Origin: Podarcis gaigeae
Taxonomy: Eukaryota
NCBI GenBank assembly: GCA_964106915.2
Contig: OZ066918.1
Direction: 5' to 3' (one strand)
DNA: 64,000 nucleotides
In this document: positions 1 to 64,000 of the stretch, piece by piece
Layout: each line of letters starts with the position of its first letter
Position numbering within the stretch: position 1 is the stretch's first letter
The notes under the pieces: generated by a model
The model's database searches: none
The model's input: the letters and a program-made list of their open reading frames with translations, nothing else
Told to the model about the DNA's origin: nothing
Made by a program: the position numbers and the translations under genes

Positions 1-3000
1 TAGGTGTGCACATGTAGAATTTGGTACACCTCACTTTGAAATTCTAGTCCCCAACATCTTGAAATGGATCCAGGCCCTACTTCAAAATATTTTAAAGAGA
101 CAAGTATTTCATGTTACCCATCAGCACACATCAGATTCTATGAGTGACTTGCATATTAAAATACAAAATATTAAGAGTTGGGGTGCTTGCTCACATTCCC
201 CTCAAATCACCCATAATGAAAGCACGATTTTAAGGGCATCAGTGGCTCCTGGACTTCTAACCAACATCACTATTACAGTTAGTGCAATCTTATACACACT
301 TACTCCAGATTAACTCCCACAGAACTCAGCTCCTGAATTACCTGAATAAACATAGATAAAACTGCAGTCAAAACACAAGGGCTTGGGCCCAGTTTTGCTT
401 TTAATTTTTGTGTGTGAAAGAGAGAAACAAAGAAACTCTTAACTGCAAGCTCATTACGATATCCTTGTTAGCATGCATTCAACCATTTTAGACATCTATT
501 TTATTTATTCAAGAGTATTCTGTTGAGAATATACGTAATACATTGCTTTACAGTTTTGTTTTTTGCTAACTGTGCAAAATGAGTAAGGCTTTATGACACT
601 ATTTTTATGTTCGTGGTTTATATTGATGGTTTTATTGCATCTCTGTTTGGTACACAATCTATATATGTTCTTAAGTAAAGAAATAAATCTCAAGCACATT
701 AGTTGAGAGTAAATCTCACTGATCCCAGAGGGAGTCACTTCTGCTTAGGATCAGGCCACATATGCTAAATGACAACCAAGTTTTCTTCTTACCTTAAAAT
801 TTCAGTATCCACAACATTTATTTCTCTCAAATTGTTCTCCTTTGATTTCTAATTAGCTGCAGTCAGAATGATAACTGTTTGAAATTGGCAGATCTCCAAG
901 GAGAGGTAAACTCTATGTAATTGCATACTATCACTGTTCACAGATTAAAATGCCATTTTTTTTCTCCTGCTAAGGGAAATCAATGATAGTCAGATAATGC
1001 CATGGAAATGATTCTGTGTGCAAGCTATGTGGGAAGTATTACATAATATAGAATTATAGGTTCTTTAAGTGCTTTCACGAACAACCTGATACCAAAGCAT
1101 CACATCACATGAACCGTTCACATTCTCTGAGTTCAATGTACCCCTAGCTTCCATTTTGCAGTGCTACCCACCCCAGATTAATGGAAATTACAGAGAGACT
1201 GAAATTAATAAATGCACTAGATTACACTAATGGAAGACTTAAGTTTCCACAAGAACTGGTTCCCCTTCTTTGTGGTAGCAATTATTTCCTTTTCAGCTAA
1301 GGTGTGCAAAATTGTTCAAAGAACTGGCTATAATTAAAATAAGGGTGTCTCCTGAATGAATACCTTGAAGAGCCTTGAATTAGGCCATCTTTCACTTTCC
1401 CCCCTTAAACTTTACATTCTGAGTAACAAATTGGCAGTAGAGAGTTACCTGATTGAGTAAGATCTTAACTTCACCTATTTAGAGATGTCAGAGAATTCCA
1501 ATGAAAACACAAAAGGGGGCAGAAATTTTCAATGTTAGATTATTTGTCTTATTTCTGGAATGAAAATTAATCCAGTTTTATCAATTAGCATTCACTGTTG
1601 TTGCCACCAGTCTGCGAACGATACAAAATGAATTACATTGACCCTCATTTGCATTGCGTTTTCTTTGCATTCAAATGAATGGGATAGAATAATGTAATGA
1701 CAATGGAATTTACCTAATTTCACCACAGTGGACAGCAAGATTAGTAATGCAGTTTTTGGTACAAGATGAACTGCAGTGGAACGGAAACAAACACAGGGTG
1801 GAACGGAAAATGATGCCTTCTTAAATCCCCACTAAGAAGGCTCACTTGTCAGCTAAGAAGACAATTGACTACTTCTTTCTTTTCCATCCTGGCAATAAAA
1901 AGTGAGGTTGGTGGACCTGGTTTTGGACTTTAATTTGTCTTCAGGTGAGTTGGCTCAGTGGCCAACAGACAGGCCTGTCCAACAATGAGATGTTGCCAAA
2001 TTGTTTGTGGGTTGGAAACAGATACCTGAAAGAAAATGAATCAAAAGTAGGACCTGTTTCCCCAGAAATTGTGAGCTAGTGCCAGTTCTTTGGGGAAACT
2101 TGAAACACACGGGGTTGGATCCAAACTTTGTTCCTGCTAGGAGAAAAGCATGGATGACTTTTGCCAATTTCCCCTACATCCTGTGGCCTGAGTGCTACCT
2201 CTGACACTGGATTCAGGTAACTCTGGAGCAGTGTGGGAGATCTATGGGTTGTAGGATGAGAAGGAATTGGCAAAAGTCAACCTTCCTCCACCAGCGAGAC
2301 CTCTCTAGTGGATGGAAGGACCCTTTCAATCTGCAGAAGACAAAATCTGGACACAACCCATGGTTTACTCGTGATTTGGGTGAATGATTTATAGAAAAAC
2401 TGGTTTCACAGGCAGTTGTTCCTATCCCAACAGACTCTAAACTGGTTGAGTGTCACTGAGAGATTTAGCCTTTTGACATTGCTGTCTCAATCCACTTAGC
2501 AATGAGAAGATAAATAACTAAAACAACGTGGTTAAACCCTGAACCAGCTCTTGAAAGTGTACTGTCTTGTTTCAAGATAGCAGCTAGTCTGAAGAACCTA
2601 TATAGTGCTGGAAGCAGTTAAATTCTTGAAGATGAAGTCTTTGACATCCTTTTTCTCACCACATTTGAGATGTGTCATAATCTGTGCAAAGTTTGTGTGG
2701 CAGGGAAGGATCAAATTCAAGCAAGGATACTCTGGGTTGTAATCAACACTCTCATTCTGCTTGAACAATAGACTTCTAGTTGCTCAATAGAATTTCCCCC
2801 TCCTCTTCTCTGCAGCCCTCTGGACACCTGAAAAAACTACTTCAAGGGATTGGGGGATCCTCTGAGGCGGATTTTAGGGGCACATAGATAGAGGAGAGAA
2901 GGGGAAATTTCCACTGTATGAGGGAAACTCCACAGACACAGTGTTGGATACAACCCTCTGACATGTTTCCTTATGCCCATATCAGTGTGTATGTATATGA

Positions 3001-6000
3001 AAAACAGCATGTGCCATGCCATTCTTCATTATTATTTCTTAAATCTTTCACAAACCGTTTGTTGGGATCCCATATTATTATGACATAGTGGACAGATTTG
3101 CTGTTATTTCCTGCATGTCGCTTCTTTCATTTTGCATGGGTTTTTAATATAATATTCCTTTCCCTAAGCCTCCATGGGAGGATGGACAAAGAATCTTAAT
3201 AAAGCAGTCTTCTATACTGGTTAGAAATACCTAATCTCAATCAAACAGCAGCAATGTTTTTCTCTTTTCTTCAGATTCAAGCTGTGACCTTGTTTTCAGT
3301 TTTTTTGCTTAGGGCTAGAACTTGTGCATTGCCAAGCTACCCAGCCCACAAATTAAAGGCTCATGTTTGAATCACTATCAGATCCTTAATTAACTTTAAT
3401 GATACCTCTGGGTGCTGTTGTCACACATTTCAGCTTCAATAAAAACCATTTAAAATGCTTATCGGAAGTCTATATTTATCCTGTCACTGACTAACTGTTG
3501 GCTGATATTGGGATCTCCCTCACAATCTTCCATCAAACCAGATATCCATAGAAATTCTTGAGGAAATGGCTAAATTGTGAACTTTGCCATGATAGTGAAG
3601 CTCTTTTTTTTAAAAAAAAAAATCTTCACCATAAACCAAACAATAGTCGAAGAAGCAAAGTATAAGTTTTAAGAAGTACTTGTGAACATGGACACAAGAG
3701 AGAGAACCTCTGGGCTGGAAACAAGATACACAGGGAGCAATTCACCTAATGAATGCAATTAGCAGAAGCCCAGAACAAGGACTTCTGCTTGCGTAATGGG
3801 GGTTTCCTCCCTTCTCCCTCCTAAGTGTCCATCACCCATAAATGGCTCAGGGGTATCAGGAGAACCCCCAGAACAGCGTGCAGGGGGTGCCAAGCTGATA
3901 TGCTTGTGCATTAATAGCAGCCTGGCATGCAGAAATAAAGCAGATAAAGTCTGCCATCATTGCTGCTCTGTCCCAGGAAAAGCATCACCAATTTTTGGAT
4001 GTTAGGCTGCAGTTAAAGTTATAGACGCAGGACCCATAAGATAGTAGATCCCAATACAGTTCTCCCTCAATACATGTACCAACATTTTTGTTGTAAGCAA
4101 CATTTCACTGAAATGACAAAATAATCTCTAGATGTCTCCTTTTCTCCAAGGAACAATTTGGGTCCATGTTACATAGAAAAGGCAAAGTAAATTTACATGC
4201 TCGTTGATTCACAAACAGCAGGAACTAACATTGCAAATCAGGTCCTGCATTAATTAAAAGTTGTAAATGTAATGACTTTAAGTACTGTATTTGCTTTCAA
4301 ACAATTTTGCTCTGTTTAATTCCTCAAAATGTTGAATGTAATATATGAGATTGGGATGACATGAAACCAAAACAACACAGTTGTGATATATGAAGATTTG
4401 CTGCTGTTTGAACTCAAATAACCTATTTGGCAAAGATATGAAGTTTGGAGTATAAATCATCTAGGGTCAAAGTAGATTATTATGGGATTCTTTTGTTTTC
4501 TTTATCCCTTGGAAAAGAAAATACTGAGAATAATGAAAATATAACATTCAAGATTGATTCCTAATTGCCAAATGTGCTGTACATCAACAATATCTTTCAG
4601 TCCTGCCAGGCTTTTTAGGCATATTTTCCTTGAAAAACATCTCAATCCTCCAATGCCTTTAGAAAAGATTTGTACTTGCCTATTATTCACAGTTGGCAAT
4701 AATGTGCAACCCTCATACAAATAAGGAGGTGCTTAGGTAATTTGTGGCTTACCAGTGTGAATTGTTTTGAAAGTCAGGGGAAGCTGGAACATATGAGAGA
4801 GGAAAGAAAGGAGGATCTCTGGGGCTGCAGGAACTGCATTATTTCACTACTGAACAAGCCCACCCAGACCTCTCACAAAGAAAGAGGATGTCCATTCCTT
4901 ATACCCTAGACAGGTCATTGGTTCAGCTAACTTGGCTCTCCATTGCAGGAGTGGCTAACCAGTGTTCTTCTTGTCTAGTAGGGTAAGCCCAAACCATTTT
5001 GTTGCCTGAAGTAGAGCAGCAAATATTGGCCCAATCAGTCACAGTACATAATACCCAAGGCTTGTCTAGTTATTTTGTCTCCTGTGACGTAAAATTCCAC
5101 AAACGTCTGTCTCCTTTTCTGAGTGTATCCAGAAAGGACTCATTCAGGTGTCCTACATACCAGGAAACGAAATTCCTGCAGATCTGTTGTGAAAGTTGTT
5201 AACAGGGAACAACTTCAGGTTTATGTACAGCAGATGCAGTTAGCTGAAATACTGCACCATGGGATACATGTAATGGGGGAGGATGTTGGGATAACACTCC
5301 TCCCGAGCTGCAGATATGTGGGATTGTTACATGTCACATGTCTATTTACATTCCAGCACAGATTGCTGGCGTGAGCGGAACTTCCACTCTGTATTGCTTT
5401 TGTTTTTCTGTCTCTCTCCGAGAAGAACAACAAGGAGAGAGAACGTGTTTTTCTTTGTCCTGATTTATGTATAATAAATGCGTAGCTTAGTATCATACCC
5501 AAGCCTTGGGCCTGATTCTGTTGCATGATTACTCTGCTGAGTAATGTGTGCTCAAGCATGCACTGCAGCTTAAGTTGCAGACGCACGTTGGAGAAGGATG
5601 ACTGATGGATCTCAGCAGCGGAAAGGCTGAGAAGGGAGACACTCCAGCTGGGGCCGAGCCAGCTAGCTTTTCATCCTCCGGTTCCGACAGTTTCAACCAC
5701 CTTCAGTCCCAAGGAGCCTGAATTGAGTGCCCACTTCTACAAATTTCAGCTGCATTTCACTACAAAGTCATCTGTTAGTATAACAGAATTATAGCCATGA
5801 ATTTTGAACTGTACAACTGCCTACAGCTGGCATGTACGAGCCAGTCCTGTTTTGCATACACTTTGCCCGGGTTCTGCTTCTTGAGGCAAAACTAGGGGCT
5901 CAGCTAGATTGGTAACGAAAAAGTGATTTATATGTGTTGTATTTGCAATATAACATTGTGCCACCAGATAGCATTGTGGAGTCCTGTTTTCCCTGTTTAA

Positions 6001-9000
6001 ATTTACAACACATTTAACTGTGTTAAGCTTCTTTTTGGTGTATCTAGATCCAGCCTAAATATGATGTCGGAGAACTGTTACCTCTCACAATTAAGATTGT
6101 GTCACATGTGAAAGCGAGGGACACTCTCCTTCAGATTTCTCAGTCATGCAGGGACACAACACACCTAAACCATACTCAGCTCTTTAAACCTTTCCTAAGG
6201 TGTGGAGAGCTGGGGATGGAGAGAGGTATAGCAAGGAATGTGGGGATGGGGCCAGCTGATGCACCCAACTCTCCTGCTCCACAATGCGTTAATTATGGGA
6301 TGTTGCATGCCCCCAATGTGCTGTAATTCCTTTTCAAAGCAGTCTGGTATTTGTGAGGTTCTGTTACCATTCCAAGGGCAGTTGCTTGCATCAAAATGTT
6401 CTACGCTGACTTTGAAGACATTAAAGGCAAACCTTGCAAAACAATTCCACAGCTCAGGTCTCCGCTGAAAGGAATGCAATGACGCATGTTCATCGCTAGC
6501 AGAAAAGGCTCCCACGGCATTTGACTAATTTTATGATCTGAGGCTCCAGTGATAACCTTGTGAATAGCAACGGGAAGAGGGAGACCATTTTCCTCCTGGG
6601 CAATCAACACTTGTGGAATGTAAACACAAAAGGTCACGTTTGCTATGTGCTCCAAAATTATCCCTCTGTGTCAGCCATCAATGCAAAGTGATTTTGCTGG
6701 CAAAGCAAATAGCAGAATGTACAGGCAATTGAGCATCTATATGGAGGGAAGCACTTCTGGTCCATGGAGAGGTAAATAATTGATAGGAAGTACTGACTTT
6801 TCATTTATGTAGCTTTCGTTAAACACACACACACACACTCACTTTAAAGTGCACCAGAGCGAATCCAGGGCATTGCAATGCTAAGGGAGGTAACATTTGC
6901 TCAGGCAATGGGCTAATAAGTGCTGTGGCAATCTCTATTATATATTGCCGAGAATGTACTCAAAATGTACTAAACTAGCCATAAATTAAACTATTTTCCC
7001 TCCCTCCAACAGAACGGAAGGCAGCAACATATTATTGCCTATAAATTATCCTTCTAGTGTTGATGCATAGCAGGTTAAAAGGTGGTGCTAGGGAGGGGCT
7101 ATAGCTCATTAATAGGCACCATGTGATTTGCATGCTGAATTCCCCCCATTTCACTCTCTGGCATTGCCAGTAAAGGGAACTCTGGTTACAGAGCTGAGAA
7201 AGACTTCTCCAAAGCTATTGCCAAAACAAATAATAGTGAGCTAGCTATACCAAAGGTCAGGCCGAGGGAGCATCAGATGTTTTCGAGGGAAGCCATCATG
7301 TAATATGTATGCACAAGTTCTCATAGCCAATACCTGATACCACCAGTTAAAAATGAAGGTCATGGAGCAAAAATGAAAGTGGGGAGAGGCTTCCACTAGA
7401 GGACTTAGAAAGCTGTTGCCAATCAAAGTAAACAGCACTGGGTTAAGTGGAGCAATGGCCTGACTCAGTAACCCAACAGAGGTGTTCTTCCCTCAGAGTG
7501 AGGCCTTGTGGTTGGGGTGGCCACAGAGAGTGCCTGCAATAGAGTTGTTTTGCCATGTTATCAAGGAACATGTAGAATGACCTTCCTTGGTGGTTTTTAA
7601 GCAGAGGGTGGATGGTCATCTGTCAGGGAACAAGATGACCCTTGGGGTCCCTTCCAATTCTTACATGTCTATGATTCTATGACAGAAGTTCAGGCATTCT
7701 CCATGACCACCTCAATCATGTCTGCTGTCTCTCCATCATCTAGTATGCAAACAGAAGCTGAAATGGGTTTTACACATACACATCAGAAGCTCTGAGTCTA
7801 TTGCAGGAATATCAATTTGTAAGTAGTGTTTGGTCACATTAATTGGCCTGGGAATTTTTTTACTGATGTTCACATTAAAGAATAATGATTTCTTTATCCA
7901 GGACAGCTGTTTATATTGGAGGCTTAAAGTGAATTATGTTGTCCCCCTCCTCAGAAGATTTATATGCAAGAGTCAAAGCCGATTGATTTGTCATGTTCTG
8001 TTTCTGTGCTATATTAGGCCACTTTGGGGTGGGTCATAGGATCTGGACAATTAATACTTATTGAAGTACTTGTTTGTGTTATAATTAATTATAATGAATA
8101 ATTCTGTGTTTATATATATATTTTTGGCCTTTAACTCTGATTTTTGGTTTCTCATTTGGTTGTTAAGGACCATTTTGCCTCCATTGTTTGCATATTTATG
8201 TTCTGGTCTTCTGAAATGACTGCCAATCAATTTCATTTAGATGACCCTGAGCTCTAGTAGAATGAGAAAAGGAGAAAAACAATTCTCTATCCTCTTTTCT
8301 ACACCATACATAATTTTATAAATCCTGTTTTATCCTTTATTCCCAAATAGAAGAGAGCCTTTTAATATAAATAACTAATTAGACCTCATTCTGCCTACTT
8401 CCTAGTTATTTATGCTTATGTGTTCTTCTCTCTTGGGGCAAAATTATCTGAGCTGCAGGAGAATAAAGGCTCTGAAACTCCCCAACACCACACTTTACCC
8501 TGGCCTTTGACACCTGCAGCGATAGTCAACTAACTTTTTCTCAGAAAAGCCCTGTTGAAATGAATGGACCTAACTCAGTCACGTCCATTGATTCCAGTGC
8601 TGTAATATCATATATTTTAATTGCTGTAACATGCCCTTGGACCTAATGGTGAAGGGTAGGAAAGAAACTGGAATTAATTCATAATAAAAAAGCCCATTGA
8701 AGAGGTCGCTTTAATATGCACTCTAAACATCCAATGAATAAGGATGCAAAAGCATGGAAGTGCAAAGAGAGTTATAACCTGACTTTCAGTCCTCACAAGA
8801 GCCTTCAGGAAGGCTTATAAAATGCTTACAAATGGAAAAATAATACAATCTGTACACTAAATGTCTAGCGCTAAAAAAAGAGATACAACCATTAGGACAG
8901 AAGTCAGAGAGAGAACTAGGCTTAGGTGCATCTGATTTCATCTTTTAACAACTTCAGGCTTTTGGTCAAAACACATCTTTTTGGAGGCATCTGAAGGAGG

Positions 9001-10264
9001 AAAGGCCTTATTGTTGCTGATGATGATGTTAAGTGATTTGTGGTTGTAGAATTTTATTTTATTTTAATGGATCTGAGGTATTCTTATCTACTTGTTTCTG
9101 TTGCAAACTGCCCTGTGTATAAACCATCCAAAGAGGCACTTTAGGCCTAGGGACTTGTGTGCAGCCAAGTAGGCTATTTGACTTTTCTTCATAAAAGAGC
9201 AGGCTCCATATTATATCACACTCTACTTTCAACAAATCCCTCATTTTCAAAAGCACTTTATGGTATTTAGACACAAGTTTGGGTGGGGGAGGGCGGCTCT
9301 GTGTTCAAGAAACACAATATAATGCCCAATTGCCCATGAATTTGAGCATGCAGAACTAGTTGCCCATTTATTTGAATCCTGGCTTTTATTAGGAAGCCAC
9401 ATCATATGTACTTCCTAATATGTCAGAATCGTTCAGAGACAAAAGTTTCCTTTTTCCCCCCCAAGCCAGCTGCCACAGAATCTGTCTGCTGTGCATTTCA
9501 TTTGTTCCAGAAGCCGTTACCTCAGGATGTGATATATGGTATATCCAAGCAAATCCCCACAGTATTTTGAAACTCACCTAAATCAAACAAACCCAGATTG
9601 TCTGCAATTTTGCTGTTCCTACAGTAATATTTTGTCATGGGTGACATTTGCTCCACAACACTCCATAAAATTTACTTGGGTAACAAGTGCTTGCCTCACC
9701 AACCTGTCAGAAGATGTTTAATATATAGCTATTAACTGCCACACAATCCCTTTCTGCCTTAAACCCCTTGACTGACAGCGAGGTAGCTATTGTCTTTAGC
9801 ATATAACAATTCTTGACATAGGTTATGAGAAATCCTCTTTCACTTCTTGAATCTTTTGCCTTCACTCCTTATTATGGTCAAAATGTCTTCTAACTCTTGA
9901 TTTCTTCCATCCTAAATCCCAGTGCAGATTTTTTTCCCCCATACAGAAATGAATGCACACAAGTAGGAAACTGGGATTTCACTCAATTTGTGATAGATAT
10001 GGATCATGCATCAGAGGTACATGCCTAGGATGCTATTAAAAAGGTGTCCAGAATCCATGGATATCAGGAATAGAGCCAGCTGATGCTGATCAGGGTTCCT
10101 TTCCACTCCATACACACATTTCAACTTGAAATTGCATTCAGATACAGAACAAGCTTAGCCTTCCCCAACATCCTGCACCTCATTAGGAGGATAATGTTGG
10201 AAACTTTCACATCTGCTTTAGATTAATTGTAGCTTTGAATAACCATAGCTTATATTCAAACCCT

Positions 10265-10789
10265 TCTTGGGAGAAAAGCAATGACAAACCTAGACAGCAT
10301 CTTAAAAAGTAGAGACATCACCTTGCCAACAAAGGTCCGTATAGTAAAAGCTATGGTTTTCCCAGTAGTGATGTATGGAAGTGAGAGCTGGACCATAAAG
10401 AAGGCTGATCGCCGAAGAATTGATGCTTTTGAATTATGGTGCTGGAGGAGACTCTTGAGAGTCCCATGGACTGCAAGAAGATCAAACGTATCCATTCTTA
10501 AGGAAATCAGCCCTGAGTGCTCACTGAAAGGACAGATCGTGAAGCTGAGGCTCCAATACTTTGGCCACCTCATGAGAAGAGAAGACTCCCTGGAAAAGAC
10601 CCTGATGTTGGGAAAGATGGAGGGCACAAGGAGAAGGGGACGACAGAGGATGAGATGGTTGGATGGTGTTCTTGAAGCTACCAGCATGAGTTTGATCAAA
10701 TTGCGGGAGGCAGTGGAGGACAGAAATGCCTGGCATGCTCTGGTCCATGGGGTCACGAAGAGTCGGACACGACTAAACAAAAACAACAA
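10265..10789 (+). mobile_element. 5'-truncated BovB (RTE-clade) LINE, 3' end of RT ORF
   Basis: ORF 10281..10805 (MTNLDSILKSRDITLPTKVRIVKAMVFPVVMYGSESWT...ELWCWRRLLRVPWTARRSN) is the typical BovB C-terminal region. (CAA)-type tail. 14-bp TSD tatattcaaaccct at 10251-10264 and 10790-10803. Confidence 0.95.
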
Positions 10790-11064
10790 TATATTCAAAC
10801 CCTAATTGTAATTACGATCAGTAAGCAAACCAGCTTCATAAACTATAATTTGAAGCTGGCTATTTCCACTAGCCATAGTTAGGCTTATCTAACACATAAC
10901 TATGGTTTAGTCTGATGTCCAAACCAGCTCAGCATCTGGTAAATCATGTAAGCTAAAAGTATCCCGATCACAAGCTGGTAGAGCTTCTGCAATAAACAAA
11001 TGCCCTTTTCAGAATTCTAGTGTTCTGATATGTTGCATCTAAAAGTTCTTTGTCTACTCTAGAC

Positions 11065-11200
11065 CACATATAGGCAAACTCAGCCCTCCAAATGTTTTGG
11101 GACTACAACTCCCATCATCCCTGACCACTGGTCCTGTTAGCTAGGGATGATGGGAGTTGTAGTCCCAAAACATCTGGAGGGCCAAGTTTGCCTATGCCTG
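11065..11200. mobile_element. 136-bp palindromic hAT-type MITE
   Basis: Long inverted arms (taggcaaact...gggactacaactcccatcatccct / agggatgatgggagttgtagtccc...agtttgccta). Perfect 8-bp TSD ctctagac at 11057-11064 and 11201-11208. Confidence 0.9.
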
Positions 11201-14200
11201 CTCTAGACCTTCCATTTTAGGAGTGAAGGAGGACTGCTGATGAAGATTTATTTATTACATGTGTACTCCTCTAAATATGCCTCATTTAAAAACATTTAAC
11301 TTCATGCTTACTGCAGAAAAGTATAACAAGAATCAACTTTGCCAAGGCAATGAAAAAGCATGAACATTCATAAATTGTACCTAGCAACACCCTAGAAGCT
11401 CCTGTTAATATACCATGCTCTGGGCTCCCCAGTCTCTCACACCATCAATGAAAACAAATAAATGAATAATAAAGAACCTATCCACATGATGCTGACACCA
11501 AAACTCCACACATACTATGCAAAAGAAGCAAATATCTTTAGACGCCTTCTTTCCCCCACCTAACTCTTCCCCCCAACTTCACAATGTCTATGACAGCAGT
11601 GTCTCATACCTGTAACTGTGTAACTGACCTGTAGAAAAGACTCCATGGACTGAAAACAGACGTATGTACCTTTGCTGAGAATCTTTCAATAAAAACAACT
11701 TATGAGAGAGAGAAAGCAGAAAATGAGTTGGCTTACAATAGGAACTGGTTATTCACTTAATGACCATCAGAAAGTATTCCTGAAGGAAACCATGTTAGGT
11801 TAATAACCAAATAAGAGGGTTTTTTAAAGAGATGAATAGTCCTTGGGGGAGACTGCATACAATGTATTAAATTAATTAGACTAAATGCCAAAGATACAGT
11901 AATGTAACTAATCAGCAGAATCTTATAAAGATTTATATTTATTTTCTTCCTATTTTTAAGAAAGGTGATAATATGAATCATTTAAGAAATAATGTGTGGG
12001 TGACTTTGATTCACTAAAAGGTCCTTAGATGACTAAGAAAGAACTTGCAGCTGGTTCTAAGATTTCCCTTGAAGGGATTGCTTTGAGGCAGAGCAAAGAG
12101 AAAACTATATGTTTCTAGCTGTATTTTATAGTTGCTAAAAAAAAACCAGAATATCCTGCTGTAGTTTTGTTCAGAGATGGATAAATTTAGGGCCTGGGTT
12201 GCTCATACTTTGGGACTAACATGGCAGGCCATTTGCACATCTGTAATTCCTGCTCCATCTATTTATTAGATAGATATCCCCAGAGTCACTTCTCATCCCA
12301 TAAAATGATTCCATTTAAGACACAGTACACAAGCCATGACAACTCTTTTTGCATTTTAGGTTCAGATGAGAATGAGCTTTCAGCCAATATTGTACCAACC
12401 AAGAACCTGGCCTCCCGTTCTCAAGAACCTTTTGAGATTGGCATGTCTCAGTGGGGTGGGGGAAGAAAAATGGGCTCTTTATCTGAGACATCAGAGGACA
12501 ATGTGCTCCTTTAAAATTGCTTTTCACTCTTGTTTTATAGCCAGGTCTCTGATTTATCTTTGATTCATTCACTGGTGCCCAACAGAGCAACCTACAAAAG
12601 AGGTTTTATTTGTGAGAATACTGGAGATGAAACAAAAAAGTGTTAAATTGTTCTTTTCTTTTTTTATTTTAGAGGACATTTTGAGCCCAATTTCATGAAA
12701 TATATTGTAGGCGATGTTTTGCAGTCACACACACGCACATATATATAACTTTATTATAAAAACGTATAAACAAAAGAGTTAAAAACAAGCTATTAAATAC
12801 ATAGCAGCAAATCACAAAAAACCCAAATACAACTAACCATGTATCTCATCTAGAGGATCCACTTACCGTCTCTTTGGGGAAGCAGCGGTTGCACGTGGTG
12901 TAGCTTGCCTCTCAGGGGAGAGGGAATTCAAACTGCTGGTGGGAGACTTCATATCCTCCTCTGCTTGCCATGTTGACTGACAGGGTGCACCCACAACCAA
13001 TCCTGGGTGGGCCATAGGGTGGGTCTTCAGGAGCAGACCTAACTGGGAGCAGCTCATTTGAGTCTTCAGTCAGCTCCTGTCCTGAAGCCCTGGCCTACCT
13101 GGCAGCCAGTCAGTATGTAAAGTCCAAAGTTCATGGGGTCAAGCCACACAAGGGAAGTCCAGCAGCCAGGATACAGTCCAGAGTCAAGCCTGAAGCACAG
13201 TGCTATAGAGGACCAGGAGCATCCAAGCCAAAGACCATCAGCATGGGCAGTTGAGCAGACACACAACCTCAGCTCTGCTCCCCTTGTGTACTTTGCATGT
13301 TGATTGCAGCACCTGGGCTTAATGAGGTATATGAACCTCACCTGTTCTAAGGAATCACGTCCATCCTCCCAGAGCTAGCGAGCCCTCCTGGCCAGTTGGG
13401 CTGTCAGCTCTTGCCTGCCTCTGCCTCCTAAGCACCACTCCCACTGCTCCCCATGCCTCAGAAGTCACCATGTTCATGTGGACAGGGTTCCTTCTGGCTC
13501 TGGTGATGAGTCCTGCTGCTCTGGTTCCTGTACATTGACCTCCATCCCCTCACCATCCGCTGTCACTCTGTGAGTACTTCCTTCCCCATCGCCTGCTTAC
13601 CCCAGCATGTCCCAGTCCTGGCTATACTCCTTGCTGGGATCCTCTTCCTCGTCCCTGTCATCCTTTCGTCCATGACAGGTCCTCTCCTCATGCATAAAAT
13701 GAGAGTGCACACCATTTTGACAACTCACTCCCTAAACTAGTTGCTTTGACCAGCCCATGGGTAAATGGGTGGGTCATATGTACAGCCTTGCGATGGAAAT
13801 CTTGGTTGCTATATTCTGGGCCAGGCAAGAATTTCTCCCTCAGATATGTATATTGAGCCTGTCTTGAGGTTTTGGCTACCTCATAGCAATTGTCACAACT
13901 TGATGGTGGATAAGGCACTGGGGATGGATCCTTAGTCAATGCGGAGGTTGGGGAACCTCAGCCCCCCCCCCGCCTCACAGAATGGGGATACCTCATTAAA
14001 GGGGTCTAGGAGGGAGGTGCTTATGTCCTGATATCCAGATGAGGGCAGATAGGCCATAATACTCTCCATAGTGGAGAGCCTGGTGGGTCACATCTATTTG
14101 ATGTACATCACAGGGTGATTCTTCTCACAGGATCAACCCTAATGATCCATCAACCAGCAGGCGGTCTGGATGATTTTGGATGCATACCCAGTGCCTATGC

Positions 14201-17200
14201 CAAAACCTGCTGACATCTGTAATCAATCAAGATGTGGTTTGTTTCAACCCCAGATCATTGTCCTGTGGTTCATGGGTACTGCCACTGTGCTGGCCCTGCA
14301 CCAGCAGTAGACTCACTCCGTCTGTGCTTGCAACATCAACAAACAATTTTAAAAAGGCACATAAACTCTATTCCAAGATTAAGAAGGAATCAAACACAAA
14401 AGTTAACTGATCTCTAAGGTCTTCTTAAAACCAGGTTTTTATTTGACATATAAAAGACAGAATTGGAACTAGGTGGTCTTCCCTGGGAGGAGCCTACTAT
14501 GCAGAGTTTGCTCCATGATTCAGAAGGCATCCTTGCTAAATTTCAGTTGATAGGGACACCTGGAGCACTCTCTTAGCTGATGATTATGACAGGACTGATC
14601 AGAAGCCTCTAGCACATAATATACATTTGCTCTACTCAATTTACAACTTCTGACTATAGGCACAACCCAAAGAGATTAGGCAGGGACATAGGCATCATTT
14701 GCTCTCATTCTGATCTGAATATTCTGTTATAAGACTGGACATTTTCCAAGCATAATTAAGAACTGGGGGAAATCAAAAGCAGGGGCTGTTAAGCTTCTTG
14801 GAATCTCATGGAAAAGATTTACTGCAAACAACCAAACATATGATTATGTTACATTAATTCCATGGTCATGATATCACAATGAGAACATATTATAAGTCAC
14901 TACAGATGCTCACATTATGATGTTCTATCATTGCCTTTATTTGCAAATTCTGAACGTTCCAACATTACTTTGTGTAAACAATGACGACGCTATTTCAAAT
15001 AGCAAACCAGAGCCAAACCAATTCCTAGAAACAAAGTCAACTACAGTACACTTACAATTTACACAGGGGTTATGTTCCAGCAATGACACATAAAGTCCAA
15101 ATTGCAAATAGCCAAAGCACATTGGGTGTTTATAGCCCTTGCAAGCCCTTACAGCTGAATGCACACAAGTTAAATGCACATCAATTGTGGGTCTACTGTA
15201 GTTCCAAAAGAACATGTCAGATTGAGTGTACAAAAACAGGGCTGTAGCTATGGGGGGCGGGAGCTAGCCGGGTATTTTGCCCCTAGTGAAGTCTCCAGAG
15301 GAGCACCACTGAGGCTTCCAGCCTGTGTGGCTGTGCGTGCAAATGCACACATGGTGGCGGGGGCGTGTCTTTGACCCAAGTGAAATAAAGCCTAGTTTTG
15401 GCATTGACAAATGAGCACCAGCTCATGTTCACACAGAACTGTCTGAACTCAGGAAGAATTTCTAAGCAATAGGAAAAGGTTGGAATCCTTTGATGATGTT
15501 TTACTTTCAACCAATTCCATTGCAATTCCATTTTGAAAGTCTCTTATCAGAACAAGCTCGGTGTATGTTGAGCAGCCAGTGACAGGAACTACATTCTCTT
15601 GACTACTTACGCCCCACTTAAATAGCTCAGTCCTGGTCCCTAAGGATCACTTGTCACATTAGGTAACCACAAATGCTTTCTAATACATAGGCACCCCACA
15701 ACTTGTCCCAGCAACCTTGATACACGTGCATTTATCATGGGCACTTGCCAAATTTCTTGTGAACACATGTAAAACATTCTCTATGTTTAGAGCAAGAGCC
15801 ATAGCTCCATGGTGCAACATTTGCTTTGCATGCAGAAAGACCTGGGTTAAATCCTTGGCATCTCCAGGTAGGTCTGGGAGAGACCAAAGTCCTACCCTGG
15901 GGAGCCTCTCCAAGTCATTCTAGGCAGGACTAACCAATATACCAAGTAAGATCACTTAGCCATAAGAAGCTTCCTATGCACACCTTTAAAATAATGTGTG
16001 ATGTGGCCTAAAAGCAGTCTAAGAAGGAAAGTTGTAAAGGTTTGCTTATTTTTTTAAGTTCACTTTGGCAAATCTCCGTCTAGAATAATCTCTAGTCAAT
16101 GAAAATGCCCCACTAGCATGTCCTCCTCATCTGAATTTGCTGCACACATGGAACAGACAAGAGAACATTCTCAGTCAATATTGCAGTCCTGAAGGAATAT
16201 AAGGAGGAAGATTATCTTTTTGAGTATGCACATATGTTGCCAAGCAGGATCACTGATGCAAAGAGAAGAGCGAAGACCAATATTAATCTTCTTTAAATGA
16301 AATCCACGTGGTCACAAATTTTGACAGGTTATGTTAGACACAGTGGTACAATATATTTTTGAAAGCTGAAACATCAATATTTTTTAAAGAGTGTAAAAGC
16401 AGAAGCAAAAAGCCGAATAAAGAGAAACCCAAAAGCAAGTTGTATATCTACTGCTTATGCAGCATAATAACACTTTTACATATTCTCTTTTCACACTTCA
16501 GGCAAATGGTTGTTTTTGCATTTTTTTTTGTTATCCCCCCCCCCTTTGCAAAATGATTTTTCTGCCTCATTTTTCAAAGAGGGTATGGTTGCTGTTCTCC
16601 TGCACAGAAGAAGGATCACAGAAGAAGCATCACGCATGACAAGATTCTGGTTAGCAATGTTTAAATTCAATATATTATTTTAGATATTCTACCAACATAA
16701 ATCTCTGTTTTCTTTACACTGTAAATCTTATCGGTGTTCTTTTCATAGAATTCGAGATCTGATGAAGCAGTCCAGTGGCAAACTGGGCCAGCCATTTGGA
16801 AAGGCTGCATAAGGTCCATGGTTCAATCTCTGGCATCTCCAGATGAGGCTGGGAATGTTTCCTGTCTAAAATCCTGGAGAGAAGTGAAGACAAGACTCAG
16901 TTAGATGGACCAATGGTCTAACTTATTATAAGGCCACATCCTAAGTTATGATGGAGCAGGCCCCAAGCAGCAGCCAGAGCACCAAAGGGGAGAACCCAGA
17001 CAGATGGCACAAGCCCACACAGTGCTAGACTCCCTGACCCAGACTCTGCAGAAGAATCTTGGGCTTCCTTGTCATAAAAGTCATGTTTTCCAGGCTGTAC
17101 TCCCCAATGCAGGCAATGCACTTGCTGGGAGCAGATGGAAAGAAAATGCTCAGCTTCAGACCCAAGAGCTGTCCCTTTAGGTTCTCCACTTTGAGTCACA

Positions 17201-17405
17201 GGGTATGGCTCTTGATAGGGCTCTACTGGAACTGAGACGCCAATGGAACAAGTGATCAGCTTCCAGTGATCTGTCCAGGGTCCTGACAGCTCTGTATTTT
17301 CACTGCCCTTGCTTCATGTGCCTTCCTCTGGATTTGTAATCTGAGATCGGATCACAGATATGTCCCTACATGCCTGCCAGTTTCTGTGCACCTCATCTGC
17401 ATAGG

Positions 17406-17653
17406 TAAAGGTAAAGGTACCCCTGCCCTTACGGGCCAGTCTTGACAGACTCTAGGGTTGTGCGCTCATCTCACTCTATAGGCCGGGAGCCAGCGCTGTC
17501 CACAGACACTTCCGGGTCACGTGGCCAGCATGACAAGCTGCATCTGGTGAGCCAGCGCAGCATACGGAACACTGTTTACCTTCCCGCTGGTAAGCGGTCC
17601 CTATTTATCTACTTGCACCCAGGGGTGCTTTCGAACTGCTAGGTTGGCAGGCG
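17406..17653 (-). mobile_element. 5'-truncated Sauria SINE
   Basis: Reverse complement of the 3' part of the 47.3 kb copy. 12-bp TSD catctgcatagg at 17394-17405 and 17654-17665. Confidence 0.9.
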
Positions 17654-18830
17654 CATCTGCATAGGAGTAGCCAATAAATGTGTGGTATGCCTCCCACTGG
17701 CTCTGCTTCCTTGTACATAACAGAAGTCTGTTCCAGCTCAGCTATCCTTAACTGAAATACCGAAAACAAGCTAGAATGTTATGCTCTACTAATGGGCTAT
17801 GTTCCAATGACAATCACAAATGAATATGTACCTAAAGACATCAGCGAATAATTTCCTATTACTCTCATCTGAGAGCAGGAGCAGTCCACAATTGTGGTGC
17901 CATAATTGAAAACACTTTCTCTTGAGTATCCACGTGCTGTATCTGTGGCATCATGTGAAGAGCATCCCCTGATGATCTCAAAGTCCAGGTAGGCATGTAA
18001 GGGAGCAGGCAGTTTTCCCTTGGTCCTGAGCCATTTTAGGATATATATTAAAACACTTTAAATCTGATTCAGCAGCATATCAGAAGCCAGTAATACAATA
18101 CAGTAATACAAAGAAGAGCCACTCCCTCTGACAACTGAACTATGATGCTCTATAGATATAAAAAAATGGCTTTAATTCAAATTAAATAATCAGTAAATAT
18201 TGTCTGTTAAACTGCTTGTATATACACAAGGTAACAGGTCTTCATGAAATAGTAGCAGTAAGTACATATGTCAAAGCCAATGATATGTAGAACCTCATGG
18301 TGCTCTTCTCTACACTTGAAATTATTCCACATAAATTGCTTATAAACTTTTTTTGTAATAGCTCAGACCATTGTATACAAGGGCTGTATCCAACATTAGT
18401 GATACTCAAAGTAGACTCACTGAAATTAATGGACATGACCAACCTAGATCCATTCATTTCTAGGTAGAACGTAGTTGGACACAACGTTGTGAGCCAGATT
18501 CAACTAAATAGCTGTGCTTCCAGGAACCAACGCAAGGCCCACAGTGCAATGGGGCCTTATTCCTCTCTTCCCCCTATGTCACCCCCCCCCAATCAGTTCT
18601 GGCTTGGTGGTCAGGAGAACCCCCAGAGCAGTGCACACTGGGAAGAAAGGTGAAATCATTTCATCAGGCAAGCAGAAATGCTTGCACAGAGTGATCTCCT
18701 TAGTGCAGCCTTGAATGTGTTTAGGGCAGTACTTGACTAAACAGTTACACTAATGCAATGACTTTTAGCTGCACAATGTAACTTCCCCACCCTGTCCTCT
18801 CCCTATGTGCCCTCTAAATATGCTCCAAGG

Positions 18831-18966
18831 CAGGCATAGGCAAACTCGGCCCTCCAGATGTTTTGGGACTACAACTCCCATCATCCCTGACCACTGTTTC
18901 TGTTAGCTAGGGATGATGGGAGTTGTAGTCCCAAAATGTCTGGAGGGCCGAGCTTGCCTATGCCTG
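18831..18966. mobile_element. Second copy of the 136-bp palindromic hAT MITE
   Basis: Near-identical to 11065-11200. TIR caggcataggcaa. 8-bp TSD ctccaagg / ctccaggg. Confidence 0.9.
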
Positions 18967-21900
18967 CTCCAGGGTTTCTCCCCAACCAAGAGGGCTAAGG
19001 GAGGAGTGGGTGGAGAAGTTACAATGGGAGGAGGAGTCATAATGCACAGCTTAAAATTAGTTGAACACTGCCCTTCATTTTTAACTTCCACATTCAGTTT
19101 TGACATTCAGTTTCAATGGTATAGGAACCATTAGTCCATTTAAAAAATATGATTTAGATTTTTTTTCAGGACAAAAAAAACTTTATATTACTGTATTCCT
19201 ATTAACTGAATACCATTGCTAATACACCCTAAAATTTATGCCTCAATTCAGCAATGTTCTCTGCTATGCAAATTTATTTAAAGGAGGAAAATATATTGCT
19301 AAAAAGCATCATTATTGGCACAGGGTTAGGTTCTGAGCCTATTCAAATTATATAACCACTGCTGTGCAGAATTCTGGAATGGATTGTCTGCATCCAATTG
19401 ATCATTTAACCTGATTTTCCTTTTGGCATAAATGAGATTCCCAATAAGCTTATTGTTACTAACCTTTTTACATTATCTTTTCGCATTATCACTGTTCTGT
19501 ACCTGAAGTAATGTCATAACACACACACAGACAATCACAGTATTATTGCTGTGCATTAGTTAACAATGATGTTATTAAGTGCTCATCCACAGCTAAGCTT
19601 TATTTAATGTTGAATCCTATGGTACTTAATATTTAGGTTGAGCTAGAGATGTAAACTGATCATGGCACACAAAACCTCATTGCTACACTCAAAATGATTT
19701 GTCACCTTCCAAGCAGGCCATTTCTACTTATTGAAAATCAGCCCAGCAGCAGACTTCTATAAGATAAGTTTCCAGTTGCAAACACATATTTGTTTGCTAT
19801 TTCAGAAGAGCAGAAAGTTTTTAAATTAGCATGGAAACTGGGTTATCTCAAAATAACCTTCTCTTCTTGTGCCATTTCATACCCTCCCCCAGATAAGCTT
19901 GAAGCATTTTGCTTGGTCAACATTACAATGCTTATTCTTTTGCTGTCTATTCTGAAAGAGTTTGTTGGATTCAAAGTGAGTTTGGAGTGAAGGGCTGTCA
20001 ACTTGCTTGTAATAAATTCAGCATAAGAGACAACAAGTCTTCATGTTGAGCCCACAGTCAACTTGAGTGAAATCTGCCATAACTAGAGGAAAGATGTTGT
20101 GATAGTAAGCCAATAGCTCTCATAATACAAAGGGCTTTGGATGCCTGCCTCTCACTATGATAAGTGACAGACTGATGTTGTAAAATAAAAATATGCACAT
20201 CACAGCATCTCACATCTCAAAAATCAGATCTGGCTGCTAAATTCTTGCACTGGCTAATATAACAAGCCTTTCTTGAGAAATATGTGGTTGTGTGCAGACC
20301 ACAGCCACCACTAGCTTATGAGTCCACCTTCATCTATAAACAGGCAAAGTTAAAAATTAATATGAAAGCCAGAATCAGTATTTTCAGATTGTGGTGAGCA
20401 TTCTGGAATCCTAGAGCTGCTGATATCCAGTCACTAGGCTACAGAATAAATATACTGTATTTTAGAAGTTACTGTAGGCTAAAAAGATAATGCAGAAAGT
20501 ATCACTGTTCAATAGACCTTAGAAAAAGTATTTCTAGATTTTGCACAGAATCTTTTAAATTCCCATTAATGTGTTTTAATAACACCTTCTAAAATAGCAA
20601 ATAAAAGCATGCTGCTGCTGCTATTTAATAATTGATAACACTGTGGACTTCAGAAAAATAATAAGCAAGTTACTAAATCAATGATGTAAAAACCCAGTAT
20701 GTGAATGTAGCTCTTGATACAAAACTCTGCAGGGGACACAAAATTCAGATCTATACATTAACAAAGCTTTCAAAGAGTGTATGATAACCAGGGCAATGAG
20801 GCAAACAGGAAGCAAACAGGATGTTGGTTTTCAGTTTGGAAAATGGGTGCAAACTGCTACTCAGGTATAATGCTATTAGCTAATCTTTTTAGTCTAAACC
20901 TCAGTTTCACAACTGTAAAAGTGAAAAGGGGTAGGCACCATCCATATATTGCCATGTTACAAGGTAGAGGGTTGTAAACTTCTGACAAACAAAGCCATTG
21001 GTTAAAATGGGGCAAAACGTGACAAGGAGATAGAGTTGGGTGGTTTTAAAGCCTTTAGTGTGACACATTTCATGGATTGTTTTGAAAAATTAATGCCATT
21101 TCACAGAACTGTGAAAATAACTGAGGTTGCTCTTCCTGAGGGTAAATATGAGGAGATAGGCAGAGGGAAAGGAGGGAAACCTAGAGACAGAGACTATGAT
21201 GATATAAGTCTGGAAACAAGACTGGTAAAGGAGGCTGAGTTGTAGCTAGGTGATCTTGTGCCCCTGACAGAACCGTCCAAATTGCACCCCATAGCCATGG
21301 ACAAATTACCTCTTCTTTCCGCCTCTCCTCCAACCCCCCTCCACCCATTCAATTCCTCACACACTTCAATTCCTCATGAACTAATCAATATTTTTATTTA
21401 TAAACATATTTATGAACATATTTTTAGCCAATTCCCCCCACACACACCTGCACCCCTGGCAGAGGCTTTCCTCACCATCCCCTACCTACTCCCCTGGAAG
21501 GAATACTAAGGACTCAGAGTCTTCTGATTATTAGATTAGAAAAAGAGATTACTGCTGAGTTGTTTCCGCACAAACTGTGTAGAAAAAGCATAGGAAGAGA
21601 ACGAACTAATATATTGCTGGACCCATTCAGGCCCACTGCTGAACTGTTCAGTAACAGAAGCCTGTTTAAACACTTACCCCCTCTGCTTCACCTATGTGCC
21701 CCCTAAATCTGTTCTAGGGGTTCCCTCAGCCCTGCAGAACAGATTTGGGGATGGGGTGGGAGCGGGAGAGGGGGGTTGTGTTGTGCCAGCAGTAAATCCT
21801 GTACTGATGAGATGAGTTAGTAGAATACCACCCCTTGAATCCAGTTCTTTTACCTCACTCAGCTATCTGTTGTTGATAGAGCCTGGCAGAAGAGGGAGCG

Positions 21901-24398
21901 TGCTTTAAATGTTGGTGCACCCTTCTTATCCTCTTCTTGCAGCAACTGATTGCTAACTGCTGGATCCTTGCCCAGGTAGAAGAGCTCCTCTTCCAAAAGG
22001 TAGCAAACAAAGCACAAGTCATCTTTCTTGAAACCTATTATTGCACTGACCACCGTATGTGAACTAAGAGAACCTATATACCATTTTCATAAAATAGATT
22101 GGTTTGACATAAAATAAAAAATCCTTTCACATAGCCCAAAGTGAGGCTGCAGAAGTGTTGTGGGAATGCTTTCATTATATGTATACTCTCAAACGCCGCA
22201 GAAAAACCTCTGTCAATGTGGCCTTCTGCTGGAAGAAGAATAACAGCAACTGCCCAGTTTGGTTTGAGCAACAATCATTCACACCTGTCTTGGCAATCAC
22301 CACCTTAGCTAGGAAATTAGAGCCCTGAAACTCTAGGGAAAATGAGAGAAGATGAGACTCATGAACCATTCTAGCAAACAATGTGCCAATAATCGGCATA
22401 CCTAGAAAGTAAATAAGCTTCAGCTTAAATTTTGAACTTGGGCTTTTTATTATGGTTTCAAGCAGCACAGTTCTGTTCTTCTTAAAAGTAAATCACTAGA
22501 CTCCTGAGTTTATTTTATTCAGTCTTCTGAAAGCACTGTAGTGACAATCTAAAACTAAGTCAGAAGTGCTTTCAGTGGGCTTGAACATTGTGTTAGAGAG
22601 TATAGTGTATGTGCTCAAGGGAATTCCTTGGGTATGTGAAAGCCACACAATATTACAAACTATCATCTTGAAAGTGATACTTAAAAATGACATTAGGAGA
22701 CATGGAGAACTATATTTAGAAACGACTGAGCGTGAACTGGCACTGTGCTAAACTAACACACGTTGCACCAAGGCTAACTAAATATCAGGTTTTATATTTA
22801 GCACCGCACCACATTAGAAAAGTATACTGATTACAATGTACCGTATTTTACAAGGTTGTGGGGGGGTTTTTTACATTCTTTATTGGTGACAATGTGGCCA
22901 CCATTTTGTCTAGCTTGTAGAAAACACTGCTGTTATGATAGCTGCTAAACAAATCATTACATTTAAAAGAATCAAATAAAATGATGAAATATATCATTCG
23001 GGTCAGTCGTGCATCATGAAGAGACTAAAATGAAGAGCTCCAGCGTAACATCCCAATTTTAGCTCCTTGTGAAGTAGAAACTGTTGCTACTCTGTCCCAC
23101 AACCAAGCCCAACCCATTGATGAGACAAGGTGAGGTGCTCAGCTAGAGTGCTGGAAGACCAAGGGGCAGCAACTTTCTTGCCTCTGCCGCACACCCTGCT
23201 GCCTCCATCACCAGCAGAGAAGTGGCAGCAGCACTGTTTCCAGTGAAATCTCATTCTGGTGAGATTTTCGTTTCAAGCGGCAAAATGGGGAGCACCACCC
23301 CTGCCCCTGGCACACAGGTTATTACATTTTTAAATACCAATGATAGATAGATGATAGATTGATAGATTTGGAAGCCTTTTTGTAGCAATTAAATATACCC
23401 TAAAGGAACTGGGAGAGGCCACTCGCTGCAAACTAATCATAAACTTCAGTAAGGTCCCTATTTATGTTACCTATGCTAGAAATCATAAACTCTTCGCTGG
23501 AGTCGGCAAAAATGTAGCCGTCCAGATCCTGTTAGACTACCATAATCCCCCATCATTGGCCTTGCTGGCTGTAGCTGATGAGAGTCACAGAAAAGTCACA
23601 GATTCCCTCTCCTGGTTCGACACAGTCAATGGGAATTTTACTTGCTCTGTGAATTTCTACATTAATGAGGAGGGCTCTGCCCGCCCCCTTGTTCCACTCA
23701 CCAGCTCCCGGACAGCTCCACTTGAATTTGCTCTGTTCCAGTGAATCAGGAATGATTCGGATAGAGTGGGGGCACAGCCAGGACTAGGACCAATGAGTTG
23801 GCTGGATGGGAAGCAGGTTCTGTCACTCATTTCTGGCTACTGACAAAGGATTCCTTCCTCACCTCTGCTCACTTCCCAGCCTCTGGGTGATGTGGATTTC
23901 TTCTCCCTCCCCTTCTCAGCTCTACCTTCCCAAGGTGACAACAATCTAGACCCTGCTCTGCCCCAGCATTAGGAGCTCCAGAAATGGTGTAATGACTATC
24001 TAGCGCATACTGTATATACAGTGCATATGTACAGGAGTAGTCAACCTTTTTATACCTACAGCCCACTAATGCATCTTTCTTGATGATAAGATTTCCTTAC
24101 TGCCCACCAGTGCTGCAGTAACATGTGCCATAGAACCCCCTACTGCCAACCTGGAATCCTGAAATGCCTACTAGTGGGCAGCAGGGAACAGGTTGACTAC
24201 CCCTGGTACAGTACATATAACTAAACTCCAGGTGCACTGAAACATTCCATGCTTGTACAGCAATGATAATTGTCAATGTTTTCAGATTTCTGTATTGTTG
24301 CGGCATGGAAAAAGTCAACTTTCACAAGCAACTTTGAAGTTAATATTTGAATTTCCTGGATCTGTGAGTTCTGTTTTAAGTTGTTTCTTCTTCATTTT

Positions 24399-24589
24399 CA
24401 AAACAAAAAAAAATCCTTCCAGTAGCACCTTAAAGACCAACTAAGTTAGTTCTTGGTGTGTATCTGAAGAAGTGTGCATGCACACGAAAGCTCATACCAA
24501 GAACTAACTTAGTTGGTCTTTAAGGTGCTACTGGAAGGAATTTTTTTTGTTTTGACTATGGCAGACCAACACGGCTACCTATCTGTAAC
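24399..24589 (+). mobile_element. Short non-autonomous Penelope-like element remnant (inverted pseudo-LTR configuration)
   Basis: 13-bp TSD tcttcttcatttt at 24386-24398 and 24590-24602. 60-bp inverted repeat 24398-24457 vs 24496-24555 with 1 mismatch. The tail (ggtctttaaggtgcta...gaccaacacggctacc) resembles reptile Penelope pLTR ends as I recall them. Confidence 0.8.
24460..24497 (+). ncRNA. Minimal type I hammerhead ribozyme motif
   Basis: gtat (stem I), CTGAAGA (24464-70), A, GTGTGcatgCACAC (stem II, 24472-85), GAAA (24486-89), GC, TC (UH; predicted cleavage after 24493), atac (stem I). Stem III is reduced to the palindrome AGCT. Confidence 0.75.
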
Positions 24590-24667
24590 TCTTCTTCATT
24601 TTGCACAGGATAATAATAATGTTCAGAAGTACATTTCCATGCAAACTGAAAGTCATTCTTAGCGTTA

Positions 24668-24909
24668 CAGTGGTACCTTGGGTTAAGTACTTAATTCGTT
24701 CCGGAGGTCCGTTCTTAACCTGAAACTGTTCTTAACCTGAAGCACCACTTTGGCTAATGGGGCCTCCTGCTGCCGCCACGCCACCAGAGCACAATTTCTG
24801 TTCTCATCCTGAAGCAAAGTTCTTAACCCAAGGTAATATTTCTGGGTTAGCTGAGTCTGTAACCTGAAGCATATGTAACCTGAAGCGTATGTAACCTGAG
24901 GTACCACTG
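24668..24909. mobile_element. Tc1/mariner (Tigger-like) MITE
   Basis: TA then TIR cagtggtacct...aggtaccactg. Homologous to 63597-63811. Confidence 0.85.
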
Positions 24910-26889
24910 AAATCACCTTAAATGTTAAGCCATATTCTTTCACTACTGAGAGTTATGCTCGAAATATACTGCACAGTCCTTTCTTAAACTCAAGTCAGTT
25001 TGAGTGGAGTTCAGATAGAAAGTGCCACTGTGATCAAGGTTGTGTGTAAAACTGCTGCACAGAAAGCATTATACAGATCTAATGCCATCTTGCTGGATCT
25101 TGATATTTAACAAGAGCGCAGTTATCCTGACAGATCTTCTCTCCCTTTCATTCTTACGGTGTGAATAGCAAGAACCATGCAGGTGGCCCTTCTCAAACAG
25201 TTGGAGTTCCTTCAGGAGATAATGAATGCTGCTGACCTGATCTATTTAAGATAAAATGGGAGCCTTTCAGCCATCACCAGTAGCCTTCTTTTTTCTGACC
25301 TCAAAAGCATCCAGTGTATCCCTCAGCATCCTGTAGCCATTCTCCCTTTTGCTGAAAAAATGTCTTTCCTGTTCATAGCAGATTAAACCTGGAGGAACAG
25401 AGTGGGGGAGAGTGGCCTGTCAAATGCACATCTGAAAGAATATTCCTCCAGAAATCTAGCAGCTGACAGAACCATATGAAAAGTGAGGAAATGCAGCCCA
25501 AGAAAACACACAGGTGGGCTTTAACCACCACAATGGTGAGGCTACATGAAATGCCATAGCTGCAAACTCTGCTGGCTGCTTGCTGATAAAATATTGAGCT
25601 TGTTTACCTATTCCAGGCTGTCTGCCACTTCTCCAGCACAGCATTGCTGATCTGTGTCGCATGCAAGAGCAGGTCTGTGCTCACGCTCTATTCCCAGGAA
25701 GACAGAATCAAAGGCACCATTTTCCCAGCCTTCCTATGTATATAGAGCTTGTTGATTCCATTGATTTTGTGTCAGTTTTTGTGGGGTTCTAATTTAATTG
25801 ATAGTCTTGTAGTTCAGCCCTGGTTTAAAATGGTTCAATCAACTGCTTGCAACATTTATGTCTCTCTGAAATAATTGGCTTCAACATATAAGACCAGAAC
25901 ATTTGAACAAAGCATGAAGATTACCTGCCATAAAAAAGAATTAGAAGAACCTAAGATGGTGGTTTCGGGCAGCTTGTAATAATAATAGTAACAACAACAC
26001 CAAGCATTTATTTAAGAGTTCTCAAGTGTTCAGCTCTGCTTCATATCTCAGGTCTCCTTGGAAATGCCCTTATTTCACAAAGAGATGCTATAAAGTTTGA
26101 GGAGGTTTTCTCATGTAACCTAAGTCCCACAGGCCAAACTCAGAAGTGCAGAGACGTTATTGCCATTAATTTTAGCCTGGTTGCTAGGGTTTTACAGATT
26201 TTGAGGTAATACCACCAGGGAAAATAACATGCTTTTTAAATACTGACATATTAGCTTTAATTTTCAGATGCTGCCTTGGTGTTACAGGATCAACTACACA
26301 AGTATTTGCTTCAGCAATGAATAGATCTCCAAGCTATTTGGATGCTCAGATAGTCCTTTTCTTTTTATTTAAATAATGGATATGTTGTGTATTGACATGG
26401 GAAGCACTGTGTTCATTTAACAAACAACTTAATTAGTATTTTAGGAGTTTTGTGCCATTTGCAAATGAAGACTACAATAATAAAGACTACAGTTAATAAT
26501 GAGCCAGGTCTATCCATTTCAACTGACACAGATCTGAAGTCTAAACTGGTCTCTTTTGAGATTTTCCGTGAACTCTGTCAGTTAAACAGTCTTATCTTAA
26601 GATTTGTTGAGCCACAAAACATTTATTTCTTTATGATTGCAGAGTCTACTCCACAGTTGCTCATGCATTTCAATATGTGGGCCGCTTGGGTGTGCACAGA
26701 AAAATGAATTCACTTTCTTCAGTGCTTCAGAGAGGGGTCCATTTCACTTGAGGCAAGATGTGCCTTGCTTCAGATAAGAAGCAGAACCTCACTTCAGTTT
26801 TCCCAAACCCCTTTGACTGCAATGGACAAATCAACCAATAGTATTTTTTTTATTGCTTGGGAGAATCTGATGGGATTTTATTTGAGGCA

Positions 26890-27210
26890 TAGTATCCCCT
26901 TCTGAACATATGGAGCCTACTGAAGCTTGTTTTCTCCTGCTCAGGAAGGTAGGACCCAGAGCAGTGGCTTCAAGTTAAAGAAAGGGGATTTTGACTAAAC
27001 ATCAGGAAGAACTTTCTGACAGTAAGAGCTGTTTGACACTGGAATGGACTCCCTCAGAAAAGTGGTGGCCTCTCTCTCATGTGGAGGTTTTTAAGCACAG
27101 GTTGGATGGACATTTGCCATGGATGCTTTAGTTGCAATTCCTGAATTTCAGGGGGTTGGATTAAATGATCCTCAGGGTCCCTTCCAACTCTAAAATTCTA
27201 TGACTCCATG
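26890..27210 (+). mobile_element. CR1 LINE 3' end; a shorter copy lies at ~7575-7682
   Basis: aggaagaactttctgacagtaagagctgtt...ggaggtttttaagca...ggtcccttccaactctaaaattctatga. Confidence 0.8.
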
Positions 27211-30200
27211 AATTCCAGACAGATGGGGGCAGGGTTTCATATGATCTTTGTTTTTGCTAGGTGCCTAAGAAGTTGGTTGGGGGAGGTGAACTGATCTTGT
27301 CAACTCTGCCTCCAGAAACTGCTATTGGGGCACCATGAGGTTTGCCATGCTCCTGTTTCATCCTTAAAGGAAGTGGATGTCACTCTACTGAAATATGAAA
27401 GTGTACATTAATGGAAAGCTTGTTCTCTCTTCCTGTGTGTGTGAAACACAGACACACACAATATACCGGTAGATAACAGACACAGTCAAATGCTATAATG
27501 TTATACATAGAGACATACACAGACCTACAAATATTTAACACTGAACTTATATCAGATGAAGCTAGGGCCAGATTGGTGGTACGGTATGAAGGAAAATAAC
27601 TTCCCCGATTCACTAATACTAGTGAATAAACTAACAGCAAGAGTACATAAGAAGATAGATTTTAGTACAGAATTTTAAGAAAATTGGAATAAGAACATCA
27701 TAGAAGCAAAACACAGCCGCTGCCAACTCCAAAACTCTACGTTCCTGCTCCCAAAAGAGTCAACTTGAAAAAGAACACTAAACACAGATGACTTTTGGTA
27801 TGTTTCTCTAATGTCACTTCTAAAGAGCTGTGACCAGAGAGCTCGGGGGGGGGGGGATTCCTCTGGTTAGATTCTCTCTAGCCGCAAATTAACCTCCCCT
27901 GGCATAGAGGATACAATGCCCAGTAAACCAGTGGTGGACCTTGGAGTCTCAAATTTCAGTGGTACCCTATGAAATGCCAACATGCGGTACCCCTCTGTCT
28001 ATTGCACTCCATTCTGAATAATAGTTGCAGCAATCCCTGTGGGGCCCCAAGGCTTTGTGGCCAGTGCAACAGAACCGGTAGCGCTCCCCTAAATCTGCCT
28101 CTGAGTAAACAAACCCAGAGACACATGCCACCTCTCTGTCTCCCCTCCCCTCTGCCTGGCATTTTCCTTGTATTGAGAACTTGGGAGAGGTTCACAAAAC
28201 TATCAGTCATCCAGGAATAAACTGTGCAATACCCTTCTGAAGCTGCTATGAAGCTTCAGGAGCAGCTCACTTCACTTTGAATTGTTTCAGACAAGAGTCA
28301 CTTCACTTTGGAGGAGGTTTGAATGCCCCTGAAGCAGTCCACTCAGTTGGGTATTCAGGCTTCAACTAAAGCAGTTGCACACTCCTAGCAGATAGTAGCA
28401 ATCTGTCTAACCATAAAGGAACAAAACTTAATGCTTGAAAAAGTCACAGCAATGGTCTGGTATAATAGTCATTAAAAAGGGGGGGAATAAGCATGGACAT
28501 ACAAGGTGAGCAACGATTGGCACGCCTAATTCCTGACACACTTACCGCAACTCTGGGTGCTCGTCAACTGTATTTTACTCAGAGCAGACCCACTGAAATT
28601 AATACACCTAACTTCATTCATTTTATTGGGTGTGCTCTGAGTAAAACTTACCAAGGTATGTGACACTGGGGAACTGTGGATAATGCACACTCATTCTCCA
28701 GGATTTTATTAAAACAACCAAGCTCTGCCTCTGAAGCAAGAATTCATTCACATTTCTGACATTTTGCCACACACATTCCCACCATTTTGTAGGCATTGCA
28801 TTGCCCCAACTCTTGTATTCAGAATTTTTTGACACAGAAGCAATGTATCACAGACAAATTAACAGAGTCAAAATGTGCTAAAGGGATCTACCACATCAAC
28901 ATGGACTGTGCAGGTAAACTGACCCAGATGCATTGCTGAATACAAATGTTATAACTAAACACAAACAAACCAAATGAAATGTCTTTGTTTCAAAAGTATA
29001 TTCAGTCTACAGGCCGACTCTAGACTTCCTTCTCAAAAGAAAACACGTGTGCCAAACTATATCCAAATCCAGACCACTTACAAAATTGAAAACTTTCCAC
29101 TGCCCATTGCCATAGAAAGAGAACAGGGAACCAGTATTTTTAAAATCCTGTTTAAAAAGAATAAGGGCTTGTCCATACCCAAGTTTACTTTGTGTTTGCA
29201 GCTCTTTGTGTTCCTATTTAATTTGCACGTTGTGCATGATGTTACCCTCAAACACCAATATTGATCTTTCCTCCTCGTAAATTCAGGTTTACCCATAACA
29301 GGAACCATCTGATAAATTGGGGAAATTTGGGCTCCAAACCACATTGAAGGACTCTGCCCCATTGACAATGCTGAAGTCAGATTCATTTGCCAGTCTGGAC
29401 AGTTTCTGTACAGGGAATGGAGGGGACGCCATCTTGTCCTTCAGCTCAGGAGCCGGGCCAGTCCTGACAGGCAAAAACATATATCTTTGATAAGTCACTC
29501 ACCCAAAGCTTTAAGATGCAAATGTGAGGGAAGGTTTAGTTCCAGTAGAAAACACTTCAAAGGAGAGCGAGCAATGCAGCACTCTTGTAACGCTCACAGA
29601 TGCCAAGGCACATGGAAGGACCGTGTTCACAGATGCACTTATTGCAGACATAGATTTCAGAGGTGTTAAAAATTGATTTGCTCTCTGGATCTCTGCCTAG
29701 CCAGGCTCTTCTGGCAAGCTGATATTTCTCATGCTCATAAAGTAAGCACTTTGCTGCTGACTCTGCTTGTGCCACTGCTTCCATGCAGGATCGGAGTAGT
29801 TCGTTTTCAGTCAGCCTAAGACACACACTGAGAGGGGGAAGTGATTTAAACCCCTTTTGCTTCTGGGTAACCCTAGAGAAGCCATGATATCCATAGCTTA
29901 GTCTTTTTATTATCTAGCCTTTTTCCACATTTATGAACTCTGTCTTTTAAAACTTTATATATACTTTTGAAGGAACACAGCATACTTCAAGAGTGCTTAA
30001 CTCTTTTATTCATGCAGGTCTTGAGCAGGGGTGGGGGGTGGAATATAATGAATAAGACAGGCAAAAGGAAGGCCGTGTAATGGCTCTCTCTCTTCTGCCC
30101 CACCCATTAACAGGACATTATTTATTCAGATATCCATATTTCTATAGTGTGTTGTCTCACTTATTCCCTAAGACAGAAAATGCATTTTTTCCCCTGATGT

Positions 30201-30495
30201 GACTAGGGCAGCCATGTTTGTTGTTCATACATCTGTTCCATTCATGTGTAAACGGGAAGGTGACATGGCGAGGGGAACTCAGAACTCCCTATTCCATGCC
30301 TTAATTCACCTTTCTCCATTCCTTCAGGCATGGTGTAGTCCAGCTCACTTCATCAGTCAAACAGGACTGAGGTAAAAAGTGCAGGAAAGGGACATGAGAT
30401 GTAAATCAGGAGAATGAGAAGGATCAGATGCCACTACCCATTTATAATTTTACTGTAAAATTCAAACCACCCACTACCATTTTGAATATGATTAG

Positions 30496-30742
30496 ACCAG
30501 CGTGGTGTAGTGGTTAAGAGTGGTGGACTCGTAATCTGGTGAACCAGGTTCGCTTCCCCACTCCTCCACATGCAGCTGCTGGGTGACCTTGGGCCAGTCA
30601 CACTTCTCTGAAGTCTCTCAGCCCCACTCACCTCACAGAGTGTTTGTCGTGGGGGAGGAAGGGAAAGGAGATTGTTAGTCGCTTTAAGACTCCTTAAGGG
30701 GAGTGAAAGACGGGATATCAAATCCAAACTCTTCTCTTCTTT
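30496..30742 (+). mobile_element. tRNA-derived SINE
   Basis: A box gtggtgtagtggtt and B box-like ggttcgcttcc; body gggtgaccttgggccagtcac...ctctcagccccac; short tcttct tail. Confidence 0.8.
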
Positions 30743-32985
30743 TTCTAGTGGAGTCCCATACCTTCACAAGTTTCTGGGTATCACAAGTTGGAGAAGTGCT
30801 CAGGTGCTCATTGTGGGCTTTCCATAGGCATCTGAGTGAGAACAGGATTCTGGAACTGTGCGAACATTATGGAACTGTTTGTCTGAAAAGGACTGAGATG
30901 TCCTAACAAGCACATAACTTCCCAGTTCATGTTCTTTGAGGTCGATTTGCTGTTTTCCATGGCACTGGGTTGAGCTGAAGAGAGAATATAGCCCTAAGAT
31001 TATTGTTGTTTTGAAATAAAATTAGTTCAGCATTAGCCGCTAGGCTGTATGCTAACCAATTGTCTTAAATAAATGCATACTGTTTGGTAGAAAGCCATGA
31101 TGCATAGTGACATTTTATGAACGCTTCTAACAAAAACACATAGGAAAAAGAGGGTAAAATAGAGTTAGTGCCAATTTTCCTGTTTTGTTTTATAAACATC
31201 CGTTTTATTAAACCTCTTTTAGTTGTGCCTCTCATGTTTTGAATCTTACTCTACTTTTTCATGAGAGTGTATGACAGAACAATTTAGTAGTAAGACTGAG
31301 GCTTTGCATATGTATCTGAAAGTACTTCCCATTGAATGCAAAAATTCATTTTATTGAGCACAATTTTATTAAACTTTTTCTCCCTCTATTATATTGTGAC
31401 ATCCCTAAAATAATCAATTCTCAGTTATAAGGTACTGGATATTTCAAACCTATAATTGAACGAATTGTATATGCTGTTTTCATAAATATCGGTAATTTTT
31501 AGAGACACTTGCCAGACACGCACAAATCAAGAATATGTAGTTTTGGTCCTTAAGCTGATGGATTTTGCTTCCTGTATTACAAAACACACACATATAACAT
31601 TCATCATGCCTGGAGACAGTTTCACAGCTCTACATATATTGGCTATTCTACACCACAGCTAACTATGACTCAAGAAAGATGCAGTGATAAAAAATATCGC
31701 TTGATTTATGTTCTTTCGTTTCGAAGTTTCTCTCTCTGAAAACTCACACTCAACATGAACATTCTTTAGTAAGTTACCCTACAAATAAACCACAGATTCA
31801 TGAATGATACTGAACAGTTTGCCCCACCTCTTAAGACAAAGAATTTACTGAAGATGTAACCTACCTTCTCATTGGCTTTTTATACATTAGAGCCTTTTAA
31901 AGGTGCTGAATCACTGTTTTACTACAATTATGTGGGAAACTTCTGTGCTATATTATCCAATGGTGCTCTCTATCATGGTCAATATCCTGGAATATTCACT
32001 AAGAAATAAATCTTACAATATTGTAAGGTACCTTACAATATTAAGATTATTGCTCAATTGTTCTGCCACTATTATTGCTTTCTACTGAGCTCAATAATGG
32101 GAATAGTAGTCAAAGACTTCTTAATTGCACCTTAATATCAATTCCTGTTCCCACTGGAGGGAGAATACTTTAACTACTTATCTAGGGTGTTTTCATCTTT
32201 ATTTGCAAAATAATTTTGCTATATAAAAATGAAAAGAAGCAATCTGAAGCAGTCGTTAATTAAAGCTCCCCCATGGGAACTGCCATCAGCACCAATTGGT
32301 GGAAAGGTTTTTCAAGGGAAAATCCATCACTAATCTCCCAGCTGTACTCAACACAGAGAAATAAAATGGGCTGAACCAGCGAACAGGAAGCTTTTGATTA
32401 AAGAGGCAGTAGTGCTGAAAAGCCACAATAGTGCTTCAATAAAATCTAGGAGGACAGCTCAAAAAAAACCAAAATGTAGTAAGTATACAACAATATTGGC
32501 TGACTACTCCACTTAGTATGGAAGCAAGTTGCTAGCTTCTGGTATAGAGAGACTGAAGACAGACACTGTGTAGGAAAACAACAGTAGCCAGCTAATTATA
32601 CACTGATGTTTTTCCTTTCCTTTCTATTTCTGTTGAGGACCAGATTATTTTTACTTGGAATATATTAAGTGGATCTTCTGACTTTAAAAACCAACATCCT
32701 AGAAACTGTACCAGGAACTCCTTTAACAGATATGCAGCTATAAGGCAAATACAGGCAAAAAACTAACAGCCGTGGGGGTAGAGAGGAGTCAATTTTGATT
32801 GATGCAAGAAAGGAACAAATACCTCTTTAATCCCTGCTGAAAAACTGGGGGGGAAACAGGGCTATGTTTTAGTTTTCAAAAATCCTGGCAATTCAGTGAC
32901 AGATGTCCTGCCTTCATCTCTGTAATGCCGGCCTGTTTATTTCTTTTCATTGACCACACTGCTGAATACACATCTAGGTTTAGGA

Positions 32986-33360
32986 TGGGGGTGGATAATC
33001 TTTTTCAACCCATGGGCCACAATACATCATGGGAACCTTCTTAGGGGGCAATATGCTACCACTGCGCAGGGCCAGAAGAAAACATGGGTGGAGCAATTAA
33101 TGTGGCTCTTACCTCTGCACAGAAGGCTAAATTTCCACCCATAAAGAAGCTAGAGGTATCTGCACATACGTACATCTCTCCATTCATGAATGCAGGAGGT
33201 ATTATTACAGTTCAATGACATATTCCGGCTAGGCAAACTTGATGAGGAGGTGTAGCAGGGTTGGTGGGAAGTGTAGCCTGGGTCAGAAGAGTCCCAAGAG
33301 TCAAACAGAGAGTCCTGTAGGGTCACATCTGGCCTCTAAGCCTGAGGCTCCCTGCCCATG
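32986..33360. mobile_element. Older hAT-type non-autonomous element
   Basis: Flanked by the direct repeat gtttagga (32978-32985, 33361-33368). Degenerate hAT-like ends with gggccaca/ggcc subterminal motifs. Confidence 0.55.
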
Positions 33361-34779
33361 GTTTAGGAATAACAGCTTTTTAAAAAATCACTGACTAAAA
33401 GTAGGAGGGAATATCCCTATGAGCCAAACAGCAAGGTGTAGTCAGCAAGTAGACACAAGCATTCTAAGACAAAAGGCTTTTCAGGGATTCAGATTGGGAA
33501 CATATATCTGTTCTTGAGCTAAACTATTCCCATGCAGAAGTGTGCAGCTATTTCGCTTGTGCTGCAATGTTTTTGGTCCTCTAACATCCTTTAGCTCTGA
33601 AATTTAAAGCCTTAAAACTCACATGCAAAGCGGATGAGGATTTAGGTAAGAGTGCAGAAACGTACTTACCTAAGTGCCTGCCATTAACAGAAGGATTCTT
33701 CGTGTTACAAAATAGGCTTTATACATGTGAAATTCCCTCTAGACATCCTTTGAAACTAACTCTTTTGCGTCTCAGAATGAATGAGCATGTGAGAGAGAAA
33801 GAGACAGAGAGACAATCCCAGATGAATTTGGTGCATATTGCCATTAGATTCCATTGTTTACAACGTTTCTTTTCCCAGTTTAACATGTTAAGGGCTTTCC
33901 ATGTTCCCTAAAGCTCCAAAATGCTAGGAAATTCCAGCTGTTATTGGCACCACAATTAACAGCCATGTTATTTAGGGAATATTGATATGGTGTGGCTTCC
34001 TAAACTTTGATTACCTTGCAGCTGGATGGCTGACAGTGGCAGAACAATAGATCTAGGTCCCAGCTTTCTCTCCTCACTGGAATAGATATCCAACAAAGAA
34101 GAGCAAGAATTCACATGCAACTTATGCCTATTAAGCAGCTAAATTCATCAAGTGAAATAAGAATAAAAGATAAGGTTGCCAACTTTTTCCCTAACCAGGC
34201 TCCTATGCCTTTAATGGAATTGCCAGTTGTTGTTCCTCCTCTGCTTGTAGCCACTGGTTCGCTGGATGACATTAACAGGGGGCCTAACAATTACCCCAGC
34301 TGATTTCTGCACATTTTTTTATTATGAAGGCAGAGGAGCGAGCCCAGATGGGGTTTTTCAGGGCATCTGACAAGCCTATCCTGTAAAGGTTGTAACTGAA
34401 AGAGGAAATTATGAACAGATAAAACAGCCACAGTTGTCCCCTAAATCTTTCTCCTCCCTCTTTCTTTGAAGGCTCTCTAGTGCCATCAAAAGCTGCCCGT
34501 CTTGCAAATGTACTACAGAGATATCTTTTGTTAATGTCTGAGAACATCCTGTAAAACTGGACTGCCACCCAAAAATGACTGTCAGCATTCATTTGTATAT
34601 GTCCAAAGAAATGGGGAAAGGTGCAAAGTCACAGCTTCATCCAGAATTGTCAATGTAACTGCAATATTAAAATATAATCTGTCTATCTTCCACTTACACA
34701 CACTCATACTTGTAAAGAATAGTAAGGAAAACTGTGCCTTTTTGGAAGATTTAAATTAAGTACAAAAAGCTCAGTGGAT

Positions 34780-35060
34780 TATTCAGCCTCTCAAAAGGCT
34801 TTTGATTTTAAAAAAAAAATCCTTGCAAGAAGCTCTCGGGAAACTTAGATACCAGAATGCAAGAGCAAAAAGCCCTGTCATGGATTTAAAAAGAGGTTAA
34901 GAGGCACGAAACCAACTGGAAACAAATGGGCAATTTTCGGTATGGAAAAAGGTTAATAGTGAAGTGCCCCAGAGACCAGGACCAGGTCTGGCATTTTTCA
35001 ATGTATTCATTAACCATCTGAAAGGGATGATGAAAAGGAAGATGACAAAATTATTTAGGT
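34780..35060 (+). mobile_element. Old CR1 RT fragment
   Basis: Decayed nucleotide equivalents of QKAFD...WI...NGQFS.W..V.S.VPQ...FNVFINHL. Confidence 0.6.
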
Positions 35061-38000
35061 CAGCCAAGGCTATGGAAGAATACGGACCCCAGGTATGGAT
35101 CTAATGCTATTCAGTGCTTTCATATTTATCGGAGTTAAATCTAAGATAACACACTTGAGAAATCACTATTTAATTACAAACTTGAATTATCTGTAACCTT
35201 ACGATGCAACTGCAGGAAGAAGCATATTGCTCTGCAGACGCTCTCCCTCACTCTCCCCCTGCTGTAGTCCTTCTAATTCAGCGCTGGGGAAGCTCTGTCC
35301 CTCTAGATGCTGTTGGACTACAACTCCCATCAATCCTGACCATGGCTATGCTGGTGGAAGAGGTCCAGCAACATCTGGGGGGGGCACAGTTTCCCTATTC
35401 TACTCTAGCTGCTTCAGTCTTCTCAAGTTCTGAGTACGGAGCTACCTGGGCTTTCAGGGAAACATGCAGCTGGATCCAGGATGTGGCAACATCATCTTTT
35501 CTATCTCTTTCTCTCCTTCTTCATTCTGCATGTGAGAGGTGCTTTGGAAGATTTAGATTTTTGATAGCTTGTGCCATCATTTGGCTAAATGGCACCTAAT
35601 CGTTTTTTCCTCTAGGTGACCCAGGTCTGGAAAATGGAAGAGGATAAACTGGGTGAAATGAAATCCTGACAAGACTAAAATGATGGTGACTGGCAGACCA
35701 AATGTCCCAGGGCACATATGAGCCCCTTTCCATTAAAATCCTCAACAACTGTTCCTGGTTGTGTTTGCTGCAGTGGTGGCTAGGAATCCTTTGAAAGATC
35801 TCTGCTTCTTGATGCAGTTGTGGCAATTTCATTCTTATTTAGACCTAGCTTCCTTGGCCCACTCTGTTTTAACCTCCAGCTACAACTTCCCTCAATCAGC
35901 CATATCACTCCCTTCCTCCTAGCCTAGTTGAGTTAAACGTCATGGAACTACTGTAGTCGGAGGCTTTTGGAAATGTATTGTTACAAGATTCTGTCTTGCC
36001 CCAGCCCATTCAGTGATATTACTTAGATTTCAAGTGCTCAGCCACATTTACTTTTTGCCCTATACTTTCTAGGCACAGGTCCTCACTTTAACACTCTGAG
36101 CGTTGTTGGTTTTTTGAGTTTTCCCAGCAAAAACCTGCTCTTTAATGCTGAATTGGAACAAATGGCAATTCAGGTTTTCTGTGGATTGCCATTTCCTCCA
36201 ATTAAATGGTAAAGAGTGGGTTTTCACAGGGAAAATTCTGGGTCAAAAAAAAAAGGCAGCAGCCTAGAAACATGGCACAAAAGTCTGGATGAGCCCCCTG
36301 CCTTCTTAGCATAACAAAGAAATAGCAGAAGTGGTCTGTCTGCAAAGAAGTGGAATGATGACTGGGTCAGCTGAGACTTTGAAAAGAAGACCTTTTTGCT
36401 TTCCAGCTCCCTTGTGCAACATTCAGAGGGCTTTCTCTTGGGCAGCTCTCGCCTAGGTAACTAGCACTTGGCAGCATTCAAGGATTGTCTTGTATCACTC
36501 ACTTCCATTAAGCTGTATCACTACAGCAAAATAAAGCCATAAAGCTCCTGCAGAGGCGAAGGAAGTTCAAGGAGAGTCAGATGATAAAAGATAGGCTGTG
36601 ATTCAGGAAAAGATCTCTTGCTTTTCCTATGGAGTTCACAACAATTCAGCTCACCGGTAAAAATGCAACATTAAAAGATAACAGCTCCATAGCAATAGGG
36701 GCTCCCATCATATACATGCAAACAATACACACATACACTGTTGAGTAGCTGGCACTAAGGGAATGCCTGTAAATTGAAATTTTCCAAACATAAATAATGC
36801 GGCAGAGGAACAAATTGACAAATACACTGAGGCTTGTATCCAGTGCAGTGCTAAGTAAGCACCCCATCAGTGCCAGGATAAAAACAGCCCTGCTGGATTT
36901 AGACTAATGGCCCATCTTGTCCAGCAGTCTATTCATGCAGAGTTCAACCAGATGCCTGTAGGAAGTCTGAAAGCTGGAAATGAACACAACATCACCCTGC
37001 CCACCTGTGATTCCCAGCGACTAGTTTTCATAGGCATTCTGCCTCTGACATATTAAGCAATGGGACTCTTCCCCACTCTCCTTCTCAAACCTTCCCGAAA
37101 TCTGCTCAGGTGTAGACTAGACTCAGCTAGATAGACCAGTGGTCTGAATCTGTTTAAGGAGCTGTTGCTATCTGTCATTGATGGAGGCAGAAGCACTCCA
37201 AAAGCAGGTATCCAGTAAACAGAGTTTCTGTGTCAAGGGTGGAGAATCTCTGGTTCGTGGGCCCATCTTAGCCCTCCATAGATTCCAATGTGGCCTGTGA
37301 GGCCATTTTTCTAAAACCATGGCCATCTATCCAATGAGTGATCTCACATGATGGATGGAACTTCAGTCCTGTTTGGTTTGCCAGTGTATGCTAGTTCCCT
37401 GCAGGGAACTTGCTGTATGCAGTCATTTCCTGCAGAAAGCAGGTTTGAAATCCCACCCATCAGCTAATGGGTAGCTTAGTTTGGTTTCGTATGTGAGCCA
37501 GAGCCAGGTAGCTACAGGAGGCTCTGGTTTTCCTCCTCCTGTGCAATGATACAGCCACAACCTTCAGATATTGAAGATAGAGGAGAAAAGCTGGACACCT
37601 AAACGTGACATTTCTAGAAGGCAGCATTAAACACTTAGATATGTATTCCTGTCATTTTTCAGTTTTTCTGAAGGAGAGAGAAGACTCTAAGGGAGTCTCT
37701 GAATGATAGGTATTTTATGACTGTGACAGGTCACAAGACTGCTGCACTCTAGAATTGGATTTTAAGGGTGCAGGAGAAATGATAGGGCTCTACCCCACTT
37801 TGTTTTAGCAACCACTCTCTCCCATTAAGTTTCACACAGCCTATTTGAATGCCCACTTCGGCACCACAAAGCAGTATTCAAAACTGGAAGAAGATTACGC
37901 ATCATTCCCCCATCACCCACCCACGCTTGCTGGCATTGCTAACATTAGGATGGCCCATTTCCTACAACAAAGGATGAATCATTGTTGTTGAAATTACAGT

Positions 38001-41000
38001 GAACAGTTGCTTCAGTGTGAATACTGAAGGACATTTTGGAACAGCAAACGCTCTCTGATCCTCCTCCCAAAACAAAAAAAATGAGAATGCAAGCATGCAA
38101 GAAAATCAATGTTTTGGAACTGTGTATCAGTCAGTATTCCAAATGCTTAAATAGCCTGGGAGATTAACCCTCTGGCCTTGTTAACAGTCCTTGACTGATT
38201 GCTGCATCAGCCGGTTAGAATATTATTACATTTCTTGACAGTTTCTGATCAGCATATTGAGGTAATGTCAGCCTAAACACATACTGAGGGCTGCTTAGTA
38301 GTATTTCCCTGTGTGTACCTACATGCTGTATTGAGAGAACCAGGTATGATAAGGAACTGAGCAAGCAGAGTAGAAAATTATTCACGATCTGTTAGTGACA
38401 GCAGAAAAGTATTTTTAAGCTCTGTATTTCAATGCCATCACGTTTACCCCCCCCCCCCATTTGACCTAGTAAGCAAAGGGATGCCTTACTAAGAAATAGA
38501 CATCAGGTTTCAGTAGCAGGAAATGCGAAGACTATAGGTCAAGATTCACAATACAGTTCAGAAGCGCATTCTTTGATATATTTAATATTAAGTTGCAGAC
38601 CCTATCATACACCTTAATGATATGCAAAACAGCAGGTTCGCTCATTTGGATTATGGGACTGTATTACCTTTGTAAAAAGGGAGAGGAATACAGGGAAAGT
38701 GGCAATGTGTTTGTTTTTCTAATGCCCCTGTACTTCATCATGGCATCATTGGGAACTAGGCCTGCCTGCCTGCCTTTAGCAAGCGCAGCTGAAACTCCCA
38801 TTTTGGCAGCTTGATCTTGGACAACCGCTGCTAGACTGGATTGCTTAGGTGTTAGATACAGTTAAAAGTGTGCCGCTGGGGTCTGCTTCAGCTGTTAACA
38901 CTGACTGGCTTTTTGATGACTTTGAGGCCCCTGCCCTCACCCCTGCCCCACAGCTGTTCAGAATGGGCTCTGTATTTATGAGCCAAGCTGGTCTTCTTCT
39001 GAAAGTTTTCTTTCAATACATACTGTTGGTGTGTGCCTATTAATTGAGCCACACCCATCCCCCTTTTTCATACAGATTCCTGCAAACTGCACTGTTCAGC
39101 TTCCTCCCTGAGCCACTATACCTGGGGGAAAGCCAGGGTTTAAAATCCAGATGGGAGACAGCGATCCTTGGATGGTTCTACTACTGGATATGAGCTGGAT
39201 AGTTAAGCAGAGCCTCCAAGCCTGGAGACAATCTACCACTGATTAGCTGGTGCTGCAGGCAGACTTCCTCCAATGTGAGCTGCTGAACAACTTCCTGGCA
39301 CCCATTGTTGGAGGCAGACCTCCAGCCCAAGGAAATTTACAAAAATGCATAAATCTGGGGGAAAGTGTGCATAAAAATGAATATCTTAGTGAAAATAACA
39401 TCCAAAACTGCATTATATTAGAAGACATTACTTGCAAATCTGCATATAAGCATGTGCTTATGTGGGGGGAGAGAATTGCATCAAAATTCTAAAGAAATTT
39501 CATCAGGATTTTTAAAAAGAAATTTCCCAAATTCCTGCAGAAATGTGAAGAACCGAATTTAAAATTGGAAAAATGGGAAACTGAGAGAACCAAAACTGAC
39601 ACCGAAGACAGTGGATGAGAATGTGAAATTCTGTCCATATTGCAAGATGGGAAAGGGCATCTTATCCTTGCTGTAGATGAGGAGGGAGATTTCGCTAGCT
39701 ATATTAGATATGCAAATGCGCTTCTGCATGTAATTTGTGCAGGCAGTTGTAGCTACAATTCCCTGTGTACATCAGAGCTCCCACACGCATCAGGGGCAAA
39801 ACATTTTCTCCAGGACTGAATGTCTGGGCTTGTAGCTGCTTCCTTAAACCTGCTCAGAACCCAACCTAGTCACAAACAAACCTCACAGTTCCACATCTAC
39901 AGGTATAAACTGGAAACTATACTGATTATCTCACAAATTTGTTTTGTAAATAAAGGCAGTATGGGCTACAAAGAAGGTTGTGTGCTGGGGACATGGCTGC
40001 TATGTATTTTGAGCATTTTTAAGCTCCTTGTCCAGACCAAGTCCTCTCAAGGTAGCATACAGTATGAACCACAAAACTGAAACAGAAGATTAACTTCTAA
40101 AGTGACAAAGGGAAAGATAAACAATATGCTAAAATATATATAAAAAACCCAGCATAATATAATTTTAGCAAACCATAGCAATAAAGCAGTTAAGTCAGCA
40201 GCATATCCAATAAAACTGTATTAGAAAGAAAGCCAGTTGGAACAGACAGGCCTTCAAAGCCTTTTTGAACATCAGGACTGAGGGGCTAAATGAGTACCTC
40301 AGAGAAGGCTTTCCACAAAGTAATTTCAAATTCATGGAAGCGTTCAGTTATATAATTCTTTTGTTACTTATTTATTTATGAAGGGTGTGGTTATGGCATT
40401 ATCTCCCCTCTGAGAACCACCATTCCTTATGTCAAGAACCACGATACACTGGATGTTGTTTCCTTTCCCTGCAGTTTTCCTTCCCAAAATGAAAAAATAT
40501 ATTCCCTCTGACAGCTCAAATTAGAGCGTAGGAAGCCCCATCTAGTGTTGTTCATATTTATTCTGAATTCAACATCAGCAGGGTGAGCAAGTTTAGAATA
40601 ATTGCTTTAAAATGTCATCCATTTTTAATGTCAGGCATAGTAATCAGATTTTTCACCTGACTGTGTCATATGACAGCTGAGACACACTATCCTCTTGTGA
40701 ATGAACATCCTTAAATCAAAAGCGAATTGAACTGTGAAAATGTATCAGGGCAAACCACCCACCCCACATACATGATCACATTTTATTACTACTTCTTAAT
40801 GTTGATTTAGTACCAACAGGCTAGTTGTCACTGTATTATAGGCATTGCCAGATTTTTGTCTATTCATTTAGGTAAATGGGTTAGCTTTTTTTTTAACACA
40901 AAACTAGAAAACCACAGTGTGCTGATTCGAGGTGAGTTGATGCAATGCTAGATAGTGCATGAAGCCTATATCTAAGAGCACTTTACAATCTGAATAGCAA

Positions 41001-41559
41001 AGCTACCAATTGCACAGAAAATAAGTCCTCAAAAGGGAAGGTTCAAGGAGAGTTCACAACTTTGTAAAAATAAGAAACAATTCTTGACCAGGTCACCGTA
41101 GCCTCACAGATGAAATCTAAAAGGTATCAATTCATCATGTTCAGTGACAGGCTAGAATAAAACCTCTGTTCCTTGGGGAAATGAAAGTTTAAGTGTTTAG
41201 GGTACTCTCTGTTTGGGCAGCCGGTTCTTGATGCCTTGTGCCAAATTCTAGTTAATCCAATACTGTTGTCTATTTTTAAAATTATTTATAATGGAACAGT
41301 ACCAGTACTATGCACTGAACAAGCTTTGCATCCAGAAAGCTTATCATTCTTCATTTAAATAATTTACAGGCTGATCCTTTGGTCCTCCTGTGCCACTGGC
41401 AAGCCACAACACAAGGGCTAAAGCAGCTTAGTTGTGGTCCTAGGCTCAACTAGCAGCACAATCAAAATGGCACAATAGCTAAGAAACAATATCTAACATA
41501 GCAACATTGAGAAGCTCTCACATCATCCGTGGGAACTCTACTACCACCAACCAAGAGCC

Positions 41560-41920
41560 ATGTTTTCATGGGAAATTGTAGTGAAGTGTCATCAATATGC
41601 CGATGGCAACCTGTTCAATTTCTCTTGTAAATCTGATTCAGGCAAGGTGGCAGAAGCATTACACCAGTACTTGGATCTATGTACGGACAAGCTGAGGACC
41701 AATAAATGGAAGCTCAATCCAGACAAGACAGGGATGCTGCTGGTGGGTGATTCATATGCCTAGAGTGGTGTTCCTCAACCTGTTCTGGACAGGATTGAAA
41801 TCCCCTTAAAAAGGATCAGATCCACAGTCTGGTGATGTTCTAGATGCAGCTTTTATCATGGGAAGTACAAGTGGCAACCTGTGCCTATTCCAGATCTTAT
41901 ACTTGTGTGCCAGCTTCAGT
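41560..41920 (+). mobile_element. Degenerate L2-type reverse-transcriptase fragment
   Basis: ORF 41560..41763 has CHQYADG (YADD-like) and KLNPDKT motifs, then a stop. Confidence 0.7.
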
Positions 41921-42827
41921 TATGTACATCATCTGTGACTGGCAGTTATGCCACTGTCTGGAGTAGATCAAGTCCAGAGTGAATATAGCAGGGTTAGGGA
42001 GCATGTGTTATTGTAGTCCATATGTTATTGGACTACAACTCACGTTAACCCAAGCCAGCATGGCCAATAGGAATGATAGGATCTATAGGTTTGGATGTAA
42101 GAAGGCAGCAATTTCTGGCCCAACCTGCATTTTTCATAAGCAGTGCTGTTTCCATTTCACTGTGATTCAGTTTCCACCCAGTTCTTCATTGTCTGCTATG
42201 TTACTGTTGTTGCTATTATGTGATTCCACACCATGTATGCAATCCTGCTTGGTTCAGGTACATGAGGTCAGGCACTTGTATCTGAACCCTGCAGAAATCA
42301 GAATTGAACTCCCTGCACATCGGCTGATTTTGAATATGGGGAGTTCAGTGCTACTCAGTCATTGTGATTTCCCCAGAAAACCCAGTTCAGCATCCCTGTA
42401 TTCCAGGACAGGGAACTGTTGGATCTCATCTCTCTCATTTCTTATGACCTTTTATACTTCACAGATCTGCTCACCTACAGCTCTTGCGAGATCTAGACTA
42501 TTTCTATTTGCATATATGAACTTTTCACTGTCTTGGTTATCTCCATACAGTTCTGTAGGGTTTCTAAACATTCACCTCCAACTGCCACACAAGGGAATTC
42601 CCTGCTATCTCCATAATTAAGCTTTTGGTTCAGGCAAAGTGAGTTGGAGGTGACCTATGTTTTGCCTTGTACTGAACTAACCACCTTTTCCATTCTGTAG
42701 CACTGCATTATGGGTGCTTCCAAGCCACAAAAGCTCTTTTACTCACTACCAGGTATTCTGTGTAAGTAAGTATTCTAACCATAACAACTAGTATGGCTTT
42801 TGCTTGTTCCTCTGCACAAGCAAGATA

Positions 42828-43004
42828 CCGTATTGGCCTGAACATAAGTCGCACCTTTAAAATTGGAGGGGGGAGGGGAAAAACCCTGAATATAAGCCGC
42901 TCCCTTCCTCGCTGCTGCTGGCTGCATACTGGGGGGGGGACCATGCTGTGTTGCCAACGGTCAGAATTTGGGGAAAAGTGAGGCTTATATTCAGGCCAAT
43001 ACAG
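42828..43004. mobile_element. Tc1/mariner (Tc2-like) MITE
   Basis: TA TSDs. TIR ccgtattggcctgaacataag / cttatattcaggccaatacag. Confidence 0.8.
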
Positions 43005-44436
43005 TAACAGTGGCACCTATTAATTTTCCCTAATTTCCCTAAAATTAATCAAGGCAAATATTAGCATTTATGGAGCAATCACATTGCAATAACTTGCATT
43101 TCAGTCCAAACACAAACTGAGAATCAGGTAGAGGAGGAGGAGGACAGTTGCCAGCTGCTAAAAAGGAACAGGAGAAGGAATACCAGTACTTAACAGGTGT
43201 AATGGCAGAGGTACAAACTACCAATGCAGGTTAAAATCCCACTCAGCAGCTGTTTATATTCAGTATTGCTCCCAAAGAGAATTTTAACCTTTCTGAAAGG
43301 TGCCCAGTTATCTATGGTAGCTTGACTGGGCTTTGCAAGAGTGACAACTGCCTCACTGATCAGTGTTTTTTAATTTAAAAATACAAAGCGGCAAATGTTT
43401 GAGCATTTTATCCTTTTATAAAATTTATAAAATATCAAGTACACATAAAAGAAAAGCCAGTCAAAAAAAAAAAATTCAGCACAAACGCAGTCTTAAACAA
43501 AGCTGGGAGGATGGCAAGGGAAACCTTGAGATGCAGTGGGTTGGCAGCGACATCCTATGGCTATCTTGGAAAATATGAGCAAATGCATGATACATGCTGG
43601 AGGAAATGGCTAATGTGAAAGAGATCTCTCCTCCAAGCATGCATTTTCTCAATTAGCATCCCCTTCCCCTTTTTTTGCATTAGCTTTTATCCTAGTCAAA
43701 TGCTGTTATGGTCATAGCAAATGAAGACCTCACACTTTAATTCAGAATTACTTGATCTTACCTATAGCACACACAGAAGGAACGCATTTGGGGCACAAAC
43801 AGTCCTATGCTGACATCGTGTGGCAAAACACATCTTTGCATGCATGTGGTTTGTGATGCTTTCTCTAGAATGCTGGTGCGCATCACCCTCTTGTGGAAGC
43901 ACAGCAGACATGCTGGCCAGCAAATACTTTCAAAGTAAAGCAGTTGTGCTTATAAAAATTATTACCAATCCAAAAAAAGGATATAAGAAAAATTAGGCTA
44001 GAGAGAACTGAGTTTGTTAACAAAGAAGACTTACAGGTGTAGTACTGATTCAATGTAGTCAGTGCTAGTGCCAGGTTATTTTGCACCCTAGACAAGGCTA
44101 ACGACTTGTACCTGCTCCCCAAAATTGCTAACTTCAATTTTCAAAAGCAGATGTCTTATAGAAATGATAAAGTTCTTCCAAGTATAAAATAAAAGTAAAA
44201 TGTTATCAGAAATTTATAAGAAATAACAAAGACTAATCTGTATAAAACTGTTTCTCTCAAAAGTCAGCACTGCACCCCTTGAGGTCTGCAGTATATATCT
44301 GTAGGGGGGACAAATACCAGAAAATAATCACATAACATCTGATGAGCGCACTGAAATTCCAGATTTCATCTATTTTGGTATCATAGAATAATAATAAAAA
44401 TGTTCATCAAGTTCCTTCTCAGTATGACACTTTATA

Positions 44437-44781
44437 AGGTAAAGGTAAAGGGACCCCTGACCATTAGGTCCAGTCATGGCCGACCCTGGGGTTGCAGCGC
44501 TGATCTCGCTTTATTGGCCAAGGGAGCCGGTGTACAGCTTCTGGGTCATGTGGCCAGCATGACTAAGCCGCTTCTGGCAAACCAGAGCAGCACACGGAAA
44601 CGCTGTTTACCTTCCCACCGGAGCGGTACCTATTTATCTACTTGCACTTTGACGTGCTTTCGAACTGCTAGGTTGGCAGGAGCAGGGACCGAGCAACGGA
44701 AGCTCAACCCGTGGCGGGGATTCAAACCGCCAACTTTCTGATCAGGAAGTCCTAGGCTCTGTGGTTTAACCCACAACACCA
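44437..44781 (-). mobile_element. Sauria SINE (different subfamily from the 47.3 kb copy)
   Basis: Starts with (aaggta)n, the reversed tail. Shares ggtacctatttatctacttgcac and ctttcgaactgctaggttggcagg with the other copies. Confidence 0.9.
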
Positions 44782-46214
44782 TTTAGCTCCTATTATTTCT
44801 ATAAGGGAGGCTCATTTTGTTTTTTTAAACACTCAATATTTTAGGCACACATACACAAAAACTCTTTCCAGCTCTGCAATATTTATAGGTAAATTTCACC
44901 CTGCTTCTTGGTTTTGCTTAATTTTAATGTCTATGTTTTGCCTGGGCTTTGATACCTGTTCAGGCATTGTCTCAACCTGACGGCCCCCACTACAGAGACT
45001 TTTCCCCCATCTGTATAGCATCTGTGTTGTGCTTTACTTATTACGCCAGAAAGACAGGCACCTATATCTTGTCCAGCATTTTACAAATAAATCAGTATAA
45101 AATTTAAGGCCATCTTCTAAACAAGAAACCTTAAAAGAAGATGGCTCACACTTGCATTCAAGAATATGTAATGCAATGAATATCCTGTAAGGTTTCTGTG
45201 TGCTTGTAGGAAAAGGAAAAGACAGCTTTTATGGGGAAACTGCTAGAGTAGATGAATGAGGTCTCAGACTGAAGCACTGAATAAATGTTGGGGGGAAAGA
45301 TTTGTCAGTATGAACCCCCCCCCCACACACACACACACAAAAACTCAGTTTGGTGGGGACAGGGTTAAGGACTTGAGTCCTTACTGTTTTTGGATGCAAG
45401 ACATTTACCCCTCACTTTTTAAAAAAAGTCTCTTCAGCGATTAGCTGGAGGTCTAGTTACATATATCTCTTTAAGGCAGGTTTCCCCAGCAGGTTGCCAT
45501 CTAGATGTTTTGGAATTTGACTCCTATTATCACTGACCTGCTGAGCTACCTGATGGGAGACGGAATCCAAAATATCCAGATGATTGGGGAAGGCTGAATT
45601 AGCAGCAGTGTCATTGCCATACAGTGCACTTCCCTGTACTTAGCATGATAAATCTGATACCCACACTTCTAACCGTGCTTGGACCACCTTTGCTTTTAGA
45701 GGGGCTTGCCCAGATTTGGTTATGATCATTAATTGGCCATCAGTAAGTATTCAAGCAGCTAGAGAGGTGGTTACAGAGTTTGGAATTGCACCAGCACTCA
45801 CACTGTCAGCATTAACTGTTTTGTGGCAATTTAGCTGATCTTAATAAAAGATTATTACTCAACTGTGGCTTTTGGATTTATTTGTGTTTTAATTGACTAC
45901 CGTGACAACAGTAGTTTCCAGGTTATTATGACTGCAGAGACAGATGTCTTATGCAACAGTCAGCTTATTGACTGGGATTCCATTCAAAACTCACATAGCC
46001 CATTTTAAAACACCTGCCCTGGTTGCCAGTTCATTTCCAGGCCCAATTAAAGGTGCCCATGCTAATATTTAAAGCATTAAATGACTTTGGCTGCAAATAC
46101 CCCAGACCACCTTCTTCCCTACAGACCCTCAAGGGTGTTAAAATCAGCAGAGAGGGGACCTCTTTGTAGTTGCACCATTCTCTAAAGCTTGTGTGTTGCC
46201 CTGGGGAGGGCATT

Positions 46215-46790
46215 CTATGTGGGTGTAGCAGAATGAGAGATTGCATTTGAGGAACTTCATGGAGGTGAGAAGAGGAGACAGGAGATAGGTTATAGTGCCA
46301 GGGACTGGCAGGACACAGACACGTGTGCACTGGGGAAGCAGGGCTGGAGTCTTGACTCTAGAGAGCGGGTCAGTGATTTGTGGGGAACTGTACTAGCCAG
46401 GAGGCATGAACTAGAGGCAGGGGACGCTTCAAAGGTGGAGGGTGGAGCACAGAATGGGCCAGAAGAAAAGGAAGAGCCAAATTACGCTAGTGAAGGGCCA
46501 TGTGCTTCCCCCACCTCTCTTGCACCACTGTCTCCCAGAACCAGGAGGGGACTGAAAAGGGATGAGCAGTGGAAGTTGCCACACGGGCGTAATCTCTGGC
46601 TGCATGTGTGCAGCACATTGATGAGAGGTACATAAACTGGTGGAGGAGTGGCAACTGCTGCATACAATACCAACCTGGGAATAGCTACCTAGACACAATA
46701 TTGCTATCCAGAGCTGTAGAAACACTTATCTTTGAGAATAAAGAGTTAACTATCAGCCGTGTACATTCCTTTGGCTAGTAAGAGGCCCTA
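46215..46790 (+). mobile_element. Possible solo LTR-like element; a similar purine-rich element may lie at ~12930-13677 (minus)
   Basis: GA-rich body, ctgtctcccagaaccaggaggggg block and AATAAA near the 3' end (46737-46742). Boundaries are uncertain. Confidence 0.35.
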
Positions 46791-47260
46791 GGCGGTATGG
46801 CCAATGCTCAGTGACAATGTGTGTTGCAGCCCAGCATCATCTGAAGGGCACTAGATTAGCTAGTCCTGCCTTAGTCCATTACTTCATGAAGAATCCATCA
46901 ACTGCTGTAGTGGGCAATACAATCTACTTCATCTCATAATCTTCCCAGGTTAACCTCCTTGAACTTGTTCCTATGCCAATGCTCTATCTCTTGAGTGGGG
47001 AATGTGCAACCTCCCAGCTGCTGCCAGACTACAACTCCCATCATCCATGGCCTCTGGTCATGCTGAATGGGGCTGATGAAACTTGCTAGTTTGGCAACAT
47101 CTGTAGGGCCATAGGTGCTCCCCACTCCTGCTCTATTTGCTGCCACTTATTTGAGGAAGGTCCAAAGAGATGAGGCTCAAGCAACAGCTTCTTCTGAGGC
47201 AGCTTCTTCTGAGGCTGGTTTCTGAATCCAAGTGTGGGTTCAAAAATCCCAGGATACCCT

Positions 47261-47627
47261 GGGCACGCAGGTGGCGCTGTGGATAAAACCTCAGTGCCTA
47301 GGACTTGCCGATCGTATGGTCAGCGGTTTGAATCCCCGCAGTGGGGTGAGCTCCGGTCGTTCGGTCCCAGCTCCTGCCCACCTAGCAGTTCGAAAGCACC
47401 CTTAAGTGCAAGTAGATAAATAGGTACCGCTTTATAGCGGGAAGGTAAACAGCGTTTCCGTGTGCTGCGCTGGTGCTGGCTCGCCAGAGCAGCTTCGTCA
47501 TGCTGGCCACGTGACCCGGAAGTGTCTCCGGACAGCGCTGGCCCCCGGCCTCTTAAGTGAGATGGGCGCACAACCCTAGAGTCGGACACGACTGGCCTGT
47601 ATGGGCAGGGGTACCTTTACCTTTACC
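47261..47627 (+). mobile_element. Near full-length Sauria SINE
   Basis: tRNA-related head (gtggcgctgtgg...ggtttgaatccc), body caagtagataaataggtacc, BovB-like gagtcggacacgact, (ACCTTT)n tail. Confidence 0.9.
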
Positions 47628-47714
47628 CTGAGCCCAACAGAAAGGATCAATGAGCCACAGGAGATGTGAGTGAGGTCCACGAGTATTTTACAAAAGCTGA
47701 ACAATTTTGTGTGC

Positions 47715-47774
47715 AGGAGGAAAAATGAAAAGTATGCAAGAACACCACAGGCATTGTTGGCTTCCAACTTTAAT
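47715..47774 (-). terminator. Probable GLRX3 polyadenylation signal and downstream element
   Basis: On the minus strand, ATTAAA at 47774-47769 lies ~200 nt after the stop. It is followed by CA dinucleotides and a GU/U-rich tract (tgtggtgttcttgcatacttttcattttt). Confidence 0.6.
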
Positions 47775-47975
47775 TCAATTTGAAGATGCTTACGGCTTTA
47801 CATTTGGGGTGAAACCTACAATTACATACACCTGTAGTATGGCCTTGTGAAGCATGAGCAGGAAATCAGAAACCGGCATTCTATTCTTTCTGGCAAATCG
47901 TGAATTCTTCCAGTGCAACGAACAATCATACATTTTATATTCCATTGGTCTTCATTAATGTGTCCTTGTGATGCA

Positions 47976-48026
47976 TTAATTTTCTCCTTTCAGGGTAGAT
48001 GTCAATTCACCAGTTTCTTTTAGTTC
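47976..48026 (-). CDS. GLRX3: GLRX3 last coding exon (11): ELKETGELTSTLKGEN*
   Basis: Acceptor tttccag|GAA, TAA stop at 47978-47976. The C-terminus resembles human ELKENGELLPILRGEN. Confidence 0.95.
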   Translation of the reverse strand, partial: ELKETGELTSTLKGEN

Positions 48027-48203
48027 CTGGAAACAGAAAAAAGGGGAGGAAGCATTCAGAGGCTGGTGCCACCAAAAGAACTCTAGTTAGCCTGTAATTC
48101 AGATTTCCTCATCCTGGTGCCTCAAGACTCCAACTCCCATTACCCCTAATCAAGCAATTTTGTTGTTTTGCATATAGCTACATTACTGCAGGAGTAATTA
48201 CTG

Positions 48204-48275
48204 CAGGAGTGCCTGGCGTGCTCTGGTCCATGGGGTCATGAAGAGTCGGACACAACTAAACGACTAAACAACAAC
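48204..48275 (+). mobile_element. Very short BovB 3'-end insertion in the last GLRX3 intron
   Basis: gcctggcgtgctctggtccatggggtcatgaagagtcggacacaactaaac matches 10728-10778. TSD acattactgcag at 48180-48191 and 48276-48287. Confidence 0.85.
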
Positions 48276-50984
48276 ACATTACTGCAGATCTACCAAGAGG
48301 ACAAAGAGATACCAAAAAGCTTCTGTTGCTTTAGAAGTTGGTCATCTATGGACCTACCAGTCCGACAACTGGTAACCATCTCTCTGGTAGAAGCCAGGAG
48401 ACCAGAGAAGAGACTGCAGAAGATAACTGCAGTTGCCCCAGCTAAGGCAGTGAACAGTCACCCCTGCAGACTCCTTAGAAAGGGGCAGGCGTAGCAGATG
48501 AGGCAGGTGTCAGCTGTCTGAAAGACGGACCACAGGGCAAGTGCATGGCAGAAGGGCATCTCTGTCACCTTTAGCTAGCTCTAGAATGAGACTTTGCTCA
48601 ATATACATCCTCTCTCTTAACGTGCTCTCTAGAATCTGGGTAAGCGTGATAAGCAGGGAGAGGTTTGTTGTTTGTTATCTTTCTGAACATGGAAAGCACA
48701 CCATGTTAATCCTAGGTTGCACAGTGCCAAGGAATGGCTGCCACCAAAAGTATTGGCCCAATGCCTCTTCCTCGTGGCATTTAGCAAAACAGAACAAGCA
48801 GGATGCCATCATTGTCTTAGGCATTTCTACTGCTGGGAGTTGGGGAAGGAAGAGTGAAGCAAACAGTTTTGGTCTTAGCTATGCTTTGAAAAAGCAAAGT
48901 GTCGCCATTCCTTTGGACCAGGTTACCTGAGAGATCACCTTCTCCTCTTTAAGAGCCCCTTCTCAAAATGCACCACCAAGTGAAGTGAAGCAGATGGTTT
49001 CAGGAAGAGAAATAGCTTCCCAAGAAAAGCTCACCTGCTGCCTTCTTTATGGTCTTTTTGGTTCCAAGTGAGTGACTTTTTCTTTATTTTTCTTTAGGGT
49101 TTTTTTTAGACCAGTTGCTCAAAGAAAATTCTCCATGTGGTGTGCAAGTCCACTTATATATAAAATATGACTAAAACACACCAGCTAATTAAAAATAAGT
49201 ATAATTAAAACCATCTTTATGGTTGGTTTGTCATGGTGGTTGTTCTGTGTTTATGGTATATAAATGTAAAAAATAAATAAATTTATGGTATAATATATTT
49301 ATACTAATGTTTTCAAATATGTTGTAAGTTATTTGGAGACCTCTGGGTAACAAAAGACTAACAAGTCCAATAGATGATTATTATTAACATATAACACCAA
49401 AAAAATGTTTAAAATGAACGCTTTATTCTCCCAGGCTTTTAGAAGCTGTCATCTTAAAATCTCAACTTTTATTCCACTGCCCATATAGTGTATCTTAAAT
49501 TATACTGAGAATTTGGTTTTAGGCCTTTCTCTACCAGAACCTTTATGTTTCAAATGTTTTTATGATATTTTGGTATTCTTCTTACTAAGAAGTTTTTGGG
49601 GGGACTTAGATCTATTATTCGGCAGGCAAATACCAGAAATAAAAAATAATAAATATAATCTTAGTAAGATCAACAGAGAAAAAGCTTGGGCAGGTTAATA
49701 GATTAAAAATAGGTTCTTTAACTGGGCATCCTTAAAGAGATTTCTGTATGTAATTTTTATTAACAGTTATATTTGGGGGGGGGGATGAGAGAATGATGCT
49801 GACCTAGAAAAACTTCTAAAATAACTAAACTTAACTTTAAACAACATTTTGTCAACTTCAATTTATTCAATGCCCTCTAAAAGGCAGATTAACATGACTA
49901 ATTTCCCCATCTCTCTAAAAACTATATAAAAAGAACCCTTTAATGCACAACTCCGAGAAATAAATGTGTGGGGTTTTTTAAAAAAAATGGATACATGAGC
50001 AACGTAATACCAACTTCTTTTTAAAACCTAATGAGATTTATTGATTCTGTCTTCCCGGGAGTTACAGTGCCTATGGTATTGGCTATAAAACATTCAAGAC
50101 AAGAATAGGCCCAAGAGTATTTGGGTTTAGAAGCCTGTGCTTGTTCTGTTGCACGCACACACACAAATATATATCAGAAGATGCAGTTAACAAATGCAGA
50201 TCTATTTTTGTTGCTTAGGGCCTTTTCAAGAAAGTACACAATAAAGCCTTACCTTTTCTCAGGAATGAGAGACAGTTTGCTAGGCAAAATGCCATCACCT
50301 TACTCAAGAAAACACAATGTCAAAAAACTAAAACTGAGAACCAAATGAAAAGCTGTAAATGCACCCACAGGGGTGAAATGGTTCTTACAGGAAGGTAAGT
50401 GACTGCTGTCAAGAAAATACATTTCAGTGCTACACTAGCAGGCAACTTAGTTGCACACTGGAGATTTAGGGCTCCTTTCACCAATATATTAAGCTAATGA
50501 TGAGAGTCACAGGAAAAACCAACTAAGTCACTCAGTCTCAAAACAAAAAAAAAAGGATCAGAAAAAGGGGTGTATGTGGATGTGTGTGTGTGTCATCTCA
50601 CCACGGCTGAACAAAGGGGAGAGATGCTCAAACAAGGAATAAGAAAACTCAGAATGCAGAGAAAACGCAGAGATAGATCAGTCTAGAGGTAGCTGGGCAG
50701 GGAGGAATGCATAATAATAGAGAGATTTACTTAGGAAATTTAAACGCTGCCCTTCCGATGGGTTTGCATTGTGTAGGCCACCTTACAACAATAATAAAAA
50801 AATCACATAGCATTTATGGCTGCTGTGTTAAAACCTCTGAACAACTAGGATTGTTTCTAAAGGATGTGAAAAAGGCACCAACCAAAGCAGGTTAAATGTT
50901 TGCCAGAATAAAAATGCTTTTTTGACCTGCCGGCAAAAAAAATAGGGGGACGGTGGGGTTCAACCGATCTCACAGAGCAAGATA

Positions 50985-51205
50985 ATGAATGGCTGCTAGC
51001 CACAGTGGACTGTGTTTTTACTTCCATTGTCAGAGACAGGATGCATCTGAATATTAGTTGATGGGAATCACAGGTGGGGCAAGTGCTGCTGCAGTGAGGT
51101 TCTGATGAGGGCTTCTCACTGGCATCCGGTTAGCCACAGTCAGAACAGGATGATGGGATACATGGGCCCTTGGCTTGATCCATCAGGCCTCTCCTTATGT
51201 TCTGG
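50985..51205 (+). mobile_element. CR1-type 3'UTR fragment; related pieces at ~52490-52790, ~53960-54055, ~63160-63310, ~36880-37060 (minus)
   Basis: Shared block ggcatc.ggtt.gccac.gt.agaacaggatg.tgg..tagatgggcc...tgatcca.cagg.ct..tcttatgttct. Confidence 0.6.
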
Positions 51206-51524
51206 GTGCAACTAGTTATGGCTGTGATCTCAACCCAACTGACCAGGGCTCAGCCACAGCTACGACACGAGAGAAAGGAGCAGGTAAGCTGATATGGAAA
51301 TTGATGGTTCTTTGGGTATCCTGGACCAAGACATGTTTTAATTGGCTAATGACTCTTCAAAGTGATGGTGTTTGCTGTTTAGGGATGTAAGAAGGAAACA
51401 CCACCAGTTCGAAGAGTGACTAACAATAAAAACATGTCCAATATAAAGGAGAACAAAATTTAGGAAGACCTTTTTTTAAGAATGAAGATTACACACACCT
51501 GCCAACTATTAGGTCTTTGCTTAC

Positions 51525-51617
51525 CTTCACAATATCCAGGCCTCCGACGAGTTCCCCTTTCACATACAACTGGGGGTAGGTTGGCCAGTTTGAGTACTTT
51601 TTTAATCCTTGCCGCAC
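51525..51617 (-). CDS. GLRX3: GLRX3 exon 10: [31 protein letters not shown]
   Basis: 93 bp. Acceptor ctttag|GTG, donor AAG|gtaag. Confidence 0.97.
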
Positions 51618-51701
51618 CTAAAGAGAATAAATGCTTTGTCAGCCTTCCACGGGGCAGTTTTTAAAGATGATGACAGGAAAAGCGCAAGCAAAACAACGTA
51701 C

Positions 51702-51741
51702 CTCTTCATCCTCCAATATATCAAACGTTTCATAATCAACA
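51702..51741 (-). CDS. GLRX3: GLRX3 exon 9: (G)VDYETFDILEDEE
   Basis: 40 bp. Acceptor ttttttag|T, donor GAG|gtacg. Confidence 0.95.
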
Positions 51742-52165
51742 CTAAAAAAAAAGAATAATATAAAAAAAGGGATTTTATTATACAGGCTAGGAATATTCAC
51801 TCAGCTACTCTAATTTCTATCGCTTATTTATCAGTGTAAACGTGATCCCAGCGACTGCATTTCAAGAGTAAAATGCAAGACGTTGCAATACTGTAGTGAT
51901 GTATTTGTTTATTTAGAGAATTTGTAGCCCACCCAAAAAAGGCTCCCGGAGTGGCTTACATTACAATCAATTAAAACAAGACAGTCCCTGCCCACAATAC
52001 TCACAATTTTAAAGAGAAACGACACACAAGGGAAGGGGACAGGGAGGGAAGAGGAAAAATACACTATATATTTGGTGAAATATCCTAATAAAAGAGAGAA
52101 ATATTTAATGAAGACTAGCAGATAATCTACACAGGCCAAACCATTTATGCAAATAGAAGTTAACT

Positions 52166-52326
52166 GGGCAAGGAATAGGTCAGTTGGTAGAGCACGAGAC
52201 TCTTAATCTCAAGGTCGTGGTTTCGAGCCCCACGTTGGGCAAAAGATTCTTGCATTGCAGGAGGTTGGACTAGATGACCCTCGTGGTCCCTTCCAACTCT
52301 ACAATTCTATTATTTTATGGTTCTAT
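52166..52326 (+). mobile_element. tRNA-Lys(CTT)-derived SINE with CR1 3' tail, in GLRX3 intron 8
   Basis: The head cagttggtagagcacgagactcttaatctcaaggtcgtggtttcgagccccacgttgggc closely resembles tRNA-Lys-CTT. It is followed directly by the CR1 end ggactagatgaccctcgtggtcccttccaactctacaattctat. Confidence 0.85.
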
Positions 52327-52843
52327 TACATAGGTCAGGTCCACCATTTGCAGATGTTGTGGGGGAGAGGCTGAGGGGAAGGCTAGAGGTGAACCAAAGG
52401 GAGCCCCTGATCACCTAACACTAACATGCAACATGTTCCTAAGATCAGCTTCTGTTGAGGCACACTGCAAAGCAGCCAAGGTAGCACCTCTCAGGCAAAA
52501 GGAAGCATTTCCTCACACAGTTCAGAGGTGCTCCGACATTTGCTATTACAATATTGTAGTAATAGCCACCAACTTGGATGGTTTAAAAAGGGGTTATGGA
52601 TGTGTCTTGGTGGCTGGGGCAGTACCTCCAGTATCAGAAACACTGTGCCACTGAATACAGACTGTTGCGAATGGAGACTGCTGCTTTGCTGAGGTGCTGC
52701 TTGTGGACTTTTCAAAGGTTTCTGGTTGACCACTGAGAAAATGCTGGAAGAGATGGCCCTTTCGTCTGATCTAGCAGCACTGTTCCTATATATCTGTGCT
52801 CTTACTTTAAGAACAGATTCAAGGCAGAAAAGTATTTACATAC

Positions 52844-52896
52844 CCGGTACCGTTTAGAATTTCTAGAATTTGCTTGCTGAATCCACACTTTGCCAT
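52844..52896 (-). CDS. GLRX3: GLRX3 exon 8: MAKCGFSKQILEILNGT(G), second CGFS active site
   Basis: 53 bp. Acceptor ttgcag|ATG, donor GG|gtatg. Confidence 0.96.
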
Positions 52897-53107
52897 CTGC
52901 AATAAGAAAAAAACAACTCTGACGTGCATTATGTTCCAGTGCACGTATGTGGCATGTAGCAATCCCAAGTAAGTGTCTGAAGCACATTTATACACATTTT
53001 TATTTTCCACCTTCGCTACACCAAGGATGAGGAACCTGTGGCTCTCAAGATGTCGTACTGTGCCGATCGCTGGCCATGCTAGATGGAGGTAATGGAAACT
53101 GAGGTCC

Positions 53108-53302
53108 GTGTGGCACAGTGTAGTGGTTAGAGTGTTGGACTAGGACCTGGGAGAGCAGGGTTCACATCCCCACTTGGCCATGACTTTGGGCCAGTCACCG
53201 CCTCTCAGCCTACCCCGCTTCACCGGGTTGTTGTGGGGATTAAATGGATAATCATGCACACCACCTTGAAAGCCTTGAAGAAAAAGGTGGGATATAAATA
53301 AA
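53108..53302 (+). mobile_element. tRNA-derived (MIR-like) SINE
   Basis: cagtgtagtggttagagtgttggac...gggttcacatcccc...tttgggccagtca...ctctcagcctacc, ending gggatataaataaa. Confidence 0.7.
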
Positions 53303-54239
53303 GGGGGGTGCACAGGTTCCACACAGGTTCATCATCAGAAATTGAAATACGTGGCTACTTTACCAGCTCCTTAGGAATTCTCAGGGAATGAATTATATTT
53401 GCCATCAACATCTGCTCGAGCAAAAATTTCCCATAGCAGCCCATTACTCATATTGCATAATTAGGGCTGCGCTTTTTGCAGCTGTCACAATGATGACGCA
53501 GTTGCCAGTGACCCTCACGGTTCACACGGACTGTGGTTGTATACCCATGTACACATCTATATATGACCACGCAGGGAAGTTAGCAGTGGGAACTGCCCCA
53601 TTCTACCCTCTGAGCTAAGGTGTCAGGAGAAGAGGAAAAAGAGATTGTTCTGTTGTGGCACCCCATTGATGGAACCTGGTGCCAACACTGTTATCATTTC
53701 AGCCCCAGGCAAAGGTATCTTTATTGATCCTAAGCCTTTAATGTATTATTTTAACATGCTGCTAAAACGTATCCTTTTTTAAAACCTTCTGTGTTTTCAT
53801 GCTCTAGAAATTGCTCTAGAAAGCCGTGCTGAAGGAGTGAAATTAAGTACTTTCTTCATTCCCTACTTGCAGCAGCTGTCGGCTTGCTGTGTAGAGATGA
53901 AAAACACACGGCACCCACATGTGATCGCTACGTTACCTCCATTATCAGAGGGAGTATGGTTCTGAACAGGCGTCTGGTTGGCCGCCTTGAGAACAGAATG
54001 CTGGGCTAGATGAAACGTCTTCCAGTCCAGCAGGGCTCAACTTGTGTTCTTACGTTTATGATCTTTCACAGCCAGGTGCACTCCAGATGTTTTAAAATGA
54101 CAGCTCCCATCATCCCCAACTACTGGCTACACTGGCTGGGGTTTATGGGAGCTATACACCAAAACATCTGGGTGCCACTAGACTGGGGACAGATGGCCTA
54201 AAGGATTTTAAGCACTAAAAGCATTTCCAAGAGGCTTAC

Positions 54240-54297
54240 CTGCTTATTCCCTTTCATAAAGAGCATCACAGAAGCTTTGTTTATCAGGTCTTTAAGC
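54240..54297 (-). CDS. GLRX3: GLRX3 exon 7: (R)LKDLINKASVMLFMKGNKQ
   Basis: 58 bp. Acceptor ttttag|G, donor CAG|gtaag. Phase compatible with exon 6. Confidence 0.95.
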
Positions 54298-54728
54298 CTA
54301 AAACAAGAGGCAGGGGGAAATACAGATAAAGTAGAACAGTCTTAGATAAAGGATTTTTTACCTGGTAAAAAAAGGTGAGAAAGGAATTTAGCCTAAAAAA
54401 TTGTCTGGTTTTAGAGCCATAGTGCTCCGGTTCATAATAATTGTAAGAATTGTAAAAGTTGTCGTTATGATTATCACTATCATTATCATTATTGGCTGCC
54501 CCTCTCACTGCGTTGTCCCACAATAAAACATCAAACATTAAAAACTTCCCTTCCCAGGGCTGCCTTCAGATGTCTTCTAAAGGTTGTATAGTTACCGTAT
54601 TTTTCGCTCTATAACACGCACCTGACCATAACACGCACATTGTTTTTAGAGGAGGAAAACAAGGGGAAAAACATTCTGAATGAAACAGTGGATGTATCAT
54701 TTTTGGGCTTCATGCTGTGACCACAGAC

Positions 54729-55270
54729 ATGTGATCTGATGGTGAATTTGGGGTGACCCAATGCCAAAATCCTGAGAATTCCTGTGGATCCATGCTTTGT
54801 AACCACGTTTTTGCACAATTGCAGCCCCAGACAACAGTGGGTGCGTGATTTTTTTGGTGCAGGCTGCAGCCATGGACATGCTATGTGATCTGATGGTGAA
54901 TTTGGGGTGACCCAATGCAAAGATCCTGAGGATCCATGTGGATCCATGCTTTTTAACCACGTTTTTGCACCATTGCAGCCCCAGGCAACAGTGGGTGCGT
55001 GATTTTGGGGGGGCAGGCTGTAGCCATGGACATGCTATGTGATCTGATGGTGAATTTGGGGTGACCCAATGCAAAGATCCTGAGGATCCATGTGGATCCA
55101 TGCTTTTTAACCACGTTTTTGCACCATTGCAGCTCCAGGCAACAGTGGGTGCGTGATTTTGGGGGGGCAGGCTGTAGCCATGGACATGCTATGTGATCTG
55201 ATGGTGAATTTGGGGTGACCCAATGCAAAGATCCTGAGGATCCATGTGGATCTATGCTTTGTAACCACAT
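54729..55270. repeat. 154-bp tandem repeat, ~3.5 copies
   Basis: atgtgatctgatggtgaatttggggtgacccaatgc recurs at 54729, 54883, 55037 and 55191. Confidence 0.95.
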
Positions 55271-55402
55271 TTTAAGTGGGGAGCGAAGGAAAAACAAAGA
55301 AGGGACATTAGAGGGGTGTGCAGAGAAGCAGCTGGCTAAGAATGCAGGAGAGGGATTTAACGGGTTGGAGAAAAGAAAGGCAAAAGTTTTCCCCCACCCA
55401 AG

Positions 55403-55599
55403 NNNNNNNNNNNNNNNNNNNNNNNNNNNNNNNNNNNNNNNNNNNNNNNNNNNNNNNNNNNNNNNNNNNNNNNNNNNNNNNNNNNNNNNNNNNNNNNNNN
55501 NNNNNNNNNNNNNNNNNNNNNNNNNNNNNNNNNNNNNNNNNNNNNNNNNNNNNNNNNNNNNNNNNNNNNNNNNNNNNNNNNNNNNNNNNNNNNNNNNNN
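55403..55599. other. Assembly gap
   Basis: Run of N. Confidence 1.
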
Positions 55600-55903
55600 G
55601 CACCGGAGCTTGCCTGGAGGGGAGGGGCTTTCCCTGCTCTTTGTTCCGTTTCAGCAAACACAGCAACGAAACAGAGAAGGGTGGGCAGTAAGACCCTGAG
55701 GCACAATGCAGGAAAGCAGCCGCTTCCTCTTTTCAGGTTTCCCTTCTCCGTGAAGCTCCGCGATTTGATTTTTGCCTGGCGATTTGATTTTTGCCTGATT
55801 TTTCGGCTCCAGGGACCACACATTCGCTCTATAACACGCACAGACATTTCCCCTTCCTTTTTAGGAGAAAAAATCTGCGTGTTATAGAGGGAAAAATATG
55901 GTA

Positions 55904-56230
55904 CTTATATTCTTGACATCTGATGGAAGGGTTGTTCCACAGGGTGGGTGCCACTACCGAGAAGGCCCTCTGCCTGGTTCCCTGTAACTTCACGTTTCAC
56001 AGTGAGGGAACCACCAGAAGGCCCTCAAAGCTGGACCTCAGTGTCCGGGCAGAACGAGGTATACTGGGCTGAGGCCGTTTAGGGCTTTAAAGGTCAGCAC
56101 CAACACTTTGAATTGTGCTTGAAAACGTACTGGAAGCCAGTGTAGTGCGAGCCAATGTTATACAGTCCCAGAGGCCACTCCCAGTCACCAGTCTAGCAGA
56201 CATAGGCTGGATTAGTTGTAGTTTCTGAGT
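55904..56230 (-). mobile_element. L2-like LINE fragment (continues at ~54495-54592 on the other side of the mariner element)
   Basis: gttccacagggtgggtgccactaccgagaaggccct...ggctttaaaggtcagcaccaacactttgaattgtgct is typical antisense squamate L2 3' ORF sequence, by recall. Confidence 0.7.
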
Positions 56231-56815
56231 CCTCAACAAGGTTACTGTGTATTCTGCTTGACCTGTTGCCTGCTCCTCCCAACGTTTTATTTCTAACCAA
56301 GTTTCACAACTAGACTAGTGGAATCAGTGTGCAATTCCCACCCTCGGGATTCAGGAATCCCCACACACCTAGATCATTTTGGGTTCCACATTATTGGAAG
56401 TCCAAGACCAGTGTGGACAAAGGCAGGAATTTGCCCTATTCTTGGGGAGAAGCAGAGGGCTGGATTGCACTCTGCGTAAATTGCAAGGGATTGGCTGGAG
56501 GTGTGAGGCGAACTGGTACAGGATGAGACAATTTAACAAAAAATAAAATATCCCCAGTTTTCCCCAGTTGAAGGTGACCCAAAAAAAGGTGAGGTGGCAG
56601 CAAATACCAGGTAGCAAGATCTGACTGGCAGCTCTACAGGGTTGTTGTGCGGCAGATGGGCAAGGAAAATGAAGGTGAATGAAAACCATAAGGCACAGAA
56701 TTCTGTGTACTATGCACAGTAATCCTACACAGCAATAATTTTAATGGGGAGATCATTAATGGAATATGTGATTTTCCTTCGCAATATTTTTTTTTTAAAG
56801 TAAAATGTATCATAC

Positions 56816-56877
56816 CTGTCTTCTATTTTATGTGCCTTGGGGCAGGTCGTCTCCAGCTCTCCAGAAGCCTCAAGCTC
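56816..56877 (-). CDS. GLRX3: GLRX3 exon 6: ELEASGELETTCPKAHKIED(R)
   Basis: 62 bp. Acceptor ttttcag|GAG, donor AG|gtatg. Inter-Grx linker. Confidence 0.95.
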
Positions 56878-56962
56878 CTGAAAAGAAAATTATTTCAAAT
56901 TCATAAACCAAACACTATTTTAAAATTACGTTACTGAAAATGCAGATCTTTTGTTTTCTTAC

Positions 56963-57135
56963 CTTAACAATGTCCAGCCCGCCTATAAGTTCCCCAGCTA
57001 CATATAACTGTGGGTAAGTAGGCCAGCTGGAGTAGGTTTTCAGGCCCTGACGTACTTCTTCATCAGAAAATATATCGAAGCTGCTATACGCAATGTTATG
57101 TTTGTTAAGAATCTCCACTATTTGTCTGCTGAAGC
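56963..57135 (-). CDS. GLRX3: GLRX3 exon 5: (G)[57 protein letters not shown]
   Basis: 173 bp. Acceptor tccag|GC, donor AAG|gtaag. Contains monothiol Grx motifs (CG)FS, WPTYPQL and GGLD. Overlaps ORF 56915..57118. Confidence 0.97.
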
Positions 57136-60100
57136 CTGGAGGTTACGGAGAAAAGAAAAAGAAAAGCACAGACCTTAACAAGGCTTTAATTTTACCCAAA
57201 CTGTGGTCTAGTGTCTACATTATAGCTTATATTAACGTGTTGCTGCCCCCACAAAAAAGGTAAATCTCAATTATCCAAATTGCATACCCTAGCGAAAACT
57301 ACAGAGCTGAGTTTACAGAGCTTGTCCTGCTGCTTGCTCTGTTTTGAAGTGTGTTGTCCAGTTTAGGCAAAATCAAACCCAAATGCACATGCAGATAAAT
57401 GTAATGCTTTGATCCAACCAAGGCTCTTATTTTAATATTTAGGTAGATATATTTACAACATAATGAATATTGCTTCAATCCCCTTTAAAAAAAACCACTT
57501 TCAAGAATGCAGATTCAACTTATAGGCATTAGTCCTATCAGCTTAAATAGAATTAATTTCCAAATAAATCATACAGTTCAATTTCTGAACAAAATTTACC
57601 TTTTTTAACTATAATACAAAATTTTGATATTTGAACTGTTTGAAGCACTGCATATCCCAAATCTGTAAGTCTGCACAATTTTTCTCCACATAGAAATATT
57701 TCAACCACACAAATTTCAGAAAAACGTTAACCTAACTCCTTAATTAGCAACTTGCATAAATATCAGTGTAATAAACCTGCATAAATATCAGTTTTGAAAC
57801 CACAACCCATATCAAGTTTGGCATATTTTTCTGCTGTTTTAAAATCCTTTCCTAAAGAAAAATTATCTTCCTCAGACAACTAAATATGCAGTATATAAAT
57901 TAAAGTAGCTCTACCTGGTGAGACCTGAAACACCTCACACCAATTTTCAAAAGGTTCCAATAAATGGGATTTAAAGCAACAAATTTTAAAAAGTTTCAGG
58001 CACATACAGACAAAAGGAACCTTTACATGATTTTCCATCTCACAAATTCATCCATTACTTTTGATATGTGCTGTAGCTCCAGGTCCTCCATGATCTGCAT
58101 TTTGAGCCATGAGCAAGTAGCATTTATTTATATGGCATCTAAGTTGCTTTTCTTCCACAACTGAAGCATTAAGTTCTTGTACAGCCTGGAGTGAAACAAG
58201 AATCCCGAATTCCACTTCCCCCCACTACCACCAACCCGCCATTCATCTGGGAGTTCATTAGTAAACAGCTACAGGCTGATTGCTGATGGTTATTCTGCTG
58301 CCAATATATTAACTCGTTTCTACTGTAAGAGGCTGAGAGGAGAGAGAAAGAGAGCGCTTCATTTTAGCTGTAGGCAACTCCATGCAGACGAGAAAGATTG
58401 ATTGGTGGCGGTTCATTTTTAAGGGTTAAAGTAGCAGACTGGAAATGTTATGCTTAGGGATAAAGTGCCAACACTGCTTTATTCCCATAACAAAAGGTTT
58501 AGGCTGACTTTCTGAGCAAACACCATCTGAGCAACGCAAGAGCTAATGAAAGCGCCGCTGAAGTGCACGTACGTGAACACACAGGCCGCTTGAAGAGTGG
58601 TGCGGACGCTGCGCTGCCGGTGATAGGAAGCTAAGTACAATTATAATACTAATGATGTAAGCAAGCAACAAGCCCGTGAGCACAGAGCCAAGGGGATAGA
58701 CCTCATTTAACATTATTATGAACTGGCTTTCCGTAGGAAGTGGCGAAATGCGGGACATAACAAGGATTTCTGATTCCACACCAAGATCCAATTACGCTCC
58801 GTTGCAATCGACAACCTGCTATTAGTATGAAAATTAGCCTGGACACCATTCATCAGAAACCTCTTCTGCACAAGATGTGGTGTGCAGAAGCTCCTGGCTG
58901 AGCCGCTCCTGGGCCTGAAGCTGCATTGCAAGCCGAGGGGGCTGAACTCCAGTAAAAGGCCAAGGGGCTGCTTTCTTACCCTAAGCCTGGGGCCACTCAG
59001 CTGAGGCACTCTGTACATCATCGGACTACAACACCCAGAGCCTTGGACAGTGCTGGCTACGGCTGACAGGGCCCCAGCAACATGGGGGCCACCACAGGTT
59101 AGCCCCTTCCCACCACCCCTACAGCTTTTCCCCTCCGTTGTCAACACAGCTGTCCTAGCAGTCCACTTGAGGAAATAAGGATTGGCTTACTATTGTGTTA
59201 GCTGTGTTAGTTGTGGCACATATTATGAACGGCATTGGCTAGTGAGGTGTGTATGGATATATAGCCCAGTCACGACAAATGTCTCTCTAAGCCCAAGGTG
59301 GGGGGAACTATATATATTCAATTTATTATAGAACAGCAAAGGAGAGCAGCAATGTTATCTTCAGCCTTAGTACTTTGCACTAATTCTGATCCTCCCATGC
59401 AAATCACACCAGCTTTTGGAACTTGCTGCCCACTGCAACCAGCAATTGCCCCCAAAAGACCACTGAGATAGTGAAATATATCTACCTTGCTAGAGACACA
59501 CTCTCCTCCCACCCCCCTGGACTGGTGGACTTGCAGACTGCACTGCGTTAACACATCGCAAATAGCTCAGCTTCTCCCTCTTATAGAAGGAATATGCATA
59601 CGGTGCATGTGCAGCCGGTACCAAACCGCATAAGCACAATATTGTACTGTGGTGCTTACGTATGCACCATGTCACATGAAAGCATCTGTACATGAGAAAT
59701 ATTAAAGCTCTCCATAGAGCCATATTAAGATGCAAGCTTCAAACCTGAAGCCACTGCTCCATCTGCAACCCCATACAGTAGGGTGATTTTTTATGTCTCA
59801 GAGCGAAGGGGGGGAACCTAACTAGGGCATTGTTTGCATTTTGAGAATTCAATGGCAACTTCAGCAAGATGATGCCCTTGCCTTGCTGGGACTCTGTTTG
59901 CTTATAAGCTTGCGGGGAGAGAACCAAAAAATGTATAATGAGTTACCAGGGCCTAGGAATCCATTTGTCATACCTTGATCTCCATTATTTCAGTTTAGTT
60001 CATTTTTCTTTTATAAAGTGGTATACGAACATTATTGGTAATGAAAAGACAATACATTCCATAATTAGAGCCATTTCCAGAAGAAAAAGAAAAAGAAGAT

Positions 60101-61124
60101 TCAGTAATTGAATTGGCTCAAGGAACCAAAAATTTTATTCTTGGGTTATACCACCTAAATGTCAATGTGTCCTTTAACAAAATCACTAACCTGACAGGTT
60201 CAGTGATGGAATGTCAATTAATTTTCACCAATGGATGTTAACAAGAAGTGATTCTGAAATGTTTTCTTATAGGCTGCTAACTGACATCCCTAAACAAATG
60301 CTTAAGCTATGTCTCTTATGGTATGTATTGCTCAGACTGATGCTCAGACTGATGCTTGTGCAATGGACCTCAGTGATCCACCTTGAGTTTCTGAGGGCAA
60401 CTACTCTGTCACTTGACCCTGAAAATCTGCTGCTTGCTTAAAACATCTCCCTCTGCACATGTCCTGTTCTACTCCCCTTTTAATTTCATTGTTCAATCAG
60501 CACACAGCTATTCTTACAGAGCAACATGGTGCATGCGAGGACCTCTGCACACTGACAAATAGATTGTTGAAGGGGAGAAGGCAGAAAACAGAAAAAGTTA
60601 GAACTGGACCCAAGCACAAAAAAAGTTTGAGAACAGTGCTCTGGCTTGATGACTGTGGCTTTAAGCCTCAACTCATTCAGGCAATACAGCTGTGTGGACA
60701 TGGCTGGACTTGGGCTGCTAGGTGCCCTGGACACAGTGGAAACCTATATCTGCATCACCGTTATTCTCCATCCATCTCCATTCCAACTCCACTCTAAGGC
60801 CCTAAACCTCTGGCCTAACCAACTGTTGATCTAGCAACCATATTCTACTTTTCGGAACCTAACAAGATGGTGGGCCAATACAAAGGCTATAGTGTGGCTG
60901 CAGCTAATGGGGTGCAAGGCAGCCTTGAAGGGGAACAGCACTATCCCAATCGACTTATCCCCTCTGGAGCCTAGGACAACAGTTCCATTTGTCGCAAAGG
61001 GTGGACCAACAATGGTGACAAGAATAGCAGCCACTCAGATAGAAAGAGTAAGATATAATATCGTTAGATACTCCTTAGGTATCTAGCCCTGCTGAATAAA
61101 ATAGAAATTCAAGACAATTCCTAC

Positions 61125-61326
61125 CACAACGAGGCTCCTGAGGTGTTCCCTTCATAAACAGCATGCAAGGTGCAGCATTTGTCAGTTTCTGGAGTCGCAC
61201 ATTCAGGTCTTCTTTCACATTGTCATTAGAGCCAGGCGGAATGGTTGAGCTGGAGGCGTGGCGCTGGACTTTCTTGGTCAGTTCTGGTGCATGAGCACCG
61301 TCTAATCGGTCAATTTTTTGGGAATT
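61125..61326 (-). CDS. GLRX3: GLRX3 exon 4: [67 protein letters not shown](G)
   Basis: 202 bp. Acceptor ggtag|AAT, donor TGTG|gtagg. Encodes the end of the Trx domain, the linker and the start of Grx domain 1. Not in the ORF track; translated by hand. Confidence 0.96.
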
Positions 61327-61988
61327 CTACCAACAGAGAACAGCAGTTTGGGCAAACATTATGAACTTCACAAGCACAGTCTTTAAAAAGCTACTGGAAT
61401 TTGAACACACATACTCTCTTTCTCTCTCGCTAGACCATATACAAGCATTATTTTGTAGGATTCAAGTCAAAACAGGTTAAAAGCCCCCAGAGAAATCCAC
61501 TGAGTGCTACTGGTGTACAATCTCATTTCTATAGGGCTAACACAACTGAAGGGAGCACACACACGGCCAGAACGAATAGTAGGTTAACTAACCCAAGCTC
61601 TGCGCTTGGTGAATGGAATTTTGTTAGAACTCGCTTTAACAACAATATCATTACCTGCCAAAAGGATTTTGGACGGATCACCACAACGAGCTTAGGAACC
61701 AATCAATAGTCATCTCCACATCACTATCCAACAGTGTTAAAAGGTTTCAAATTCAGGAACTGCCTGGTGATGCAGAATGTATTTCTCAAAAAAATGTTTC
61801 TGCAAGTTACAGCGTAGGGTAGCTTCAAATTTTTTGAAATGGGCTTTCACCACATGGCTAAGACGAATGAAATTCGCAGCATTCCTAAATTAATCAAATG
61901 TTACCTCTGAACAAAGTATCGCACCAGTACTGAGAACAGAGAACATCATAAGCATCCATGGATGTAAGCGAGCTAAAAAAAGGCTTAC

Positions 61989-62063
61989 CTTAAAAAACAA
62001 GAATGTTGGGACTGAAGTAATTTCATATTTTTCAGACACTTCGGGAACCGCTTCAGCTTCCAG
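61989..62063 (-). CDS. GLRX3: GLRX3 coding exon (orthologous to exon 3), Trx-like domain: [25 protein letters not shown]
   Basis: 75 bp, phase 0/0. Acceptor tttttaag|CTG, donor AAG|gtaagc. Peptide matches recalled vertebrate GLRX3 (human [25 protein letters not shown]). Confidence 0.96.
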
Positions 62064-62246
62064 CTTAAAAACAAACAAACATAAAACATCTTTTGTTTCC
62101 AAGCTCTTATTTATAGTTTAGATTGTGCTGGCTGATCTTGTCTACACTGTTCTTTTAGTCATGTTAAATGTTTAAAAAGGATTTCAGTGCAAAAGTTTGT
62201 GACACATTTGCATTTAAATGAAACTCACAGGGAAGGCTTGTCATCC

Positions 62247-62546
62247 NNNNNNNNNNNNNNNNNNNNNNNNNNNNNNNNNNNNNNNNNNNNNNNNNNNNNN
62301 NNNNNNNNNNNNNNNNNNNNNNNNNNNNNNNNNNNNNNNNNNNNNNNNNNNNNNNNNNNNNNNNNNNNNNNNNNNNNNNNNNNNNNNNNNNNNNNNNNNN
62401 NNNNNNNNNNNNNNNNNNNNNNNNNNNNNNNNNNNNNNNNNNNNNNNNNNNNNNNNNNNNNNNNNNNNNNNNNNNNNNNNNNNNNNNNNNNNNNNNNNNN
62501 NNNNNNNNNNNNNNNNNNNNNNNNNNNNNNNNNNNNNNNNNNNNNN
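62247..62546. other. Assembly gap in GLRX3 intron 2
   Basis: Run of N. Confidence 1.
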
Positions 62547-62934
62547 TTCTTCAATAAACTATTGATGCCTGCTAAATTTTTGTTTTTAACTCTTGCAAGA
62601 CTGCTAGATATTAGTATACTACTGACCTGAAACCTAAACAGATCATCAAATACAAAATTGTAGAAAATGCAAATATCAAATACATTTCCATTTACAGACA
62701 CAGGAGACACATATGATCCAACTATAAAGGACTATATGACGGTTGGGAAACGGGAGGCAGACAGGGTAGTTTGCTTAAGAGCACATTAATTCTGGCATGT
62801 GATATACATGTGTGAATGCCTGAAATATTGGTGAATGTTGACATTAGCATGTGAATGCCGATATCCCCAATGAGTTTTGTGTATATCCTAAAACAGATAT
62901 ATTTTAAGCACAGTATTCACTGGGGTTTCTGAGC

Positions 62935-63125
62935 TGGGGAAGGGTCACAGCACATCTGATTTCCATGCAGCAAGCCCCAGGGTCCAATCCTCAGCATCTC
63001 CAGGTAGGACAAGGAGAGAACCCAGCCTAAAATCCCGTAGAGCAGTCGCCAGAAAATGTGGATAATACTGAGTTAGCTAGATCAAGGGTCTGACTCAGTG
63101 TAAGGCAGCTTTCTATGTTCCTATG
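62935..63125 (+). mobile_element. Squam3-like SINE; related degenerate copies at ~7090-7270, ~15795-15980, ~16800-16945
   Basis: The copies share blocks of the type gcatctccaggtagg and actgag...ctagat...caa(t/g)ggtctgactcagt.taaggcagct...ctatgttcctatg. The family name is from recall. Confidence 0.65.
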
Positions 63126-63596
63126 CCCTTACAACAGAGGTTCTCTTTTAGAGGACATATGCTTCTGCATACCCATTGCTGGAAAATGCAGGAGGCAAGA
63201 GTGCTATTGCACGCAGCTCTTGGCTTCTAGGCTCCCCATAGGCATCTAGCTGACCACTGTGAGAACAGGAAGCTGGTCTAGATGTGTGACTGGCTCTTCT
63301 CATGTTCTTCATTGTTGGAGATTCACAGCATTTGGGAGGCCTATCAACATTTAAGCTGTCTTAAACCAAGTGAATTTCATGTCACGCATACATGGCGATT
63401 TGTAAGTAGAAACAGCAAGACGGAATGAGCTACTTGAACTTTAAAGAAAACCCGGTGACTATCTGTTGTGAAGATGAAGGGTAATGAGACATTAGGGGTG
63501 AAGAGAGATAAATTAGGAGACCAAAGTCACATTGACATCTTGCACTTTATCCTGAAACTACAAAAAATCAGTACACGTCGATGCAAATTTTCAATA

Positions 63597-63811
63597 CAGT
63601 GGTACCTCAGGTTAAGTACTTAATTCATTCCAGAGGTCCGTACTTAACCTGAAACTGTTCTTAACCTGAAGCACCACTTTAGCTAATGGGGCCTCCTGCC
63701 ACCAGAGCACGATTTCTGTTCTCATCCTGAAGCAAAGTTCTTAACCTGAGGTAATATTTCTGGGTTAGCGGGGTCTGTAACCTGAAGCGTATGTAACCCG
63801 AGGTACCACTG
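63597..63811. mobile_element. Tc1/mariner (Tigger-like) MITE in GLRX3 intron 2
   Basis: TA TSD on both sides. TIR cagtggtacctc.ggtta / taacccgaggtaccactg. Confidence 0.88.
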
Positions 63812-64000
63812 TAAAGCGTATTACTTAAGGTGCAATTAAAACAAAGAAAACAACCTTGACTGTGGAAAGACAGCAATTCCAGCTAAGTTTATTTTTTTAT
63901 GTTTGTATGATCAGGACATGGAGCAGGATCAATTTCCCACCCTTCTGTTGTTAGGTCATAAAGCTTTAATATTTCCTACTATTAGGGAAATGGAACCTTA

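What the first reader, a model, noticed from the sequence alone, without database searches (positions are those of the whole stretch)
24386..24602. Self-contained ~190-bp mobile hairpin carrying an intact hammerhead ribozyme core
Seen: a 13-bp TSD brackets an element made of a 60-bp inverted repeat (1 mismatch). Its loop is almost exactly a hammerhead core: CUGAAGA, a 5-bp stem II (GUGUG/CACAC), GAAA, GC, UC, with stem I GUAU/AUAC. Established: Penelope-like elements carry minimal type I hammerheads whose stem III is only a short palindrome (here AGCU) and which are proposed to cleave as dimers. Inference: in a plus-strand transcript the inverted repeat would extend stem I into a ~60-bp helix. 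The result is a coding-free ribozyme-in-a-hairpin, retrozyme-like unit. The perfect TSD and near-identical arms suggest a young insertion.
Basis: partly seen in the sequence, partly recalled or inferred. Interest (0 to 1): 0.8.

Follow-up and report, generated by a model that had tools for sequence, protein, structure and literature searches.

The report
Fold-back Penelope-type retroelement insertion with hammerhead
This is a young, 191-bp back-to-back fragment of a very abundant lizard Penelope-type jumping gene that carries the family's usual tiny self-cutting RNA motif; this layout is already known for these elements, and nothing shows the hairpin to be a mobile unit in its own right.

Summary
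An exact 13-bp target-site duplication (24386-24398 / 24590-24602) brackets a 191-bp insert. Its inverted arms are 62 nt with 2 mismatches. A complete minimal type I hammerhead core lies at 24460-24497.

The interpretation as a self-contained mobile hairpin is not supported.
- **Repeated unit.** Contigs from three related organisms show that the repeated unit is only the right, sense half (about 24458/24460 to 24554 or 24589/90). It stands at a rough 10^4-10^5 copy-equivalents.
- **Two 3' ends.** The family has two alternative 3' ends, 35 nt apart. This matches the Penelope-like element (PLE) "tail".
- **Arms.** The left arm is an antisense copy starting at the proximal end. The right arm starts at the distal end.
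- **Known layout.** An inverted truncated copy, a tail on one side only and one TSD are the published typical PLE insertion structure.
- **Other fold-backs.** Other fold-back copies have different junctions.
- **Empty site.** A single-copy contig of organism G skips exactly 204 bp, so the insertion is young.
- **Ribozyme fold.** The palindrome does not extend helix I. It is 4 nt out of register, and the ribozyme-competent fold costs +8.6 kcal/mol.
- **Activity.** There is only one hammerhead, so no partner in cis for the dimeric ribozyme. RNA reads show no ends at the cleavage site.

The scan noted similar PLE palindromes elsewhere in this genome. Ordinary; low interest.

The parts
24386..24398 (.). 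Left copy of the 13-bp target-site duplication (TCTTCTTCATTTT)
   Evidence: Identical to 24590-24602. Present once in the empty-site contig of organism G (record 9).
24399..24457 (-). Inverted (antisense) arm. It copies the family's 3' module from the proximal 3' end (equivalent of 24554) inward to the equivalent of 24496. It may run on to 24459, the equivalent of 24494, with one mismatch.
   Evidence: Reverse complement of 24496-24554 with 1 mismatch, 24413/24540. Contigs of organisms A and B run from the unique left flank into this arm with 0 differences (records 1 and 16).
24458..24589 (+). Sense arm: hammerhead plus 3' module plus tail. This is the part shared with the abundant family.
   Evidence: Summed contig word depth is 10^4-10^5 times the flank depth from about 24458/24460 to 24589/90. 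Loose ends before 24458 show a conserved upstream consensus, so family homology starts here (tables 2 and 7).
24460..24497 (+). Minimal type I hammerhead motif: helix I 24460-63/24494-97, CUGAAGA 24464-70, unpaired A 24471, helix II 24472-85, GAAA 24486-89, palindrome AGCU 24489-92, C17 24493, predicted cut 24493|24494.
   Evidence: Read directly from the sequence. Descriptor scan gives 1 hit in the window and 0 in 100 shuffles. No family variant at 10% or more within 24464-24492, and C17 varies only to U, which is allowed (table 3). All four non-descriptor features listed in PMC4209133 are present.
24555..24589 (+). 35-nt 'tail': 3' extension present on the sense arm only
   Evidence: It has no counterpart in the left arm. 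The family has two classes of 3' ends with diverse flanks, at 24553/54 and at 24589/90 (table 7). A 30-40-bp optional tail at one end is a PLE hallmark (PMC8557442, PMC3846280, PMC11167929).
24590..24602 (.). Right copy of the 13-bp target-site duplication
   Evidence: empty site.

Best explanation
The 191-bp insert is one recent, dead-on-arrival insertion of a very abundant lizard Penelope-like (or PLE-dependent, non-coding) retroelement family, in the head-to-head (fold-back) layout these elements often produce.

Most likely mechanism (inferred): the element's enzyme complex nicked both strands of an AT-rich target 13 bp apart, and both free 3' ends primed reverse transcription of family RNA.
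- The bottom-strand primer started at the distal initiation site. This gave the sense arm with its 35-nt tail.
- The top-strand primer started at the proximal initiation site. This gave the antisense arm without a tail.
- The two short cDNAs were then joined at their inner ends (24457|24458), each serving as template for the other's second strand.

The hammerhead is the family's normal minimal motif and was carried along as a passenger. At this locus it is alone, its cleavage site is predicted to be buried in the 62-bp helix, and the hairpin is not expected to cleave or to transpose by itself.

Identity as a PLE-type fold-back insertion: about 0.9. The twin-priming route specifically: about 0.65.
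For: Shown:
- Exact 13-bp TSD and a precise empty site in organism G, with the filled site in organisms A and B. This indicates a single event.
- Only the sense half is the repeated unit, at summed depth 10^4-10^5 times flank depth in three runs.
- The family has two discrete 3' ends 35 nt apart, and the two arms of this locus use one each.
- Other fold-back joints lie at other positions (24441>24511, 24444>16, 24450>24517 and others), each at roughly single- to few-copy depth. Head-to-tail joints also occur (tables 5 and 5c).
- The two arms differ at a homopolymer position where the family shows length variation. This is compatible with two template molecules.

From the literature:
- An inverted 5'-truncated copy next to the unit and a 30-40-bp tail at only one end are typical PLE structure (PMC8557442; PMC3846280, which also reports head-to-head as the most frequent inverted form).
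- The Anolis PLE protein cleaves and extends both DNA strands, starts reverse transcription at two internal sites that define the tail, and prefers AT-rich targets (PMC11167929).
- The distances from the cut site to the two ends here, 61 and 96 nt, resemble those of that element: 82-89 nt for the distal site, counted on its consensus sequence.
Against: - No RT/GIY-YIG ORF of this family was seen. The window has none, and I could fetch no reference copy: two metagenome scans were blank and no paper prints the sequence. The link to an autonomous PLE therefore rests on architecture.
- The central junction itself is not independently confirmed by a listed contig of this exact locus.
- One 80-nt contig at about 3 times single-copy depth spans a similar antisense-to-hammerhead junction, with 4 mismatches and 3 gaps (record 2). 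A few similar fold-backs therefore exist.
- Twin priming versus snap-back cannot be settled from one locus.
- Depth sums from contigs are explicitly not copy numbers. Only one copy occurs in this 64-kb window, so 10^5 may be an overestimate.
Confidence: 0.7

Rival explanations
1. Same kind of insertion, different route. A single cDNA (the sense arm) snapped back on itself and self-primed second-strand synthesis, producing the palindrome. This is the self-priming model proposed for PLE inverted repeats.
For: PMC3846280 infers self-priming from palindromes at inverted junctions. The inner ends can pair over 3 positions, 24458-60 with 24493-95, one of them a G-T.
Against: Snap-back predicts an antisense arm that copies the whole cDNA including the tail. 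Here the arm stops exactly at the family's alternative 3' end, 24554, which would have to be coincidence. The arms also differ at 2 of 62 positions while the TSD is perfect. The priming homology is only 2 bp plus a mismatch.
Confidence: 0.17
2. One reading: the whole 191-bp hairpin is a self-contained, coding-free, ribozyme-bearing mini-element (retrozyme-like) that is transcribed and amplified as a unit.
For: The element is compact, has a perfect TSD and near-identical arms, and carries an intact hammerhead core. One contig at about 3 times single-copy depth crosses a similar junction (record 2). Non-coding PLE-derived retrozymes exist in reptiles, with a mean consensus of 176 bp (preprint 10.64898/2026.07.22.740005).
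Against: Family contigs diverge from this locus at 24458/24460, into a conserved upstream sequence or into diverse flanks. Fold-back joints occur at many positions. No RNA read covers the flanks or the junction, and 1198 of 1199 laid reads run on into other sequence. The hairpin lacks a tail on its left end. The locus has no tandem hammerhead pair, which retrozymes need. The predicted fold buries the cleavage site.
Confidence: 0.05
3. Two independent insertions: a family copy landed next to, or into the end of, an older oppositely oriented copy.
For: PLEs tend to insert into or beside existing copies (PMC6765202; PMC11167929). The arms differ at 2 positions.
Against: One TSD brackets both halves, and there is no internal TSD. 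The empty site of organism G lacks both halves at once and is restored exactly.
Confidence: 0.03
4. A MITE-type DNA transposon with long terminal inverted repeats.
For: Short length, long inverted repeat, flanking direct repeat.
Against: The right end carries 35 nt outside the inverted repeat, so the repeats are not terminal. A 13-bp TSD is atypical for DNA transposons. The half-unit, not the palindrome, is what is repeated in the genome. The content is a PLE hammerhead module.
Confidence: 0.01

Closest known systems
Head-to-head / inverted-pLTR insertions of Penelope-like elements (Evgen'ev & Arkhipova; Arkhipova et al. 2013, PMC3846280; Craig et al. 2021, PMC8557442)
   Same: An inverted 5'-truncated copy abutting the sense copy, a 30-40-bp tail on one end only (35 nt here), one TSD around the whole composite, a hammerhead in the repeated terminal module, heavy 5' truncation and high copy number.
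   Different: This copy is extremely short, 59-62 nt plus 132 nt, with no ORF at all. The family's autonomous partner was not identified here.
Poseidon_Ac (PAc) of Anolis carolinensis, studied in vitro (PMC11167929)
   Same: Same hammerhead architecture: CUGANGA, one unpaired nt, long helix II, GAAA, a 4-nt palindrome in place of helix III, and C17. Two reverse-transcription start sites 30-40 nt apart downstream of the ribozyme. AT-rich target. Both target strands cleaved and extended in vitro, which predicts fold-back products.
   Different: No sequence similarity outside the catalytic core (compared by eye with the consensus). In PAc the ORF starts inside the ribozyme; here the only ATG, in loop II, meets a stop after 9 codons.
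Minimal PLE hammerheads (Cervera & de la Pena 2014, PMC4209133; dimer cleavage by Lunse et al. 2017, as cited in PMC6765202)
   Same: [quoted passage not shown]
   Different: The motif is single at this locus, with no second copy to dimerise with. It is embedded in a 62-bp competing helix.
Metazoan non-LTR retrozymes (PMC7229834; preprint 10.64898/2026.07.22.740005)
   Same: Non-coding, PLE-related repeats with a type I hammerhead. The family shows some head-to-tail joints (table 5c).
   Different: Retrozymes are head-to-tail tandems that yield circular RNAs between two cleavage sites. This locus is an inverted pair with one ribozyme.
Twin priming of LINE-1 (Ostertag & Kazazian 2001; from my own knowledge, not checked here)
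   Same: The second target strand also primes reverse transcription, giving an inverted 5' segment inside one TSD.
   Different: L1 twin priming starts at an internal RNA site chosen by microhomology and gives an inversion plus deletion. Here both primers start at the element's defined initiation sites, which gives a near-palindrome.

Membership tests
Minimal type I hammerhead of PLEs (min-HHR) | Conserved core: C3 U4 G5 A6 N7 G8 A9, G12 A13 A14, A15.1/U16.1, H17 | tested here: met
   CUGAAGA 24464-70, GAA 24486-88, A24489...U24492, C24493.
Minimal type I hammerhead of PLEs (min-HHR) | [quoted passage not shown] | tested here: met
   A24471 is unpaired. G24472-C24485 closes a 5-bp helix II with loop CAUG. 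The feature list is from PMC4209133.
Minimal type I hammerhead of PLEs (min-HHR) | Palindromic segment in place of helix III, allowing an intermolecular helix III in a dimer | tested here: met
   AGCU at 24489-92 is self-complementary.
Minimal type I hammerhead of PLEs (min-HHR) | Helix I able to form in its RNA context | tested here: inconclusive
   A 4-bp helix I exists (24460-63/24494-97). In the hairpin transcript, however, the ribozyme-competent fold is 8.6 kcal/mol above the MFE, with P(24463-24494) about 3e-5. This is a secondary-structure model only.
Minimal type I hammerhead of PLEs (min-HHR) | A second copy in the same transcript or nearby for dimeric cleavage | tested here: not met
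   Only one motif in 64 kb on either strand.
Minimal type I hammerhead of PLEs (min-HHR) | Self-cleavage at C17 | tested here: inconclusive
   Family-level RNA reads of organism H show flat depth across 24493/94 and no pile-up of molecule ends (tables 2 and 6). A standard RNA-seq library is a weak test. Biochemistry cannot be done with these tools.
Canonical hammerhead families of Rfam (type I/III, HH9, HH10, II) | Match to a curated covariance model | tested here: not met
   No hammerhead hit at gathering score in the window or at E<=10 on 24350-24650. The only hits are palindrome-driven miRNA-model hits below their gathering scores.
Penelope-like element insertion, head-to-head form | Inverted 5'-truncated copy directly adjoining the sense copy | tested here: met
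   Arms 24399-24457/60 (antisense) and 24458-24589 (sense).
Penelope-like element insertion, head-to-head form | 30-40-bp tail present at one end only, corresponding to two alternative RT start sites | tested here: met
   The 35-nt tail 24555-24589 is on the sense arm only. The family has 3' ends at 24553/54 and at 24589/90 with diverse flanks (table 7).
Penelope-like element insertion, head-to-head form | One TSD around the composite; a single insertion event | tested here: met
   13-bp TSD. The empty site in organism G skips exactly 204 bp (record 9).
Penelope-like element insertion, head-to-head form | Family includes, or depends on, an element encoding a PLE reverse transcriptase and GIY-YIG endonuclease | not testable with these tools
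   No such ORF in the window. No other copy could be fetched. Earlier scan notes report GIY-YIG ORFs ending in hammerheads in this genome, but I could not check that they belong to the same family.
Metazoan non-LTR retrozyme | Head-to-tail tandem of units, each with a hammerhead, so that a unit RNA can be excised between two cleavage sites | tested here: not met
   Single hammerhead, inverted rather than direct arrangement.
MITE (non-autonomous DNA transposon) | Inverted repeats at both termini, directly inside the TSD | tested here: not met
   The right terminus has 35 nt outside the inverted repeat.

The most novel reading that the evidence does not exclude
The inner junction may record the templates' 5' ends. 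Under one of two equally parsimonious alignments, the antisense arm ends exactly at the equivalent of A24494, which is the predicted 5' end of a hammerhead-cleaved RNA. Under the same alignment the sense arm starts at 24460, the family's 5'-end hot spot. If fold-back junctions genome-wide pile up at the cleavage site, such palindromes would be natural fossils showing two things: that PLE hammerheads cleave in vivo, and that cleaved RNAs serve as templates in two-strand target-primed reverse transcription. Neither has been seen directly (PMC11167929 found no cleaved ends in RNA-seq).
Probability: 0.12. Interest if true: 0.5.

Novelty: new member of a known kind. Interest (0 to 1): 0.2.

Why it matters
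As a single locus it matters little. It is one more truncated copy of a very abundant retroelement family, in a layout described for PLEs since the 2000s.

It has modest value as a clean, dated natural example:
- the TSD is perfect;
- the empty site is still present in a relative;
- the two arms start at the two different RT initiation sites.

This agrees with the 2024 in vitro result that a lizard PLE enzyme cleaves and extends both target strands. A census of such fold-backs in this genome could test that model in vivo, and could test whether hammerhead-cleaved RNAs are ever used as templates.

Tried and rejected
- **Rfam at gathering score** **and at E<=10 on the locus**: no hammerhead family. 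The only hits are to miRNA precursor models (mir-559, mir-3688 and others), on both strands and below their gathering scores. I read these as an effect of the long palindrome, not as miRNA genes.
- **Other copies in the window:** none, by pattern search with 3 mismatches and by sensitive blastn.
- **Fetching independent copies:** two metagenome scans, one with a 22-mer of the ribozyme and one with a 24-mer of the 3' module, were both blank.
- **Literature:** full-text search for four strings of the element found no paper. Lunse et al. 2017 (PMC5785218) is not held, so it is cited only through the review PMC6765202.
- **Earlier scan notes:** search by sequence was blank.
- **Coding content:** Pfam on the ten longest ORFs of the window found nothing, so neither a host gene nor a PLE ORF could be named.
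- **Snap-back at the helix II palindrome as the origin of the fold-back:** rejected. That palindrome is centred at i+j=24957 and the arms at 24953 (worked out).
- **MITE reading:** rejected (non-terminal repeat, 13-bp TSD).
- **Assembly artefact:** unlikely. Independent contigs of two organisms cross the left junction without a difference, and the empty site matches the TSD exactly.
Full report
**1. What is in the sequence**

TCTTCTTCATTTT occurs at 24386-24398 and again at 24590-24602, and brackets a 191-bp insert, 24399-24589.

Inside the insert, 24399-24460 is the reverse complement of 24493-24554. That is 62 nt with two mismatches, 24413/24540 and 24458/24495. The right arm continues for 35 nt (24555-24589) that have no counterpart on the left. 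As RNA the insert folds into one long hairpin: -109.7 kcal/mol, z = -17.3 against shuffles.

The hammerhead elements lie between and across the inner ends of the arms:
- helix I GUAU/AUAC, 24460-63 / 24494-97
- CUGAAGA, 24464-70
- one unpaired A, 24471
- helix II GUGUG/CACAC, 24472-76 / 24481-85, with loop CAUG
- GAAA, 24486-89
- GC, 24490-91
- U16.1 and C17, 24492-93

A descriptor written for this architecture finds this one site in the window on either strand, and none in 100 shuffled windows. Rfam's curated hammerhead models do not detect it, either at gathering score or at E<=10. That is expected for a motif with no helix III hairpin. The only Rfam hits are palindrome-driven matches to miRNA precursor models, below their thresholds.

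**2. The motif is the known Penelope-type minimal hammerhead**

Cervera and de la Pena (PMC4209133) described minimal type I hammerheads in the terminal repeats of Penelope-like elements (PLEs). They listed four features that were not part of their search descriptor:
- the G10.1-C11.1 pair
- a palindromic 15.x-16.x segment
- a short helix I

All four are present here. The Anolis element Poseidon_Ac has the same architecture with a different sequence (consensus read). According to PMC4209133 and the review PMC6765202, such motifs do not cleave as monomers, cleave weakly as dimers, and probably need other factors. For Poseidon_Ac, cleavage needed the element's protein (PMC11167929).

**3. What public reads and contigs say**

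I laid Logan contigs of three organisms (coded A, B and G) and raw RNA reads of a fourth (H) on 24270-24690, at 90% likeness or better.

(a) *Empty site.* In organism G, a 326-nt contig at single-copy depth lies on 24270-24385 and runs on without a break into 24590-24690. It skips exactly 204 bp, which is the insert plus one TSD copy. Its flanks differ from the window at 7 of 217 positions. Contigs of A and B run from the unique left flank into the left arm with no difference. The insertion is therefore real, bounded as described, and younger than the split from G.

(b) *Abundance.* Summed contig depth over about 24465-24584 is 4-5 million against 39.8 in the flank (A), about 2 million against 8.4 (B), and 7-10 million against 122 (G). 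The tool warns that this is not a copy number, and the window holds only this one copy. I therefore read it as roughly 10^4-10^5 copy-equivalents.

(c) *Where family homology starts.* It starts at 24458/24460.
- Before 24458, many contigs, and 300 RNA reads at 0.92 agreement, continue into one conserved upstream sequence.
- Before 24460, 48-59 contigs per run continue into diverse AT-rich sequence. This marks a hot spot of 5' ends.
- None of this matches the left arm of this locus, so the arm junction lies at 24457|24458. An alternative alignment puts it at 24459|24460 with one mismatch.

(d) *Two classes of 3' ends.* The family has two classes of 3' ends with diverse flanks, at 24553/54 and at 24589/90.

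(e) *Other arrangements.* Other contigs join the antisense arm to the sense arm at other positions (24441>24511, 24441>24521, 24444>24516, 24450>24517 and more), each at about one- to few-copy depth. Head-to-tail joints, for example 24552>G>24460, also occur.

(f) *Conservation.* Within 24464-24492 no family variant reaches 10%, while the following 62 nt have ten variable sites. C17 varies only to U, which a hammerhead tolerates.

(g) *RNA.*
- About 94 reads per million lie on the family, in both orientations in equal numbers.
- Depth is flat across 24493/94, and no place is reported where molecules begin or end.
- No read lies on the unique flanks.

So the family is expressed in organism H. 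There is no evidence that this locus is expressed, and no sign of cleavage, though a standard library is a weak test.

**4. What it is**

PLE insertions are described as heavily 5'-truncated. They often have an inverted 5'-truncated copy directly adjoining, and a 30-40-bp 'tail' at only one end of the unit (PMC8557442). In rotifer PLEs the typical structure is flanked by one TSD, with the tail on one of the inverted repeats, and head-to-head is the most frequent inverted form (PMC3846280).

The present locus has each of these features in miniature. The repeated unit in the genome is the half, not the palindrome. I therefore read it as a single fold-back insertion of a PLE-type family, not as a self-contained hairpin element.

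The link to an enzyme-encoding PLE is by architecture only. I could fetch no second copy and found no PLE ORF in the window. The family could equally be a non-coding, PLE-dependent derivative of the kind now called animal retrozymes.

**5. How it probably formed (inferred)**

The purified Anolis PLE protein has three relevant properties (PMC11167929):
- it cleaves and extends both strands of an AT-rich target;
- it is predicted to be a dimer;
- it starts reverse transcription at two internal RNA sites, whose spacing equals the tail.

At this locus the left TSD copy is followed directly by cDNA-sense sequence that begins at the proximal end. The right TSD copy is preceded by the sense sequence ending at the distal end. 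That is what priming from both nicked strands would give, followed by joining of the two short cDNAs at their inner ends.

The two arms differ at a homopolymer position where the family shows length variation, which is compatible with two template molecules. The distances from the predicted cut to the two ends are 61 and 96 nt. The distal site of Poseidon_Ac lies 82-89 nt from its cut (counted).

The rival route is snap-back self-priming (PMC3846280). It would copy the tail into the inverted arm, and would not be expected to stop at the family's alternative 3' end. I give it about 0.17.

**6. The ribozyme at this locus**

The palindrome does not prolong helix I. The arms pair in register i+j=24953 and helix I in register 24957. 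Forcing the ribozyme-competent secondary structure costs +8.6 kcal/mol. In the predicted ensemble C17 pairs with G24460 with probability 0.99, and the first helix I pair has probability about 3e-5.

The locus also has only one hammerhead, so the dimeric form that these helix-III-less motifs are thought to need cannot form in cis. I expect this copy to be catalytically silent. That is a prediction, not a result.

**7. What remains open**

- The inner junction can be read in two ways. In the first, the antisense arm runs to the equivalent of 24496 and the sense arm starts at 24458. In the second, the antisense arm runs to the equivalent of 24494 and the sense arm starts at 24460. The second places the end of the antisense arm exactly at the predicted 5' end of a cleaved RNA, as another first-stage note on this stretch suggested (s1-695046).
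- At family level, however, 5' ends before 24494 are not among the best-supported classes, whereas 24460 is. Use of cleaved templates is therefore at most occasional.
- Why 24460 is a hot spot is unexplained.

**8. Verdict**

The mobile-hairpin interpretation is not supported.

The scan has already noted many PLE palindromes and hammerheads elsewhere in this genome. Two follow-ups there reached the same kind of verdict. I could not check those loci.

It is a new member of a known kind and of low interest.

Noticed in passing
window 24460 (family level, table 7): Many family copies (48-59 contigs per run) have their 5' boundary at 24460, the first base of hammerhead helix I, with diverse AT-rich flanks that often end in AG. 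No comparable class starts at the predicted cleavage product end, 24494. The cause is unknown (RNA 5' end, RT stop or joining preference).
   Followed up: partly
upstream consensus of the family, abutting window 24458 (table 7, runs X1, X2, X12, X23): The conserved sequence that precedes the hammerhead in longer and expressed copies ends in a pyrimidine-rich stretch plus CAG, which looks like a 3' splice site right at the 5' end of helix I. This recalls the intron end reported at that position in D. virilis Penelope (PMC4209133). Not tested.
   Followed up: no
window 24655-24900 and 63595-63801: A different interspersed repeat lies 50 bp downstream of the insertion, with a second copy in the window at 89% identity. 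Its summed contig depth is a few hundred times flank depth. It contains a 14-nt direct repeat at 24711/24728 and a 16-nt tandem at 24858-24899.
   Followed up: partly
window 52176-52233 (+): Rfam tRNA match at 29.7 bits, just above the gathering score of 29. It covers model positions 8-63 only, so it is probably a tRNA-derived SINE head or a pseudogene.
   Followed up: no
window 24416-24537, both strands: Rfam E-value mode gives matches to mir-559 and mir-3688 precursor models (E about 1e-12 to 1e-10), below their gathering scores. They reflect the long perfect hairpin. If this locus were transcribed, it would be a plausible substrate for small-RNA processing, but no RNA read covers its flanks.
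   Followed up: partly
window, whole: The ten longest ORFs have no Pfam domain, so the window looks non-coding (intron or intergenic). It contains 497 N, which were left alone.
   Followed up: partly
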